Assembly: GCA_965199725.1 (NCBI GenBank) | Contig: OZ241321.1 | Coordinates: 1,433,359-1,497,358, forward strand | Direction: 5' to 3' | Length of the DNA: 64,000 nucleotides | DNA from: Methylophagaceae bacterium | Lineage (GTDB): Bacteria > Pseudomonadota > Gammaproteobacteria > Nitrosococcales > Methylophagaceae | Shown: in pieces, positions 1-64,000 of the stretch | Numbering within the stretch: position 1 is the stretch's first letter | Layout: each line of letters opens with the position of its first letter | Notes under the pieces: generated by a model | The model's database searches: none | Seen by the model: the letters and a program-made list of their open reading frames with translations, nothing else | Told to the model about the DNA's origin: nothing | Made by a program: the position numbers and the translations under genes

Positions 1-97
1 TAATTTAGGTCATGGTATTCATCCAACGATTGTGCCAGAAAAAATGGCACGAATGATTAAATTTGTACATAAACTTAGTGCACAATATCATCAGTAG
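1..97 (+). CDS. hemE: uroporphyrinogen decarboxylase, C-terminal end (gene starts left of the window)
   Basis: Frame 2 reads ...NLGHGIHPTIVPEKMARMIKFVHKLSAQYHQ* with TAG at 95-97. The NLGHGI motif and tail resemble HemE C-termini (from memory, not searched). Confidence 0.5.
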   Translation, partial: NLGHGIHPTIVPEKMARMIKFVHKLSAQYHQ

Positions 98-130
98 AAT
101 ACATATTGCCAGCAAGTAGGCCGCAAGAAA

Positions 131-766
131 TCAACGGCGTAAGTTCACCATAAAAGGTGAAGGATCACCTGTACCTGAGCGTGCGACATTTGGCACACCA
201 TCAACAAACTCAACGACAGTAGTTGGTTCAGCACCACAGAAACCACCATCAATCACCAAATCAACCTGCTTGCCAATGCGGCGGCTAATAGTATCAGCAT
301 CAGTCAGTGGCATATCATCAAAAGGCATGATAAGCGTACTACTCATAAGCGGTTCATCAAGCTTTTTCAGCAGGTTAAGCGCAATATTATTATCAGGAAT
401 ACGCAGACCAATCGTCTTGCGTTTGGCATGTTGCAGGCGGCGTGGCACTTCTTTGGTCGCAGGCAGAATAAAAGTATATGGACCCGGGGTATGCGCTTTT
501 ATTGCCCGATATACACTATTATTTATTCTGGCATAGATTGATATTTCTGATAAATCTAGACATACCAAAGTGAAGTTGTGCTTGGTATCAAGTTGGCGAA
601 TATAGCGAATTTTATCTATTGCTGTTTTGTCGCCCAAGCGACAGCCCAAAGCATAGCCAGAATCAGTAGGATAGACTATGAGCCCACCACCATTAATTAT
701 CCTACACGCTTGATTAATGAGTCGTTGTTGTGGGTTATCAGGATGAATATGAAATAGTTGGCTCAT
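131..766 (-). CDS. yciO: YciO protein (YrdC/Sua5-fold, threonylcarbamoyl-AMP synthase family)
   Basis: 211-aa ORF. MSQLFHIHPDNPQQRLINQA, YPTDSGYALGC and HNFTLVC closely track E. coli YciO as recalled. Confidence 0.85.
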   Translation of the reverse strand: MSQLFHIHPDNPQQRLINQACRIINGGGLIVYPTDSGYALGCRLGDKTAIDKIRYIRQLDTKHNFTLVCLDLSEISIYARINNSVYRAIKAHTPGPYTFILPATKEVPRRLQHAKRKTIGLRIPDNNIALNLLKKLDEPLMSSTLIMPFDDMPLTDADTISRRIGKQVDLVIDGGFCGAEPTTVVEFVDGVPNVARSGTGDPSPFMVNLRR

Positions 767-1061
767 ATTGATTCACCATTTTGCTGATGTGGTTTAACTT
801 TACTGCATAACAACATTGCTCTCTTATCCATTTCAATAGATCATGTATGCATCTTGATTGATTAAAATGTAAAACCTATTGCATAGTATAGTACGGCTTG
901 GGCTATCTATCTAGCCATCAAAGACCTACCTTAACAGCCCCTAGTTATACATTTTGTGCTGTTTCGTGAAAGTTGTTTATGTAAAGTAAAATTTATCAGG
1001 TATATTGATTTATTTTACGTTAGAATAACTGTTTTTTGTATAATGCGTTCAATGAAATGAT

Positions 1062-1655
1062 ATGAAACTATTTTTTGAGTTTCTGCCTGTTATTTTTTTC
1101 TTTATTGCCTACAAGTTTGGTGGCGGCATCTACCATTTCAATGGTCAGCAATACGATATTGAAGGTATTTATGTAGCAACGGCCGTCATTATTATTGCTT
1201 CAATATTACAATTGACTCTCACCTGGATTTTTACCAGACGTGTTGAAAAAATCCATTTAGTTACCCTGGTGTTAATACTGATTCTAGGTGGTGCAACATT
1301 GTGGCTGCAGAATCCTGACTTTATCAAATGGAAGCCGACCGTTGTCAACTGGTTATTTGCGTTTGTATTTATTGTTGTACATGCTTTTACCAGCAAGTCG
1401 TTACCTGAGCGCCTAATGGGTGAGCATGCGCAATTACCTGATTTTGCTTGGCTACGATTAAATATCGCCTGGGTATTATTTTTTATTGGCTCGGGCATAG
1501 CTAATCTTTATGTAGCTTTTAATTTTTCTGAATCAGCATGGGTGAATTTCAAATTATTTGGCCTGCTTGGTCTGACGGTAGTATTTATTGTTGGTCAGGC
1601 AATTTATCTGGTCAGGTATGCTATGGTAAAATCCAGCAAGGATGAAGGCGCTTAG
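1062..1655 (+). CDS. yciB: intracellular septation protein A / inner-membrane protein YciB
   Basis: 197-aa polytopic ORF with N-terminus MKLFFEFLPVIFFFIAYKF typical of YciB/IspZ. Divergent from yciO and followed by a yciI-like gene, as in enterics. Confidence 0.85.
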   Translation: MKLFFEFLPVIFFFIAYKFGGGIYHFNGQQYDIEGIYVATAVIIIASILQLTLTWIFTRRVEKIHLVTLVLILILGGATLWLQNPDFIKWKPTVVNWLFAFVFIVVHAFTSKSLPERLMGEHAQLPDFAWLRLNIAWVLFFIGSGIANLYVAFNFSESAWVNFKLFGLLGLTVVFIVGQAIYLVRYAMVKSSKDEGA

Positions 1656-1661
1656 AAGTCT

Positions 1662-1961
1662 ATGCTATATGCTATTATTAGTGAAGACGTACAAGCTAGC
1701 CTTGGTCTGCGTATGAAGGTTAGAGAACACCATCTTGCCCGTCTGAACGAATTGCAGCGGCAGGGGCGTTTGCTATTAGCTGGTCCTCACCCTGCTATTG
1801 ACGGTGTAAACCCTGGTAAAGCTGGGTTTACTGGTAGTCTAGTGGTGGCTGAATTCAGTGATTTAGAGCAAGCACAAATGTGGGCAGATACCGATCCTTA
1901 TTTTATCTCAGGGGTGTATGAAAGGGTGGTTGTCAAACCGTTTAAGCAGGTACTACCATGA
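1662..1961 (+). CDS. YciI-family protein
   Basis: 99-aa ORF of the size and synteny expected directly after yciB. HLARL...LLLAGP pattern of the YciI family. Confidence 0.75.
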
Positions 1962-2233
1962 CTGATAAGGTAATAAGCAGGCTGGAAGAAGCATTGGCGT
2001 GCCTTAAGCCGATTTCTCTGGTTATTCGCGATGACAGCGAGATGCATGCAGGTCATGCAGGCAATAGTGGCGGCGGACACTATACCATTACCATTATTAG
2101 CAAACAGTTTGCCGGTTTGCCGCTTATTAAGCGCCATCGTCTGGTTTATGGTGCGGCCAAATCAATGATGACCACTGATATTCATGCGCTGAGTATTGAC
2201 GCCAAAACGCCGGATGAAATCCGATTAGGTTGA
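1958..2233 (+). CDS. BolA-family protein
   Basis: 91-aa ORF overlapping the previous stop by 4 nt. [11 protein letters not shown]...[10 protein letters not shown]...IKRHRLVY is the BolA signature. Confidence 0.75.
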
Positions 2234-2318
2234 GTAGCTTTAGGCATTGAATGAAAATATGGTCACTGGAATGAAAAGACTATAAGAATGCCTAATTAAT
2301 GATCTTGTTATAACTTAA

Positions 2319-3857
2319 CTAATCGTTTATTGAGTAAATATCTAGATTATCTGTATCCTGTATTTTCAGCTTAAATGTAATGACCTTTAAGTAGTTGGTT
2401 TCTTGCATCAGGTCTGCCTTTGTCAGCGGATGATCCTTTAGCCAGCCTTTCGGCAGTATTAGTGTTGCCCCTTTTTCTGCTGGCACTAATGTTACCAGCG
2501 TATCTGTTTTTTCACTACGGCCACGGTTAAATACCATTACTAGACGTAAAATAATCGTTAATTTCTGCACTTTTGCCTGTAACTCATCTGGCAGATTCTT
2601 GATGTGTTTTTTAGGAAATTTTCGGCGCTGTCCACGGACAATCGTTGCCAACACCTGCTGTTCCTGTCGCGAAAAACCAAGCAAATCTGCGTGATTAATC
2701 AGGTAAGCTGAATGTTTGTGAAATTCATTATGAGAAATAATCAGACCCACTTCATGCAGTTTTGCTGCCCAGCATAAGCAGCTTAAGTCTCGTTCAGTAT
2801 CTAATTGCCATGTTTTTGCAACCTGGTTAAATAACCGCGCGCTCATTGTGGTCACCCGTGTGGCATGGACATCATCAACATGATAGCGTTTTGCCATTGA
2901 TAGCACGGTTCTGTCGCGCTCGTCTTCATGACGAAGTCGACCCAATAAATCATACAGCAGGCCCTCGCGCAAAGCGCAGTCTGATACAACCATCTGCTTA
3001 ATGTTTAAGCGGGTAAATGCTGCCTGCAAAATTGCTACACCAGCTGGCAGCATTGGTCGGCGATCGCTACCGAGTCCAGCTAACTTTAATTTATCAGTAT
3101 GACCAGCGGCAATCATTGCACCGGTTACTTTTTTAAGTGCTGAAAGCGTAATCATGCCCTCATTTGACCAGCGATTTTCTTTGGCAATATTGGCAATACA
3201 GCGAACAGTACCTGATGTACCAACGACCTCATACCAGCCTATTTTTTTGTAGGGACGCTGAATAGAACGCAGTCTTGATTCGGCGGCAAGAATGGCAGTA
3301 TTGATATGAGATTCATTTAAGTTACCATCAGCAAAAAACTGCTGTGAAAAACTTACACAACCCATTTCTAGGCTTTCACGATACAAGCTAGTAAACCTTT
3401 CACCAATGATAAACTCAGTGCTGCCGCCACCAATATCCATTACTAATCGTTTAGAATCATCAAATGCTAGGCCGTGAGCAACACCAAGATAAATCAGCCG
3501 TGCTTCTTCTTCACCTGCGATGATTTCAATCGGAAGGCCCAGAGCGATTCGTGCTTTTCGCAGAAATGATTGACTGTTTTTAGCCAAGCGTAGGGTATTG
3601 GTGCCGACGACGCGCACATTTTCTGAGGGCAGTTTTTTGATGCGGTCACCGAAGCGTCTAAGGCACATAGTTGCCCTTATTTGCGCTTCTTTTGTTAGTA
3701 GATTATGCTTATTCAGGCCAGCGCGCAACTGTATCATTTCACGCAGGCGATCAATGATTTGAAAATGACCATCGTGCAAACGGGCAATAATCATGTGGAA
3801 ACTGTTGGAGCCTAAATCAATGGCAGCCAAGGTGGTCTGTTCAGATTCTATCATCAT
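2319..3857 (-). CDS. ppx: exopolyphosphatase (Ppx/GppA family)
   Basis: 512 aa. AAIDLGSNSFHMIIAR N-terminal ASKHA motif, DIGGGSTEF, and a C-terminal HD-like region. Confidence 0.85.
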   Translation of the reverse strand: MMIESEQTTLAAIDLGSNSFHMIIARLHDGHFQIIDRLREMIQLRAGLNKHNLLTKEAQIRATMCLRRFGDRIKKLPSENVRVVGTNTLRLAKNSQSFLRKARIALGLPIEIIAGEEEARLIYLGVAHGLAFDDSKRLVMDIGGGSTEFIIGERFTSLYRESLEMGCVSFSQQFFADGNLNESHINTAILAAESRLRSIQRPYKKIGWYEVVGTSGTVRCIANIAKENRWSNEGMITLSALKKVTGAMIAAGHTDKLKLAGLGSDRRPMLPAGVAILQAAFTRLNIKQMVVSDCALREGLLYDLLGRLRHEDERDRTVLSMAKRYHVDDVHATRVTTMSARLFNQVAKTWQLDTERDLSCLCWAAKLHEVGLIISHNEFHKHSAYLINHADLLGFSRQEQQVLATIVRGQRRKFPKKHIKNLPDELQAKVQKLTIILRLVMVFNRGRSEKTDTLVTLVPAEKGATLILPKGWLKDHPLTKADLMQETNYLKVITFKLKIQDTDNLDIYSIND

Positions 3858-3914
3858 GTCAACAAACCTTGCATTAACTACATTTACTGTTGCTGTGATA
3901 GCAAAATATAGTTA

Positions 3915-5039
3915 TCAATAAAATGTCACTTTGCCAGAGGGCACAGTTTTCATCCATATGCGCCAGTTGGTATTCAGTTTGTCTATACCGCCATCGTAGT
4001 GCTCGTTAATAAAATCTACCGCATCAAAACTAGCAAACGGCTGGCAATAATTTACTGCCAAACGATCAAGCATATATCTTAATAATTCCCGTCCCTGTGG
4101 TTGAGTCATTAAGTAAAATATCAATGACCAGTCAATGGCATAGTTTAAGCTGATGTTATTCGGGTGCTGCCATTCTTTAACTGTTTGCTTAAGGTGATCT
4201 GTCAGTGGCGGTAAATGGCTGTAACGTAATAGTTGTAGATGCTCATCATTAGTGGAAAATATATAGGTCTGCTGACCATTAATAGACATGTTTTCAAAAA
4301 ACTCGGCCAGACCTTCAGATAACCAGATAGGTACGTCACCAAACATATTGCTTAATATAGCGTGGGTAGATTCGTGCAGGGTTACACGGATCATCTCGTG
4401 TTCATTTTCATATGCCAATATGGTCGCCTCGTTAAGTTTCGGGCTGTAAAATCCGACTATGTTCTCATTATTGGGCATCACATCGCGACGATATTGTTGG
4501 AAGCCATTTTCATTGCTGATAAATTTCAGCTTTAGTTGTACCTTTCTAAGTTGGGCAACTTTTACAGTGTCACGTAGGGTTTTGTATACTTTAGTCACGC
4601 CAGCCTGAATGTTGTTGCGGAAAAAGGCAGGCAAGGTTGCAAGACGGGTGTCTAAAGATAAGTCAAAAAAGTTATCAAAGAACATTTCTTTAATTTGTAA
4701 GTTTGTGTAGTCTTTTGTTGGCGGTCTGTCACCAATCTTTAGCTGGTTATTGCTGTCACGCCACTGATAAATCCGATAAGTAGTGGGAGTCACCGTGTTT
4801 GACTTACTGCAAAAATCAGGGTTGTGACCAAACAGGCGAGACAAGCTAGGTTCGCCAGAACTATCGAGCTCAGGCGGCAATAATGATTTTGGCAACTTTA
4901 TACCTAATTGCTGTAGCGGGCGAGTGGTCACTTTATACCAGTCATTTAAGTGTGATCGCTGGCGATCGTTGGCAATAAAGCCAAAGAAAAGTGCAAATAC
5001 AATAATGAACAGTAGCAGTATGCGTAATAGTTTTTTCAT
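3915..5039 (-). CDS. membrane-anchored hypothetical protein with a possible peptidase-MA-like (HExxH) domain
   Basis: 374 aa. N-terminal TM helix, a YQWRDSNNQLKIGDRPP stretch (DUF4124-like), and HESTHAIL...SEGLAEFFE resembling DUF1570/peptidase-MA proteins. Function not known. Confidence 0.4.
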   Translation of the reverse strand: MKKLLRILLLFIIVFALFFGFIANDRQRSHLNDWYKVTTRPLQQLGIKLPKSLLPPELDSSGEPSLSRLFGHNPDFCSKSNTVTPTTYRIYQWRDSNNQLKIGDRPPTKDYTNLQIKEMFFDNFFDLSLDTRLATLPAFFRNNIQAGVTKVYKTLRDTVKVAQLRKVQLKLKFISNENGFQQYRRDVMPNNENIVGFYSPKLNEATILAYENEHEMIRVTLHESTHAILSNMFGDVPIWLSEGLAEFFENMSINGQQTYIFSTNDEHLQLLRYSHLPPLTDHLKQTVKEWQHPNNISLNYAIDWSLIFYLMTQPQGRELLRYMLDRLAVNYCQPFASFDAVDFINEHYDGGIDKLNTNWRIWMKTVPSGKVTFY

Positions 5040-5298
5040 GTAACTTATCTGAATGTTTTTACAGTTTTATCAAAAAACACTTGAATCTATATAGTTTCCA
5101 TAACTACTAATTCTAACAGGATTAGCAATGAATGTAATTGTCTTATAGCTAGCTTTAGGTGACAGATTACCAAAATCAGCGTTCATGCATTTTAATTGGC
5201 AAGTAGATAAGAAAACAGGCAATTAAACTTGACTTACAGGTACGAATTTCAGCACAATACGCGGCTGATAAGCGCTTGATGAATTTGAACTTTCTTAG

Positions 5299-6261
5299 AT
5301 GACAGTAACAATTGAGGTTGACAATTTAGCTAAACATTTTGGCGCGATTAAAGCCGTAGATGGCGTATCGTTTATTGCCAATAGAGGCGAAGTGCTTGGC
5401 TTTTTAGGGCCGAACGGTGCTGGCAAGTCAACTACCATGAAAATGATCACCGGCTTTTTAGCCCCAACCTATGGCACGGTAAGGGTGTGTGGGCATGATG
5501 TACTAACTGATCCTATCGCTGTTAAGGCAAGTTTGGGTTATTTACCAGAAGGGGCATCAGCTTATGCTGATATGACCCCTGACAATTTTCTTAAGTTTAT
5601 TGCTGATATTCGCGGCTTGTCTGGCAAAGCCAAACAACGCGCTGTTGATATAGCTGCTGAACGTGCGCGGATTATGCACGTTTGTTATCAGCCAATTGAT
5701 ACCTTATCAAAAGGCTACAAGCGTCGGGTAGGTCTGGCACAAGCTATTTTGCACGATCCGCCAGTCTTAATTATGGACGAGCCAACCGATGGTCTGGACC
5801 CTAACCAAAAACATGAAGTGCACACACTGATTAGTGAGATGGCGCAGGATAAGACGATTATTATCTCAACCCATATTCTGGAAGAAGTCCATGCCTTATG
5901 TCAGCGCAACGTGCTGATTGCAGAGGGTAAGATACAGTTTGATGGTGCTTCATACGAACTTGAAGCGATGTCACGCTATCATAATGCGGTATGTGTAGTA
6001 GTGGCTGATACCCAAGATGAGATGGCGTCATCATTTATCAAGACACTTGATTTTGTTGCTGACGTAGATGTAATGACCACTAGGCGAGGTTTGCGGGTAT
6101 ACCCACACGATAAAAAGCAGATAACTTTAGCGTTATCTCAGGCAATCCGTGATCGTGGCTGGCAGATTGATTCGCTATATGCTGAACAGGGACGTTTAGA
6201 TGAAGCGTTTCGGGCTATCACCATAACAAACTTAAATGGATTGTCCGATGAAGATGATTAA
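5299..6261 (+). CDS. ABC transporter ATP-binding protein (GldA-like)
   Basis: 320 aa. Walker A GPNGAGKSTT, LSKGYKRRVGLAQA signature, Walker B LIMDEPTDGLD. Confidence 0.85.
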   Translation: MTVTIEVDNLAKHFGAIKAVDGVSFIANRGEVLGFLGPNGAGKSTTMKMITGFLAPTYGTVRVCGHDVLTDPIAVKASLGYLPEGASAYADMTPDNFLKFIADIRGLSGKAKQRAVDIAAERARIMHVCYQPIDTLSKGYKRRVGLAQAILHDPPVLIMDEPTDGLDPNQKHEVHTLISEMAQDKTIIISTHILEEVHALCQRNVLIAEGKIQFDGASYELEAMSRYHNAVCVVVADTQDEMASSFIKTLDFVADVDVMTTRRGLRVYPHDKKQITLALSQAIRDRGWQIDSLYAEQGRLDEAFRAITITNLNGLSDEDD

Positions 6262-6988
6262 TATTTGGTTCATTATGAAGCGTGAGCTTGATGGTTATTT
6301 TGCTACGCCTATTGCCTATGTATTTATTATCATATTTTTATTATTGACTGGCTTTACCACCTTCTTTGTTGGTGATTTTTTTACTCGCAGAGAGGCTGAT
6401 CTATACCCATTTTTTTCTCTTCATCCATGGATATACATATTGTTAATTCCAGCTATTTCAATGCGCTTATGGTCAGAAGAGCGCAAAAGCGGCTCCATTG
6501 AGCTATTGATGACTTTGCCGATTTCGGTATTTGAAGCAGTCATTGGCAAGTTTTTGGCAGCATGGGCCTTTACTGGCTTAGCCTTAATGCTGAACTTTCC
6601 ATTGTGGTTGACGGTGAATTACTTAGGCGCACCTGATAACGGCGTTATTTTTACTGGATTTGTTGGTAGTTTTTTGATGGCAGGTGGTTTTTTGGCTATT
6701 GGTGCCTGCCTTTCGGCGCTGACCAAAAATCAGGTGATTGCCTTTGTATTAAGCCTGATTGTCAGTCTGGCTTTTGTATTGAGTGGCTATGGCATTGTGC
6801 TAGACTTTTTTAGTGGTTGGGCGCCTGCCGTATTAATTGAAGCGGTTAGCTCCTTTAGTTTTCTGACTCATTTTGACGCTATTTCTAAAGGGGTGATTGA
6901 TGTGCGTGATATTGCCTATTTTGTATCATTCATTATGTTGTGGTTGTTTGCTAATGCAGTGATTGTGCAGGTGTACAAAGCTGATTAA
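6236..6988 (+). CDS. ABC-2 type transporter permease (GldF-like)
   Basis: Polytopic ORF following the ATPase. The real start is probably an internal Met (6254 or 6275, ...MKRELDGYFATPIAYVF). Confidence 0.8.
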   Translation: MDCPMKMINIWFIMKRELDGYFATPIAYVFIIIFLLLTGFTTFFVGDFFTRREADLYPFFSLHPWIYILLIPAISMRLWSEERKSGSIELLMTLPISVFEAVIGKFLAAWAFTGLALMLNFPLWLTVNYLGAPDNGVIFTGFVGSFLMAGGFLAIGACLSALTKNQVIAFVLSLIVSLAFVLSGYGIVLDFFSGWAPAVLIEAVSSFSFLTHFDAISKGVIDVRDIAYFVSFIMLWLFANAVIVQVYKAD

Positions 6989-7000
6989 AGTGCAGGTTAA

Positions 7001-8911
7001 ATGAATAAACAGTTATTATCAACAACCGGATTAGTACTCGCTGTTATTTTGTTTATTGCGTTTAATGTGGTGGTAAACGGTAATTTTAAATCATTACGTG
7101 TTGATTTAACTGAAGATAATTTATACACCTTATCTCAAGGCTCACTGAATATTATTGCGGCGCTACCCGATATCATTACCTTACAACTTTATTATACTGA
7201 AAAGGTGGCGCAGGAGTTGCCTGGGTTAAAATCATATGGTCAAAGGGTGCAGGAACTCTTGGCAGAATATCAGCGTAGGTCCAATGGTAAAATCAGGGTG
7301 AAAATAATTAACCCTAAGCCTTTTTCTGATGATGAACATCGTGCTAGGCGCTATGGCTTGCAGGCGGTGCCTATTGACGGGAAAGCCCATCCGCTTTATT
7401 TTGGCTTGGCTGGTACCAATTTACTTGATGGCATAGATGTCATTGCTTTTTTTCAGCCAGAAAAGGAAGATGTGCTTGAGCATGACATCACCAAGCTGAT
7501 TTATAAGCTATCCAGCGCAGGCAGAAAATCAGTAGGCATATTGAGTGCATTGGCTATTGATGGTGATAATTACGATCCGATAAAAGGAGGGCTGTCCTCC
7601 TCAGCGGGTGGTAACGCACCCTGGGCGGTCATGGCTGAATTGCGCCAATTGTTTAATGTAACAACATTGCCAAATAATATCCATCGTATCCCATCATCTA
7701 TTGATGTACTCATCATCGTGCATCCTAAGCAGTTTGCCAAAAGTACGCTGTATGCTGTTGATCAATATGTGTTGGGCGGTGGCAAGTTGATTAGCTTTGT
7801 TGATCCTTATGCTGAAAGTGACGTACCAGAAAAAGATACCAATAATCCGATGGCAGCTGTGGTCTATTCCCGTAGCTCTAATATGCCTGATTTATTCAAG
7901 GCATGGGGGTTTGCCCGTGCCAGTGCCGATGTGGTTGCTGATCGTAAAACGGCAATTAAGGTAGATTTTGGTGCCAGAGTCAGTAATAAGCCGATTGATT
8001 ATGTGCTGTGGCAGTCGATTACTGATAATCAATTAAACAAACAACAGGCGGTGACCAGTCAGTTAAAAAGGATAGAAGTGGCGACACCAGGCTATTTTAG
8101 GCAACTTGAAGGGGCGACCACCACTTTAATTCCGTTAATTTCATCCAGCAATGAAGCCATGCTAGTTGATAAGCGTGTGGTGCAATTTCGCAATGATCCG
8201 TTGGCACTTTTGACTAAATATCAGTCAGGTACACTTAAGTATCCTATTGCTGTTCGGGTTACTGGCGTGGCTAAATCGGCTTTTCCTCAAGGGGTAAAAG
8301 ATCAGTTAGCACCCAAACATCTGGCCGAATCCAGTCAGGATATTGATGTGATTGCTATTGCTGATGTTGATATGTTGCAGGATAAATTCTGGGTACAGGT
8401 ACAAGATTTTTATGATCAGCAGATTACTTACAGCACGTCAAACAATGTTGATTTTTTGATCAATGCAATTGATGACATGTCTGGTGAAAAAAGCTTGATC
8501 AGTGTACGTTCTCGTGGCGGATTTTCTAGGCCATTTGATCGGGTTGTTGCCCTAGAGCGGCAGGCAGAAAAGCGTTACCGCACTCAGGAGCGTGCGTTGC
8601 AGAAAACGCTGGATGATGCCAAGCAGCGTATTGCCAGAATGCAGGCCGAGCGCAGCGGTAGCGGTGATAGATTGCTTAATGTTGAGCAGGAAAAGGAAAT
8701 TGCTGAGTTCAGGATAACAATTGATAAAACCACACAGCAATTACGCGAAGTTCAGGGAAATCTACGTAAAGACATTGATGCATTACATACCCAATTAAAA
8801 TTTTTTAATATTGGTCTAGTGCCAATAATAGTTGCATTGCTTGCCGTGTTCACTGGTTGGCTGCGTATTCGCAAGCGCACCAAAGGCCGCAAATTGCCGT
8901 CACGGGCTTAA
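7001..8911 (+). CDS. GldG-family ABC-transporter auxiliary protein
   Basis: 636 aa with an N-terminal and a C-terminal TM helix flanking a large soluble part. Third gene of a GldA/F/G-type operon. Confidence 0.7.
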   Translation: MNKQLLSTTGLVLAVILFIAFNVVVNGNFKSLRVDLTEDNLYTLSQGSLNIIAALPDIITLQLYYTEKVAQELPGLKSYGQRVQELLAEYQRRSNGKIRVKIINPKPFSDDEHRARRYGLQAVPIDGKAHPLYFGLAGTNLLDGIDVIAFFQPEKEDVLEHDITKLIYKLSSAGRKSVGILSALAIDGDNYDPIKGGLSSSAGGNAPWAVMAELRQLFNVTTLPNNIHRIPSSIDVLIIVHPKQFAKSTLYAVDQYVLGGGKLISFVDPYAESDVPEKDTNNPMAAVVYSRSSNMPDLFKAWGFARASADVVADRKTAIKVDFGARVSNKPIDYVLWQSITDNQLNKQQAVTSQLKRIEVATPGYFRQLEGATTTLIPLISSSNEAMLVDKRVVQFRNDPLALLTKYQSGTLKYPIAVRVTGVAKSAFPQGVKDQLAPKHLAESSQDIDVIAIADVDMLQDKFWVQVQDFYDQQITYSTSNNVDFLINAIDDMSGEKSLISVRSRGGFSRPFDRVVALERQAEKRYRTQERALQKTLDDAKQRIARMQAERSGSGDRLLNVEQEKEIAEFRITIDKTTQQLREVQGNLRKDIDALHTQLKFFNIGLVPIIVALLAVFTGWLRIRKRTKGRKLPSRA

Positions 8912-10027
8912 ATGACGATGAAAAAAATAAATAGTTTAACTGTTTTGCTAATGATTACTATGGTGATGGTTGTGCTCATGCTAGTAACTATTCAAAAGCC
9001 TGAGACTGCCGATAAAAATACAGGCTTATTGTTTCCTGATTTATTAGCGCAGTTAAATAAGGTTGATACAGTTTATTTTAAAAGTTCACAGAATGAATTT
9101 ACCTTGATTAAAAAGGGAGAAGACTGGTTTGTTAAGGAGCATTGGGGGTATCCGGCTGACTTTAATCTGGTCAAGCGTACCTTGATTGATATTGCTGAAA
9201 CCAAAGTCTTAGAGCGCAAAACTAGCAACCTTGACCAGTATGCAGTGCTTGGCGTTGAAGGTGCGGCAGAAGGCGGCGCATCACTGCAAATTATTATGGC
9301 AGAAGGTAACGGGCACATAGCCGGCTTGTTACTAGGTAATGAACGCGAGATCAGTCAGCAAATCGGCGTGCGTCAGTTTTATGTGCGCAAAAGTGATTCA
9401 GAGCAGGCGTGGCTGGCAGAAGGGTATCTTAATATCAATCGGGTAATGCTAGGCTGGATTGATAGTAATGTGGTTGATATTGCCCGTGAACGCATTGCCA
9501 AAGTCAATATTACTCAGCCTAACGGTGATACAGCAACGATTATCAATCTCGGACAAAAAGATGCTTTTGGCACGCCTGTTATGCGCGATAAAACTGTCTT
9601 TAAGTATCAGCAGTTAGGCTATGATATTGCTGGTACTGTATTTCAGTTAACACTGGAGAATGTGCAGCCTGTTAATCAGTTTTCTCGTGGTGATGCTGAA
9701 GTGGTCATTGCTGAGTTTATTACCTTTGATGGCCTTAAGATCATCACTAATACCTCATTTAATGATGGCCACTATTATACTACTTTACGCGCTGAAAGTG
9801 ACACATCAATGATGGCTGATGTGCCGCCTGATATTCAAAAATTGGATGTGCTGAAAACACTAGAAGGGGTAGCGCAAGAAATAGTTAGTATCAATCAGAG
9901 GCTAGGTGATTGGGTTTATCAGGTGGGCGGCTTTGTTGGTACTAATATGATGCGTGCTAAAAGTGATATTGTCACCAGCAAAGAGAATACTATTCCTATG
10001 CCGCCTGATCTGACTGGTACCCAATAA
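8912..10027 (+). CDS. DUF4340-like protein (fourth gene of the GldAFG-type operon)
   Basis: 371 aa. Signal-anchor N-terminus, and the start abuts the previous stop. This position is usually occupied by DUF4340 proteins. Confidence 0.55.
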   Translation: MTMKKINSLTVLLMITMVMVVLMLVTIQKPETADKNTGLLFPDLLAQLNKVDTVYFKSSQNEFTLIKKGEDWFVKEHWGYPADFNLVKRTLIDIAETKVLERKTSNLDQYAVLGVEGAAEGGASLQIIMAEGNGHIAGLLLGNEREISQQIGVRQFYVRKSDSEQAWLAEGYLNINRVMLGWIDSNVVDIARERIAKVNITQPNGDTATIINLGQKDAFGTPVMRDKTVFKYQQLGYDIAGTVFQLTLENVQPVNQFSRGDAEVVIAEFITFDGLKIITNTSFNDGHYYTTLRAESDTSMMADVPPDIQKLDVLKTLEGVAQEIVSINQRLGDWVYQVGGFVGTNMMRAKSDIVTSKENTIPMPPDLTGTQ

Positions 10028-10064
10028 GTATAATCATCAACAAAGCTCATTTTAATAATTTTCT

Positions 10065-10232
10065 GTTGTAGTTTCCTCTCTCACCCCGAAAGGGTATAAT
10101 CCATGGCGCTATTTAACATGATTCTTTATGGTTGTAGTTTCCTCTCTCACCCCGAAAGGGTATAATCAAATGCGCACGACCAATGCCAGTGTACTCGTTG
10201 TAGTTTCCTCTCTCACCCCGAAAGGGTATAAT
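10065..10232 (+). CRISPR. CRISPR array with 3 identical 36-nt repeats and 2 spacers of 30 nt (type II-C style)
   Basis: Repeat GTTGTAGTTTCCTCTCTCACCCCGAAAGGGTATAAT at 10065-10100, 10131-10166 and 10197-10232. Spacers at 10101-10130 and 10167-10196. Strand assigned from the GTTGTAG...TATAAT orientation shared with Neisseria-type II-C repeats. Confidence 0.95.
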
Positions 10233-10245
10233 AGGCTCTCATTAA

Positions 10246-10292
10246 CCCTCTGAATTTTATGTAAAACATAAAGTTTAGGGGGTTTAATTTTT
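10246..10292 (+). terminator. intrinsic terminator closing the plus-strand CRISPR transcript
   Basis: 16-bp stem (10246-10261 / 10267-10282, 5-nt loop) followed by TTTAATTTTT. Three stem positions are G-U wobbles only in the plus-strand RNA. Confidence 0.6.
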
Positions 10293-10295
10293 AGT

Positions 10296-10628
10296 TTAAA
10301 ACAGCAATATTTGATCACTGGTTACTCGCTTTTCCTGAAAACTTAAGTTTCCTACCAGCAGTTTCATATTCGCAAATTGCTTCTCTGAAACCTCCAAACA
10401 ACGGATTGATCCTTCACTGGGCAGGTTGTATTTTAATCGTTGTAAATGTTTTTTAGCATCTTCACCGTTATTGGTAATACGGCTGTATACTGACCACTGG
10501 AGCATATCGTAGCCATCTTTGAGCAGAAAGCGGCGGAACACCGTGTATGCCTTTTTTCTAGCTTTAGTGGTAGTTGGCAGGTCAAAAAATACAATTAACC
10601 GCATAAAACGTCGTGTCTCCTTACTCAT
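10296..10628 (-). CDS. cas2: CRISPR-associated endoribonuclease Cas2
   Basis: 110 aa. [10 protein letters not shown]...[20 protein letters not shown] matches type II Cas2. Overlaps cas1 by 8 nt. Confidence 0.9.
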
Positions 10629-11562
10629 GATAATCGGTTAATTCAAATCTGACTTGACGTGATGAGTGAGCAGCCAGCCATAGCATTTTATTTTTGGGCG
10701 ATTCACAGGCAACGGCAAAGTTCTGTACAGCCATTTCAATATTGGCTAACACCGTGCCAGTATCAGTATTTTGGTTGTTGCCAATATCCTCACCCAAAAA
10801 GCGGACCAATAGGGCTTTGTCTTTACTAGTCAGACTACGTTTGGGTTCTTTGGCGAAATGGCGATACACCCAGTGATCAAAAAGCGGACGGTAAGGCTCT
10901 ATTAAGTCATCAGCCAGATTAAAGGCATTTTGCTCATTGTGATGAAATAAGCCAATAGCTGGATGTAAGCCAGACCCACTAACCTGCCGGGCAATACAGG
11001 CCCTGATGATGGCATAGCCATAGTTTAACGCAGCATTAAACAGACTGTCTTCACGGCGTTTTAGTGTTGTGTGCTTCAGTAATGAACTAAAATATGCCCG
11101 TGCTGCCTGTGCTTCGCAATTATCAGGGTCGCCAGAGCGCACTTTGCCTGCCAGTCTATCCAACTGCTTGACTGCTATACTATGATGACAACGGCGCAGA
11201 GTTTCAGTCTGATTAATAATTTTCTGGCGTACAATCTGCTGATGCCAGCGTTTGGTTACTGGGCGTGATAGGGCCAGCTGGGCACGCAAACGGCGCAGAC
11301 CGCGATGGTATTGCAAGTATGGCATGAAAATACCGCTGGGCAAATGCTGTTTATCCACCACCAGTACTGCAATGCCTTCTTCAGCTAATGTGCACAACAA
11401 GGGCTGGCTGACTGTGATTTGTGGGTTATCTAGCACCAGCGCACTGATGTCTTCCACGGGGATATGAGCGGTCTGTTGTTCGTTGCTTAAGCTGATGCAA
11501 AACTGGTTATGCTTTAGTGATAAATAGGCTGGCTGTGTCACTACCACACTGCGCCAACCCAT
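10621..11562 (-). CDS. cas1: CRISPR-associated endonuclease Cas1 (type II)
   Basis: 313 aa. MGWRSVVV..., [31 protein letters not shown] and [13 protein letters not shown] align by eye with Neisseria Cas1. Starts 2 nt after the cas9 stop. Confidence 0.95.
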
Positions 11563-11564
11563 AG

Positions 11565-14500
11565 TTAAATAGTTTGCCCTTTGCGAAGTGGCTGGCGTTG
11601 TTCGGGCTTGGCTTTGTATAAGTTTCCTAATATATCCACATGGTATTTTTGCAATTGGGCGGTTTTGATACCAAGACTTCGGTGTAAGCCAGGATTTTTA
11701 ATCTCATTTTCTGATTTGTTCTTATCAGTGCCTTTTTGGGGATTGCGGTCGTGTTCATAAATATTAATTTTACCACCTGCAATATCAAAAGTTTGATAAT
11801 AGCCAGCAATCGTTTGCTTGTTTGATTTGGTGAGTTTTACCCAATCATTTTTATGGAGACTAAATAAAAATTGGTAACTTTCATCCATTATCTTACGACT
11901 GGGTTCTGCTTTCTTGGGTAGGGTATCCCTCACTCTATATGATACATAGATTGGCACACCATAATGCTTGCCTTTGTTATCTTGAAATACATCTAAACGA
12001 ATCATGCTATCCTTATTGGCAATACCACTGCGCACGGGAATGCCATTTTTACCTTCTTTTTTATTAAGCAATTTAACGTGATGTATAGGCGGGCCTTGCT
12101 TGTCCTTTTTGCCTGCCGGCATATACAGGGTAGACTCCTTTAATTGCTGTTGATCTAACAGGTCATGATTGCGGCTTTGTTGTTTTTTGAGTGCGTCAGA
12201 TTTGTCTTGAGAAGGTTTTGATTTTCCCGATGATGAGCTAGATTTTAAGTCATCCCATTCCGCTTTATGTTGTTTCTTAAGGTCTTCTTTTTCTTGCTTG
12301 TGCTTGGCGTCTCTGTTAGCTTTATTAGTCAACCATTTTTCAAGCGCCTGCCTCAAACCTTGATTGCGTTTGTCGTTAATGCCCGCAATATTATCTATAT
12401 CGTTTAGTTTTAGTTTGTCTATGGGTGTTTTGAGTGCTGAGTAATAAACAGGCAGTCCCTTATCGTTAATTAGTTGGTGAACATCAGACACTGTCACTCT
12501 GGCGCGAATAGTTTCTTGATGAGCTGCACCTAATTTGCGTCGGCTAAGCGCGCGCGAAACTCGCACTTGTTCTAATCTTGTCAGCACATCATTGCGAAAG
12601 TTATCCCAAGGACGAGGAAAGTAATTGTCCAGTTGCCGCAAGCGGGCTATATCAAAAATCTCCCCAGTTTCGGTGTCGCTGTAGTTGTTTCGCACACACT
12701 TTAATTCATCCCTTTTGGAATATTCGGCGATACGCTTAATCATGCTACGGTTGGTGGCAGCAATTACCGCAGCGTCCATCGCGTGGTGTAAATCACCATC
12801 TGAGCGGTTTTTATTAAAGCCCCAGCGGGTGCGCATTAGACCAGTCACACCACCGCTTAATACGACACAGCGATCCTGCTTGCCATCTGGTTTTTCTCCT
12901 GCCCAGATGATGTTTTGCTCAATCATCTCTTTGAGAACACGGCCCACATATTGGGTGTCTTTCAGGTTACGTTCGCTAAAGTCTTTTGATCCTTCACCAA
13001 AATCTTTGCATAAATAACGCCAGCGTTTGGCTTGACGAATTTTAGGGTTACTTTTAACCCAGTTTTCAAAATTGTGCCAGCGTTCGGATTGTTCATCTTT
13101 GCCCATATACTCAAATGGGGTATGGTTACCTTTATTTTGGTTTTCATGGATGAGCACCAGCGCTTTATTGTTTTGGCTGTTATCATAGCTGCGGCTGTAG
13201 GGCAGGATATGATCGACTTGCACATAGCCTGTCTCGGGCAGACGCTTTAAGTCAATGGCTTTTTGGCTATAAGCACACTTACCATCTTGCTCACGATACA
13301 GACGATATTTTGATAGATCATCTTTTTGTGGTGCTGTGTTAAAGTGCTCTTGGTATTTTTGAATAGCCTCGTCTTTTTGCTGGCGAAACTCTTTTTGACC
13401 TTGTTCAATTTCTTTGCGTTCTTTGTAAGGCTTGTTTAACTCGCGCCCCATTTCAATATGTATGGCAGCAGGCTTGCCATATTCTTTAATAATGGCATTG
13501 ATAAGCTTACGCGCTTGATTGAGCGAACGCAAGACTACTGGGTTACGAATTTGGTTTTTATCAGGTGCGGGAATCTTGCCCGTTTTGTTGCGGTTTTGTG
13601 GTTTAACTGAGTGGTGATAACCCGTCTCTTGGCAAGCCTTATCATAAGTCAAGCCTTGTTTTTCCATAAAAGGTAGGATTTTATGCAATACTTTCAGCGA
13701 TAGATGATGATAGGTACTAAACTCACAGTCTAGCACTGCTTCAATTACTTCAGCTTCAATACCTGCTTCTTGTAGCTGTTCTTTGATGCTACTGTCATCA
13801 CGATAAGTGGTGAGCACCTTACCAATAGTATCTAATCGTTCACGGTTTTGCTTATCTTGCTGCCATTGCGGTTCAAGCTCTGCTTCTTTATAGGCTTTAC
13901 GCAAGGTATGGAAGGCTTTGGCTTCAAAAATTTTGCCGTCTTCTGCCTTTTTAGTATCCTCTTTGGTGAGTTCGTATCGTGTGTTGTGATTTTCGTCTTT
14001 TTTCTTAGTTTTGCTGTAACTTACTAGATTACATTGGTATTGTTCATTGAGTCCCAGATGTTTTTTGATTTGAGTAAAATTGACACTGGCTTGCTCAAAT
14101 GGCAGAATTTTGTAGCTGCCGTTTTTCATCTAAGGTCAGCGGTCGCCTTTCACCGGTCAAGCCAATTTTCATATTATTGAGCTTATCGTACCAGATAAAC
14201 CGTTCAGCACTGTGACAAGCTTTAGCTGCGCGATATTCACTCGGTTCAAAGGTACACTTACCTACCATTTGCGCGATTTGATCGCCGGCAAAAGTCGGCC
14301 GGCGCGCCATGAGTAATTTATCTACTGCACTTAAGAATTGAGCACTCGTATGTCGATTACATTGCTCACGCTGGTGCTCAAACAGTCGTTTCAGTTCAGT
14401 TTGCAAATCAGCGCGGTCAACTGTATTGCGGTAGCTACCGCCCTTATTGCGTTTAGCCTCATAAAAGTCATCATCTTTATAAAACATCTCGCCAATGGTG

Positions 14501-14973
14501 CGATAGTTTTTAGCTTCCATTTTTTTCTTATTAGTGCTCACGCCGCTAAGCATCTTGCCAATATCTTTATCTTTGAGCTCACTTTTGCGGTTAGATTGAA
14601 AGCCGCGGTGCTTCACAATGTGGTATAGCACCGTAGCCCATTCTTTTTTGTCCAGCAGACGATCCAAGCCTTCACTTCTGAGTTGCCAAGGGGATATGTT
14701 CAGTCTAAAGGCATCAGGCTTAGCATGATCAATTAAACCTTCGCGTTTTAACAATCGGCATAGTCTTAACAGCCGATGTGCGCGGCGGCGCAAGCGACGG
14801 CGTGATGAACGTGCTTCGCGGCGGATGAGATTAAGCGACTCGCCATCTTTGGCATTTTCCGCCTTATCAAAGGTGCGAACGTGTAAGCCAAGTATTTTAT
14901 TATCAGTTAGCAATGCAGCCCCTACTGAGGCAATGCCAAGATCAAGACCGAGCGTATAATTTTTTTCTTGCAT
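11565..14973 (-). pseudogene. cas9: type II-C Cas9, interrupted by one frameshift (ORFs 14973-14095 and 14129-11565)
   Basis: N-terminal ORF has RuvC-I (LGLDLGIASVG) and an Arg-rich bridge helix. The second ORF has IHIEMGRE, HNH (VDHILPYS...NNKALV...NQNKGN), RuvC-III (DLHHAMDA) and a C-terminal domain with Nme-like islands (IRLDVF...VPIY). The two ORFs overlap by 35 nt in different frames. Confidence 0.9.
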
Positions 14974-14996
14974 GATGCGTTTAATTCCTGTATACT
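14968..14996 (+). promoter_or_regulatory. candidate sigma70 promoter of the tracrRNA
   Basis: TTGCAT (14968-14973, overlapping the complement of the cas9 ATG), a 17-nt spacer, then TATACT (14991-14996). The anti-repeat begins about 15 nt downstream. Confidence 0.45.
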
Positions 14997-15002
14997 AAGC
15001 TT

Positions 15003-15130
15003 TAAGTGCTTATTATACACTTTCGGGGTGAGAGCCGTTACTACAATAAGGAAAGCATCTTTATGATGCTGCACCGAATCCGCCCGAACCGCTGTTTCAG
15101 GTTGTCCCTGCTGCATGTTCGGGCTTTTTT
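15003..15130 (+). ncRNA. tracrRNA
   Basis: Anti-repeat at 15012-15047 equals the repeat complement at 29/36 positions, with a central 5-nt mismatch block. It is followed by AAGG, a perfect 6-bp hairpin at 15054-15070 and a GCCCGAAC/GTTCGGGC stem plus T6 (15082-15130). The 5' end is inferred only from the promoter. Confidence 0.85.
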
Positions 15131-15216
15131 ATATCCGTTTATAAACAGTTTATATTGGCTAGATTCCAACGTTTAAGACAGTATCCTTGATATTGGGTGA
15201 ATTAAGGGAGAGCAAA

Positions 15217-15942
15217 ATGAATATTTTAGTGCTGCAACATATCAACATTGAAGATCCTGGCTATATCAAGGATTTGATGCTGGCAGACGGTTTTAATTTA
15301 ACAACTATTGAATTAGATGAAGGCCAAAAAATACCGGATGATTTAACTGGCTTTGATGCTATGTTGTGCATGGGTGGGCCTATGGATACCCATATGGAAG
15401 ACAGCTATCCCTGGCTAGTTGCAGAAAAGCAAAAAATTGCCCATTTTGTTACCGTTTTAGAAAAGCCATTTTTAGGATTTTGTCTTGGCGCGCAACTTTT
15501 AGGTGAAGTATTGGGTGGCCGTATTGTTAAGTCTAGATTGCCTGAGATAGGTGTACTTGATATAACGATGGCAGATGAAGCAAATGATGATTTTTTATTT
15601 GCTGATTTTGCTGGCAAATTAAAAGTATTACAGTGGCATTCTTATGAAGTATCTGCTTTAGACAATGATGTTACTATTTTAGCTAGTTCACCCGTCACTC
15701 AATATCAAGTTTTTCGTTATAAAGAACATGCTTACGGTATCCAGTTCCATATAGAGGTAAGAGAAGACACGGTTAGGCAATGGTCACAGGTACCTGAATA
15801 TAAAAAAGCGCTGGAAGATACGATTGGCGCTGACGGTTTGCCCAAACTTGAGAAAGCGCATATGGCTAATATTGCCAGTATCAATCAATACTGTAATAAG
15901 TTATATCAGCAATTTAAAAAACTCATCAATCATGCCGCTTAA
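15217..15942 (+). CDS. class I glutamine amidotransferase-like protein
   Basis: MNILVLQHINIEDPG..., nucleophile elbow GFCLGAQLL, and HSYE/H.E near the C-terminus. The ORF-track start (15187) is probably too early. Confidence 0.7.
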   Translation: MNILVLQHINIEDPGYIKDLMLADGFNLTTIELDEGQKIPDDLTGFDAMLCMGGPMDTHMEDSYPWLVAEKQKIAHFVTVLEKPFLGFCLGAQLLGEVLGGRIVKSRLPEIGVLDITMADEANDDFLFADFAGKLKVLQWHSYEVSALDNDVTILASSPVTQYQVFRYKEHAYGIQFHIEVREDTVRQWSQVPEYKKALEDTIGADGLPKLEKAHMANIASINQYCNKLYQQFKKLINHAA

Positions 15943-15963
15943 ACAGTATACTTATCCTGTATG

Positions 15964-16773
15964 CTACTGACTATAAAGCGCTGCTTTAACTTTAAGGACA
16001 TTGCTTTTGAGGTGGTTTAAGTTGATGGTGCCAATCATCACGCTGGTTACCGCGGGGTGGTGGTAAATAAAATTAAAATTAGTTTGTAGGTTAATTGTCT
16101 GGGTAGATGCTAGGTGGCCGCTGGCAAGAGCTTTTTTGATAAAAATACCCTTGTTGGTTAATGTCGCTTTATCAAGCACTGTTTGTTCATCCTGATAGTT
16201 AATATGATAAGCAACCATGACTAGATCAGCATCATTTAAAGCCAGTAGGCCGCCTGCTACTGTTTTGGTTGATATGCCAACTGCCCTGATAAGACCCTGT
16301 TTTTTAAGTGTGTTTAATGTTTCCAGTGCACCATGCTTATTGATAACTGCTTCATCGTTACCATCAGAGTGGATCAGGACAATATCCAGCACAGTGCGCT
16401 TTAAATTTTTTAAGCTTTGCTTAACGCTGGCAGTGATATAGTCAGGGCTAAAATTATAAGATGATTGTCCTGTTTTCGGATCAAATATTTCACCCGCTTT
16501 AGTGGCGATGACAAAATCGTGTGGTTGTTGTGATAACAGCTTACCTAAACGTTTTTCACTATTGCCGTAGGCAGGGGCGGTATCAAGCAGATTAATGCCT
16601 GAATCCCATGCTGTATGGAGTAGCGTTAATACCTCATAGTCATCTGGAATGGTAAAGCCTTCAGGATATTTAACGGCGGTATCGCGACCAATTTTTACTG
16701 TACCTAATCCTAATGGTGAGACTGACACCCCAGTTTGGGCAATTTGTTTGCGATCATTTAAGTGTATTGTCAT
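15964..16773 (-). CDS. aldo/keto reductase
   Basis: 269 aa. LGLGT.KIGR...LLDTAPAYGNSE...IATK pattern of AKR-family proteins. Confidence 0.75.
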   Translation of the reverse strand: MTIHLNDRKQIAQTGVSVSPLGLGTVKIGRDTAVKYPEGFTIPDDYEVLTLLHTAWDSGINLLDTAPAYGNSEKRLGKLLSQQPHDFVIATKAGEIFDPKTGQSSYNFSPDYITASVKQSLKNLKRTVLDIVLIHSDGNDEAVINKHGALETLNTLKKQGLIRAVGISTKTVAGGLLALNDADLVMVAYHINYQDEQTVLDKATLTNKGIFIKKALASGHLASTQTINLQTNFNFIYHHPAVTSVMIGTINLNHLKSNVLKVKAALYSQ

Positions 16774-17963
16774 TGAAAGGCGTTATTCCACAAAGGTTGT
16801 CCCATTTTTGCCGGTGGTAGTGGCATGAAAAAAGCATGCTTTTGCGCATGTAGCTTGTGTTCGGTCAGTCTGGTAATGACCTTATCAGCAAGATTAGGCG
16901 CTAGGGCAAGTTTGGTGGGCCAGGCAATATGCACATTGTTGCTTGACTTAATAAAAGCAGTATCAGGTCGTGTTAGTTTAAATTGTTTTGGTTCGGCACG
17001 GTTAACTACATGCGTTGCCCATTCAAGTTCAGGTAGCTTAAGCCACGGCAGAATATCAGCTAATAACTGTTGTGTATTGCGGGTAACTTCAATAGCAGAT
17101 TGACCAACGCCTTGTTCGGCAATATCGCCACCAATATACCAGATAATATTGCCATCTTCTGCTATGTGGCTGGTAATTGTCGCCACCGGTTTTGAGCCTG
17201 ATCCTAAGTTATGCGCATACAGCTTTGGCAGTGGCTGCTGGCTATTTTTCGCTTTGCATAGCACCATGTGCAGTGGCCTGATTTGCATGACTGGTTTGTT
17301 GATGCCAAGCTTTTCCATCAGCGTTTGATTACCTTCTCCAGCGGTAAGCACAAAGTGTTGGGCGCGGATTTGTATATTGCTACCCAGTGCTACTGCTTGT
17401 AAGCCCGCTTTATTTTGTTGCCAGGCAATTTTACTGCCTTCTGCTATGTGTATGATACGGTGCTGCCATGGTTCAGCAAGGCTTGCCAGTACACTGGTGA
17501 CATCCAGCACAGGTTCATCAAGCTGGTATAGCGCGCCTTTGAATTTAGCATGTTGAAATATTGCCGGTCGGTCAGTTTTGGTAATTGCCTTTATGCGACC
17601 ACGCAACTTTTTGCTGGCAAAAAATGCCAGCATTTTTGCTGATAACTGCCCTGTTGACCACAGCAGTTGATGGCGACTGAGTACATTGGCCCCAGTTAAG
17701 TCAGTATCACCTTTGCCAGCAAGACAGGCTTGCCAGCGTGCAGGCATTGTGCTAATCGCCTGACTTGCGTTAGATAAAATACCATTTAATGCGTATTTAA
17801 CACCGCCATGAATAATGCCCTGAGCACTCAAAGTTTGGCCACTGCCAATAGTTTTGTGTTCCAGCAATAAGGCATTAAAGCCCATCTGGTTAAGACGATT
17901 GTGCAGCCACAAGCCAGCAATGCCTGCACCAATAATAACGACATCAGCAGTGATCTGCTGCAT
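16770..17963 (-). CDS. FAD-dependent oxidoreductase
   Basis: 397 aa. N-terminal Rossmann dinucleotide motif DVVIIGAGIAGLW. 4-nt overlap with the downstream AKR gene. Confidence 0.7.
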   Translation of the reverse strand: MQQITADVVIIGAGIAGLWLHNRLNQMGFNALLLEHKTIGSGQTLSAQGIIHGGVKYALNGILSNASQAISTMPARWQACLAGKGDTDLTGANVLSRHQLLWSTGQLSAKMLAFFASKKLRGRIKAITKTDRPAIFQHAKFKGALYQLDEPVLDVTSVLASLAEPWQHRIIHIAEGSKIAWQQNKAGLQAVALGSNIQIRAQHFVLTAGEGNQTLMEKLGINKPVMQIRPLHMVLCKAKNSQQPLPKLYAHNLGSGSKPVATITSHIAEDGNIIWYIGGDIAEQGVGQSAIEVTRNTQQLLADILPWLKLPELEWATHVVNRAEPKQFKLTRPDTAFIKSSNNVHIAWPTKLALAPNLADKVITRLTEHKLHAQKHAFFMPLPPAKMGQPLWNNAFQ

Positions 17964-17973
17964 AACCGATACC

Positions 17974-18561
17974 TTAATTATAATGTTCGTCTATGGCTTC
18001 GCACAGCCAGTGACCGACAATCATATAACCTTCCTGTATTCTTGCAGTCTCATCCGATGGTATACAGATACAATGATCTGTCAGTCCAATAAGTTGTCCT
18101 CCGCCTTGACCAGTAAAAGCGTAAGTCAGGCAACTACATTTGTTGGCAGTTTTAATGCCATTGATAACATTGTCGCTATTGCCTGATGTTGATAACCCAA
18201 TGGCAATATCGCCCTCTTTTGCCAATGCCTGAATTTGACGGTCAAATAAAGTAGCAAAACTATAGTCATTACCATGTGCGGTGATGATTGATGTGTCGGT
18301 TGTCAGCGCAATAGCAGCTAAGGGTGCACGTTCTTTACGGTAGCGCACAACAAACTCTGCTGCCAGATGCTGTGCATCAGCAGCACTACCGCCATTACCA
18401 AAAAAGAGTATTTTATTGCCAGTGTTCAGGCACTCTATAATGCTGTTGACGAGCGCATTTACTTGCGATTCAAGAGAAGATAGCTTTATAGCCATATTAT
18501 GATGGCGCGTCAGCGTTGAATTAAATGACATTATGTTACCCCTTGATGGGCAATTAAGCAT
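17974..18561 (-). CDS. gmhA: phosphoheptose isomerase (SIS domain)
   Basis: FFGNGGSAADAQHLAAEFV and GLSTSGNS motifs, next to the LPS core genes. The start may be the internal Met at 18531. Confidence 0.8.
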   Translation of the reverse strand: MLNCPSRGNIMSFNSTLTRHHNMAIKLSSLESQVNALVNSIIECLNTGNKILFFGNGGSAADAQHLAAEFVVRYRKERAPLAAIALTTDTSIITAHGNDYSFATLFDRQIQALAKEGDIAIGLSTSGNSDNVINGIKTANKCSCLTYAFTGQGGGQLIGLTDHCICIPSDETARIQEGYMIVGHWLCEAIDEHYN

Positions 18562-18629
18562 ATTTACTGGTGTTTTGTTAGGCTAGTGTAGCAAAATACA
18601 TTAATAACAAAAACAATCTATTTATCTTT

Positions 18630-19427
18630 ATGCCAAATACCATCCAGTTTTTGCGAACAGACCTTGCTAGCCTATGGCAGGGAGAAGATATTTTTGCCGT
18701 GGTGCAGCGGTTAAAGGGTGAGATATTTCGCCATAAGGAGGGCAGACAGACATTAAGATTTATTTTGGCAGATAAGTTTTTTTTTGTTAAGCGACATCAA
18801 GGTATTGGCTGGCTGGAAATCATTAAAAGTATTTTGCAATGGCGTATACCAGTCATCAGTGCTAAAAACGAATGGCAAGCTATTCAATTTCTTCAGTCTT
18901 ATGGTATTGATACCTTAACGATAGCAGGATACGGAGAACGTGGCATCAATCCAGCAAAAAAACAGTCATTTCTGATTACAGACGAAATGATAGATACCAT
19001 GAGTCTTGAGTATCTTGGCAGGCAATGGCGGCAATATCCGCCCAGCTATGCCAGCAAGAAACTGTTAATTGATAAATTGGCAGTGATTGCCAAAGTGATG
19101 CATGAAAATGGTATGAATCATCGTGATTTTTATCTGTGTCACTTCTTATTAGATAAGTCGTTTGCTGAGCATAATACAATCAAATCTGATACACGATTAT
19201 TTTTAATTGATTTGCATCGCGCCCAGATTCGGCAGAAAACGCCAACAAGATGGATCATAAAAGATTTAGGCGGATTGCTGTTTTCGGCGCTTGGTGTGCC
19301 ATTAACCCAGCGTGATTTATGGCGATTTATGATGGTTTATTCTGGACTGCCTTTACGTGAACTTTTGACCAAACATAGTCAATTTTGGATTAATGTGCAA
19401 AAGCGTGCTAATAATATGCAGAAATAA
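18630..19427 (+). CDS. waaP: LPS core heptose(I) kinase
   Basis: 265 aa. GRQTLRF...FVKRH, HRDFYLCHFLL and LIDLHRAQ match WaaP/RfaP. Confidence 0.8.
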   Translation: MPNTIQFLRTDLASLWQGEDIFAVVQRLKGEIFRHKEGRQTLRFILADKFFFVKRHQGIGWLEIIKSILQWRIPVISAKNEWQAIQFLQSYGIDTLTIAGYGERGINPAKKQSFLITDEMIDTMSLEYLGRQWRQYPPSYASKKLLIDKLAVIAKVMHENGMNHRDFYLCHFLLDKSFAEHNTIKSDTRLFLIDLHRAQIRQKTPTRWIIKDLGGLLFSALGVPLTQRDLWRFMMVYSGLPLRELLTKHSQFWINVQKRANNMQK

Positions 19428-19431
19428 TATT

Positions 19432-20835
19432 ATGCTAGATAATACTACAAACAGTCAGCTTAATGCGTTTTTTCAGGGTAAAAATATTAATATGCCGGTT
19501 GATTTAATTATTAGTGATCGGCATTATCAGTGTACAGAGGTATTGCGCTTATTGCCAAAAAAAAGACTGGTGGTAAAAGCGCAGGATGATAATGGCAATC
19601 AGCAGGTTATTAAGCTATTTGCTAAACAGAAAAAAGGTAGGATCGGGTTTAGCCAAGAGCAGCGGGGATACCAATTAGCAAAGTGCACCGACGTTAATGT
19701 ACCGCAGTTAATAATTGCATCAACTATTGCGCCAGCTTGCTATGCTATTGTTTATCAGTATTTGAAGAATAGTCAATCTTTTACTGATGACAAAAAAACA
19801 CTTGCGCTTTATGGTGATGCGTTGATTACCATGGCGGCCATGCTGCATAAAGCTGGGATTTATCAAGCAGATTTTCATCTAAATAATATACTCATTGTTG
19901 CCGAAACTTTGTATCTTATTGATTTTTCCGCTATTAAGCAGCAGGGAATGTATTTAGATAAGTTCACCAGTCTTGCTAATTTGGCGATGTTGGTCGCGCA
20001 GTTTAAACCTTGCGAGCAGCAGCTACTCATTGATCGCTTGCCACAATATTACAAACTACGAGCATGGCAGTTTAATGCTGATGAAGATAAGCAATTTAAT
20101 GTCTATGTACACAAAGCCTGGCACAGGCGTAAAGCTAACTATTTAAGTAAAAAGTTTCGTGATTGCTCAATGACAGCATACCGTAAAATATGCTGGCTGG
20201 AATATGGTTTTTGTCGCGATTTTTTTAATCAGGCAGGTGAGTCTTTTATCAAAAATATTGATCTTATTATGGCAACTGGGCAGGTATTAAAAGCAGGCAA
20301 TTCCACCACTATTGTTGCTGTAGAGTATGCTGATAAAAAGTTGGTTATAAAGCGATACAATATTAAGGGGTTTTATCATTTTTTATCACGGTGTTGCCGC
20401 CGCAGTCGTGCTGCTGTTTCTTGGCGCAACAGCAATTTATTACAACTATTGGGTATCGCTACGCCCAAGTCGCTTGGCTTTATTGAAAAGCGGATTGGCT
20501 GGTTTAGATCAGCAGCTTATCTGGTCAGTGAAAAAAGTGATGGTAAGACCATAGCAATCGTGTTTGGTGACAGACTGCCTACTGATAGTGAACAGTATCA
20601 ACTTAGAAATATATTCACCATGCTTAAAAAATATCACATCAGCCATGGCGACTTAAAAGCGAGTAATTTACTTGTCAATAACAAGGGCAGAATTGAGTTA
20701 ATTGATCTAGACGCAATGAAGGAACATGCAACTAAGAGCAATTTTTTGCGTGCATTTGATAAAGATAAAAATCGTTTTTGTCGCAATTGGCAGAAGCCAG
20801 CATTAGCTCAATTATGCCGCGATATTATTTCCTGA
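19432..20835 (+). CDS. two-module LPS-kinase-family protein (InaA/Kdo-kinase-like)
   Basis: Two tandem kinase-like halves with motifs QADFHLNNILI...LIDFS and HGDLKASNLLV...LIDLDAM. ATG at 19432 was chosen because it follows the waaP stop. Confidence 0.65.
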   Translation: MLDNTTNSQLNAFFQGKNINMPVDLIISDRHYQCTEVLRLLPKKRLVVKAQDDNGNQQVIKLFAKQKKGRIGFSQEQRGYQLAKCTDVNVPQLIIASTIAPACYAIVYQYLKNSQSFTDDKKTLALYGDALITMAAMLHKAGIYQADFHLNNILIVAETLYLIDFSAIKQQGMYLDKFTSLANLAMLVAQFKPCEQQLLIDRLPQYYKLRAWQFNADEDKQFNVYVHKAWHRRKANYLSKKFRDCSMTAYRKICWLEYGFCRDFFNQAGESFIKNIDLIMATGQVLKAGNSTTIVAVEYADKKLVIKRYNIKGFYHFLSRCCRRSRAAVSWRNSNLLQLLGIATPKSLGFIEKRIGWFRSAAYLVSEKSDGKTIAIVFGDRLPTDSEQYQLRNIFTMLKKYHISHGDLKASNLLVNNKGRIELIDLDAMKEHATKSNFLRAFDKDKNRFCRNWQKPALAQLCRDIIS

Positions 20836-21754
20836 TGTTAGATTTAAAGGTGTCTTTTTTCATTAAACTTAAGAGTAATATTTTGAGTTTAGATATTTTT
20901 AACAAGGCACGCTTATCAAGCTTAACTGCTTTCAGGTAATATCTCTGCGCTAAAGAATAAGCTCCGGCACGATAAGCCAATCCTGTTAAAGACAGGCATC
21001 TTTTCAGCAAATATTGATGCCTGTAAGCCATGAAATTAGTTGGCAGAATTTTGGCATCAAACACTACATCAACCATATCAGTGCCAATAGCGTGGGCATG
21101 GTCAAAGCTGTGGCGCAGGCTGTCATCATGTTTGTGAATTCTAACCATTGGCTTTTGTACCAATACCGTGTCAAACAGCGCTAATATTTGACTATACATG
21201 GGAATATCCTCGGTACTGCGCAATTTTTGTGGAAACTGTAATTGACTAAAAACGCTGCGATGAAGACAATAGCTGCCAGCAGATATAGATAGTTGCTTAA
21301 ATAAATAGGCATAAAATAAAGATTCTCTGGTAGTTTTTAACCTAGTATTAGTTTTGCGTTCACGGATGTAACCAGCTTTATCTATTGATTGGTGTTCGCC
21401 AATAATAAATTGTTTATTGGGGTAGGCTAGAATAGCTTCACGATAGTAGTGTAATGAATGAGATATCAGTTCATCATCAGCATCAAGAAAAATCAGGTAT
21501 TCACCGCTGCTGTTATTTACCCCAGCATTGCGTGACGTTGCTAACCCCTTATTATCCTGATAAAAATAACTGATGCTGTCATTGTCTTCTAGTAGTGGCT
21601 TGATGACTTCTTTGGTGTTGTCATCAGAGCCGTCGTCAATGACAATGATTTCAAAATCATCACCAGCCTGATTTAGACATGAGTTAACTGCTCTTGGCAG
21701 ATATTCAGCATAATTATAGCTAGGTATGATAATGCTAAAAAGACAGGTTGACAC
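20825..21754 (-). CDS. family 2 glycosyltransferase
   Basis: FSIIIPSYNYAEYL...IVIDDGSDD...LDADD motifs (GT-A fold, DxD). Confidence 0.8.
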   Translation of the reverse strand: MSTCLFSIIIPSYNYAEYLPRAVNSCLNQAGDDFEIIVIDDGSDDNTKEVIKPLLEDNDSISYFYQDNKGLATSRNAGVNNSSGEYLIFLDADDELISHSLHYYREAILAYPNKQFIIGEHQSIDKAGYIRERKTNTRLKTTRESLFYAYLFKQLSISAGSYCLHRSVFSQLQFPQKLRSTEDIPMYSQILALFDTVLVQKPMVRIHKHDDSLRHSFDHAHAIGTDMVDVVFDAKILPTNFMAYRHQYLLKRCLSLTGLAYRAGAYSLAQRYYLKAVKLDKRALLKISKLKILLLSLMKKDTFKSNIRK

Positions 21755-21869
21755 GTATGGCCCTCGTTAAGTGTTATCTTAAGTGAACAACAGATGTTAA
21801 TGATAACGTGCGCCATCGTAATACAACAAGGTACAATTTAACTGTGCTTAACGTGTTAGAGGTTTTGTT

Positions 21870-23000
21870 TTGAAACTTGCTGTCTGCTTATATAAGTATT
21901 TTCCTTTTGGCGGCTTAGCCCGTGATTGCCTCCATATTACAATGATTTGCCGTGATCGTGGCTATGATATTGATATATATACAATGGCCTGGCAGGGAGA
22001 TATTCCCGCAGGGCTTAACATTAACACTATTCCGTTTCGGGGGTGGACAAATCACGGTAGGATTGCTTCATTTATAAACACAGTTTCGCCGATATTGGTC
22101 TCAGGAAGATATGATTTAGTGATCGGATTTAATAAAATGCCGGGATTAGATTTATATTATGCATCAGACCCGTGTTATCTTGACCGGGCAAAAAGTAAGC
22201 CTGCTTATTTTATACAAAAATTGAGTCGGCGTATGCAGTTTTATATCAAATGCGAACGCGCTGTATTTGGCAAGCAAAGCAAGACCGTATCTTTGTTGCT
22301 TAGCGATGGGCAGCGCGATTTATTCAGGCTGAATTATGGTACACCGGATAATCGTCTGTTGATGTTGCCACCAGGTATTGATAAAAGCAGAAAGCGTCCA
22401 GATAATTGGTTTGAGATTAGGTCAAGATTGCGTCATCAGTTTGGTATTGGGGGTGATGATACGCTGTTGTTAATGATTGGCACTGCATTTAAAACCAAGG
22501 GCGTTGATCGTGCTATCTCTGCACTGGCAACACTGCCGATCAGTATGCAAATAAAAACACAGTTATTGATTATTGGTGATGGTAATGCTAAGCCTTACCA
22601 AAAAATGGCCCGCCACTACCAATTGGAAAAACAGGTACAGTTTCTTGGTGGACGTACAGATGTGCCTGATTTTTTATTAGCAGCGGATATTTTGTTGCAT
22701 CCTGCCAGAAAAGAAAACACGGGCACGGTTATTTTAGAGGCAATGGTAGCTGGCTTGCCAGTATTGGTAACCGGCGTTTGTGGGTACGCTGCGCATGTGA
22801 AGAACGCTGATGCAGGCATAGTTTTACCTGCACTTTTTAAACAAAGCATACTCAATGCCCAGCTTTATGAGATGTTACTGGGTGATAAAGTTAATTGGTC
22901 AAATAATGCATTGAAATATGCAGACACAGCAGATCTGTATGGTACGCCAGAGAAGGTCGTTGACATTATTGACAGGCTGGTTGTAGCACGGCGCTTGTAA
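21870..23000 (+). CDS. waaG: LPS core glucosyltransferase I (GT4)
   Basis: TTG start. MKLAVCLYKYFPFGGLARD matches the WaaG N-terminus, plus a C-terminal E..G....EAM GT4 motif. Confidence 0.75.
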   Translation: MKLAVCLYKYFPFGGLARDCLHITMICRDRGYDIDIYTMAWQGDIPAGLNINTIPFRGWTNHGRIASFINTVSPILVSGRYDLVIGFNKMPGLDLYYASDPCYLDRAKSKPAYFIQKLSRRMQFYIKCERAVFGKQSKTVSLLLSDGQRDLFRLNYGTPDNRLLMLPPGIDKSRKRPDNWFEIRSRLRHQFGIGGDDTLLLMIGTAFKTKGVDRAISALATLPISMQIKTQLLIIGDGNAKPYQKMARHYQLEKQVQFLGGRTDVPDFLLAADILLHPARKENTGTVILEAMVAGLPVLVTGVCGYAAHVKNADAGIVLPALFKQSILNAQLYEMLLGDKVNWSNNALKYADTADLYGTPEKVVDIIDRLVVARRL

Positions 23001-23795
23001 ATGTTTCCATTTTTTAAGACATGGCACATTTTGTCGGCAGCAAACAAGTCTGCTGTTACATCTTATTTTCCTTCACTGGACGCCATATTTAAATTAGATG
23101 GCAAGATTATATCCAGAAGTGAACAAAGTGAAATATTTGTCCAAAAAATTGCTGGTAATACTTATTTTATTAAACGGTATTTTTGCTCAAAGGGTCTTGC
23201 TAGTTGGTTTGGATGGTCACGTTTTCATTTAGAAGTAAAAAATCAACAATGGTTTAGTCAGATAGGTATTCCTGCCGCTCAGATTATTTTATATGGCGAA
23301 GAACGCCTTTTATTGAAAACGCTGCGTGGCGTATTAATAACAAAGGGTATTGTCAATTGCAGAGAGCTATCAGCCATTGCAGGCAACGCGCCGGACAATT
23401 TTCGCCAAACATATTGGCGTAATGAGATACTATATCAAATTGCTGATATTGTGGCAGCCTTGCACCGCAAGCGTTTTTGCCATAATGATTTACATTGGCG
23501 AAATATATTAGTGGAGCAGTATGTTGATGGTAAGCCAACGGTTTATTTGATAGATTGTCCGTCAGGTAAAAAACTTATCTGGCCATTGTTAGGCTATCGC
23601 AAATGTAAGGACCTTGCCAGTCTGGATAAGCTGGCACCAAGTTATTTGAGCCGTACCCAGAGGCTGCGATTTTTGCTAAGATACTGTGGGGTTAAGAGCT
23701 TAACGCAAAAGGAAAAACATACTATACGTACAGTGCTACGCCATAAAGAAAACAGAATAAAACGCAAAATGAAAGAAAAGAGTAAATGGCTATAG
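23001..23795 (+). CDS. LPS kinase family protein (InaA/WaaP-like)
   Basis: 264 aa. Starts at the base after the waaG stop. HNDLHWRNILV and LIDCPSG kinase-core motifs. Confidence 0.7.
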   Translation: MFPFFKTWHILSAANKSAVTSYFPSLDAIFKLDGKIISRSEQSEIFVQKIAGNTYFIKRYFCSKGLASWFGWSRFHLEVKNQQWFSQIGIPAAQIILYGEERLLLKTLRGVLITKGIVNCRELSAIAGNAPDNFRQTYWRNEILYQIADIVAALHRKRFCHNDLHWRNILVEQYVDGKPTVYLIDCPSGKKLIWPLLGYRKCKDLASLDKLAPSYLSRTQRLRFLLRYCGVKSLTQKEKHTIRTVLRHKENRIKRKMKEKSKWL

Positions 23796-24347
23796 TGTTA
23801 ATGTAGCCATAAATCTATTCCAGCGACGAATAATCTTTTTTCTGGCTAAAAAGTGAATATAATTGCAGATGGGGATAAAATCGGCATTGCCTATATTATC
23901 AATAATAACCAGTTTACCTTTGCCTGCTTGAGCGCGTTGGTACAGAATGTTTTTTGGCTTTAGCTTCATTGGGATAATGGCGTATTTCAGCAGGTAGTTT
24001 TTTAGTTCAGACAAAGTGGATATTAAATTATTGGCGCGCTGCTCAGTAAAATAATCATCAACTAGATAATGTTCTAATGTGTTGGATATATTGCCATCAT
24101 GATCACGAATTAAATCAAATAGTGCACCTGATCCCAAGTTGGTATCAATGTTTCCATAGAATTTTGGTAACAGTTCCCAACTGATATGTCGTCTCTGCAG
24201 CAATTTGTAATAGTGTTGTTCGCGTTTTGTTTCTTGATTGTCACCATAGGTCACCACTTTAATGCACAAATGATCATGATCAGGATGGACAAAGCATTCA
24301 CGATGCAACCCCTTACCAAATTTTTTATCAGGGTCAAGCAGGATCAT
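23790..24347 (-). CDS. YrbL-family (PhoP regulatory network) protein
   Basis: 185 aa. G.GLHRECFVHPD...CIKVV, MKLKPKNILYQ and IIDNIGNADFIP parallel E. coli YrbL as recalled. Confidence 0.7.
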   Translation of the reverse strand: MILLDPDKKFGKGLHRECFVHPDHDHLCIKVVTYGDNQETKREQHYYKLLQRRHISWELLPKFYGNIDTNLGSGALFDLIRDHDGNISNTLEHYLVDDYFTEQRANNLISTLSELKNYLLKYAIIPMKLKPKNILYQRAQAGKGKLVIIDNIGNADFIPICNYIHFLARKKIIRRWNRFMATLTL

Positions 24348-26068
24348 TGTTTGGTAATCAGTAGGTCTTCCATAGCCAGATACTCAAGATCAGAGCCGTA
24401 GAACATATTAAGCGCATCAGCCGGGCTACACACCATAGGCTCACCCCGGCGGTTAAGCGACGTGTTAAGCAAAATTCCATTGCCGGTTAATTTTTCCATT
24501 TCTTTTAACAATGCATAATATCTTGGATTAGTAGCTTGAGTGACAATTTGTGCCCTTGCAGTACCATCTTCATGTACAACCTCTGGAATACGGATGCGCC
24601 AATCATCAGCAACATCAAAAGTAAATGTCATAAAAGGGCTGGGATGGTCTGTTTGTAGTATTTCTACAGCGATCGTATCTAAAATGCTGGGGCAGAAGGG
24701 TCGCCAACGTTCACGGTATTTTATTTGTGCATTGATTTTGTCGGCAACACCAGGGTGACTAGGGTTGCCGAGAATGCTACGGTTGCCTAATGCACGAGGG
24801 CCGAATTCCATCCGACCCTGGAACCATGATACTGGGTTGCCAGCATGGATAATTTCAGCAGTCCGTCTAACAATATCATCTAGTTTTTTCCAGATTACGT
24901 TTCTAGAGTAAGCAGTGCATGCTTCAATGCATTGCGCTGTAGTATAGCTTGGGCCAAGGTATACATGATCCATTTTTTCAACAGGTATGTCCATTTTTTG
25001 CGAGACATAGCTAGCGGCACCAATGGCAGTACCAGCATCACTGGCGGCAGGCTGAACAAAAAGTTCTTTGACTCCTGGTAGCGCGATAATACGCTGATTG
25101 AGTTTGACATTTAACGCAACACCACCAGCAAAGCACACTTTGCCCGTTTCTTTGATGATATTACCCAAATAATAATCAATCAGATATAACGCAGTTTTTT
25201 CCAATAAATCTTGGATGCTGGCTGCATAATCAACGTAAGGATCATCAATATCATCACCAGCACGTATCGGGCCAAGCCAGTCAATTAACTGGCGGGAGAA
25301 GAAATGACCTTTGCCTTCTTTCTTGTATCGCCTTAAACCGACAGTATTGATAAGTTTGTTATTAACTTTAAATTGACCATTACCATAGGTAATCAGACGA
25401 GAAAAATCAAAACGTTTCGCACTACCGTAAGGCGCCATGCCCATCACCTTAAATTCACCGTCCAGCATGTCAAATCCAAGTAACTCAGTCAGCGCACCAT
25501 ACATGCCACCAAGTGAATCGGGATCGTAGAATTCCTTAATTTTATGAATTTTGCCATGTTCACCGTAACCAAAAAATGTGGTGGTATACTCACCTTTACC
25601 ATCAATACCAATAATGGCTGTTTTTTCACTGAAACCACTAAGATGATAGGCGCTACTGGCATGAGCGAGATGATGTTCTACCGCCATAAATTTAACGCGT
25701 CTGCTATTTATACCAAGTCTATCAAGCATTTTCATTACGTTACGATAATTACGCCAGTAACGTCGGTTGCCATTAAATAATGCTGTTAACGCGCGATCAG
25801 GTGCATACCAGTGACGCTTGGCATAATGCCAGCGAGCCGGTGATGTAAGGCTAATTTGGGCATAGGGAAACGCGACAATATCAACATGATCAGGCTTAAT
25901 GTTGCCCTGCTTAAGGCAAAAACTTGCTGCTTGCAAAGGCAGTTTGCCTTTGGCATGTTTATCACGCAGAAAACGTTCTTCTTCTGCGGCAGCAACCAAT
26001 GTACCATCAATATACAGCGCGGCCGAGGCATCGTGACTGACTGCACCAGATAGGCCTAATATGATCAT
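24344..26068 (-). CDS. carbamoyltransferase (NodU/CmcH family)
   Basis: 574 aa. MIILGLSGAVSHDASAAL N-terminus and overall NodU-like layout. The equivalent gene sits in the Pseudomonas core-LPS cluster. Confidence 0.8.
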   Translation of the reverse strand: MIILGLSGAVSHDASAALYIDGTLVAAAEEERFLRDKHAKGKLPLQAASFCLKQGNIKPDHVDIVAFPYAQISLTSPARWHYAKRHWYAPDRALTALFNGNRRYWRNYRNVMKMLDRLGINSRRVKFMAVEHHLAHASSAYHLSGFSEKTAIIGIDGKGEYTTTFFGYGEHGKIHKIKEFYDPDSLGGMYGALTELLGFDMLDGEFKVMGMAPYGSAKRFDFSRLITYGNGQFKVNNKLINTVGLRRYKKEGKGHFFSRQLIDWLGPIRAGDDIDDPYVDYAASIQDLLEKTALYLIDYYLGNIIKETGKVCFAGGVALNVKLNQRIIALPGVKELFVQPAASDAGTAIGAASYVSQKMDIPVEKMDHVYLGPSYTTAQCIEACTAYSRNVIWKKLDDIVRRTAEIIHAGNPVSWFQGRMEFGPRALGNRSILGNPSHPGVADKINAQIKYRERWRPFCPSILDTIAVEILQTDHPSPFMTFTFDVADDWRIRIPEVVHEDGTARAQIVTQATNPRYYALLKEMEKLTGNGILLNTSLNRRGEPMVCSPADALNMFYGSDLEYLAMEDLLITKQ

Positions 26069-26139
26069 ATGGTTAAGATTTCTTCTGTTAACTTTTCAAG
26101 CTTAGGTATTTTAGTATAACAAGTGGCGATTGATGTGGG

Positions 26140-26916
26140 TTATTCGTGTTTGCGCCGTGCTCTTTTTTCTACTGATTTGATTAGTGTTTTTGATCTGGTA
26201 GAAAGCTTTTTTTCTTGTGTATATGCCTTAAATAGTGCTATCTGATCCTGCGTTAACCAGTGTCCAGCATGTTTGTGCAGTGTATAAATATCCCTGAACA
26301 TGGCCCGTTTTTTGCACAGGCGCCACTTTAATTTCTCCAGATCAATTATTCTAATATCCCATGATGTGCCAACTGGTTTAACAAAAATATGTTTTGGATA
26401 ACAGCAATTATGTTGAAAATGATGGTGATGTAGCGACCGTAATGTATTGGCGATAGCCATCAACAATTTACGTTTATGCGCAATATTGCGCACTAAATCA
26501 CCAGACGGCAATAGCTTGTTAGAAGAAAGTGGGACGTAACCGGTTAAGGCTTTTGTAATCAAGATGGCTTGTAGTTTGCCATGGCTAATACGCTTAGCAA
26601 AAAATACTGGTTCAACAGTGGGTAGGTTATATTTTTTCATACGCAAGATATTGCAAAACTCACGCTGTAACGTTGGTATGCCTCGCAATGGGTGGCATAC
26701 TGTTTTAGTAGCATGATTTTCCTGACGTTTGATAAATATGCTGGTGTTGTCTTGTCTAGTAGTTAAATCAATGTTGACGACTCCGCTCCAGCCGCCACGG
26801 CACCTATTAGGCTGTTCAAACCAACTAGTTTTTAACTGCCATATTGCATCAAAACTTCCCAGGTGATTATCAGTTAAGCGTGTTTGCCACTCTTTATGCC
26901 AGTAAGCTTCATCCAT
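26140..26916 (-). CDS. LPS-kinase-like protein with a Cys in place of the catalytic-loop Asp
   Basis: 258 aa. The fold motifs are present (IFIKRQ, IIDLEK), but the catalytic loop reads HNCCYPKHIFV where WaaP has HRDFYLCHFLL. Confidence 0.6.
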   Translation of the reverse strand: MDEAYWHKEWQTRLTDNHLGSFDAIWQLKTSWFEQPNRCRGGWSGVVNIDLTTRQDNTSIFIKRQENHATKTVCHPLRGIPTLQREFCNILRMKKYNLPTVEPVFFAKRISHGKLQAILITKALTGYVPLSSNKLLPSGDLVRNIAHKRKLLMAIANTLRSLHHHHFQHNCCYPKHIFVKPVGTSWDIRIIDLEKLKWRLCKKRAMFRDIYTLHKHAGHWLTQDQIALFKAYTQEKKLSTRSKTLIKSVEKRARRKHE

Positions 26917-26919
26917 CAG

Positions 26920-28398
26920 CTAGTTCGGTAGTGTCCTATAAATGCACACTTCACCACTGCGCTTCCTCCCCTGGCAATATATTTGCACTAATTTCATGTT
27001 GGTCAATAGTGCGTCTACTTGTGTGTCTTTGCGTTTTTTAAATATAATTAAGTGGTCATAGCGTTGATAGTTTTTTCGTATATTTTCAATACTGTCATTA
27101 TAGTTTATTTTTGCTCCTGCTTGCCGACTTTGATAGTAATATTCAATTATGTTGTTATTAGTCAACACAGCGCTATTTTTGGGTAGATTATCACTGGCCC
27201 ATATCGCCACCTCTTTGAGGTATGGCTTAGGGCGTGAACTGGTTGTTCCATCAATCAAGTTAGCTAAGAATACGGTACCGACGATACCAAGCAATAGTTT
27301 ATTATTCGATATCCATGCCTGTTCTATCATCTGCGTTAATCTTGGCAACATAAGCAGCAATAGACTGATTAATATCGTCATGGTATAGCGTGTTGATATA
27401 AAATAATGCGAAAATACAAATACTATTAATGGTATTGTACTGAGCGCTACTAAGTAACGAATTAATCCTTGATAGGGCGAAGTATATATTGGCTGGCCTT
27501 GCCAACAACTGATTATAAAAAGGCCAATATAGCTAAATGACATTGCTTTTATGATTTTAAATACCAGCATAGAAACAAGACTAGCACTAAGTATAAGTGT
27601 GCTGTATTTGGCTGCATTAGGGTCAAGCACTTGAGTTGCTATTATTGATACTCTGTCATTAAACTCGACTGATATATTAGACATCATCAATAGTATATGC
27701 TTGGCTTTGAAGAATATATCTGGTATTTCTGTACTAACCAGCATTGCTGGAATAACACCAATAATCAGTAAATAATTGAGCTGGATATAGCGGATAAAAG
27801 CTGTTTTGGGTGTATGTAGAATAAACAAATACAGCGGTAACCCAAGCACAATAACGATACCTTCTATGCGAAACAGAAAAGCAGTAACAACAGCCAGTTG
27901 CCAATATGTGGCATTTCTTAAGGTTGGTTTTTCAATGAATGTCATAAAGCGATATAATGCCAAACTAAAAAAAGCCCAATAACCGAAATCACGGATAATA
28001 AACTCACGGTATTCATTAAATGAATGGAAGCAGGCAAGTACAATAGCGGCAATTGCAACTTTTTTATAGTCAGGCAGTATTTTTTTACTGATTAGCAACA
28101 ATGTATCAAGCAGCAGTATAAACAGTAGCCCATTGACTGCATAAGCGACGGTTTCAAAAGATAAGAATGTAGCTTTATGGATATAAGCAATCATGATGGA
28201 AAAGAAAGGCCAGGGGTTATATACGATAATTTTTGCTAGCCCAGATTCAAGATAAGCTTCAGCCGTACTTATGTAGAGTATGCCGTCATTATTTATGTTA
28301 CTGCCGTAATAGGTAAATATTGACAGGCACAAGCTTGCCAGTGCAGTCAGTAAGCGAATTTGATAAAAGTGATTATCAGTAAGGTTTATTCTGTGCAT
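26920..28398 (-). CDS. polytopic membrane protein, possibly a GT-C (ArnT/PMT-like) glycosyltransferase
   Basis: 492 aa with about 11 predicted hydrophobic helices and a roughly 110-aa soluble C-terminus. Lies inside the LPS core cluster. No firm motif recognised. Confidence 0.35.
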   Translation of the reverse strand: MHRINLTDNHFYQIRLLTALASLCLSIFTYYGSNINNDGILYISTAEAYLESGLAKIIVYNPWPFFSIMIAYIHKATFLSFETVAYAVNGLLFILLLDTLLLISKKILPDYKKVAIAAIVLACFHSFNEYREFIIRDFGYWAFFSLALYRFMTFIEKPTLRNATYWQLAVVTAFLFRIEGIVIVLGLPLYLFILHTPKTAFIRYIQLNYLLIIGVIPAMLVSTEIPDIFFKAKHILLMMSNISVEFNDRVSIIATQVLDPNAAKYSTLILSASLVSMLVFKIIKAMSFSYIGLFIISCWQGQPIYTSPYQGLIRYLVALSTIPLIVFVFSHYFISTRYTMTILISLLLLMLPRLTQMIEQAWISNNKLLLGIVGTVFLANLIDGTTSSRPKPYLKEVAIWASDNLPKNSAVLTNNNIIEYYYQSRQAGAKINYNDSIENIRKNYQRYDHLIIFKKRKDTQVDALLTNMKLVQIYCQGRKRSGEVCIYRTLPN

Positions 28399-29423
28399 GA
28401 AATTGTTTTATTAATGAGATGAATAATGTGTTCACTGTTAATATGCTGCATGCAGTTATGATGCTGTTTTGGGCATGTTTGCTGAAAACAAGGGCCGCAA
28501 TCTATTTCCAGTTGCATAATACGGGCATTATCAGCCAATGGTGGTGTAAAAGTGGGCGATGTCGGACCATAAATTGCAATAAGCGGCCTATGTAATGCAG
28601 CAGCAATATGCATCAGCCCAGAATCATTAGAGACTACTATATCAGCAGTGGCAAGAAAATCAACGGCATCGCTTAATGTTGTTTTTCCGCACAGATTAAA
28701 TGTATTAGATTGATAGGCCGATTTAATGCCAGCAACGATAATATTGGTGGTAGCGCAATCTGCTACCGATCCTAAAATAATTAATTGCCAGTTTTGCTCA
28801 AGTAGTCTGTTTGCTAATTCAGCGTAATGTTTTGCAGGCCAACGCTTTGCGGAACCAAACTCAGCACCTGGGCAGAAAATAAGCCGTTTTTTTGATGGCG
28901 ATAAAGGTATCTCAAAAGCGGGAGAGATGGGTTTAGTCACCATACACGGCACAGCGTAGTTGGGTGCTAAGTGAGATTGATCTGCTGGATACGCTAGGGA
29001 TACATAGCGTTGCACCATCATTGGCAAAGCCGTCGTATCCAATATTCGTATATCATTGATTAACCCATAGCGCATTTCACCTCGCCAGCCAGTGCGCAGC
29101 GGAATATTAGCAAACCAAGGTATCAAGGCAGACTTCCATGAATTGGGCAAAATGATAGCCTGATCATAGTGTTTGCCACGTAATTTGTACCCAAGTTTTT
29201 TGCGCACATTCCAGCCAAAAATGCCATGACCAACAGGCATAGTAATTACCTCATTAACTTCTGGCATTCGGCTGATCAAGGCCATTGTCCAGTTCATTGC
29301 GATAACATCAATAACTGTGCTGGAATTGTTAGCTTTGATTGTTTTAAACAATGATTGCGCCATCACCATATCGCCGATCCATGATGGCCCCACTATCAGG
29401 ATTTTACTGATGGTTGAAGTCAC
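28386..29423 (-). CDS. waaF: ADP-heptose:LPS heptosyltransferase II
   Basis: 345 aa. KILIVGPSWIGDMVMAQSLFK N-terminus and NDSGLMHIAAAL motif (GT9). Confidence 0.8.
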   Translation of the reverse strand: MTSTISKILIVGPSWIGDMVMAQSLFKTIKANNSSTVIDVIAMNWTMALISRMPEVNEVITMPVGHGIFGWNVRKKLGYKLRGKHYDQAIILPNSWKSALIPWFANIPLRTGWRGEMRYGLINDIRILDTTALPMMVQRYVSLAYPADQSHLAPNYAVPCMVTKPISPAFEIPLSPSKKRLIFCPGAEFGSAKRWPAKHYAELANRLLEQNWQLIILGSVADCATTNIIVAGIKSAYQSNTFNLCGKTTLSDAVDFLATADIVVSNDSGLMHIAAALHRPLIAIYGPTSPTFTPPLADNARIMQLEIDCGPCFQQTCPKQHHNCMQHINSEHIIHLINKTISCTE

Positions 29424-29426
29424 AGA

Positions 29427-30209
29427 CTAATGTAAAGCACTGTGAGTGATGTAGATGAAAAATGCCCCAGCAGCGATTAACCCAATTTGTTGGAACATTT
29501 CTGAGAGTTTGGTTTTATTGTGCAAGCCTGGAATCAGATCGGCGACAGCAATATAAATAAAGCTGGAAGCTGCTATTAGAATGACATATGGTAAAATTTG
29601 CTGCATATTGCTTAATGCAAAATAGGCAAGTAATGCGCCAGCTACGGTACCAAGACTGGACAAAATATTGTAGCAAAGCGCCTTGCTGCGACTAAAGCCG
29701 CTGTGTAGTAAAATGATAAAATCACCAAGCTCTTGCGGGACTTCATGAGTAGCAATCGCAATCGCAGTGACTATTCCTAAATGAAAATCGGTCATAAATG
29801 CAGCAGCAATTAAAATACCGTCAATAAAATTATGAATAGTATCGCCGAATAAAATCAGCGTACCAGTCACTTGTTTATAGTTTTGGCGTTTGGTAAGTAA
29901 GTGGCCGTCGCAATGATTATGATGGCAATGGCGCCATATCACCAATTTTTCCAGCAAAAAGAAGGTGAGCAAACTGAGTAATAATGTTAGACCAATATCA
30001 TGAGAACTTATAGTTAATTCAGTTTCTAGAGCGTGCGGAATAAGCCCAAGAAAAGCAGTGCCAAGTAAGGCGCCAATAGCAATGCTAACCAAGTGGGGTA
30101 GCGCAATATTGCGTGCGTTATTAGTGAGCAGCAGGACGGTTGATGCCAGTAAAATACCTAGCAAACTACCGATCAGACTAAAAGTAATAATCCAGAACAG
30201 TAATATCAT
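29427..30209 (-). CDS. ZIP-family metal transporter
   Basis: 260 aa, polytopic. HNFIDGI and HEVPQELGDF motifs typical of ZIP/ZupT proteins. Confidence 0.75.
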   Translation of the reverse strand: MILLFWIITFSLIGSLLGILLASTVLLLTNNARNIALPHLVSIAIGALLGTAFLGLIPHALETELTISSHDIGLTLLLSLLTFFLLEKLVIWRHCHHNHCDGHLLTKRQNYKQVTGTLILFGDTIHNFIDGILIAAAFMTDFHLGIVTAIAIATHEVPQELGDFIILLHSGFSRSKALCYNILSSLGTVAGALLAYFALSNMQQILPYVILIAASSFIYIAVADLIPGLHNKTKLSEMFQQIGLIAAGAFFIYITHSALH

Positions 30210-30244
30210 AGTAATTAAATGTAATTCCGCACCCGAATTATACC

Positions 30245-30985
30245 CTATCTATCTTCGTGCCATATCATTGTTGCCATGCGACCAGTTTTGCTATTGCGTC
30301 GATAAGAGAAGAAACGCTGGCTATCAGTGGCGGTACAAAAACTACCACCAAAAATTGCTGTTATCCCTACACTATGTAGACGCTGCTTTGCAAGCAAATA
30401 AATGTTAGCTAGATAACTATTGGCTGATGTTGCTTGAAATGCCAGACTTGCCTTTGACGAATGTTGGTAAAATACCTTATAAGTATCAGTACCAACTTCA
30501 AATTGGGACGGTCCAATGGCCGGCCCTAGCCATGCAATTATATCTTGGCGTTTGCTAATAAATTCAGCGGCAGCTTTTTCAAGAATGCCCGCCGCCAACC
30601 CCCGCCACCCGGCATGAATAGCCGCTATAGTATTATCGTAACGGTCGCACAGTAATATTGGCAAGCAGTCAGCAGTCATAATTGCGCATACATGGTTAGC
30701 TTGTCGACTAATAATGGCGTCCGCTTTGCATTTTTTGTGCCAATCACTGCTATTGATGACATTTGTACCGTGCATTTGTTTTAGCCAACGAGGATATTCG
30801 GGCAAGGCGGTAAATTTAGCGATACGGCATCTGTTTTTATTAACCAGATCGGGGTCATCGCCAACATCATCACTTAAATTGAGTGCGTCATAAGGTGGCG
30901 GACTTACCCCGCCAATACGGGTTGAACTAAATGCTTTTATGTTATTTGGTGCTGGCCATTCAGGAATGATGATAGCGCTAGACAT
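30245..30985 (-). CDS. pgeF: peptidoglycan editing factor PgeF (YfiH/laccase-domain family)
   Basis: 246 aa. TADCLPILL, HAGWRG and FFSYRR motifs of the YfiH family. Confidence 0.8.
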   Translation of the reverse strand: MSSAIIIPEWPAPNNIKAFSSTRIGGVSPPPYDALNLSDDVGDDPDLVNKNRCRIAKFTALPEYPRWLKQMHGTNVINSSDWHKKCKADAIISRQANHVCAIMTADCLPILLCDRYDNTIAAIHAGWRGLAAGILEKAAAEFISKRQDIIAWLGPAIGPSQFEVGTDTYKVFYQHSSKASLAFQATSANSYLANIYLLAKQRLHSVGITAIFGGSFCTATDSQRFFSYRRNSKTGRMATMIWHEDR

Positions 30986-31772
30986 GGGGTATGTTTAGAT
31001 AAGTGCACCATTCGTTAAATAATTGCTCATCCAATGAAGCGACAGTAGAGCAAGACGCTACTTCGTTGACAATAGGTTTTCCGCCTTCAAGTGTGCATAC
31101 GTGTCCGCCAGCTTCACTGAGAATCAATACAGCGGCAGCATAATCCCACAATTGCTGTTTTTTGTGTAAATAAAGGTGAGCACGACCACTTGCTATCCAG
31201 CACAGCTCCAAGGCAATTGATCCTAAATTGCGTTGCGATCCATAAGGCAAATCAGTCACTAATTGCATAGCTAGGCTAGCAGGAAGTCGCTTGAAATCAA
31301 TTAGGGCAGTGGCACGGTTTAGCGGTAAGCCGAAAGAACGTGCATGCAATGGCCTACCATTGAGCGTGGCCCCCTGATTTAACTGTGCGGAAAAACATTC
31401 TTCCCGAACAGGATCATACACAACACCCAAGGTAACTCGGCCATTGTCAATGAGTGCTAATGATACTGAAAAACAGGGCAGCCCAGTGGCAAAATTACTA
31501 CTGCCGTCAATAGGGTCAAGGCACCAGAGCAGTTTTTCCGATGATAATAATTGCTGCTGCTGCTTTATTGGCATTTCTTCACCCAATAAAGTAATATCTG
31601 GCCAAATCTTCTGCAGATCACTGGTAAGCCTATTTTGCATTGCAATATCAGTGTCAGTGACAATGCTGCCATCAGCTTTATATTGGTATGTCGTGCTATT
31701 AAAGCGAGGTAATATTTCTGCTTTACTTGCAGTAATAACAATATCTCTAAGTTGCGTCAGGTTAACGTCCAT
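30978..31772 (-). CDS. inositol monophosphatase family protein
   Basis: 264 aa. LGEE...WCLDPIDGSSNF and WDYAA motifs. Confidence 0.75.
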   Translation of the reverse strand: MDVNLTQLRDIVITASKAEILPRFNSTTYQYKADGSIVTDTDIAMQNRLTSDLQKIWPDITLLGEEMPIKQQQQLLSSEKLLWCLDPIDGSSNFATGLPCFSVSLALIDNGRVTLGVVYDPVREECFSAQLNQGATLNGRPLHARSFGLPLNRATALIDFKRLPASLAMQLVTDLPYGSQRNLGSIALELCWIASGRAHLYLHKKQQLWDYAAAVLILSEAGGHVCTLEGGKPIVNEVASCSTVASLDEQLFNEWCTYLNIPHV

Positions 31773-31855
31773 CAGGGTAATTATAGTCTTATTATGCCAG
31801 CGTTGACTAATTCACTGTAAACTAATGGTATGACCATCAAATAAATTAGGAAGAT

Positions 31856-32584
31856 ATGACTATTTCCAGATTTTATTGTTCTGAGCTTGGTGCTACTGGT
31901 GATTTGATTGAGCTGTCACCATCAGTTCATCATCATGTAATCCATGTGCTCCGGCTAAAACAAGGTACACTGTTGCAGCTTTTTGATGGTCAAGGCATGG
32001 AGTATGAGGCTGTATTGACAGAAACCACTAGGCGACGTTCAAAAGTTATATTGGGTGCGCCTGTCAATCACTATTGTGAATCGCCGCTCAATATCAAGTT
32101 GTTGCAGGCAATTTGCCGAGGTGATCGTATGGATTATGCCTTGCAAAAAGCGATAGAGCTTGGTGTGAATACCATCATACCGGTGATAACAGCGCGCTGT
32201 AATATCCGTTATTCAAAACAATATGCTGATAGACGATTAATCCATTGGCGAGGCATTATTATCAGCGCATGCGAGCAAAGTGGGCGCAATATATTGCCTG
32301 AGCTGACTAATATCATGACATTGTATGAGGCGTTCGTGAATAATACAGCAGCATGTCGTCTGCTGCTAACACCACATGCACAAACAGACTTCTCTGCTGT
32401 CAGACAGGAAAACAGTATTACATTACTGATTGGTCCTGAAGGTGGTTTGAGTGAATCAGAGATTGAGCAGGCCATTATGTTTAACTATAAATCAGTCAGG
32501 CTTGGTCCGAGGGTGTTACGGACAGAAACAGCAACTGTCGCTGCATTGACAGCAATACAAACATTATGGGGAGATTTACGATGA
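31856..32584 (+). CDS. rsmE: 16S rRNA (uracil1498-N3)-methyltransferase
   Basis: 242 aa. HHVIHVLRLK..., LLIGPEGGLSESE and LGPRVLRTETA motifs. Confidence 0.8.
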   Translation: MTISRFYCSELGATGDLIELSPSVHHHVIHVLRLKQGTLLQLFDGQGMEYEAVLTETTRRRSKVILGAPVNHYCESPLNIKLLQAICRGDRMDYALQKAIELGVNTIIPVITARCNIRYSKQYADRRLIHWRGIIISACEQSGRNILPELTNIMTLYEAFVNNTAACRLLLTPHAQTDFSAVRQENSITLLIGPEGGLSESEIEQAIMFNYKSVRLGPRVLRTETATVAALTAIQTLWGDLR

Positions 32585-32648
32585 TAGCTGATGGTCCTAT
32601 GTCACTATTTTGGTTTTTGCTGTTACTTATGACGGTCTATGCAGTTAA

Positions 32649-33479
32649 ATGAATATTGTTGAAGCGCTGCATTACGGGGAGTCATTATTGACAGTAGCAG
32701 ATAGTCCACAACTGGACAGTCAACATCTGCTTTGCCATGTGCTGGGTTGCCGCCCCACATATTTGCATACATGGCCGGATAAAATCATGACCGATGAGCA
32801 GCAGGCAGGGTTTAAACAATTGATTGCACAGCGTAAGAAAGGCCAACCTGTGGCATATTTGGTTGGTCAGTGTGGTTTCTGGACGTTGGACCTCAAAGTT
32901 ACTGCAGATACCTTGATTCCTCGGCCAGATACTGAATTATTAGTTTCGTTGGCATTGGAAAAAATGCAGCCTGACATGATAGTGGCCGATTTAGGAACAG
33001 GTAGCGGTGCTGTTGCTTTGGCAATAGCGGCAGAGCGTCCGATGAATAACGTTTTTGCTATGGATTGTTGCCTGCAAGCTATCAATGTTGCTCAGTATAA
33101 TGCTGAATATAACCATATTGCTAATGTAATATTCTGGCAAGGCAATTGGCTTAGCGCTGTCAGGGATAATGGTATTGATATGGTAGTCAGTAATCCACCT
33201 TATATCAAAGAAGGCGATTGGCATTTATCGCAAGGCGATGTCCGTTTCGAACCTTTAGGCGCGTTAGCTTCAGGCACTGATGGCTTGATGGATATTCGCC
33301 GCATTATCAAACAAGCACGGCGCTGTTTAAAACCATCTGGCTGGCTGTTAATTGAGCATGGCTATCAGCAAGCAGATGCAGTGCAGGCGGCGTTTGTTGA
33401 AAGTGGTTTTATTGCTGTTAAGTCATATCAGGATTTTGGTGGCAACGACCGGGTAGTTGCTGGACAATTAACTGTATAA
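32649..33479 (+). CDS. prmC: release factor glutamine N5-methyltransferase
   Basis: 276 aa. PVAYLVGQCGFW, DLGTGSGAVALA and NPPYI motifs. Confidence 0.85.
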   Translation: MNIVEALHYGESLLTVADSPQLDSQHLLCHVLGCRPTYLHTWPDKIMTDEQQAGFKQLIAQRKKGQPVAYLVGQCGFWTLDLKVTADTLIPRPDTELLVSLALEKMQPDMIVADLGTGSGAVALAIAAERPMNNVFAMDCCLQAINVAQYNAEYNHIANVIFWQGNWLSAVRDNGIDMVVSNPPYIKEGDWHLSQGDVRFEPLGALASGTDGLMDIRRIIKQARRCLKPSGWLLIEHGYQQADAVQAAFVESGFIAVKSYQDFGGNDRVVAGQLTV

Positions 33480-33490
33480 TTACAGGGTGC

Positions 33491-34273
33491 TTGTTGGAAG
33501 GAATAATGATGAAAGATGAACAATTATTACGTTACAGCCGGCATATTCTGTTGCCCCAGATAGATGTTGCTGGTCAGCAAGCTTTATTAAGCAGTCATGT
33601 TCTGGTTGTCGGTCTGGGCGGCTTAGGATCGCCAGTAGCGTTATACTTGACCGCTGCCGGTATTGGTCATCTGACGTTGGTGGATGATGACAAGGTTGAA
33701 TTGTCTAATTTGCCGAGGCAGATTTTATATGGCGAACATGATATTGGCAACTGCAAAGCGACATCAGCGGCAGCAAAATTGCACACATTAAATAGCGATT
33801 GTCAGATTGATGTTCACACAACGCGATTAACGGGTAATGCGTTATATGAAGACATTGTCAGTGCTGATGTGGTAGTTGATTGCAGCGATAATTTTGCTAC
33901 CCGTTTTTTACTAAACGAGGCGACACAGGCATTGCATAAACCGCTTGTATCAGGTGCAGCTATTCGTCTGGAAGGACAAGTTACAGTTTATGATGCCCGA
34001 GAAACAGAAAACGCTTGTTACCGTTGTATTTATCAGGATACTGGCGAGATAGAGCAGACATGTTCGGAGACTGGGGTAATATCACCCCTTTTGGGTATTA
34101 TTGGTAGCATACAGGCTGTTGAAACAGTAAAAATTTTGACAGGCATCGGTGAAACATTGGCAGGTAGATTAATGGTGTTAGATGCCTCATCTATGTCTTG
34201 GCGTACTATTACATTGCGGCAAAATCCGGATTGTCCTGTCTGTAACAGGGCAACAATAAAGTCAATAAAATGA
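33491..34273 (+). CDS. moeB: molybdopterin-synthase adenylyltransferase (HesA/MoeB/ThiF family)
   Basis: RYSRHILLPQIDVAGQ, VVGLGGLGSP and CxxC pairs (CYRC, CPVC). MoeB cannot be separated from ThiF by eye. Confidence 0.6.
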   Translation: MLEGIMMKDEQLLRYSRHILLPQIDVAGQQALLSSHVLVVGLGGLGSPVALYLTAAGIGHLTLVDDDKVELSNLPRQILYGEHDIGNCKATSAAAKLHTLNSDCQIDVHTTRLTGNALYEDIVSADVVVDCSDNFATRFLLNEATQALHKPLVSGAAIRLEGQVTVYDARETENACYRCIYQDTGEIEQTCSETGVISPLLGIIGSIQAVETVKILTGIGETLAGRLMVLDASSMSWRTITLRQNPDCPVCNRATIKSIK

Positions 34274-35598
34274 GTGAAACGGTAAATAATAAATCATTAG
34301 AATACGCTGTTGAAATCGCATTGCAACGTGCCAGATCGCTTGGCGCAAGTGAAGCTGAAGCATTAGCAAATCATAGTAAAGGTCTATCTGTTACCGTAAG
34401 GCAGGGCGATACTGAAATTATAGAGCATAATAATGATAAAAGCTTGGCAGTGACAGTGTATTTTGGTCACAGCAAGGGATCGGTGAGCACCTCAAATCTT
34501 ACGATGAATGCCATTATTGACGGGGTTAAGGTAGCTTGCGATATTGCTAAGAATACTGAGGAAGATCACTCTTTAGGGTTAGCGGATAAAGCGTTGATGG
34601 CAACACGTTTACCGGAATTATCTTTGTTTCATCAATGTGATACAGATATTGATCGCTCAGTTTCCTTAGCTTGTGCCTGCGAACAAGCAGGTTTCGCTGT
34701 TGACAGGGGGATAACCAATTCAGAAGGTGCAGCTTTTTCCAGCCATCAGGGTGCGCGCGTTTATGCTAACTCCCATGGTTTCGTCGGCAGTATAGCCGGC
34801 ACCACTTATAGCCTGTCCTGCACGTTGATTGCTAATGATGAAAAAGGCATGCAGCGTGATTATTGGTACGATATTGCTAGAGATGTCAATGATTTAGCAT
34901 CAGCGGCAACTATTGGTCAGCACGCAGCACACAATGTTTTACGTCGCTGCAATCCGAAAGCAGTAACAGCAGGTTCCTATCCTATTATTTTTGCAGCAGC
35001 GATTGCGCCTCACATTTTCAAACAATTAATTAACGCTATCTGTGGTAGCGCGCTGTATCGTAATGCATCTTTTCTACTTGATCATCTTGGTGAGAAAATT
35101 TTTCCTGATTTTATCCATATTCATGAGCAGCCACATTTATTGAAAGGATTAGGTAGTGCTGCTTTTGATGCTGAGGGCGTAGCAACCAGAGCTCATGATA
35201 TTGTGCTTGATGGCGTATTGCAGAGCTATGTACTAGATAGCTATTCAGCACGAAAATTAGCGATGAAAACTACTGCTAATGCTGGTGGTGTACATAATCT
35301 GACTATTGATAGTGGAAAGCTCGGCTTTGACAGCCTGATCAAACAAATGAATAGTGGTATCTTGGTCACAGAAACTATGGGCATGGGGACTAATATCGTA
35401 ACTGGCGATTATTCACAGGGAGCAAGTGGGTTTTGGGTAGAAAATGGCACGATCCAACATCCGATTGATGGCTTTACCATTGCTGGCAATCTGGCAGATA
35501 TGTTCAGCGGTATTCAAGCGATAGCCAATGATATTGATACCCGCGGCAATATTCGCACAGGGTCAGTGTTGATTGATAGTATGCAGGTAGCGGGCTAG
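34270..35598 (+). CDS. pmbA: metalloprotease PmbA (TldE)
   Basis: 442 aa with PmbA/TldD-family layout and a C-terminal GDYSQGASGFWVENG motif. Confidence 0.8.
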   Translation: MSETVNNKSLEYAVEIALQRARSLGASEAEALANHSKGLSVTVRQGDTEIIEHNNDKSLAVTVYFGHSKGSVSTSNLTMNAIIDGVKVACDIAKNTEEDHSLGLADKALMATRLPELSLFHQCDTDIDRSVSLACACEQAGFAVDRGITNSEGAAFSSHQGARVYANSHGFVGSIAGTTYSLSCTLIANDEKGMQRDYWYDIARDVNDLASAATIGQHAAHNVLRRCNPKAVTAGSYPIIFAAAIAPHIFKQLINAICGSALYRNASFLLDHLGEKIFPDFIHIHEQPHLLKGLGSAAFDAEGVATRAHDIVLDGVLQSYVLDSYSARKLAMKTTANAGGVHNLTIDSGKLGFDSLIKQMNSGILVTETMGMGTNIVTGDYSQGASGFWVENGTIQHPIDGFTIAGNLADMFSGIQAIANDIDTRGNIRTGSVLIDSMQVAG

Positions 35599-35606
35599 TA
35601 TGCTTG

Positions 35607-35690
35607 GTAGTCAGTAGTCAGTAGTCAGTAGTCAGTAGTCAGTAGTCAGTAGTCAGTAGTCAGTAGTCAGTAATCAGTAGTCAGTAGCCA
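35607..35690. repeat. heptanucleotide microsatellite (GTAGTCA)x12 (units 10 and 12 carry one substitution each)
   Basis: Direct reading gives nine perfect GTAGTCA units, then GTAATCA, GTAGTCA and GTAGCCA. The tract fills the gap between the pmbA stop (35596-35598) and the ribF stop (35692-35694). Confidence 0.97.
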
Positions 35691-35691
35691 A

Positions 35692-36636
35692 TTAATATCC
35701 ATTAGCAAAATAGTAACGTGCCTGTTCGCTGTCTTTTTTGATCTGTTCCGTCAATGCAGCAAGGTTAGCAAATTTTTGTTCATCTCGCAATTTATGCAAA
35801 AAATGTACCTGCACGCGTTCACCGTAAATATTGCGATCAAAATCAAATAAATGTACTTCCAGCAATGTATTATCAGTGCTTATTGTTGGTCTTAAACCAA
35901 CATTAGCCACTCCTTGAACTGGTTCACCTTCAATGCCAAACAATTGCACAGCATATACACCGCTTAGAGGTACATTGTATCTATGCAGATGAATATTAGC
36001 TGTTGGGAAACCTATTGATCTGCCGCGTTTATCGCCGTGTGCTACTCGTCCGCTGATGCGATAGGGTCGTCCAAGTAATTTTTCAGCAAGCATCAGGTTG
36101 CCCGACTTTAATGCCTGACGGATTCGTGTGCTGCTTACCCGTATTTTATCAACACTAAATGTATGCATGTTTACAACATGAAAACCGTATATACTCCCTG
36201 CTTGTTTAAGCATGGCAAGATTACCTTGTCGTGCTTTACCAAATTTAAAGTCATCACCCACTACCAGGTATTTTATGTTGAGTCCTATTACCAGTAGATG
36301 CTGAATAAAATCCTCTGCTGACATATTGGACAGTTTTTTATTAAATGGCAGTACACATAGTGTGTCAATTGAATAGCTTTTCAGTGCCTCTGCTTTTTCG
36401 CGAAAACGGTTAAGGCGTGCTGGTGCTTTATCTGAGGCAAAAAATTCATTTGGTTGCGGCTCGAACATAATGATAACAACAGGCAACCCGAGAGTGCTAC
36501 CTTTCATTGCCAGTTGATTAATTACTGCCTGGTGACCTAAATGTACACCATCAAAGTTACCAATAGTAGCAACGCAGGATACAGGGTTTTTTGCCAGATT
36601 ATGTAAGCCACGAATAATTGTTTTCATAAGCAACAA
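35692..36636 (-). CDS. ribF: bifunctional riboflavin kinase / FMN adenylyltransferase
   Basis: 314 aa. GNFDGVHLGHQ, and GFPTANI in the kinase half. Confidence 0.9.
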   Translation of the reverse strand: MLLMKTIIRGLHNLAKNPVSCVATIGNFDGVHLGHQAVINQLAMKGSTLGLPVVIIMFEPQPNEFFASDKAPARLNRFREKAEALKSYSIDTLCVLPFNKKLSNMSAEDFIQHLLVIGLNIKYLVVGDDFKFGKARQGNLAMLKQAGSIYGFHVVNMHTFSVDKIRVSSTRIRQALKSGNLMLAEKLLGRPYRISGRVAHGDKRGRSIGFPTANIHLHRYNVPLSGVYAVQLFGIEGEPVQGVANVGLRPTISTDNTLLEVHLFDFDRNIYGERVQVHFLHKLRDEQKFANLAALTEQIKKDSEQARYYFANGY

Positions 36637-36800
36637 TTATTTTATCTTAAAGCATCAACAGCGTAACGGTTAAATAAAAAATAATTCAGCAATAAGTTAA
36701 TGCGCATAGCAAATAAAATTGTTAATTCGTCCCTATATTTATGTTTACAATTAGACAATCAGGTATAATCTTTAATTAATTTACAGGGCTGGAGACTAGC

Positions 36801-37040
36801 GTGGCAAGAGCAAAAAAGGCAGGTTATGAAGCAGCGGTGACTCAATTGGAATCATTGGTCAAGCAGCTTGAACAAGGCGATATTACCCTCGAAGAATCAC
36901 TTAGTCTTTACGAAAAAGGTGTGTTGTTAACTCGTGATTGTCAGAAATCTCTACAAGCGGCTGAACAAAAGGTACGTATGTTACTAAAGCAAGATGGTCA
37001 GCAGGAAGAGTTGATAGATTTTAGTGATCGTGGGTCTTAA
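36801..37040 (+). CDS. xseB: exodeoxyribonuclease VII small subunit
   Basis: 79 aa. LE.LV..LE.GD..LEESL..YE.G motif, with the classic xseB-ispA-dxs order. Confidence 0.85.
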   Translation: MARAKKAGYEAAVTQLESLVKQLEQGDITLEESLSLYEKGVLLTRDCQKSLQAAEQKVRMLLKQDGQQEELIDFSDRGS

Positions 37041-37043
37041 CTT

Positions 37044-37949
37044 GTGACTGCCAGCTTTATTCTTGTTGATTGGATGAATCAGCATAAGGCTCGAGTTGAG
37101 AATGTACTCGCCAGCAGAATACCGAATACAGGCAACAAAAGTGACGGTACATCAACACAACTTATTGACGCTATGCGCTACGCCACTCTAAATGGTGGCA
37201 AGCGTTTGCGTGCTTTGCTTGCTTATGCAGCAGGTGAAGCGTTACATGCTGATTTGTCTTTACTTGATATACCAGCTAGTGCTGTGGAAATGGTCCATGC
37301 CTATTCATTAGTGCATGATGATATGCCAATAATAGATGACGATGATCTTCGCCGTGATCTGCCTGCCTGCCACAAAGCGTATAATGAGGCAACAGCATTA
37401 TTGGTTGGTGATGCCTTACAAAGTTTGGCATTTGAAACGCTATGTGATGATGCACTTTCTTATTATCAGACAAGAAAAATGGTAAAAATACTGGCGTACC
37501 AATCGGGTTTAGCCGGTATGGTGGGTGGTCAGGCAATTGATATTGAATCTGTAAGCAAATCGTTCACTATTTCTGCGTTACAGGATATGTATACACTCAA
37601 AACGGGTGCTTTAATTCGTGCCAGTGTTAGTTTGGGTGCGTTAGCATCAGAATCGGTGGAGGAAGCTACTTTGGTTGAATTAGATATTTACGCCTGTTGT
37701 ATTGGTCTTGCCTTCCAAATCTATGATGATATTCTGGATGTTGTTGCTGATACTGACACGTTAGGGGAAATGCAAGGGGCAAATATTGCGTTAAATAAGC
37801 CAACCTATCCCGCGCTATTGGGCATAGATAATGCCAGAAAAAAAGCAGAAGATTTGATTGCACAGGCGTTGACTGCATTACATAATATACCTTATGACAC
37901 ACAAATTCTTGCTGAACTAGCACGATTTGTTGTGCAAAGATCTCACTAA
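37044..37949 (+). CDS. ispA: farnesyl diphosphate synthase
   Basis: 301 aa. First DDxxD region LVHDDMPIIDDDDLRR and second FQIYDDILD. Confidence 0.85.
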   Translation: MTASFILVDWMNQHKARVENVLASRIPNTGNKSDGTSTQLIDAMRYATLNGGKRLRALLAYAAGEALHADLSLLDIPASAVEMVHAYSLVHDDMPIIDDDDLRRDLPACHKAYNEATALLVGDALQSLAFETLCDDALSYYQTRKMVKILAYQSGLAGMVGGQAIDIESVSKSFTISALQDMYTLKTGALIRASVSLGALASESVEEATLVELDIYACCIGLAFQIYDDILDVVADTDTLGEMQGANIALNKPTYPALLGIDNARKKAEDLIAQALTALHNIPYDTQILAELARFVVQRSH

Positions 37950-37965
37950 TTTTAAATCATAAGAA

Positions 37966-39801
37966 ATGGATAGTTTGCTTGATCAGATTAACAGTCCTGA
38001 TGACTTAAGGCAGCTTGATAAAAAGCAATTGCCGCAACTGGCTGAAGAAATACGCATGCTAATTATTGACAGTGTGCAACAGACTGGTGGTCATATAGCA
38101 TCAAATCTTGGTGTTGTTGAGCTTACACTGGCGCTACATTATGTATTCGACACCCCTAATGATCGTCTTATCTGGGATGTAGGTCACCAGAGTTACGCCC
38201 ATAAAATTATTACTGGTCGCCGCGATAGTATGAGTACCATGCGTCAATTTGGGGGGTTATCTGGTTTTCCCAAGCGTAGTGAGAGCGAGTATGATGCTTT
38301 CGGCGTTGGTCATTCAAGCACATCAATTAGTGCGGCATTAGGCATGGCTATTGTTGCCCAGATTAATGATAATACGCGCCGTGCTGTTGCGGTTATTGGC
38401 GATGGTGCGCTTACTGCTGGTCAAGCCTATGAAGCATTGGATCATGCTGGTGATTTGCGCACTAATTTGCTGGTTATTCTTAATGATAACGAAATGTCCA
38501 TTTCTAAAAATGTTGGTGGTATGTCAAATTATCTGGCCCGTCTGCTTTCTGGCAAAGTCTATACTTCGGCGCGTGAAGGCAGCAAACGGGTTTTGGAAAA
38601 GATTCCTTCTGCATGGGAGTTTGTTCGTCGTACTGAAGAGCATGTCAAAGGTATGGTTATTCCCGGTACATTATTTGAGGAAATGGGCTTCAATTATATT
38701 GGTCCGATTGATGGGCATGATCTTGATACGTTGATTGCCACGCTTATCAACCTGCGCAAACAAAAAGGACCGCAGTTTTTGCATGTTGTCACCAAAAAAG
38801 GCAAAGGTTACCAGCCAGCGGAACAGCAACCATGCCAGTATCATGGTGTTAGCCCTGCAGGTAGTGCTTCACCTGCCTTAAGTTACACTCAGGTGTTTAG
38901 TGACTGGCTATGTGACATGGCAAAAGAGTCGCAAGCGCTAATTGGTATTACGCCAGCGATGGCTGATGGATCGGGGTTAAACGCATTTGCTAAAGACTAC
39001 CCTGAACGCTATTTTGATGTTGGTATTGCTGAGCAACATGCTGTTACTTTGGCTGCAGGTATGGCTTGTGAAGACAAAAAACCAGTTGTTGCCATTTACT
39101 CTACTTTTCTGCAACGTGGTTATGATCAACTTATCCATGATGTTGCCTTGCAGAATCTACCAGTTTTATTTGCTATTGATCGCGGTGGGCTTGTGGGTGC
39201 TGATGGTGCGACCCATGCAGGTAGTTTTGATCTAAGTTATCTACGCTGTATTCCTAATATAGTCATTATGACACCTGCTGATGAGAATGAGTGTCGGCAA
39301 ATGTTAACAACGGGGTATCAATATCACGGCCCGAGTGCCGTACGTTATCCTCGCGGCGCGGGTGCTGGTGTGGTAGTGCAACCAGCATTAACTGCGCTAC
39401 CTGTTGGTAGAGCAGAGGTAAAGAGGCGCGGTGAAAAGACGGCAATACTGGCGTTTGGCTCTATGTTGACATCATCGCTTGAGGCTGCCGAAAAACTGCA
39501 TGCAACGGTTGTTAACATGCGTTTTGTTAAGCCTTTGGACGAAAAGTGCATTGCAGAGATAGCCGGCAGCCATGAGTTGATCGTAACGATTGAAGAAAAT
39601 GCTGTTCTAGGTGGTGCTGGCAGTGGCGTTAATGAATATCTGCATACCATTGGTAATAGTGCATCAGTGATTAATCTTGGCTTGCCTGATAAATTTCTTG
39701 ACCATGGCAAACAACAACATTTGCTTGGTCTGTGTGATCTTAATGCAGCAGGCATAATCAATGCTGTCAACAGCCATTTTTCTATAGTTGATCAACATTG
39801 A
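37966..39801 (+). CDS. dxs: 1-deoxy-D-xylulose-5-phosphate synthase
   Basis: 611 aa. [25 protein letters not shown] and GDGALTAG motifs. Confidence 0.92.
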
Positions 39802-39827
39802 TCAATTCTCAGTATAATAGCCACATT

Positions 39828-40211
39828 ATGGGTGCTACTTATACCTTAAAAGTTGTTGCTGATTTTGCATCAGCGCATACCTTACGTGATTACCCAGGCG
39901 ATTGTAGCCGTATGCACGGACATAACTGGAAATTAGAAGTAGATGTAACTGCTATTGCGTTAAATGAGCATGGTATGGGCATGGACTTTAAAATAATTAA
40001 AGCTGCTGCCCGCAAGCTGGCAAAAACACTTGATCATTGTTATCTTAACGATATTTCACCATTCGATATGGTCAACCCTACAGCAGAAAATATTGCCCGC
40101 TATTTTTACCAGCATCTTACTACCATGCTGAATACAGATACAGCAAAAATATCAGGCGTTACCCTATGGGAAACTGATCGCGCTTGTGTTCATTATAACG
40201 AGGGTAATTAA
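39828..40211 (+). CDS. queD: 6-carboxytetrahydropterin synthase
   Basis: CSRMHGHNW...E motif. The internal ATG at 39828 gives a typical size of about 127 aa. Confidence 0.75.
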
Positions 40212-40212
40212 T

Positions 40213-41022
40213 ATGATTGACAGTAACAAAACAGCTTATGGTCATGAGATAGAAGATGTACAGAATGCCTCTGACAAACGCCAGCTTGCTATTGATAAAG
40301 TGGGCATCAAGGATATTCAGCACCCGATTAAAATCAGTGATCGTTCAAAAGGCGAGCAACACACGATTGCTAATTTCAATATGTATGTCAACTTGCCTCA
40401 CCAATTTAAAGGCACCCATATGTCCCGTTTTGTCGAAATTTTAAACCAATATGAAAGCGAAATAACGGTGACATCGTTTCGTACCATGCTGAGTGAAATG
40501 ACAGCACGTTTGCAGGCTAAGTCAGGGTATATTGAAATGGAGTTTCCTTATTTTATTTGCAAAGAGGCACCTATCAGTAAGGTAAAAAGCCTGATGAACT
40601 ATCAAGCGAGTTTTATCGGTCAGATAAATGGTGATACAACTGATGTTATTGTTAAAGTTGTTATACCAGTTACAAGTTTGTGCCCTTGTTCAAAGCGTAT
40701 TTCAGATTATGGTGCCCATAATCAACGTTCGCATGTCACTATTACGGTGCGTGTTGATAGCTTTATCTGGATTGAAGACTTAATTGATCTGGTTGAAGAA
40801 GAGGCATCATGTGAAATTTTTGGCCTGTTAAAGCGCCCTGATGAAAAGTTTGTTACTGAAAAGGCCTATGATAATCCAAAATTTGTTGAGGATATTGTTC
40901 GTGATATTGCTGCTCGTTTTAATGAAGATGATCGCATTAATGCCTATATTGTTGAATCGGAAAACTTTGAATCAATTCACAACCATTCTGCCTATGCCCT
41001 TATTACCAAGGGTTTTAGCTGA
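40213..41022 (+). CDS. folE2: GTP cyclohydrolase FolE2 (type IB)
   Basis: [18 protein letters not shown] and SLCPCSK motifs. Start taken at MIDSNKT. Confidence 0.8.
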
Positions 41023-41099
41023 TTAAGGTAAGCTTAGATAACGGATTGTAAAGTGAGGAAAATATGAATGGGGTCTGGTGCAGTGATGCTATTAGCTGA

Positions 41100-41273
41100 T
41101 TTCCTTTCGATTACTTTAATACTGATTCATTTATTAATTATGATAATTATGGTAGTTACCAGCAGATGATAGATAAAATCATAGAACTGGATAACGATGA
41201 TACAAAATACAAATCTTTCCTAGAGCAATCCTACGGTTCATATTTTGATATAGCCGAAAAGAAAGGACAGTGA
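41100..41273 (+). pseudogene. C-terminal remnant of a GT10-like (fucosyltransferase-family) glycosyltransferase
   Basis: A stop-bounded 57-codon frame reads FPFDYFNTDSFINYDNYGSYQQMIDKIIELDNDDTKYKSFLEQ... It resembles the ...FIN..DF..FDE.ID.I..LD.....Y..ML tail of GT10 enzymes. There is no upstream part. Confidence 0.3.
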
Positions 41274-41519
41274 GCATTCGCAAGCAAAATTCGTTTGATT
41301 CTTGACAGATAGATAGTAAGTTTTTTCGTGGGATAGTAATCAGTGAACTGTCTTCATTGGCCTTAGTATATGCAGAGGTATTCGCATGGCTGTATAAAAA
41401 TGACACTGCCTCAGTGACTAAATGATCTTTTCTTAGTATCTGAAAATTTTCTCTTTTTTGTCTTATTTTTAACCACCCATCTAGCAGATAATTCATCAGG
41501 CGAATCACAATGTTTGTAT

Positions 41520-41609
41520 TATGAAAAATTATCGCCGTACGCTTTGCGTCATTATTATGCTGTGCATTTATTGGAAAATGGGTATGATATTCGGACTATT
41601 CAGGGCTAA
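41520..41609 (+). pseudogene. tyrosine recombinase (integrase) box-II fragment
   Basis: Reads ...SPYALRHYYAVHLLENGYDIRTIQG*, which is the H/A-L-R-H...LLE.GYDIRTIQ motif of XerC/IntI-type recombinases. It is cut off before LGH...Y and has no N-terminal part. Confidence 0.5.
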
Positions 41610-41681
41610 AATTTGAATACAGTTTTATCATTATTGTGATAATGCGATTCTAAATAATTTAACAATCCACTAGCGGTATTG

Positions 41682-42800
41682 ATGAAAAATATTAATAAAT
41701 TATGGCGAACCAAAAATTATCTCGCTGCCTTAGCTATTGCATTGATCGCCTTATTTTGGATGAACAGTCGTCCGACAAACAGTCTGGATCATTTGCAAAC
41801 AGGGCCAAGACTATCCGAACCCAATCTGACTAAGGTACAGGTAGCACGCTTACAAACCAAGCCATATCAATTAAAAGTACATCTTAGTGCCAGGACCGAG
41901 CCTAATCGTATAGTTGATCTAAAAGCCGAACTGGAAGGGCGCATTACCCGCTTGCCGCTGGAAAAAGGCAGCATGGTCAAAACTGACGATGTCGTCTGTG
42001 AGCTGGCTATTGAAGATCGGCAACAACGGGTAAATGAAGCTAAATCTGCCTTGCAGCATGCATGGCTAGAGTATGAAGGAGCGCAGCAATTAAATCGCGA
42101 TGGTCTTGGATCAGAAGTGGCCACCGCTGCCAGTCAGGCAAAATTGCAAAGGGCCACGGCCATCTTAGAGAAGGCAAAAGTTGATCTCGCCAATATCAAT
42201 ATTCGTGCTCCTTTCGCTGGCATATTGGATACCCGTCCAGTTGAGTTAGGTGAATACATGCAAAAGGGAGACGTGTGTGCCCGTGTGATTGATCTTAATC
42301 CGATGGTGCTGAAAGGCAGAGTATCGGAAAGCGATGTCATCATGCTTGGCAGCGGCAACACTGCCAAAGCTACACTGCACAGTGGTCAGAAGGTGATCGG
42401 CAGGATTCGTTATATTGGTCGCGAGCCCGATCAGATTACTCGCACTTTTCCGCTAGAAATCACGATTGATAATGCTGGCGGGCAGCTATTAGCAGGCATG
42501 ACTGCTAAGGTGGAACTACCACTGACAGAAATGCCAGCTTATCATGTGCGTTCTTCTTTACTGACACTGGACGATAACGGAAGCCTTGGATTACATATCG
42601 TTGATGAGCAGCAAATCGTCCGCTTTTATCCAGTCACTATTATTGGCAGCGACCATAACGGCATCTGGCTAACCGGTATACCTGATGGCAGTCTCTTGAT
42701 TACGATGGGGCAGGAATACGTTAGTCCTGGAGAGAAAGTAAACTATATGCTTGACCAGCCGCTAGATAATATTTCTGAGATAAATAAGGTGAACAGGTAA
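41682..42800 (+). CDS. RND efflux periplasmic adaptor (membrane fusion protein)
   Basis: About 372 aa. Signal anchor, coiled-coil region and barrel domains, directly upstream of an RND pump gene. Confidence 0.8.
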   Translation: MKNINKLWRTKNYLAALAIALIALFWMNSRPTNSLDHLQTGPRLSEPNLTKVQVARLQTKPYQLKVHLSARTEPNRIVDLKAELEGRITRLPLEKGSMVKTDDVVCELAIEDRQQRVNEAKSALQHAWLEYEGAQQLNRDGLGSEVATAASQAKLQRATAILEKAKVDLANINIRAPFAGILDTRPVELGEYMQKGDVCARVIDLNPMVLKGRVSESDVIMLGSGNTAKATLHSGQKVIGRIRYIGREPDQITRTFPLEITIDNAGGQLLAGMTAKVELPLTEMPAYHVRSSLLTLDDNGSLGLHIVDEQQIVRFYPVTIIGSDHNGIWLTGIPDGSLLITMGQEYVSPGEKVNYMLDQPLDNISEINKVNR

Positions 42801-42807
42801 GTCTTAA

Positions 42808-45800
42808 ATGAGCATTATTCGTACTGCAACTTCCCGCTCACGCAGTATCTTGTCCATTTTTTTGATGATTGTGTTAGTGGGGTTGTTTGCGCGTAACAAC
42901 ATACCTTTGGCGCTCAATCCAGATGTGGCAGTACCAATTGTGGTTATCTCAATATTTCAGGACGGTATTTCCCCGGAAGATGGTGATCGTCTGTTACTCA
43001 GACCCATTGAACAGGAATTACGTAACATTGAAGGGTTGAAAGAAACTAAGGGCACCGCACGTGAATCGATTGCTTACCTGCTGGCTGAGTTTGAATCAGA
43101 GGTGGATATTAACCAGGCTATCATTGATGTGCGTGAGGCAGTAGATCGGGCTAAATCAAAACTGCCACAGGAAGCCGAAGAACCCAATGTAAAAGAAGTA
43201 AATGCTGACGAGTTCCCTGCCATTGTAGTGACATTAAGAGGCGATGTACCAGAGCGCACGCTATTCCAAAATGCACAGACCCTTCAACGTGCGTTTGAAG
43301 ACATTAGTTCTGTGCTGGAAGCAAATATGGTTGGTCATCGTGAGGAAATGGTAGAAATTGTCATTGATCCAGTCAAATTAGAATACTATGGTATTACCAG
43401 TAAGCAGCTTATGAATGCTGTTTTTACCAATAACATGCTGATAGCTGCCGGCGAGTTTGACAATAGCTATGGGCGCTTTTCTATTAAAGCACCTGGTCTG
43501 ATTGAAAGTACCGCTGATGTATATAACATTCCGGTTAAGTCAACCTCTGATGGCGCGATCACTCTAGCAGACATTACCAAGGTTCGTCGTACTTTCAAAG
43601 ACCCATCCAGATTCACTTCAGTAAACGGTGATAATGCCATAGCGATAGAAGTTAAAAAACGTAACGGTGCTAGCCAGATTGAGGTATCGCAAGCAGTACG
43701 TAATATTGTTAATGAACATGCTACCACTATTCCTAAAAATATCATCATTGAATATGTGCTTGACCAATCGCAAGTCACTATGGACATGGTATCGGAGATG
43801 CAGGGCAATATTGTCACTGCTATGGTTTTAGTGATGATCATTGTAGTGGCTGCACTAGGTCTGCGTTCTGGTTTTCTGGTTGGTGTTGGTATACCGTTTT
43901 CTCTGTTATTCTCTATAATCATTCTGTTCTATCAGAATTTTTCGTTTAACGGTATGGTGATGTTTGCCATGATACTGGCGCTAGGCATGCTAATTGATGG
44001 TGTTATTGTTATTACTGAATATGCAGATCGTAAAATGGTCGAAGGCTTAAGCGCTACCAGTGCTTATCAGGCTTCAGTAAAACGCATGTTCTGGCCAGTA
44101 GTTGCATCTACTGCTACTACACTGGCAGCATTTTTACCCTTAATGTTCTGGCCTGGAGTAGCTGGCGACTTTATGGGGTATCTACCTGTTACTGTTTTTA
44201 CTGTGTTGGCAGGTTCGCTACTTTACACATTGTTGTTTGCCCCAGTAGCAGGATCGCTGATAGGTGGTGGCAATAAACAAACGGCTATTAGCCAATATTT
44301 GAGAAAACTGGAAACCGATCCGCCGGAAACTCTTGACGGTATAACCGGCCAATATGCCAGAATGCTTGCCTGGCTGATGCGTGCGCCAATTATCGTTGCT
44401 ATGATTAGTCTGTTTGGCGTATTCATGATCTTTAAGTTTTATGGTCAATATAACAGTGGAATAGCGTTTTTTACTGAAACAGAAGAAAAATACGGTCAGG
44501 TAGCTGTGCGTGCCCAAGGTAATTTATCGGTTAATGAGGTGCGTGATATTATTCAGCAGGTTGAGCAATTAGTGATGTCTGTACCCGGTGTTCTATCTAC
44601 TTATTCATCTTCTGGTACTGACAGCACCCAGAGCGGTGGGCCTCGTCCACCCGCTAAAGATCAGATTGGCACATTGCTGGTTGAACTAGATGAACCTGAA
44701 AATCTGAATAAAACAACACTTGCGGTATTTGCTGACATTAATCAGTACGCCAATGTTATCCCTGGCGTTATTGTCTCTGCCAATCCATTTAGCAATGGAC
44801 CGCCAATTGGCAAACCCATTCAGATACAACTTGCATCTCACAATAAGGATAAACTCAAAGCAGCCACTGCCAAACTATCTCGTTATCTGGCAGAACATGT
44901 TGCCGGCTTGCGTGATGTGACTGACACCACGCCATTGCCCGGGATTGAATGGGAAATGCAGGTTGATCGGACATTGGCAGCCCAAATGGGCACTAATATT
45001 GTGGAAGTGGGGCGCGCGTTACAGCTCTTGACTAATGGTATTAAGCTGGGGGAATATCGTCCTAACGATGCCAACAGAGAAGTTGATATTCGCCTGCGGT
45101 ACCCTGATAGTGAGCGTGGTATGACAGCATTGGATAATTTACGTATTAACACCGAATCTGGCCCAGTGCCAATAGCTAATTTTGTCAAGCGGGTATCTAC
45201 CCACAGAATTGATAAAATCACCCGTGTTAACGGTATTCAGGTCATGAATGTGCGTGCTGATGTACAACCTAGCGTACTTGCTGACAACAAAATCAGGGAA
45301 ATTAAAGCTTGGCTTGCAACAATCAATATTGATCCTGAAGTCACGATTAAGTTTCGTGGTGCCAATGAAGAGCAGGAAAAGTCAAAAGCCTTTCTGTCAG
45401 TTGCTTTCTCACTGGCACTGTTTTTGATGTTTATCATGCTAGTCACTCAATTTAACAGCTTCTATCAGGCGTTACTAATTTTATCATCAGTAGTTATGTC
45501 TATTGCTGGTGTACTGCTGGGGCTGTTATTGACGGGTGGTGTATTCAGCACTATTCTAACTGGTGCAGGCATTGTAGCACTGGCAGGTATCGTGGTTAAC
45601 AATAATATCGTATTGATTGATACTTATAATCACCTAAGCCGATCTGCCACTAAGCTGACACCCGAGCAAATAGCAATAAGAACCTGCGCCCAACGCTTAC
45701 GACCAGTGTTTTTAACCACTTCCACCACCATTTTAGGGCTGATGCCAATGGCAAGCGCTGTCAGTATTGATATTATTAATCGTAATGTTGTAGTGAATGG

Positions 45801-45945
45801 TCTTATTGTGTCTGGTTTTCAACCATTAGCTTCAGCAGTTGTTCATGGCTTGTTATTTGCTACCTTACTGACCCTGATTATCACCCCAGTAATGTTGGTG
45901 TTGCCTAGCCGCATTGTCCGGTTGCTAAAATATGCTGTAAAGTAA
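42808..45945 (+). CDS. RND efflux transporter permease (AcrB family)
   Basis: 1045 aa with the 12-TM plus two large periplasmic loops layout. Confidence 0.88.
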   Translation: MSIIRTATSRSRSILSIFLMIVLVGLFARNNIPLALNPDVAVPIVVISIFQDGISPEDGDRLLLRPIEQELRNIEGLKETKGTARESIAYLLAEFESEVDINQAIIDVREAVDRAKSKLPQEAEEPNVKEVNADEFPAIVVTLRGDVPERTLFQNAQTLQRAFEDISSVLEANMVGHREEMVEIVIDPVKLEYYGITSKQLMNAVFTNNMLIAAGEFDNSYGRFSIKAPGLIESTADVYNIPVKSTSDGAITLADITKVRRTFKDPSRFTSVNGDNAIAIEVKKRNGASQIEVSQAVRNIVNEHATTIPKNIIIEYVLDQSQVTMDMVSEMQGNIVTAMVLVMIIVVAALGLRSGFLVGVGIPFSLLFSIIILFYQNFSFNGMVMFAMILALGMLIDGVIVITEYADRKMVEGLSATSAYQASVKRMFWPVVASTATTLAAFLPLMFWPGVAGDFMGYLPVTVFTVLAGSLLYTLLFAPVAGSLIGGGNKQTAISQYLRKLETDPPETLDGITGQYARMLAWLMRAPIIVAMISLFGVFMIFKFYGQYNSGIAFFTETEEKYGQVAVRAQGNLSVNEVRDIIQQVEQLVMSVPGVLSTYSSSGTDSTQSGGPRPPAKDQIGTLLVELDEPENLNKTTLAVFADINQYANVIPGVIVSANPFSNGPPIGKPIQIQLASHNKDKLKAATAKLSRYLAEHVAGLRDVTDTTPLPGIEWEMQVDRTLAAQMGTNIVEVGRALQLLTNGIKLGEYRPNDANREVDIRLRYPDSERGMTALDNLRINTESGPVPIANFVKRVSTHRIDKITRVNGIQVMNVRADVQPSVLADNKIREIKAWLATINIDPEVTIKFRGANEEQEKSKAFLSVAFSLALFLMFIMLVTQFNSFYQALLILSSVVMSIAGVLLGLLLTGGVFSTILTGAGIVALAGIVVNNNIVLIDTYNHLSRSATKLTPEQIAIRTCAQRLRPVFLTTSTTILGLMPMASAVSIDIINRNVVVNGLIVSGFQPLASAVVHGLLFATLLTLIITPVMLVLPSRIVRLLKYAVK

Positions 45946-46151
45946 ATAGCATGAGCAGCTGGTAACTTGAGCTAAAATTATAATCTCTTTATTGACAGTG
46001 CATGATGTTGGTGTTTATCAAATACATGTTTATTTTTACGACCACGATCAGCTAATCCATGACAGATCCTTAAATAATAAGGCTTAATACTGACTTAACT
46101 ATCGGAAGTTAATAGCGTTACTTAAGACAATTTGGTAACTCTATGGAGAGT

Positions 46152-47162
46152 TTACGGTTGGCACCATTCCGCCAATGTGTTTATCCATGCTGGATGATCA
46201 TTTAAGCAAGGAATAAAGGTAAATGACTTGCCACCCGCTGACTGAAAAATTTCTTGTCCGCCTATCGCGATTTCTTCCAGCGTTTCTAGGCAATCAGTGA
46301 CAAATGCCGGGCAGATAATAAGCAGGTTGCTGACTCCTGAGGTCGCTAATTTGCGTAAGGTATTTTCTGTGCTTGGTTCCAGCCATTTTGCTCTGCCCAG
46401 ACGCGACTGGAAGGCAATGGAATATTGCGATGATTTAAGCCCTGCTTTATCAGCAAAGCAGGCTGTTGTGCGGAATACATGATAGCGATAGCAGCAATTT
46501 TTATGATCATCGTTATCCCCTTGACAGCACATACCCTCTTTAAATTGATAACCGCTTGGATGGTAGTTAGCAAGATGTGATTCAGGCAGGCCGTGATAAC
46601 TGAATAAAATATGATCATAGCGCTTATCAAGGTAAAGCTGGGCACTTTTGACTAAAGCGTGAATATAATCAGGATGATCATAAAAAGGCGGAAAAACGGT
46701 TAAGTTAACGGGCAATTTATGTTTTTTGATAACAATTTGTGCTTCATGAATAGAGGTGGTTACCGTGCTATCAGCATAGTGCGGATAAAGTGGCATGAAT
46801 AAAATCTCGCTTATGTCTTGTTGCTGAGCAAGATGCAACATCTGTTCACCAATGCTTGGCTCACCATAACGCATGGCCATGCCAACGGGCATATCAAGTT
46901 CCGCTTGCAATTTTGTTTGCAGGCGTTTTGATAACACAATCAGGGGTGATCCCTCTTTTGTCCAGATTTTTTTGTATGCCTTAGCGGATTGCGCCGGCCG
47001 AAAGGGTAGCACAAACAAACCAACAATTAACCGCCTTATCAGCCAGGGCAGTTGAATGACATGCCTATCCATTAAAAACTGATTTAAGTAGCGGCGAACA
47101 GCTTTACTATCAGGTTGACAAGGTGAGCCTAAATTAGCTAATAATACTGCGCGTTTGTTCAT
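46152..47162 (-). CDS. hemH: ferrochelatase
   Basis: 336 aa. VLLANLGSP, LYPHYA and LFSYHGLP motifs. Confidence 0.88.
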   Translation of the reverse strand: MNKRAVLLANLGSPCQPDSKAVRRYLNQFLMDRHVIQLPWLIRRLIVGLFVLPFRPAQSAKAYKKIWTKEGSPLIVLSKRLQTKLQAELDMPVGMAMRYGEPSIGEQMLHLAQQQDISEILFMPLYPHYADSTVTTSIHEAQIVIKKHKLPVNLTVFPPFYDHPDYIHALVKSAQLYLDKRYDHILFSYHGLPESHLANYHPSGYQFKEGMCCQGDNDDHKNCCYRYHVFRTTACFADKAGLKSSQYSIAFQSRLGRAKWLEPSTENTLRKLATSGVSNLLIICPAFVTDCLETLEEIAIGGQEIFQSAGGKSFTFIPCLNDHPAWINTLAEWCQP

Positions 47163-47205
47163 GGCGTTATCAGGGTCAATAAAAAGATTAGTTAACCCGA
47201 CACTG

Positions 47206-48621
47206 TTACCTGTGTTTACCCAGCATCATCCGCAAAAGTAAGTGCATCGTTTTGCCATAAGGTGGTTTCATGTATTTAGTGCTGGGGCGTGCTGCTTGCT
47301 GCATGATAGGACGCAATTTTGATAATTCCAAAAACCCTTCATGCGCATGGTATTGACCCATGCCGCTTGTGCCTATACCACCAAAGGGCAAGTCGTGCTG
47401 GGCAACATGCATCATGACATCATTGATACATACACCGCCAGAAAGTATATTGTTAATGATTTTGTCTTGCAATGTTTTATTATGACTGAATAAATATAAA
47501 GCCAGTGGTCTCTCCCTCTGGTTAATAAAGTCAATCACTTCATCAATATTCTGGTAAGTACGAATTGGTAGAATAGGACCAAAAATTTCATCCTGCATCA
47601 TTGTCATGTCAGTATTGCCACCGATCACCAGATAAGGAGGTATTTTTTTCAGATCGGCATCAGCATTATCACCTGATAAATTAATAATTTCAGCACCTTG
47701 CCTGCGCGCATCATCTAGGCCGGCCAGCAGGCGCTCATAGGCTTGTCTATCAATAATTGAAGTAAAATCGTTGTTATGCAACAGATCAGGATAGTGTGCC
47801 AATGCGACGGTTTTGGCATGATCAATAAACGCATCTACTTTATTTTTAGGTACAAATAGATAATCAGGTGCTACGCAGGTTTGTCCAGCGTTATACAGCT
47901 TGCCTTGCAAAATCCTTTCACAGGCAAGCTCTAGATCAAAATCTTCAGCTACAATGCAGGGCGATTTGCCACCCAGTTCCAGTGTAACTGGTGTGAGAAA
48001 TTGTGCTGCTTTTTGCATGACCTGTCGCCCAACTGCGGCAGAACCAGTAAAAACAAGATGATCATAGGGCACATTGGTAAACTCTTTGGCGCTCACCCCG
48101 GGCAAAATGGTAACAGTGTCCTTGTCGAATATCTGGGCAGTGAGCTCGGCTATTAGTCCACATAAAGTTTGCGAGTGGGTGGCCATTTTGATCATTACTC
48201 GATTACCAGCAGCCAGCGCACTGGTCAGCGGACTGATGCACAAAAATAAAGGGTAATTCCACGGCGAGATGATACCTACTAACCCTTTGGGTTGAGGGAA
48301 TACCTTGTTTTTGGCACCGAAAAACCACAAGGATGTTTTGCGTTTTTCTGCTTTCATCCATCGTTTCAAGTGTTTGCGTGTATATTTTATTCCATCAACT
48401 AGGCCAAACAGTTCCAACATTTTGGTTTCATAGACAGAGCGGTTGCCAAAATCCTCATTAATAGCGTCAGCAATAGCTTTACTGTTGTCTTTGAGTAAGT
48501 TTTCCAGTTTTTGCAAATTGGCGTAACGTTCTTGATAATCCGGATAGGGATTAGCAAGATAGGCAGTCTTTTGTAATTGGTAGACTTTTTTAGTTGTAGT
48601 TACCTCAATGATATTTGTCAT
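47206..48621 (-). CDS. NAD(P)-dependent aldehyde dehydrogenase (coniferyl-aldehyde-DH-like, class 3)
   Basis: 471 aa. ELGGKSP, the catalytic Cys region GQTCVAPDY, and EIFGP. Confidence 0.8.
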   Translation of the reverse strand: MTNIIEVTTTKKVYQLQKTAYLANPYPDYQERYANLQKLENLLKDNSKAIADAINEDFGNRSVYETKMLELFGLVDGIKYTRKHLKRWMKAEKRKTSLWFFGAKNKVFPQPKGLVGIISPWNYPLFLCISPLTSALAAGNRVMIKMATHSQTLCGLIAELTAQIFDKDTVTILPGVSAKEFTNVPYDHLVFTGSAAVGRQVMQKAAQFLTPVTLELGGKSPCIVAEDFDLELACERILQGKLYNAGQTCVAPDYLFVPKNKVDAFIDHAKTVALAHYPDLLHNNDFTSIIDRQAYERLLAGLDDARRQGAEIINLSGDNADADLKKIPPYLVIGGNTDMTMMQDEIFGPILPIRTYQNIDEVIDFINQRERPLALYLFSHNKTLQDKIINNILSGGVCINDVMMHVAQHDLPFGGIGTSGMGQYHAHEGFLELSKLRPIMQQAARPSTKYMKPPYGKTMHLLLRMMLGKHR

Positions 48622-48922
48622 TATATTACCTTAGAATGTTTGTTTGAGACAGTTTTACTACGGCAGACAGTCGTTTACGCCAATTTCTTTCAGTTTGGAG
48701 CAGGAATAAATGGTGGCATAATCACCGCTCCAGGTCAACACTATCAACAATTTTGCCTGTCAATGTAAAGATAAACATCTGTAAAAATTACAATGTTTAA
48801 CTTAAATGAGTATTATTTGCATTAATCTATTGAAATATCGTAGAGATAATGACCTACATGCTGATAGCATTAGTGTAGTTCACCATACTGAATGGTTTTT
48901 TACCCAAAAATAGGTAGGTAGC

Positions 48923-49454
48923 ATGAAAAATTTACTTTTGGTTTTATTTACTTATAATTTAGTGTTAGCAGCTGTATCAGTTGCCTTTGCTGACGATCAT
49001 ACTGATAATCGAAATGCGCTAACTGATGTTATCGTAGTTGGCAGTAAGACCGGTACTAACCGTCAGGATTTAGCTACCAGCGTTGGCTATTTTGGCCATG
49101 AACGCCTTGAGGTGGAGCCCATAGTCAACATTGATGATGTGTTTACCCGATCTGCTAATGTCAGTTTGGGTACTGCATCGAATGCACTGGCTTCTATATT
49201 GGTCGATCAGGTTGCTATGGGGGTTAATTAAGGATTTGCAGACATTGCTTTAAGCGGATCAACGTTGGATTTGGCAACAAGGTGGCTGGCAATCGCTTGT
49301 GCCACCACAGCAACTGGCGCGTAAGCAGATTGGTAGCCATATAATTGACAGCGTTAATATTAATGTGTCAGGTGATGATAGTCTTGCTAACAGCTACTTT
49401 TTTGATGCTGAATCCGGTTTTGAGCGCAGCGTTAAGGATAATAGTATACGTTGA
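48923..49454 (+). pseudogene. TonB-dependent receptor remnant (signal peptide plus plug start, then scrambled frames)
   Basis: A 102-aa ORF with a signal peptide and the TonB-box-like TDVIVVGSK ends prematurely. Only about 0.5 kb remains where about 2 kb is expected, and a later frame reads ...INVSGDDSLANSYFFDAESGFERS... Confidence 0.55.
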
Positions 49455-49522
49455 CAGGTTTAACTTAAATAAATAGCTATTACTGATCTTAAGTTTAAGG
49501 TGACGTAATAGCAAGCTTTTTA

Positions 49523-50204
49523 ATGTTAGCTAGAGAGCACATGAACAAAATTTTTAATAATATACTGAAAAGTATTTTTCTGTTATTAGGCCTGCTTATT
49601 GTGTGGCGGTCGCCGGTTAATGGTTGGAGTTCGTTGGTTTGGTTGGCAGGCACTATTATTATGACTGTTATCCGCAAACCTCATATAGAGACCAATACTA
49701 AGAATATTATTGCTCAATCGTATCAAACTACAACCGAAAAACTGTTTGGTTATGGTGTTTGTTGGCTCTCTATTATTACCGCTATTGTAACTTAGTTTTG
49801 GGTTGTTAGGTTTTGCCAATTATGGGTTGCCAATGTAGGCTAATGTAGTGGGCGTAATGGTGCTTATGATTGGGCTATGGCTTTTTACCGTAGTCATCTT
49901 GATCTTGGTCGCAACTAGAGCGTCATGCTTGAAATTCGCAAGGGACATTATTTAGTTAACTCAGGGGTCTATAAACGTATCCGTCATCCTATGTATGCCG
50001 CTATCTTTCTTATTTTTGCTGCTCAAATGCTATTGATTCAAAATTATATTGCCGGCTCGGGCGGTATTCTCACCTTTGCACTGATGTACATCATACGCAT
50101 ACCCAAAGAGGAAGCCAATTATGCGGGCACGTTTTAGTGAAGAATATGCTATCTATTGTCGCCGCACTGGTAGAATCTTGCCGAGGCTTATTGCTTATGA
50201 TTGA
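49523..50204 (+). pseudogene. isoprenylcysteine carboxyl methyltransferase (ICMT/Ste14) family gene with multiple disruptions
   Basis: Family motif LVNSGVYKRIRHPMY...PKEE and tail FSEEYAIYCRRTGRILP are recoverable only by switching frames. In-frame TAG codons at 49793, 49836 and 49916; frame changes near 49790, 49882-49886 (T5) and about 50111-50125. Confidence 0.7.
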
Positions 50205-50741
50205 GTGTAGCATGGTCTTGGGATACTTGTTTGTATTACTATATTTATCAAGGGAGGCTTAAACAAAATCAGATAATTTAATGAACTTTTAGCTTTATTA
50301 TTAGTCTGACATTCGCAACAGGATCCTGTAGTGTATAAAATACTGTTAGATGTTCGTTCTTAATTATTAGGCATGCTAGTTTTTGCTGGATGTGCTAGCA
50401 TGGCAACAAATTTTTATAACAGTCTCTACGGTAAAAGTGTGGCAAGTATGGTGCAGATCTGCTTAGATTTGCAGCAGTATGGGCTTTTACTAGGAATTAG
50501 TTGGCGTTGGTCGGGATAACATCATTACGATTTGAAAGTGAACACGTTTTATATTCTGAGCGTAGTAATGTCAATTATCCACTTGAACTAACTTGTATCG
50601 TTATTGATAATGACCAGAAATACCTATTTTCCTTTTATAAAAGAGTTACCCAATTCACGCTGGCAGTTGGTTGAATAATGTACATGACAGCAGGTTAATT
50701 CATTTATAATCAAGAAATATTAAATAAACGGGGGCTTTCCA

Positions 50742-51104
50742 ATGAAGTTATCAATTCTTTCAGCCATTATCATGCTGTTCCTAACAGCCTGTGCAAGCAC
50801 TTCGGACATAGAAAGACTACAGGGGTATATTGATTCAGTGCAGGCAGCCGCTGATTCTGCATTATCTACTGCAAGTAGCGCACAAAGCGCTGCAGATGAA
50901 GCAGCTCGGCTGGCGGATGAAGCCAATATCAACGCAAGTAGCGCACAAAGCGCTGCACATGAAGCACGAAACACTGCCAATAATGCCCAAGATGATGTAT
51001 ATGGCTTGACCGAAAGTTTGATTACCAGTCTGCAAAGCTTTCAAGAGCGAACAGATACGTCAGATCAGAACAAGGATGACGACAGATACCTCCGTCTCAG
51101 ATAA
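50742..51104 (+). CDS. alanine-rich lipoprotein (Lpp/OprI-like alanine zipper?)
   Basis: Signal peptide with lipobox LTAC, then a helical Ala/Ser/Gln-rich segment with an internal repeat SSAQSAA.EA. Confidence 0.5.
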   Translation: MKLSILSAIIMLFLTACASTSDIERLQGYIDSVQAAADSALSTASSAQSAADEAARLADEANINASSAQSAAHEARNTANNAQDDVYGLTESLITSLQSFQERTDTSDQNKDDDRYLRLR

Positions 51105-51117
51105 TGCACAATCGGGG

Positions 51118-52521
51118 CTACAGTAGGCCAATGACATAAAACAGATAGCATATACTGGCGATGCTTATAGCAGCAATTAGATTGATGACCAGACCTTGCC
51201 TTATCATATCGCTAATTTGAATTCTGTCTGTACCAAAGACAATGGCATTTGGCGGCGTTGCCACTGGTAGCATAAACGCGCAACTGGTAGCCATTGCCGC
51301 TGGCAACATCAGAACCGTCGGATTCATTTCGTTGCTGATGGCAGCTGTTGCCAGGATTGGCATCAGTAGGGTGGCGGTGGCGGTATTGCTGGTAATTTCA
51401 GTGAGAAAGGTAATACATAGTACCAGTGTCAGTAACAGTAAAAAGATAGGTAACGTGGTTAAATCTGACATGGCATTACCAATGGCTGCACTTAAACCAA
51501 CACTAGTAAATGCTTTGGCAATCGCAATACCGCTGGCAAATAGAATCAACACACCCCAGTGGATAGTGTTAGCATATTGCCAGTTCAGTAGTTTACTGTC
51601 TTCACCATCGCTGATCATAAACAGTGCCAGCACTGCCATTAGCGCAACCGAACCATAACTGGCATGAGGTAACCACTGCCCCCAACCACCATAAGGATGT
51701 TTCAGGGTAATCCAGGCCAGAGCAGTAATTGCAAACACTGTCAGCACACGTTTTTCCGGCAGCCGCCAGCAACCAAGTTTGGGCAATATCAGTTGATTTT
51801 TACCATTTAAGTGGCGGCTTAACCATATAGCGGTTACAGGTATCAGTACCACAACTATCGGAATAGTTAATGCCATCCAGCCCAAAAAGCTGACTTCGTT
51901 ACCAGTGGTGCTTTGGTAAATACCCATCATAACGACATTAGTGGGTGTACCAATAGGTGTACCTAAACCACCTATGCTGGCAGCATAGGCAATGCCAAGT
52001 AGTATGGCTACTACCAGTGGCCGATTTTGGGTTTTTTCCAGTATTGCCATAGCGACTGGCAACAACATCAGGGTGGTAGCTGTGTTAGATATCCACATGG
52101 ATAAAACTGCGGATGCCGCCATAAATCCTAATACCAGACGACGTTCAGAGCTACCACCAAATAAACGCACCATAGTCAGAGCAATACGGACATGCGCACC
52201 GCTTTTTTCCATTGCTTTTGACAGCATGGCACCACCCAGCAACAGCAGAATCAGTGGATGACCATAAGACGAAGCTACCTGTGCTGGAGTTAGTAGTCCC
52301 AGTAGCGGGAACAGCGCCAACGGAATCAGTGAGGTAGCTGGAATAGGAATCGCTTCAAGCATCCACCACAGGGCGCATATTAAGGTCATCCCACCAACTA
52401 GACAGGCATTGATTGGCCAGCCTGCAACAAACATTCGCTCACCAAGCAAGACAGCGAGCAACGGTGCCAGCCATAAAATATGCCGCTTCATTATTGCTAT
52501 ACATATGCGAAATGTTTGCAT
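51118..52521 (-). CDS. SLC13/DASS-family anion:sodium symporter
   Basis: 467 aa, highly hydrophobic, with two SNT/ATPPN hairpin-like motifs (WISNTATT, VATPPNA). Confidence 0.75.
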   Translation of the reverse strand: MQTFRICIAIMKRHILWLAPLLAVLLGERMFVAGWPINACLVGGMTLICALWWMLEAIPIPATSLIPLALFPLLGLLTPAQVASSYGHPLILLLLGGAMLSKAMEKSGAHVRIALTMVRLFGGSSERRLVLGFMAASAVLSMWISNTATTLMLLPVAMAILEKTQNRPLVVAILLGIAYAASIGGLGTPIGTPTNVVMMGIYQSTTGNEVSFLGWMALTIPIVVVLIPVTAIWLSRHLNGKNQLILPKLGCWRLPEKRVLTVFAITALAWITLKHPYGGWGQWLPHASYGSVALMAVLALFMISDGEDSKLLNWQYANTIHWGVLILFASGIAIAKAFTSVGLSAAIGNAMSDLTTLPIFLLLLTLVLCITFLTEITSNTATATLLMPILATAAISNEMNPTVLMLPAAMATSCAFMLPVATPPNAIVFGTDRIQISDMIRQGLVINLIAAISIASICYLFYVIGLL

Positions 52522-53039
52522 TTGCCTGCCTATGCTACACGGTGAACTTTATGCAAGCAACTTACCGTGCAAGTGACCTAAGTCAGGGGTGCCTAGCTTT
52601 TTGTGTAGTGTAGATTATAATTACCCATACTATTGTAGTAGGTATTTAAGGTACTATATTTACCTTTAAAGTTACCTTTTTGGATAAAAACTGAATATGG
52701 GATTCATGATCGTTGTTGGTAGCTAAGCCTTGTATCAGTCTGTCTATTTGCTGTTTAACAGTTGGGAATAGCTATGTACATTGCCAGTGCGAATCACTAT
52801 GAACAGCCCGATACCAAGTCATCGCATGATTTTACCTATAGCGCCTTGCGCTACTTGGTTATCAGGCACTAAGCTATGAATATCTGACAACAGAAGGACG
52901 CTATAGGCAGGCATACTGGCTTGTTTGTGCGATTAATAATTATTGGGAAAATTCAGGTTGGGCGACAACATTATCTGGTGGGTGCTTTTGTGTTGCTGGC
53001 CATGATACCAAACCATAGGCAGCTCTAGTGGTGATTTTA

Positions 53040-53116
53040 GCCTCCGTAGCTCAGATGGATAGAGCATCCCCCTCCTAAGGGGAAGGTCGTGCGTTCAAAT
53101 CGCGCCGGGGGCACCA
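53040..53116 (+). tRNA. tRNA-Arg (anticodon CCT)
   Basis: Manual cloverleaf: acceptor GCCTCCG/CGGGGGC, D arm GCTC...GAGC, anticodon stem TCCCC/GGGGA with loop CTCCTAA, T arm GTGCG-TTCAAAT-CGCGC, and an encoded CCA. Confidence 0.9.
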
Positions 53117-53130
53117 CACACTTTATTTAC

Positions 53131-53595
53131 CTAGATATATAAGGTAACATCAGCTTCGCTGGCAAATTCTAGGTATGTGGTAGCACCACCAGCAATAACA
53201 CCATCAATAAAGTCTTTGGGATTAGCATCAAACAGATCAGCAGTCATTTGACAGGCAATAAGCTCAACCCCTGATTGAATGCAGATATCACGCAACTTGG
53301 CTACGCTAGCCACGCCTTTTTTCTTTAATTTACGCCTCATCATCCAGGTAGCGAACCATTCCAGTCCTGGTAGTATTTGCACGATGCTTGGTACAGGTAT
53401 TGGCATGGGCATGGCAGGATTACCCAACGGTGATACTTTTAGTGCTAGGTTTCTATTGAGTAGCCCCAGACCATAAAAAGTGAAGAATATTTTCACTTCA
53501 AAGTCAAGTGCGACCGCAGTAGATGCAAGCAGAAAAGGTGGATAAGCACCGTCCAGTGAGCCTTTACTGGCAATAATTGCGAGTTTCTTAGCCAT
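53131..53595 (-). CDS. DsrE/DsrF-like family protein
   Basis: 154 aa. MAKKLAIIASKGSLDGAYPPF... resembles the COG2210 DsrE-like proteins commonly paired with TusA. Confidence 0.6.
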   Translation of the reverse strand: MAKKLAIIASKGSLDGAYPPFLLASTAVALDFEVKIFFTFYGLGLLNRNLALKVSPLGNPAMPMPIPVPSIVQILPGLEWFATWMMRRKLKKKGVASVAKLRDICIQSGVELIACQMTADLFDANPKDFIDGVIAGGATTYLEFASEADVTLYI

Positions 53596-53598
53596 AAC

Positions 53599-53832
53599 TT
53601 AACTCCCTTTTTCAATAATAAAATGCAACTCATTATCGCGTTTATATTGTGAAATTAACAGGTTGCCAGTCATGTTGGCAAAGGCAGGAATATCCTGTTT
53701 AGCACCTATATCAGTGGCGATAAGATGGAGGCGCTGACCAGCAGTCATTGACAATAACGATTTACGCACTTTGAGTACTGGTAATGGGCAGTTTAAGCCG
53801 CAAGCGTCAAGTTCTAAATCAAAGTTAGCCAT
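53599..53832 (-). CDS. TusA-family sulfurtransferase
   Basis: 77 aa. LDACGLNCPLPVLK contains the conserved Cys-Pro motif. Confidence 0.8.
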   Translation of the reverse strand: MANFDLELDACGLNCPLPVLKVRKSLLSMTAGQRLHLIATDIGAKQDIPAFANMTGNLLISQYKRDNELHFIIEKGS

Positions 53833-53888
53833 ATTATTTACTCATTTAACACCTTAATGTGTAATGATACACTAATTAAAGAAGGTAA

Positions 53889-55361
53889 TTGTTTTCGGTG
53901 AAACTTATAACATTGATTAGCGGTCTATCAGCCATGGTGAAGATTATCGTGTTGGGGCTAACTATCTGGACGTTAAGTTTTGCGCAAACGTCAGATATTC
54001 TTTTGCCCGATATTGGCGACAGTGCTGGTGCATTATTATCGCCACAAGAGGAATACCGGATTGGCCAGTCATTTTATTGGCATATGCAACAATCAATGGA
54101 TTTGATTGACGATCCGGAAATAAATGGTTACCTGCAATCAGTAGGCTATCGCATTGTTGCCGCTAGTGATTCTCCAAGTCTGCAGTTTACCTTTTTTATG
54201 GTGCCAGCGGCATCAGTGAACGCATTTGCAGCGCCAGGAGGCTTTATTGGTGTGCATAGTGGTCTGTTACTTGCTGCCCAGACAGAAGATGAGTTGGCAT
54301 CTGTGTTGGCGCATGAAGTGACTCATGTTACCCAACGACACTTGTTACGTAGTTTTGAGCGATCTAGGCAATTGATAGCGCCGACGGCAGCTGCAATGAT
54401 TATGGGTGCGTTATTAGGTTCGCCAGCTACTATAATGGCGGCACAGGCGGGCAATATGCAAACGCAAATAAATTTTACCCGATCAAATGAGGCTGAAGCT
54501 GATAATTTAGGCATGTTAGCCCTGGTGAGAGCTGGATTTGATCCGACAGCTATGCCAGCATTTTTTGAGCGTTTGCAGAAGATTGACCGATTTTATGCTA
54601 GTGGTGCCGCCCCAGAGTTTTTGCGTACCCATCCAATAACGACATCTCGTATCGCTGATGCACGTGGGCGAGCGACAAACTACTCTAAAAAAACACTATC
54701 AAACAATAGCCTACAATTTTATTTAATGCGGGAAAAATTGCGAGTGATGCTGGCGACCAATTTATCGCAATTAAAACTGTATTATAGTGACAAGCTAGCA
54801 ACAGGAAACAGCCTGAACGAAACAGCGACTCGATATGGTTACAGTCTTGCCTTGATGGCATCAGGAGATTATGCTGAGGCCAGAAACATATTATCTTCAC
54901 TTATTGAGCAGGATAGTGATTGTTTGAGCTATCAGCTTGCATTGGCAGATATTGAAATTGCCGTCGGTCAATTAGAGACGGCGTTGGCGATCTATCAGGA
55001 TAATCAGACCCTGTATCCTGATGATCAGGTATTGACACTTAAGCAGGTGAGTCTGTTGCTGCTGACAAATTTGCCGCAACAAGCCACATCTTTATTGTTA
55101 GGGCAACTGGAATTAGGTAATGTATCAGGTAATTTGTACAAGTTATTAGCGCAGGCTAAAAATGATATGGGTGAAAAAAGCCAGTCTCATAGTTGGTTGG
55201 CCGAGTATTATTACCATTCGGGTCGTCTGGATCAGGCACTGGACCAGTTGTATTTAGCAGCACAGTTTGTTGAAGGGGATGAATACCAATTAGCAAAAAT
55301 TACTGCTAGATTGCGTGCTATGGAAAGTATGTTGATGGCAATGAGAGCCGAGGATGGTTGA
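53889..55361 (+). CDS. bepA: BepA-like M48 metalloprotease with C-terminal TPR region
   Basis: LPDIGDSAG...DDPEINGYLQSVGYRIV and HEVTHVTQRH closely parallel E. coli BepA/YfgC. The start is uncertain (TTG 53889, or ATG 53934, which gives a cleaner signal peptide). Confidence 0.8.
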   Translation: MFSVKLITLISGLSAMVKIIVLGLTIWTLSFAQTSDILLPDIGDSAGALLSPQEEYRIGQSFYWHMQQSMDLIDDPEINGYLQSVGYRIVAASDSPSLQFTFFMVPAASVNAFAAPGGFIGVHSGLLLAAQTEDELASVLAHEVTHVTQRHLLRSFERSRQLIAPTAAAMIMGALLGSPATIMAAQAGNMQTQINFTRSNEAEADNLGMLALVRAGFDPTAMPAFFERLQKIDRFYASGAAPEFLRTHPITTSRIADARGRATNYSKKTLSNNSLQFYLMREKLRVMLATNLSQLKLYYSDKLATGNSLNETATRYGYSLALMASGDYAEARNILSSLIEQDSDCLSYQLALADIEIAVGQLETALAIYQDNQTLYPDDQVLTLKQVSLLLLTNLPQQATSLLLGQLELGNVSGNLYKLLAQAKNDMGEKSQSHSWLAEYYYHSGRLDQALDQLYLAAQFVEGDEYQLAKITARLRAMESMLMAMRAEDG

Positions 55362-55845
55362 AACAGTTCAGCAGCGTAGAGCACTGTTAAAGCATGTTGT
55401 ATCAGCATCAACATTAGCGTTAGTTGCTACCAGCGGCTTGTTATTGCCACGAAGATTATTGGCAATGACTTATTGGCCAACAGATGCCTTTAATGCTGAA
55501 ACAGTTGAAGATGTCCTATTGGCATTGTTAGGGCAAGCAGAGATTGCTGATGATATTGCGCTACGATTTAAGGTAGGCTCACCACCAAGTTATGCAGTTA
55601 ATGGTGCTAAAGTGCCTATCGAAATACATAGCGAGTTAACTGGTATTGAGCGTATCGTAGTAATTGTCGAAAAAAACCCATTGCCGTTGGCAATGATCTT
55701 GGATGTGACTCCAGCAATTAAATTGCCCTTCAAAAGCATGATTAGGGTCAGTGAAGATTCTTTAGTTTTGGCTGTTGTTCGTGCTAATAGTAAATTATAT
55801 AAGACTACTCGGTTTGTTGAAGTTGATATTGGAGGCTGTGGTTAG
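55354..55845 (+). CDS. soxY: sulfur carrier protein SoxY
   Basis: Tat-type signal QQRRALLK and a C-terminal swinging-arm motif ...VDIGGCG*. Start overlaps the bepA stop by 8 nt. Confidence 0.8.
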   Translation: MVETVQQRRALLKHVVSASTLALVATSGLLLPRRLLAMTYWPTDAFNAETVEDVLLALLGQAEIADDIALRFKVGSPPSYAVNGAKVPIEIHSELTGIERIVVIVEKNPLPLAMILDVTPAIKLPFKSMIRVSEDSLVLAVVRANSKLYKTTRFVEVDIGGCG

Positions 55846-56162
55846 TGGGTTTGCCGTCAAAAGATCGTATTCGTGCCAAGTTAAAATCAGGTAACACCAC
55901 AGTGCGTTTGCTACTAGCCCATCCTATGCATACTGGTCATGCTGAAAATGACGCTGGTGATTTAATTCCCGCCCATTTTATTCAGGACATCCGTTGTTGG
56001 CGAAACGATGAGGAGGTACTGACCATTAAATGTGGTACAGCAACAGCGCGTAATCCTTATTTTTCGTTCTATTTAGCAGGTGGTATCTTAGGCGATAATA
56101 TTACTATTCGTTGGGTGGATAACGCTGGCAAAAATGGTAAGGCGACAACGGTCGTTATATGA
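55845..56162 (+). CDS. soxZ: SoxZ
   Basis: 105 aa. LLAHPMHTGH, IPAHFI and ARNPYFSF motifs. The GTG start abuts the soxY stop codon (55843-55845). Confidence 0.8.
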   Translation: MGLPSKDRIRAKLKSGNTTVRLLLAHPMHTGHAENDAGDLIPAHFIQDIRCWRNDEEVLTIKCGTATARNPYFSFYLAGGILGDNITIRWVDNAGKNGKATTVVI

Positions 56163-57874
56163 GCCTGAGGCTTAAAGTAAATTTATTTTTTGCCATATTA
56201 TTAGTAACATCATTGTTAGCTAGTACAGGTGCACTTATTTCAAATGCGCGTCAGTCGGTAAAAACTGAAGTTGAAGATGCGATGGCATCAGCAGCACGCC
56301 TTATCATGGTTTCCCTAGGCACAACAATTAATAGAAACATTGGTGTGTATGATCATCTGCAAGACATGATCAAAGAATTAAGCAAAATACGCAGCTTGAA
56401 TATTTTGTTATTTGATTCTGAACGATTGTTATTTGAAGGTGAACCTAAAGCTGCGGAACTGGCTTTCCCACCAGCCTGGTTTATCAAGTTGTTATCTCCT
56501 GATGTAAAACCGTTATCAAAACAGTTTGGCAATGGTCGTATAGTTATTTATCCAGCACCTATCCATGAGATTAGCGAAACATGGCTGGATATCCGCGATA
56601 TTTTGGTATTGGGCATAGCAATATTTATATTAGTTGGTTTATTGCTATATCAGGGTGTTGGTCGACTGTTGAAACCATTGGAGCATGTGTTAACGGCGCT
56701 GGCAGGTTTTGAGCGTGGCGATTTATATCTGCGCTTACCCCGATTCTCGCTGATGGAAATGGACAGAATCGGCCAGATGTTTAATCGTATGGGGCGAAAT
56801 CTGGAACTCAGCATTGAAGAAAATAGTCGGTTAGCGGTGTTGGTTCAACAGGCAGGTGATGCTATTTTGTCACTGGATCACACTGGCCATATCAGCTTTT
56901 TTAATAATGCGGCAGAACAACTATTCAGTGAATATTCTACTAATTTATTAGGGGAAGAGCTGGCAAATTTGGGCTTTATAAGCCGCCGTCAGAAGATTGC
57001 TGATATTGTCGAAAAATGTGATACAGTGGATAATTTGGAGGTTGAATTAATGCAGTCTGATCAGGTTATATCGTTGCTATTTTCGACAGTACCGTTAATC
57101 GACGTTAACAAAGTTGTGCGAGGGGTGATTTGTACATTACGCGATATTACTGAGCATAAAAAGGCTGAAATTGCTGCAACTAAGTTGCATGAATCAAGGT
57201 TATTGGCCCAACATATCACTGATGCTCAGGATGCTGAACGCCGCCACTTAGCACAAGAACTACATGATGAATTAGGTCAATGTTTAACCGCAATTAAAAC
57301 TGATGCAGTGTTGATCCGTAACCGCATTGCAAAGTCTGAGCCAAAAGTTTTTTCCAGTGCACAAGCAATTATTGATGTGGCAAGCCATATATATGATCTT
57401 GTTCATAACATGATTACTCGATTAAGACCAAGCCCGCTTGATGATTTGGGTCTTCTGTCAACTCTGCAGCAAACTGTGACTGAATGGCAACAGCGTCAGC
57501 CAGATATTAAGTTTGATTTAATCGTAAGTGGTTTGCTAGATAATCTCAATGAGACGATAAATATGACCGTATTTCGAGTGGTGCAGGAATCTATTACTAA
57601 TGCTGTGCGACATGCTGACGCATCATATATATCAATATCCGTTGCCAATGAACAAAAGGGTGAACAGGGGCACCAGTTGGCGATTGATATATGTGATGAT
57701 GGTAAGGGTATGCAAGTGGAAGATTTTCATGCAGATGTTGATTTTGGGTTACTGGGTATGCGTGAGCGTACCCATAGTCTTGGTGGGCGCTTTCAGTTAG
57801 AAAGCACGCCTGGCACAGGGCTTGCAATACACATAACCTTACCCCTGACTGATGAAGAGCAGCATGGGCATTAA
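56159..57874 (+). CDS. sensor histidine kinase (NarX/UhpB-like, HisKA_3) with periplasmic loop, HAMP and PAS regions
   Basis: Two TM helices flank a loop of about 130 aa. H-box ELHDELGQCLTAIK and a HATPase_c N/G box. ATGA overlap with soxZ. Confidence 0.8.
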   Translation: MSLRLKVNLFFAILLVTSLLASTGALISNARQSVKTEVEDAMASAARLIMVSLGTTINRNIGVYDHLQDMIKELSKIRSLNILLFDSERLLFEGEPKAAELAFPPAWFIKLLSPDVKPLSKQFGNGRIVIYPAPIHEISETWLDIRDILVLGIAIFILVGLLLYQGVGRLLKPLEHVLTALAGFERGDLYLRLPRFSLMEMDRIGQMFNRMGRNLELSIEENSRLAVLVQQAGDAILSLDHTGHISFFNNAAEQLFSEYSTNLLGEELANLGFISRRQKIADIVEKCDTVDNLEVELMQSDQVISLLFSTVPLIDVNKVVRGVICTLRDITEHKKAEIAATKLHESRLLAQHITDAQDAERRHLAQELHDELGQCLTAIKTDAVLIRNRIAKSEPKVFSSAQAIIDVASHIYDLVHNMITRLRPSPLDDLGLLSTLQQTVTEWQQRQPDIKFDLIVSGLLDNLNETINMTVFRVVQESITNAVRHADASYISISVANEQKGEQGHQLAIDICDDGKGMQVEDFHADVDFGLLGMRERTHSLGGRFQLESTPGTGLAIHITLPLTDEEQHGH

Positions 57875-58508
57875 TACCACAACAGTATTATTGGTAGATG
57901 ATCATGATCTGGTACGCGCTGGTTTTCGGCGGCTATTGGAAGATGAAGGCAAGTTCACTGTTATTGATGAAGTAAGCAGTGGTGAGCAGGCAATAAAGCA
58001 GTACATAGAGCATCAACCAGATGTTGTTATAATGGATATTTCAATGCCGGGTATTGGCGGCATTGGCGCAATTGAACGCATTATTGCACATGACTCAGAG
58101 GCGCGTATTTTAGTGCTGAGTGTACATGAAGACAGTGTGTTTACCACACGCGCACTCCAGGCTGGTGCTAAGGGGTTTGTGCCAAAACGTAGCGCTCCCG
58201 AAGAAATGATTAAAGCATTAGCGCAGGTTGCTGCAGGGCGGATGTATATTGATTCTGCTGTTGCTCAGCAGATTGCAATGCAGAAATTGCAGAACTCAGA
58301 CAATATTCTAGATGCGCTTAGTCGGCGGGAGTTTGATGTATTCTGCTTGTTGGCAGAAGGAAAAACCGTTAATGAAATTGCTGATACTTTGAGTTTAAGC
58401 CCCAAAACAGTCGGGACCCACTATACAAACATCAAACAGAAGCTGGGGGTGTCCAATGCTGCTGAATTGGCAAGGCTAGCTATTCGTAGCGGATTATTGG
58501 ATGCCTGA
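57864..58508 (+). CDS. NarL/LuxR-family response regulator
   Basis: Receiver domain (VLLVDDH...DVVIMDISMPG) plus a LuxR HTH (REFDVFCLLAEGKTVNEIA). The ATG at 57864 has a better RBS than the ORF-track start at 57852. Confidence 0.85.
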   Translation: MGINTTTVLLVDDHDLVRAGFRRLLEDEGKFTVIDEVSSGEQAIKQYIEHQPDVVIMDISMPGIGGIGAIERIIAHDSEARILVLSVHEDSVFTTRALQAGAKGFVPKRSAPEEMIKALAQVAAGRMYIDSAVAQQIAMQKLQNSDNILDALSRREFDVFCLLAEGKTVNEIADTLSLSPKTVGTHYTNIKQKLGVSNAAELARLAIRSGLLDA

Positions 58509-58636
58509 TAATTACCTTAAGGATAATCCTGAGAAAAGTCAGGCTTTTTTCTCTAATACTGATGATATTAAGAAGCTTAGTATAATAACCTCAAGACTAG
58601 TTTAGGCGCTAGTTGTTTTTTTAAGGAGGATAAGTT

Positions 58637-58708
58637 ATGTGGACTAAACCAGAATACTCAGATATGCGTTTCGGTTTTGAAGTTACCATGTATATTTGCA
58701 ACCGTTAA
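58637..58708 (+). CDS. pqqA: PQQ precursor peptide PqqA (copy 1, orphan)
   Basis: 23 codons, [23 protein letters not shown], with the conserved E-x3-Y (EVTMY). AAGGAGG RBS 6 nt upstream. Below the ORF-track size cut-off. Confidence 0.85.
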   Translation: MWTKPEYSDMRFGFEVTMYICNR

Positions 58709-58732
58709 TTTGCAATATCTGAAAAACAACAA

Positions 58733-58764
58733 AGCTCCGTGGCTTAAATAGCGCGGGGCTTTTT
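58733..58764 (+). terminator. intrinsic terminator after pqqA copy 1
   Basis: 9-bp stem AGCTCCGTG/CGCGGGGCT (two G-U pairs), a 10-nt loop, then TTTT. Confidence 0.55.
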
Positions 58765-58987
58765 ATGTTAGCCTCTATCAAATTGGGCGTATCGTCCAAC
58801 CTGAGCATTTTTATAATCTGTCTGTAAGGTTATCTGCTGCGCAAAAGCTGATTGATCATTTATTTATATCTGTATATTTGCTACTATAATTAAAACACTT
58901 GAGGCTGTGCAAAGGCTCAAGCTTGCCAAATACGTGCAACCAAAACCGAAAAACCAATGGAATTTGTGCCATATTTAAGGAAACAGT

Positions 58988-59701
58988 ATGAGAGCTGAAC
59001 AAAGAGTGCTGACTGATAAGGCGCGGCTGATTGAAGCTTTAGCAGAAAAGTTTGTTGCCGCCGCGCACGGTGCAATTTTTGAGCGCGGCGTGTTTCATGT
59101 TGCATTGGCTGGCGGCTCTACACCAAAAGGTTTGTATCAAAAATTAGCGACTTCACCTTATGCTGAGCAGATTAACTGGGAGTCGGTTCATTTGTTCTTT
59201 GGTGATGAACGTTGTGTACTTCCAACCGATGATGACAGCAATTTTAAGATGGTGCGTGAGGCAATGATTGATCACGTTGCTATCCCCGAGCAAAATGTAC
59301 ACCGTATGCCTACAGAAAGTGGTGTAGCTGATGACATTGCCCTTGAATATGCACATACGATGAAAGCGGTGTTAGGCGCATCTCCGCTAGATTTGGTTTT
59401 ATTGGGTTTGGGTGCAGATGGTCACGTTGCATCACTGTTTCCTGGCACAGATGCGTTACATGTTACGGCAACAATGACAACGAGCGTGTATATTGAAAAA
59501 TTGGCATCGTGGCGCGTGACCATGACATATCCAGTTATCAATAATGCCAGACAGGTGGTAATACTGATAGCTGGTGAAGCTAAAGCCAGCATTGTAAACG
59601 CTGTTAACAAAGACGCAGTACACGGTCTTCCCGTGCAGCGATTGGCACCTCAGCATGACTATTACTGGTATCTGGATGCGCTGGCTGCTAAAAGTGCATG
59701 A
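58988..59701 (+). CDS. pgl: 6-phosphogluconolactonase
   Basis: 237 aa. ALAGGSTP, FFGDERCV and LGLGADGHVASLFPG motifs. Confidence 0.85.
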   Translation: MRAEQRVLTDKARLIEALAEKFVAAAHGAIFERGVFHVALAGGSTPKGLYQKLATSPYAEQINWESVHLFFGDERCVLPTDDDSNFKMVREAMIDHVAIPEQNVHRMPTESGVADDIALEYAHTMKAVLGASPLDLVLLGLGADGHVASLFPGTDALHVTATMTTSVYIEKLASWRVTMTYPVINNARQVVILIAGEAKASIVNAVNKDAVHGLPVQRLAPQHDYYWYLDALAAKSA

Positions 59702-59797
59702 ATAGTTGACCTATTGATGACAGGCAGGCATTGATTTTAATGGTAATATGGTTAAGCTCAGGCTATTTGCATTGAACCATTGTATAATTATGTAACC

Positions 59798-60184
59798 ATG
59801 ACCGCAGAGAAAACGAAACACAACATTACGGTAGATGTTGAGACCAGCTACCTTGAGCGAGAATCTTCTCCTGAAAAGGCACGCTACCTTTTTGCCTACA
59901 CGGTTACGATCAGAAATGCAGGCTTTGGGGCTGCTCGTTTATTGTCACGATACTGGAAAATTACTGGCGGCAATGGCTATGAGCAAGAGGTAGAAGGAGA
60001 CGGTGTTATTGGTATTCACCCTTATTTATCACCAGATCAAGCGTTTTGTTACAGCAGCAGTGCCATGCTGGATACGCCTGTAGGTATGATGCAGGGCTAC
60101 TATAATATGGTTGATGATAATGGTGAGCGATTTAAGGTTGATATTCCAGCATTTACTTTGGCCGTACCGCAATCATTACACTAG
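59798..60184 (+). CDS. apaG: ApaG protein
   Basis: YLFAYTVTIRN, SRYWKITGGNG and MQGYYNMVDDNGERF parallel E. coli ApaG. The internal Met gives 128 aa. Confidence 0.85.
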   Translation: MTAEKTKHNITVDVETSYLERESSPEKARYLFAYTVTIRNAGFGAARLLSRYWKITGGNGYEQEVEGDGVIGIHPYLSPDQAFCYSSSAMLDTPVGMMQGYYNMVDDNGERFKVDIPAFTLAVPQSLH

Positions 60185-60329
60185 ATGAATCACAAGTATA
60201 GCCAGCAGTTTTTCGGTGCGTTGTTTGGCGACAACATCGTCAACTATGTATTCAACAAGGAAAGGAAGCGTGACGATACACTCAATTCTTAAATTTAAGA
60301 GCAATTATTAAGGGCGTCAACAGCAGATA

Positions 60330-61787
60330 CTAAAATATGTTTTTTATTTTTAATCTATAAAGACTTAAGAGGATAAGCGATCTTGGTTCTTTCAACAGCA
60401 TAGATAGTCCTGCCACACATACTAAACTCAGTCCTGAGTAGATAAAGCACTGTATTAAACCATAACTGCTATCCCACAGCAGATAGCCGATGCTGTACAC
60501 AGTTATAACAATTAAGTAAATGAGTCCCATGCTTGGTGAAAATCGTAATTCAGGAATATGTTTGATGCTAGTATAGGTCAATATACATGACAAATATAAA
60601 AAAGTAGCAAAACTTGCATATACTGCACCTATCGCACCATAGTGCTGAATGAGTATATAATTTAAGGGTATGTTCAACAGAACTGCGCCAAAATTAAAAT
60701 ACGCTGCCTTTTTAATAAAAGATCTGTCTTGCAAGATACATATGCTCATAAGAAAGCTAGAATGAGTAAACAGGTACAGCCCGATTGCTAATAAAAATGC
60801 GTATTTGAAAGAATCAATAAAATCCTCGCCTGCGTAATAGATGACAAACGGCTCACCATAGACAATAAAGCCCATCATAAACGGCAATAAAAAGATTGGC
60901 ATTATTATAGATAATCTATTAAGCGTCATTTTTTTGAATACGCTATCATGTTCACGCATGGATTTTGCTATAAATGACCTAAACAAGCCTAAAACGGGAC
61001 CCATTATAAATAATATTACAGCATTAGACATAACGCCTGCCAGCGTATAGATACTTAGTACATCTTTATCTAAATAACGGATAATAAAAAATCTGTCAGT
61101 AAATGTTATTAGTATCCACAATGTTCCGTTTATTGTTATTATTATTCCGGTTGGGATAATTTCCTTTAGTAAAGAAAGTTTCAAGCGAAAAATATTTAAT
61201 TTGCGGTAGATGATCCAGCCAGCCGACACAATAATTAATATTGCGAAAATAGGATATAAAGACATAATCTGATAAATACTTAACTGGAAAAAATAGGCAC
61301 ATAGACAGATCGCGGTCCCTGAGACAGCATTTAAAATTGTCAACAGGTAATATGACTTCAGATACAAAAAACTCATCAGCAGATTGTGCATCAAACTAGC
61401 TAATGGAGTTATAAATGCTATCAGCATAATTAAGGGTATATATTTATCATCAATATTAAAATCAAAAATATGACTGTAAGCCATTACAGCAAAGAGGGTT
61501 ATTGGTACGATAGAGAAAAATGTTCTGGTAATTATGCCTGTGTATAGTAGTTCAGCGCTTTTGTATTTTTGTGATTGCACAGGAACATATGTTTCCAGAT
61601 ACCCATAAATGCCCATAGTGCTCACAGTACCCAGAAAATAAGCAAAACTCGTGATATAGTTAAAATAACCGTAGTTTTCTATGCCTAAGTAACGGGTAAA
61701 CAAAGGCGTGACAAATGTTATATTGATAATAGCGAGTATCTTTAGAGGAAAATTGCCTTTTATAGACTGTATAACATACTTAAGCAT
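60330..61787 (-). CDS. oligosaccharide/polysaccharide flippase (Wzx-like, MOP superfamily)
   Basis: 485 aa, about 12-14 hydrophobic helices, visibly AT-richer than its neighbours. No partner glycosyltransferase or polymerase nearby. Confidence 0.55.
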   Translation of the reverse strand: MLKYVIQSIKGNFPLKILAIINITFVTPLFTRYLGIENYGYFNYITSFAYFLGTVSTMGIYGYLETYVPVQSQKYKSAELLYTGIITRTFFSIVPITLFAVMAYSHIFDFNIDDKYIPLIMLIAFITPLASLMHNLLMSFLYLKSYYLLTILNAVSGTAICLCAYFFQLSIYQIMSLYPIFAILIIVSAGWIIYRKLNIFRLKLSLLKEIIPTGIIITINGTLWILITFTDRFFIIRYLDKDVLSIYTLAGVMSNAVILFIMGPVLGLFRSFIAKSMREHDSVFKKMTLNRLSIIMPIFLLPFMMGFIVYGEPFVIYYAGEDFIDSFKYAFLLAIGLYLFTHSSFLMSICILQDRSFIKKAAYFNFGAVLLNIPLNYILIQHYGAIGAVYASFATFLYLSCILTYTSIKHIPELRFSPSMGLIYLIVITVYSIGYLLWDSSYGLIQCFIYSGLSLVCVAGLSMLLKEPRSLILLSLYRLKIKNIF

Positions 61788-62066
61788 AATTTATTCCATA
61801 GTAACTAAAAGCCCATTAGAAACCTGCAGAAGGCCAATTTTGTTCAGCACTGCTTTAACTAGCAAAGAATCAAATACTAAAAAATGATACTGTATTTTCT
61901 ATTTGATTGAGTTGATATAGATATTAGATATTTACGTAGATTAACGGAGGATTATTCTCAGTGTTTGAACGATTATTCCTAATTGTCAGTCTTATAAATA
62001 AAGGTTTAGTATAGCTGGTGTTGGCGTAAGTTAGCAATTTTTTAATTTATGAAGGAGGCATTCACT

Positions 62067-62138
62067 ATGTGGACTAAACCAGAATACTCAGATATGCGTT
62101 TCGGTTTTGAAGTTACCATGTATATTTGTAACTGCTAA
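62067..62138 (+). CDS. pqqA: PQQ precursor peptide PqqA (copy 2, heads pqqBCD)
   Basis: [23 protein letters not shown]. 69/72 nt identical to copy 1. GAAGGAGG RBS. Confidence 0.9.
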
Positions 62139-62159
62139 TATCTGTTTTTAGACGAGTAT

Positions 62160-62195
62160 CTGGGGCTGGACGTTTGTTTGACCCAGTATTTTTTT
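62160..62195 (+). terminator. weak hairpin plus T-run between pqqA and pqqB (possible attenuator)
   Basis: CTGGG (62160-62164) pairs with CCCAG (62182-62186) and is followed by TATTTTTTT. The stem is only 5 bp. Confidence 0.3.
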
Positions 62196-62253
62196 ATTGT
62201 GTATTGCAGCTAAAGTCAGTGCTCGCTGTATTTTAGATGGTGGAGAAATAGTT

Positions 62254-63168
62254 TTGTTTATACATGTATTAGGTTCAGGTGCTGGCGGTGGTTTTCCGCA
62301 GTGGAATTGTAATTGCGTTAACTGCAAAGGTATGCGTGATGGTACGATAACAGCAACCCCTCGCACCCAATCATCAATTGCTATCAGTGCAAATAGCGTA
62401 GATTGGATTTTATTTAACGCATCACCAGATATTAAAAAACAATTGGATGATTTCCCTGCTATTCAGCCTGGCAGGTCAGTAAGAGATACAGCAATTACCG
62501 CAATCGTGCTCACAGATGCCCAGATTGATCATGTAACTGGTATGCTGACATTGCGTGAACATATTGCCCCATGGGAGATATATACCACCGAAGCGGTACG
62601 GCAGGACTTAACCACTGGTTTTCCAGTATTTACCATTTTGGGACATTTTCGTGGTATTAATCATCATGAAATAGCAACAGATCAGTCTGCGTTTACTATC
62701 CCGAGTGCAGCAGATATTGAGTTTACTGCAGTGCCATTATTAAGTGAGGCACCCCCTTATTCGCCGCACCGTGGCAATACTGTACCAGGGGATAATATTG
62801 GCATGTATGTTAAAGATATGCGTAGCGGTAAAAGTTTATTTTATGCGCCCGGATTGGGTGTTGCTGAAGATCACGTAATCGGCTATATGCGTGATGCAGA
62901 TTGTGTGCTAGTAGATGGTACAGTGTGGACCGATGATGAAATGGCAAATGAGGGTATCAGTGACAAGCGTGCCAGTGAAATGGGCCACCTTGATCAATCT
63001 AGCGAAGGCGGCATTATGAGTATTCTTAATATGCTTGAAAAGCCACGCAAGATATTAATTCATATCAATAACACTAACCCTATTCTCAATGAGAATTCAC
63101 TGCAACGATATTTGCTGAATAAAACAGGTATAGAGCTAGCTTATGATGGTATGGCTATTGAGTTGTGA
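62254..63168 (+). CDS. pqqB: PQQ biosynthesis protein PqqB
   Basis: (L)FIHVLGSGAGGGFPQWNCNC is the canonical PqqB N-terminus. TTG at 62254 is preceded by GGTGGAG. The ORF-track start at 62197 is probably an artefactual extension. Confidence 0.88.
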   Translation: MFIHVLGSGAGGGFPQWNCNCVNCKGMRDGTITATPRTQSSIAISANSVDWILFNASPDIKKQLDDFPAIQPGRSVRDTAITAIVLTDAQIDHVTGMLTLREHIAPWEIYTTEAVRQDLTTGFPVFTILGHFRGINHHEIATDQSAFTIPSAADIEFTAVPLLSEAPPYSPHRGNTVPGDNIGMYVKDMRSGKSLFYAPGLGVAEDHVIGYMRDADCVLVDGTVWTDDEMANEGISDKRASEMGHLDQSSEGGIMSILNMLEKPRKILIHINNTNPILNENSLQRYLLNKTGIELAYDGMAIEL

Positions 63169-63198
63169 ATCAGAGATGAGCAATAGAAGGACAAGATA

Positions 63199-63927
63199 AT
63201 GGCAGTTGATACACCATGGTCACGCGACCAGTTTGAACGAAAATTACGTGCCAAGGAGGATCTCTATCATATAAGGCATCCTCTGCATGTGAAGATGCAC
63301 TCTGGAGGGATGACCAGAGCGCAAGTACAGGGGTGGGTAGCCAATCGTTTTTATTATCAAACAGCAATCCCAATGAAAGATGCAGCTATTATGGCAAATT
63401 GTCCAGAACCGGATGTGAGACGACACTGGGTGCAACGCATAATGGATCATGATGGCTTTGAAGATGCAGAAGGCGGCATTGAGGCGTGGTTGCAATTGGG
63501 TGAATCAGTTGGCTTAACGCGTCAAGAATTATGGTCTGAGCAGCATGTATTACCGGGCGTACGTTTTGCTGTTGATGCCTATGTTAATTTTGCGCGCCGC
63601 TCGTCATGGCAGGAAGCTGCCAGTTCCTCATTGACAGAAATGTTTGCGCCTAAAATTCATCAAGCGAGACTAGACAATTGGCCGGATGTTTATCCATGGA
63701 TTGAGGAAAGAGGCTATCGTTATTTTCGCAAACGGTTGAGTGAAGCTCGCCGTGATGTAGAGTATGGCTTGAGTATCACTCTAGATTATTATAAAACTCG
63801 TGAACAGCAGGAACATGCCTTAACAATACTTCAGTTCAAACTGGATGTGTTGTGGACTATGTGTGATACGATGTGGATGGCATATGTAGAGAAACGTCCG
63901 CCTTATACTTTTGAGGTTGAGTTATGA
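63199..63927 (+). CDS. pqqC: pyrroloquinoline-quinone synthase PqqC
   Basis: 242 aa. [12 protein letters not shown]...WVANRFYYQ and RHWVQRI..HDG motifs. Confidence 0.9.
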
Positions 63928-64000
63928 GCAAGCCAATATTCACACCTGATAGTATCCCAGTATTGGCGCTTGGCTACCGCTTTCAATGGGAACCAGCCCA
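63924..64000 (+). CDS. pqqD: PqqD, N-terminal part (continues past the window end)
   Basis: ATGA overlap with the pqqC stop. [25 protein letters not shown] resembles PqqD N-termini (P.L..G.R.QWE). Confidence 0.75.

Follow-up and report, generated by a model that had tools for sequence, protein, structure and literature searches.

[quoted passage not shown] Its 36-nt repeat begins with GTTGTAG and ends in a -10-like hexamer, its spacers are 30 nt long, and its anti-repeat, which contains an internal block of mismatches, precedes ACAAUAAGG and a hairpin. The system has repeat-embedded promoters and RNase III-independent crRNAs (PMC5965381, a review). We observed a chromosomal locus that is alike in gene content, tracrRNA and array placement, repeat, spacer length and anti-repeat in a 64-kb stretch of DNA (the whole stretch analysed, hereafter the window) from a marine gammaproteobacterium related to Methylophaga. 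In contrast to N. meningitidis, the tracrRNA and cas9 lie too close for a scaRNA gene to fit between them, the Cas9 has a ~50-aa helical hairpin, and cas9 carries a frameshift. We lean towards reading it as a type II-C locus of the Neisseria/Pasteurellaceae design that is otherwise intact and was very recently and really inactivated. Its features are as follows.

10101-10130, + strand: spacer 1, CCATGGCGCTATTTAACATGATTCTTTATG
10167-10196, + strand: spacer 2, CAAATGCGCACGACCAATGCCAGTGTACTC
10244-10284, unstranded: long hairpin separating the last repeat from the cas2 stop; terminator-like site in the scan
10296-10628, minus strand: cas2, 110 aa, intact; TIGR01573, 82 bits, profile positions 1-96 of 96
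10621-11562, minus strand: cas1, 313 aa, intact, type II (NMENI) class; TIGR03639, 278 bits, profile positions 1-277 of 278
11565-14973, minus strand: cas9, 3409 nt, two ORFs; TIGR01865 profile positions 1-315 and 315-1070
14106-14111, minus strand: frameshift site, a one-base insertion; the minus strand reads CTACAAAATTCTGCC, against Q-L-Q-N-L-P-F-E in homologs
14968-14996, + strand: candidate tracrRNA promoter, TTGCAT-17 nt-TATACT, overlapping the cas9 start codon
15004-15130, + strand: tracrRNA gene, divergent from cas9; putative 5' end at ~15004

The coordinates bear out an earlier note on this DNA, which had placed cas9, cas1 and cas2 on the minus strand with a 2-nt gap between cas9 and cas1 and an 8-nt overlap between cas1 and cas2. 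Profile matches for all three genes were far above the curated cut-offs; the two cas9 ORFs scored 252 and 474 bits against TIGR01865 (cut-off 100). NCBIfam and Pfam scans of the flanking ORFs identified an ABC-transporter substrate-binding protein, a DUF4340 protein, a glutamine amidotransferase and an aldo-keto reductase. None of these ORFs was a csn2, cas4, integrase or transposase gene, and the earlier reading of flanks without integrase or transposase therefore stands. On its two sides the module has unrelated genes at distances of 37 nt and 56 nt (for the DUF4340 protein and the glutamine amidotransferase), too close for a fourth cas gene to fit. Gene content had already been taken to indicate subtype II-C, and we agree: cas1 and cas2 are present, and neither csn2 (II-A) nor cas4 (II-B) is. 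It is almost certain that the locus is a II-C system, and chance is untenable as an explanation of the array, cas genes and tracrRNA together. We also considered recent arrival on a mobile element. This was rejected because the G+C content of the cas region (42.4%) is like that of the window (41.6%), the composition profile has no step, and the flanks hold no mobile-element genes.

The mini-array of three 36-nt repeats and two 30-nt spacers was found as previously described. It spans 10065-10232 on the + strand, with identical copies of the repeat GTTGTAGTTTCCTCTCTCACCCCGAAAGGGTATAAT at 10065-10100, 10131-10166 and 10197-10232 (periodicity 66 nt). It sits 63 nt from the cas2 stop and is convergent with the cas operon. 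The + orientation is predicted from complementarity to the tracrRNA and from a match on that strand to Rfam CRISPR-DR34, a Neisseria-type repeat that the window repeat matches weakly, below threshold. The hairpin at 10244-10284 folds at -24.5 kcal/mol (z = -5.7; 0/200 shuffles fold as well) and is probably a bidirectional terminator that serves the cas operon as well as the array. Every repeat has a perfect TATAAT (-10 box) as its final six bases. Relatives with arrays keep a TAnnnT hexamer at the repeat 3' end in every variant (TATAAT, TACACT or TACAAT). Because the putative repeat promoter has no TG extension and its -35 matches at 3/6 positions only, it was not listed by the consensus scan; the N. 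meningitidis repeat presumably does carry the TG of an extended -10.

We observed that the anti-repeat at 15012-15047 forms 30 Watson-Crick pairs and one G-U pair with the 36-nt repeat, with mismatches in an internal block (4/5 positions) and at one isolated position. Its position and internal block had been recognised before; the earlier count of 29/36 matches is replaced by this one. The repeat:anti-repeat duplex was predicted at -44.7 kcal/mol, compared to -13.2 +/- 2.6 for shuffled anti-repeats. On its 3' side lie AAGG, a 6-bp hairpin (15054-15059 / 15065-15070) and a terminator made of an 8-bp outer stem (15082-15089 / 15117-15124) and T6 (15125-15130). These results support both the strand and the Neisseria-type layout that had been proposed. 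The core GGGGTGAGAGCCGTTACTACAATAAGG and the first hairpin are kept at the same position and on the same strand in five related loci (L001 and L028-L031). Five of the six pairs in this first (nexus) hairpin covary across the six sequences. An array was found in four of the relatives, and in these the anti-repeat varies along with the repeat of its own locus. The tracrRNA had no matching Rfam family. Its candidate promoter scored 8/12, under the scan threshold; relatives carry TAATAT, TATAAT or TATATT just upstream of their anti-repeats.

Spacer 2, read in mRNA sense, translates to K-C-A-R-P-M-P-V-Y-S, the motif at the C-terminus of VP1, the major capsid protein of gokushoviruses (Microviridae). 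All matches to GenBank phages (18/18) were Microviridae and fell at one common site, and a major-capsid (VP1) annotation underlies every match among the matches listed. Mismatches were mostly at third codon positions. In IMG/VR, 15 contigs, all 4.2-4.7 kb, fitted the wobble-degenerate pattern of the spacer (best, 27/30); a plasmid search served as the noise control. An exact match in IMG/VR was not found. These data clearly point to a gokushovirus major capsid gene, at its C-terminal end, as the source of spacer 2. Having the sense of the capsid mRNA, the spacer can find a pairing partner only in the complementary strand of the double-stranded replicative form, and not in the packaged single strand. 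Gokushoviruses are abundant marine ssDNA phages; to our knowledge, very few of their hosts are known. Spacer 2 offers a CRISPR-based link between them and a marine Methylophaga-like gammaproteobacterium.

Spacer 1 gave chance-level matches only in BLAST searches against phages and plasmids. Neither an exact search nor the wobble-degenerate pattern of its sole open frame (MALFNMILY) found anything in IMG/VR or metagenomes. The best match to spacer 1 was a 16-nt core in an intergenic region of an inovirus; with E = 8, it was rejected as a probable chance match. The inovirus with this core carries a Neisseria TspB-like gene. The earlier note had left the targets open, which no longer holds for spacer 2; no match to spacer 1 was credible.

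The 3' flank of every spacer-2-like protospacer was N-G-T-N-C-C-N-G-G, with CC at positions 5-6 as in the N4CC PAM of Nme2Cas9 (PDB 6JE3). However, this CC belongs to a proline codon that would be conserved regardless, and a single protospacer family was sampled; the flank is thus not evidence of a PAM. We also searched the array of the sister locus (L001) against phages by BLAST to borrow a PAM and obtained no usable match.

We next consider the effector. A Cas9 with RuvC and HNH nuclease domains was recognised by profile, catalytic residues and fold. Residues D11, E507, H588, N611, H729, H730 and D733 fall in columns that are invariant across 40 aligned sequences. By sequence and by fold, the top matches were HpaCas9, Nme1/Nme2Cas9, ThermoCas9 and GeoCas9, and the II-A enzymes SaCas9 (Staphylococcus aureus), St1Cas9 (Streptococcus thermophilus) and SpCas9 (Streptococcus pyogenes) scored far lower. 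By these matches the protein groups with the Nme/Hpa/Geo-type II-C enzymes rather than with II-A or II-B. The helical-hairpin insertion (residues ~884-947) lies just upstream of the C-terminal PAM-interacting domain, and a loop within that domain is 9-11 aa longer than in 38 other relatives. Both the hairpin and the longer loop are common to the window Cas9 and one relative only (P0002, from locus L001).

As recorded, cas9 consists of two minus-strand ORFs, 14095-14973 (292 aa) and 11565-14129 (854 aa), split at TIGR01865 profile position 315. Alignment with homologs placed the extra base in an A4 or TT run. Four single-base deletions were made in silico (at 14106, 14107, 14108 or 14111), and each gave a single ORF of 1135 aa, in good agreement with the ~1,140 aa given earlier for the joined frames. 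The frames had been joined there without making the frameshift the central question on function, and the description of the module as complete was too strong: the recorded cas9 is a pseudogene, divided into two ORFs by the one-base insertion at 14106-14111. Phase variation or transcriptional slippage was rejected at this site, where the runs are only A4 and T2.

The insertion is the sole lesion at the locus. The catalytic residues, cas1, cas2, the tracrRNA and the three identical repeats are all intact. A single lesion amid intact parts is equally the look of an assembly error in a working locus, and an artefact of sequencing or assembly, in an organism whose 1135-aa Cas9 is intact and whose II-C system, though its array is small, works fully, is a real possibility, if short of probable. 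It would account for a lone lesion in a short homopolymer where removal of one base restores an ORF exactly in register with homologs, and the source contig of 1.5 Mb suggests long-read data. Several observations argue against it. No comparable split ORF pair occurs elsewhere in the 64-kb window, which is 89% coding: no other adjacent same-strand ORFs overlap like the cas9 halves (the other ORFs were not individually profile-checked), and the per-base error rate thus looks low. Indel errors also usually arise in homopolymers longer than A4 and T2. Real pseudogenes lie nearby; a multi-lesion pseudogene at 49.5-50.2 kb in the window (in-frame TAG and frameshift) and a truncated receptor-like ORF indicate that genes do decay in this genome. 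We also counted the small array toward a real frameshift (2 spacers, compared to 5 to 44 repeats in the four relatives with arrays). The exact 854-aa ORF occurred in the protein collection on one contig, of 1.5 Mb. No second assembly of the organism was found for comparison, close loci in GTDB species-representative genomes were limited to relatives at 37% identity or less, and the exact repeat was absent from JGI metagenomes. On balance, a real frameshift is somewhat more likely than an assembly error.

An old, decaying relic that has long been silent is highly unlikely. The tiny array, the broken effector gene and gene decay elsewhere in the window would fit such a relic, but after long decay one would expect more lesions, repeats that have degenerated, and an anti-repeat that has drifted away from the repeat. 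In fact all repeats are identical, 31/36 pairs survive in the duplex, cas1 and cas2 are full length, and no catalytic residue is lost.

A real frameshift that is bypassed, either by a +1 shift at AUU-UGA (which would give a full-length protein with the conserved L-P-F turned into S-A-I) or by a split Cas9 reassembling on the guide RNA (292 aa with RuvC-I, the bridge helix and the start of the REC lobe, plus the remaining 854 aa), is scarcely credible: the second ORF opens with its own ATG at 14129 and has a 35-nt overlap with the first, a shift at the stop codon would leave the protein length unchanged, and engineered split Cas9 enzymes can work, but AUU-UGA has no Shine-Dalgarno-like stimulator upstream, the internal ATG has no convincing ribosome-binding site, P291 is invariant in 40 homologs, L-P-F is present in 6/6 homologs aligned at the frameshift, and 39/39 aligned homologs are single full-length proteins of ~1055-1161 aa, none split. 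If a split or recoded Cas9 were true, the two-member subclade with the hairpin and the enlarged loop might recognise a PAM that differs from those of Nme1, Nme2 and Hpa.

Returning to a real and very recent inactivation, the working system can be outlined by analogy with N. meningitidis. Cas1 and Cas2 would have added spacers. Short crRNAs would start inside each spacer from the TATAAT at the repeat end, or arise by read-through of the array, and their repeat part would pair with the tracrRNA transcribed divergently from cas9. Cas9 with the crRNA:tracrRNA duplex would then cut double-stranded DNA beside a PAM. The last recorded use of the system was against a gokushovirus. The one-base insertion would halt cas9 translation after 292 residues. 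If the frameshift is real, a single-lesion cas9 in a pristine locus may show a defence system at the moment of its loss.

The window Cas9 shows 34% identity to Nme1Cas9 and 34% to HpaCas9. This supports the earlier view of an enzyme far from characterised orthologs with a divergent PAM-interacting part. The further claim that it has only motif islands in common with NmeCas9 did not hold, as the two proteins are homologous over their full length (E 2e-183, 615 bits). In structural comparison, the modelled protein matched Nme1Cas9 (PDB 6JDQ) best (E 1.5e-64, TM 0.63-0.66). Among solved structures, HpaCas9 (Haemophilus parainfluenzae; PDB 8HNT/8HNW; PMC10400994) was the best sequence match (E 7.6e-189, 633 bits), and its PAM-interacting domain aligned to the window Cas9 from residue 974 to the end (77 bits). 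HpaCas9 is 1055 aa long, compared to 1135 aa here; relative to the window protein, it lacks 11 residues in the loop of the PAM-interacting domain and ~60 residues ahead of this domain. The PAM-interacting domain of Nme2Cas9 matched less well (37 bits) than those of Hpa and Nme1.

The nearest relative among 5.8 billion proteins was P0002 (1138 aa), encoded at L001 in an uncultured bacterium (ENA ERZ25067862, contig ctg40324). BLASTP, covering the C-terminal 854 aa, gave 58% identity to the window Cas9, and the alignment gave 62%. L001 has both insertions, the tracrRNA core and the tracrRNA position in common with the window locus. In contrast, its cas9 is intact, it has 44 repeats compared to 3, and its chromosomal neighbours are unlike those of the window locus. 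The 3' half of its repeat differs (…CTCCGAATTGCTACACT), with the anti-repeat altered to match, and the 5' end of its cas1 is duplicated around a 1.8-kb insert. The window thus adds one more divergent II-C Cas9 (1135 aa), with a fully predictable guide RNA and two unusual insertions near the PAM-reading region, and the repaired protein could be tried for a new PAM. Overall, the locus is an ordinary member of a well-known family and leaves the understanding of type II-C systems unchanged.

We found three CRISPR repeats separated by two 30-nt spacers, together with cas2, cas1, cas9 and a tracrRNA, and one stretch of broken genes elsewhere in the window. The features were as follows.

10065-10100, 10131-10166 and 10197-10232: CRISPR repeat GTTGTAGTTTCCTCTCTCACCCCGAAAGGGTATAAT, three identical copies
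10296-10628, minus strand: cas2 (NCBIfam TIGR01573)
10621-11562, minus strand: cas1 (NCBIfam TIGR03639, type II Cas1)
11565-14973, minus strand: cas9 (NCBIfam TIGR01865)
15054-15070 (hairpin) and 15082-15130 (stem and T6), plus strand: 3' part of the tracrRNA, from sequence and fold
48923-50200, plus strand: gene wreckage, from ORF reading and a PF04140 match

The NCBIfam scores of the three cas genes were far beyond the curated cut-offs. The repeats, spacers, cas gene order, 8-nt overlap and 2-nt gap reported in the earlier note were all present exactly as described. The genes on both sides were unrelated to the CRISPR module: a GldG-like/DUF4340 ABC-transporter operon ended 37 nt upstream of repeat 1, and a glutamine amidotransferase gene started 56 nt past the tracrRNA terminator. 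These distances leave no room for csn2, cas4, an integrase or a transposase, in line with the absence of these genes noted previously. G+C was the same within the module as outside. The architecture is textbook II-C, and the identity of the locus as II-C is not in doubt.

The operon directly upstream of the array (5299-10027, plus strand) consisted of four genes like the gliding-motility ABC transporter GldA/GldF/GldG and a DUF4340 protein. Because all of its matches were well under the equivalog cut-offs, the operon probably encodes a related ABC exporter and not true Gld.

The anti-repeat (15012-15047, plus strand) formed 30 Watson-Crick pairs and one G-U pair with the 36-nt repeat, with an internal mismatch block (−44.7 kcal/mol versus −13.2 ± 2.6 for shuffled controls). 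It was followed by AAGG and a 6-bp hairpin, and then by two nested stems, the outer one of 8 bp, and T6; every element of the tracrRNA layout proposed earlier was thus recovered. This arrangement places the tracrRNA on the plus strand, divergent from cas9, and we infer TTGCAT-17-TATACT at 14968-14996 as a plausible candidate promoter.

To compare related systems, we retrieved five loci via their Cas9 proteins. The core GGGGTGAGAGCCGTTACTACAATAAGG, hairpin and terminator occupied the same place on the same strand in 5/5 loci. The first hairpin kept its pairing via compensatory changes (5/6 pairs), and the 5' half of the anti-repeat co-varied with its own repeat in all four relatives in which an array was found. 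No array was found in the fifth (L028), whose contig ended soon after cas2. Repeat counts in the four arrays were 5, 25, 28 and 44, versus 3 in the window. In the sister locus from an uncultured bacterium (L001, 13406-15576), the first ~350 nt of cas1 were duplicated (copies 90-92% identical). The copies flanked a 1.8-kb insert between cas9 and full-length cas1 that carried, on the opposite strand, a 267-aa ORF without any family match.

Complementarity to the tracrRNA and a sub-threshold Rfam CRISPR-DR34 match indicate that the array is read on the plus strand, towards cas2. A very stable hairpin between the array and cas2 (10244-10284, z = −5.7) looks like a bidirectional terminator. Every window repeat ended in a perfect TATAAT, and a TAnnnT hexamer was retained at the 3' end of all repeat variants. 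In the II-C system of N. meningitidis, crRNAs arise from repeat-embedded promoters and RNase III is not needed (PMC5965381); crRNA transcription would likely initiate inside the repeats here as well. Although its −10 is perfect, this candidate promoter was not listed by the promoter scan, as it has no TG extension and only a weak −35. The complementarity of the last repeat to the tracrRNA region (10198-10239 versus 15005-15046, 42 nt at 83%) ran 7 nt past the repeat into the trailer, to the predicted tracrRNA 5' end; this extension may be chance.

Unlike its identity, the functional state of the locus is in doubt. The module had been called complete, and all components are present, but cas9 as recorded is broken into two ORFs of 292 aa and 854 aa, spanning TIGR01865 profile positions 1-315 and 315-1070. 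In alignment with homologs, the first frame read …RQLQN and then SAI-stop, and the second resumed at LPFEQASV…, where homologs have an unbroken QLQNLPFE. Positions 14111-14106 are AAAATT on the minus strand, and removal of any single one of four positions tested there restored one 1135-aa ORF in perfect register. We observed no further defect in cas9. The RuvC residues D11, E507, H729/H730 and D733 and the HNH residues H588 and N611 all lay in invariant columns across 40 homologs.

With a single lesion in an otherwise pristine system, the choice is between a real inactivation of very recent date and an error of assembly. We consider a real, very recent inactivation the probable reading. It is favored by an error rate that looks low across the window, the real pseudogenes nearby, the minimal array and the short homopolymers at the frameshift. 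General sequence quality looks good, and the coding fraction was 89%. In a comparison by ORF layout alone, cas9 was the sole adjacent same-strand pair overlapping in this fashion. The only other clearly broken region was 48923-50200. There, a 102-aa ORF resembling the N-terminal plug of a TonB-dependent receptor ran into a stop (no Pfam match), and an ICMT-family methyltransferase gene (PF04140) was in pieces, interrupted by an in-frame TAG where Trp is conserved (about 49914) and by a separate frameshift near 50130. Gene decay therefore occurs in this genome. An assembly error is possible but less probable on these same grounds; it would fit the long source contig (1.5 Mb) and the lack of a second lesion anywhere in the system. 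The intact state of the repeats, anti-repeat, cas1, cas2 and catalytic residues makes long-standing decay unlikely, and bypass of the frameshift through recoding or a split enzyme is very improbable. If real, the frameshift is a possible snapshot of defence-system loss, of modest interest.

The spacer searches proposed in the earlier note traced spacer 2 to the gokushovirus (Microviridae) major capsid gene (VP1) and gave no credible source for spacer 1. Spacer 2 matched 18 GenBank phage records, all Microviridae, at one site on one strand, with a VP1 annotation under every listed match (best 26/29, E = 0.01). Read in frame it encodes K-C-A-R-P-M-P-V-Y-S, a C-terminal VP1 motif, and mismatches fell mostly at third codon positions. 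An IMG/VR search with N at wobble positions returned 15 contigs, all 4.2-4.7 kb (best 27/30). A search of 7.3 Gb of plasmids with spacer 2 gave only scattered noise, and neither spacer matched the rest of the window. Spacer 2 has mRNA sense, so its crRNA would pair with the complementary strand, and the double-stranded replicative form is the only one to contain that strand. The protospacer 3' flank, N-GTN-CCN-GG, has CC at positions 5-6 and is compatible with an N4CC-type PAM; this is not PAM evidence because CC belongs to a proline codon. For spacer 1, PP511609.1 (3499-3528) shared a 16-nt exact core (25/30 overall, E = 8). The record is that of Dulem virus 62, a lemur-saliva inovirus with a gene for a Neisseria TspB-like protein, and the shared stretch is intergenic. 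At this E value the match is probably chance.

Dxs from the window was 76-82% identical to proteins of Methylophaga, Methylophagaceae and Piscirickettsiaceae genomes and metagenome-assembled genomes; a gokushovirus spacer in a Methylophaga-like host is of modest interest. The window's own Dxs (37966-39801, plus strand) was absent among the database matches (best 82%) and the exact 854-aa Cas9 fragment was in the same collection, so the source genome seems to be represented there only in part.

The nearest protein anywhere to the window Cas9 was that of the sister locus (P0002, 58-62% identity); other Cas9s reached at most about 58% by alignment and about 50% by BLASTP. These two proteins alone among 40 homologs had two insertions in common. 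One segment spans 71 or 60 residues versus 18-21 in other homologs, and in the window Cas9 is confidently predicted as a long hairpin of two helices (884-914 and 922-947, block pLDDT mostly 84-91). The other, a loop of the PAM-interacting domain, has 21 or 19 residues versus 10 in most others. Their position near the PAM-reading region is of modest interest. Separately, the Cas9 of L028 (P0003) carried a >100-aa insertion of tandem TETSQNEIETETAEK copies in a REC-lobe loop (residues about 330-450), which in the window Cas9 is widened by an insertion of 14 K/E-rich residues (about 320-335); this loop appears to be an insertion hot spot.

The closest solved relatives were HpaCas9 (8HNT; PMC10400994) and Nme1Cas9, each 34% identical to the repaired Cas9. 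Modelled with AlphaFold (mean pLDDT 76.9), the repaired protein aligned to Nme1Cas9 with a TM of 0.63-0.66. This divergence and the two private insertions mean that the PAM is not transferable from known orthologs, which bears out the earlier view of a divergent Cas9 with an open PAM. The window locus is divergent but of a well-known kind, and metagenomes are rich in Cas9 orthologs at comparable distance.

Follow-up and report, generated by a model that had tools for sequence, protein, structure and literature searches.

The CRISPR-Cas locus and its two-part cas9

The window analysed here (the whole stretch of 64,000 nucleotides) carries a CRISPR-Cas locus in which cas9 is spread over two overlapping ORFs on the minus strand, accompanied by intact cas1 and cas2 genes, a short repeat-spacer array and a predicted tracrRNA. 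The features are as follows, in window coordinates:

10065..10232, (+): CRISPR array, three identical 36-nt repeats with two 30-nt spacers
10296..10628, (-): cas2, intact, 110 aa (PF09827, E 2e-15)
10621..11562, (-): cas1, intact, 313 aa (PF01867, E 2.9e-33)
11565..14129, (-): ORF B, 3' fragment of cas9, 854 aa (Pfam HNH_4, RuvC_III, Cas9_RuvC)
14095..14973, (-): ORF A, 5' fragment of cas9, 292 aa (Pfam Cas9_a)
14106..14111, (-): coding-strand AAAATT holding one surplus base, as located by homologue alignment
15012..15130, (+): predicted tracrRNA (complementarity scan; fold z = -4.0)

ORF A encodes RuvC-I, a bridge helix rich in Arg and the first part of the REC lobe, and ORF B the remaining REC, RuvC-II, HNH, RuvC-III and the PAM-interacting end; the two together make up one full-length type II-C Cas9. 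They overlap by 35 nt, with ORF B in the +1 frame, an arrangement already described in an earlier sequence-only reading of this DNA and reproduced here from the ORF listing and the Pfam matches. In the stop-to-stop listing, a TAG directly 5' of the ATG at 14129 closes frame B, and the TGA that terminates frame A is at 14097-14095, so that a single joining event has to lie within 14095-14129. Within the protein, the REC lobe is interrupted at this point, and the bridge helix is cut off from the remaining domains.

In the predicted tracrRNA, the anti-repeat (15012-15047) can pair with the repeat at 31 of 36 positions, and on its 3' side come the nexus-like ACAATAAGG, two hairpins and a GC-rich stem that ends in a T-run terminator near 15130; an Rfam scan of 8500-17000 returned no tracrRNA match. 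Apart from these parts, the locus is flanked only by ORFs for ABC-transport auxiliary/DUF4340 proteins and a GATase. This description, tracrRNA included, was reached independently of the sequence-only reading and agrees with it. As regards type II-C membership, a Cas9 with RuvC-I/II/III and HNH, a cas1 and cas2 pair lacking csn2 and cas4, and an array with its anti-repeat tracrRNA are all found, the exception being an uninterrupted cas9 frame, which is lost through the 1-nt surplus at 14106-14111. The locus resembles the type II-C system of Neisseria meningitidis (Nme1Cas9; PDB 6JDQ, 6KC8) and PDB 8HNT in its order cas9-cas1-cas2-array, in a 36-nt repeat that begins GTTGTAG and ends TATAAT, in a tracrRNA that joins an anti-repeat to the nexus-like element, and in the domain order and catalytic residues of its Cas9. 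The 1-nt insertion in cas9, the distance of the orthologue (best match anywhere 58-60% identical) and the presence of only two spacers set it apart from these systems.

No second cas9, cas1, cas2 or array occurs elsewhere in the genome. Neither spacer matches the organism's own genome at up to 6 mismatches, and viral contigs contain no exact match to either; autoimmunity as a driver of cas9 loss was consequently discarded, there being no self-targeting spacer. A search of 82 further genomes of the family, all of them species representatives, detected no Cas9 homologue, which indicates that the locus is accessory. At the DNA level cas9 found no match in 40 relatives, and an exact-protein look-up returned no other carrier strain. 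Nor does composition mark the locus as a very recent island: its GC content (43% over window 10065-15130) matches that of the genome (42%), although it is the only such locus in the family.

Position and nature of the frame change

Both ORFs were aligned to >30 full-length homologues retrieved from a search of 5.8 billion proteins. Frame A tracks the homologues as far as ..LTLDEKRQLQN, for which the nearest homologue (P0003) has ..LSQDEMRQLQN, and frame B tracks them starting at LPFEQASVNFTQIKKHLGL, with LPFEKASVTFAHIKKHLDL as the P0003 counterpart; across the junction the nearest homologue reads MRQLQNLPFEKASVTF. Homology in ORF B starts at LPFEQASVNF, its LPFEQ being encoded from 14105 downward. 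The residues left over on either side have no counterpart in the homologues: the last three of ORF A (SAI) are out-of-frame read-on before the TGA, and the first eight of ORF B (MKNGSYKI) are an out-of-frame reading of ..DEKRQLQN.

At the DNA level, the junction reads CAG TTG CAA AAC CTG CCC TTT GAA in P0003 and CAG CTA CAA AAT T CTG CCA TTT GAG in the window. Dropping a T from AAAATT restores Q-N-L-P-F, in agreement with the homologue pattern, and dropping an A gives Q-I-L-P-F. Most likely, the surplus base is a T (14106) added after the AAT codon for Asn and before the CTG codon for Leu. No residue is absent relative to the homologues, which points to a 1-nt gain and not to a 2-nt loss; of the two alternatives put forward by the sequence-only reading, one extra base or the loss of two, only the former thus holds. 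Its placement of the lesion in a homopolymer-rich overlap stands as to the overlap, the tract being AAAATT (A4 followed by T2) and not the A5 run. A lesion in the latter (A5 to A4, or A5 to A7) is ruled out, since frame A keeps matching the homologues for 5 residues (KRQLQ) beyond it. The term homopolymer-rich itself exaggerates how prone the site is to slippage, with the surplus base in A4T2 and no run in the overlap longer than A5.

When one base is skipped, a read-through Cas9 of 1135 aa is obtained, free of any further stop, which over residues 6-1135 shares 60% identity with P0003 and aligns with it end to end, bearing out the earlier claim that the gene holds no other lesion. Against solved type II-C chains (8HNT, 6JDQ/Nme) it gives E values of ~1e-185 to 1e-190, the best being 3.7e-190. 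The RuvC-I, RuvC-II, RuvC-III and HNH motifs had been described as intact, and this is confirmed, with GLDLGIASVG (Asp11), IHIEMGRE, VDHILPYSRSYDNSQNNKALV (VDH...NNK) and DLHHAMDAAV all aligning to solved Cas9. The nearest Cas9 in the search of 5.8 billion proteins is 58% identical, and the read-through product is a divergent, apparently complete type II-C orthologue, to which nothing in the searched databases exceeds 60% identity. Unlike the 8HNT structure, it includes a low-complexity, Lys/Gln/Ser-rich stretch of ~95 aa (residues ~879-973, window ~12050-12340) that remains unaligned; the 8HNT alignment stops at residue 878 and restarts at 974, before the PAM-interacting end.

Gene decay elsewhere in the genome

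The genome consists of one contig of 1,500,449 bp, most members of the family ranging from 1.7 to 3.3 Mb. Database proteins reach no more than 85% identity to its RpoB, the named relatives being Methylophaga and Piscirickettsiaceae. The extent of gene breakage was assessed through a tblastn census, in which all ORFs of at least 100 codons from a complete genome of the same family (G019, 1.95 Mb) were compared with the present genome (G000), and >1,100 ORFs, each matched at 40% identity or more across half its length or more, formed the conserved set. The census rests on frame changes, candidates for nonsense mutations having been set aside (shadow ORFs, upstream non-coding extensions). It yielded 24 raw HSP pairs hinting at a frame change, among which eight candidates were discarded as shadow ORFs lying across two adjacent real genes and one as an rRNA-like region.

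A pair of LPS-kinase genes at 18630-20835 was likewise rejected as a lesion. The two genes (18630-19427 and 19393-20835) lie in different frames and, like the cas9 parts, share 35 nt; one genus of the family (G004, G015 and G019) has them as a single ORF of ~740-770 aa, and they are separate in the other genera. The split is therefore the usual state here, not a lesion.

More than 1,100 conserved ORFs are matched in a single frame. Around 6 of the roughly 1,200 conserved ORFs are broken, all of them dispensable and none essential (coordinates on the single genome contig, G000:C1):

G000:C1:383778-384904: hflX, 4 or more frame changes when set against its orthologue in G019
G000:C1:964091-964909: prmA, 2 frame changes
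1405385-1406883: comM/yifB, broken at AGGGGT
150403-151012: deoxynucleoside kinase gene, broken at GGGT
85274-85614: globin-like gene, broken
793278-794481: M48 peptidase gene, broken

Remnants of trmL and ybeD are also present. Genes with several lesions, as hflX and prmA, cannot result from random consensus errors, and real gene decay is thus under way, in keeping with a genome well below the size of most of its family and bearing IS-like repeats; the genome appears to be in reductive evolution.

Several families of IS-like repeats of 0.7-1.5 kb were also observed, with 2-3 or more identical or near-identical copies (G000:C1:507136-508613, 1106425-1107902 and 1161937-1163020; G000:C1:153664-154714, 353278-354328 and 1065118-1065819). 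Comparison of the 0.7-1.5 kb repeat copies and of the tuf duplicates showed 100% identity with no gaps, and the genome holds thousands of homopolymers of at least 6 bases. That so few genes are broken despite these thousands of runs, together with the gapless repeat copies, indicates a low residual rate of indel errors. Per Mb of conserved coding sequence, its upper bound is ~5 single-lesion cases, which corresponds to ~0.02 expected errors in a 3.4-kb gene, even when every single-lesion case is counted as an error.

Origin of the frame change in cas9

Matters of observation are the site and type of the lesion, the otherwise intact locus and the genome-wide rarity of broken genes beside clear pseudogenes. 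The reading that we favour, with a probability of roughly 0.65, is that the break in cas9 is a real and recent inactivation by an ordinary frameshift. In a horizontally acquired type II-C locus, cas9 would recently have been inactivated when one nucleotide was inserted, most likely by duplication of the T after Asn codon 289, upon which the frame would shift and translation would end 3 codons later. The gene as written would then yield a 292-aa N-terminal fragment, with RuvC-I, the bridge helix and part of REC, unable to cleave DNA, and the 854-aa remainder would be left with no recognisable ribosome-binding site. The extra base would accordingly be present in the DNA of the organism and not in the assembly alone, and no full-length protein would be made. 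Since all other parts of the locus are still intact, the break would represent the first lesion in a decaying defence locus, consistent with a shrinking genome that already holds older multi-lesion pseudogenes (hflX and prmA are found in this same genome). Reduced genomes, moreover, tend to shed precisely such genes as a defence locus absent from relatives. Recent inactivation was among the options raised by the sequence-only reading, and it is the one favoured by the census. Some observations point the other way: (i) an isolated indel in an otherwise perfect 3.4-kb gene also looks like a residual consensus error, (ii) the lesions in comM and the deoxynucleoside kinase gene, located at short G runs, could equally be errors, and (iii) there is no self-targeting spacer to explain selection for loss.

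A second option of the sequence-only reading, possible but clearly less probable than a genuine knockout, is an artefact: cas9 is intact in the organism and the surplus base is a consensus indel left over in a long-read, single-contig assembly. The use of long reads is suggested by a single 1.5-Mb contig that bridges identical IS-like repeats, and an isolated 1-nt indel, in a gene whose every motif is preserved and whose partner elements are all intact, is what such an error would look like; other genes with a single frameshift are also located at short homopolymers. Errors of long reads concentrate, however, in runs of 5 or more bases, and the cas9 site is A4T2. Further against a consensus error, the thousands of longer runs in the genome coexist with so few broken genes, none of them essential, the repeat copies agree without gaps, and the upper-bound rate leaves little room for an error in this particular gene.

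A functional arrangement, whether by +1 ribosomal frameshifting at AUU UGA G, transcriptional slippage, a phase-variable ON/OFF switch or a naturally split Cas9, is considered very improbable. The programmed +1 frameshift of prfB (RF2) takes place at CUU UGA C with an upstream Shine-Dalgarno stimulator, and the end of frame A (...ATT TGA G) superficially resembles that site: in both, an in-frame UGA comes after a sense codon ending in U, and the ORF goes on in the +1 frame. In contrast to prfB, no Shine-Dalgarno-like stimulator is found 5' of ATT TGA, neither at ~3 nt nor elsewhere in the preceding bases (AATTCTGCC), tRNA-Ile (AUU) would re-pair poorly on UUU, and the frameshift is not conserved among orthologues. 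A shift at ATT TGA would also replace the conserved LPF by SAI, whereas frame B still encodes LPF, which argues that the frame change arose upstream of this motif, and recently. As for slippage and switching, the A4, A5 and T2-3 runs are far shorter than known tracts: those of phase variation and transcriptional slippage are considerably longer, phase variation typically requiring 7 or more units, and no long tract exists at the frame change. No close relative of this cas9 able to show variation in tract length was present in the collections searched. Slippage-based ON/OFF switching, which the sequence-only reading had also entertained, is not supported, given the A4T2 tract and the lack of a split at this site among the listed full-length homologues.

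A natural split might be envisaged, considering that halves of Cas9 engineered as separate chains can reassemble and that the ATG of ORF B is the first codon after the frame-B stop. Against it, no Shine-Dalgarno-like sequence lies within 15 nt of that ATG, and the break occurs inside the REC lobe, parting the bridge helix from the other domains. All of the >30 aligned full-length homologues read straight through; among the 120 matches listed, no full-length homologue shows a break here, and almost every entry is one uninterrupted ORF of ~1040-1160 aa. Switching or recoding is, in summary of these comparisons, unsupported. Also very improbable is that the break is tolerated owing to some residual Cas9 activity, either by occasional +1 slippage at AUU-UGA-G into a full-length protein that carries SAI where LPF is conserved, or by assembly of the 292-aa and 854-aa products on the guide RNA; if true, it would explain the pristine state of every other part of the locus.

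Returning to recent inactivation, frameshifts of this ordinary kind have been repeatedly described in reduced genomes. The type II-C-a locus of 'Ca. Endomicrobium trichonymphae' Ri2008 has a cas9 split by a frameshift within a reduced genome (PMC5174739), and Mycoplasma arthritidis carries a split, frameshifted cas9 pseudogene, also in a reduced genome (PMC6882279). Their authors read split cas9 genes in small, pseudogene-rich genomes as relaxed selection on defence (PMC5174739, PMC6882279). The present case shares with them a cas9 divided into two ORFs by a frameshift and a small genome with pseudogenes. It differs in that array, tracrRNA, cas1 and cas2 are intact and no spacer is self-targeting, so that decay, if real, would be at its first step. 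The mechanistic importance is small: this would be one more CRISPR-Cas9 locus observed just as its inactivation begins, in a gene-losing genome, which fits the view of defence systems as quickly acquired and discarded. For annotation purposes, the locus should be flagged as 'cas9, frameshifted' pending confirmation of the base by reads.

As a by-product, the read-through sequence, the tracrRNA and the repeat together provide a candidate new type II-C Cas9 orthologue for expression and characterisation. The orthologue itself, with its ~95-aa stretch absent from solved structures, is only a mildly new item. In the contig of its nearest homologue (L100:9464-12499), cas9 is followed by a 102-aa cas1 fragment, two unannotated ORFs and a full cas1-cas2, which suggests an insertion or duplication inside that locus.
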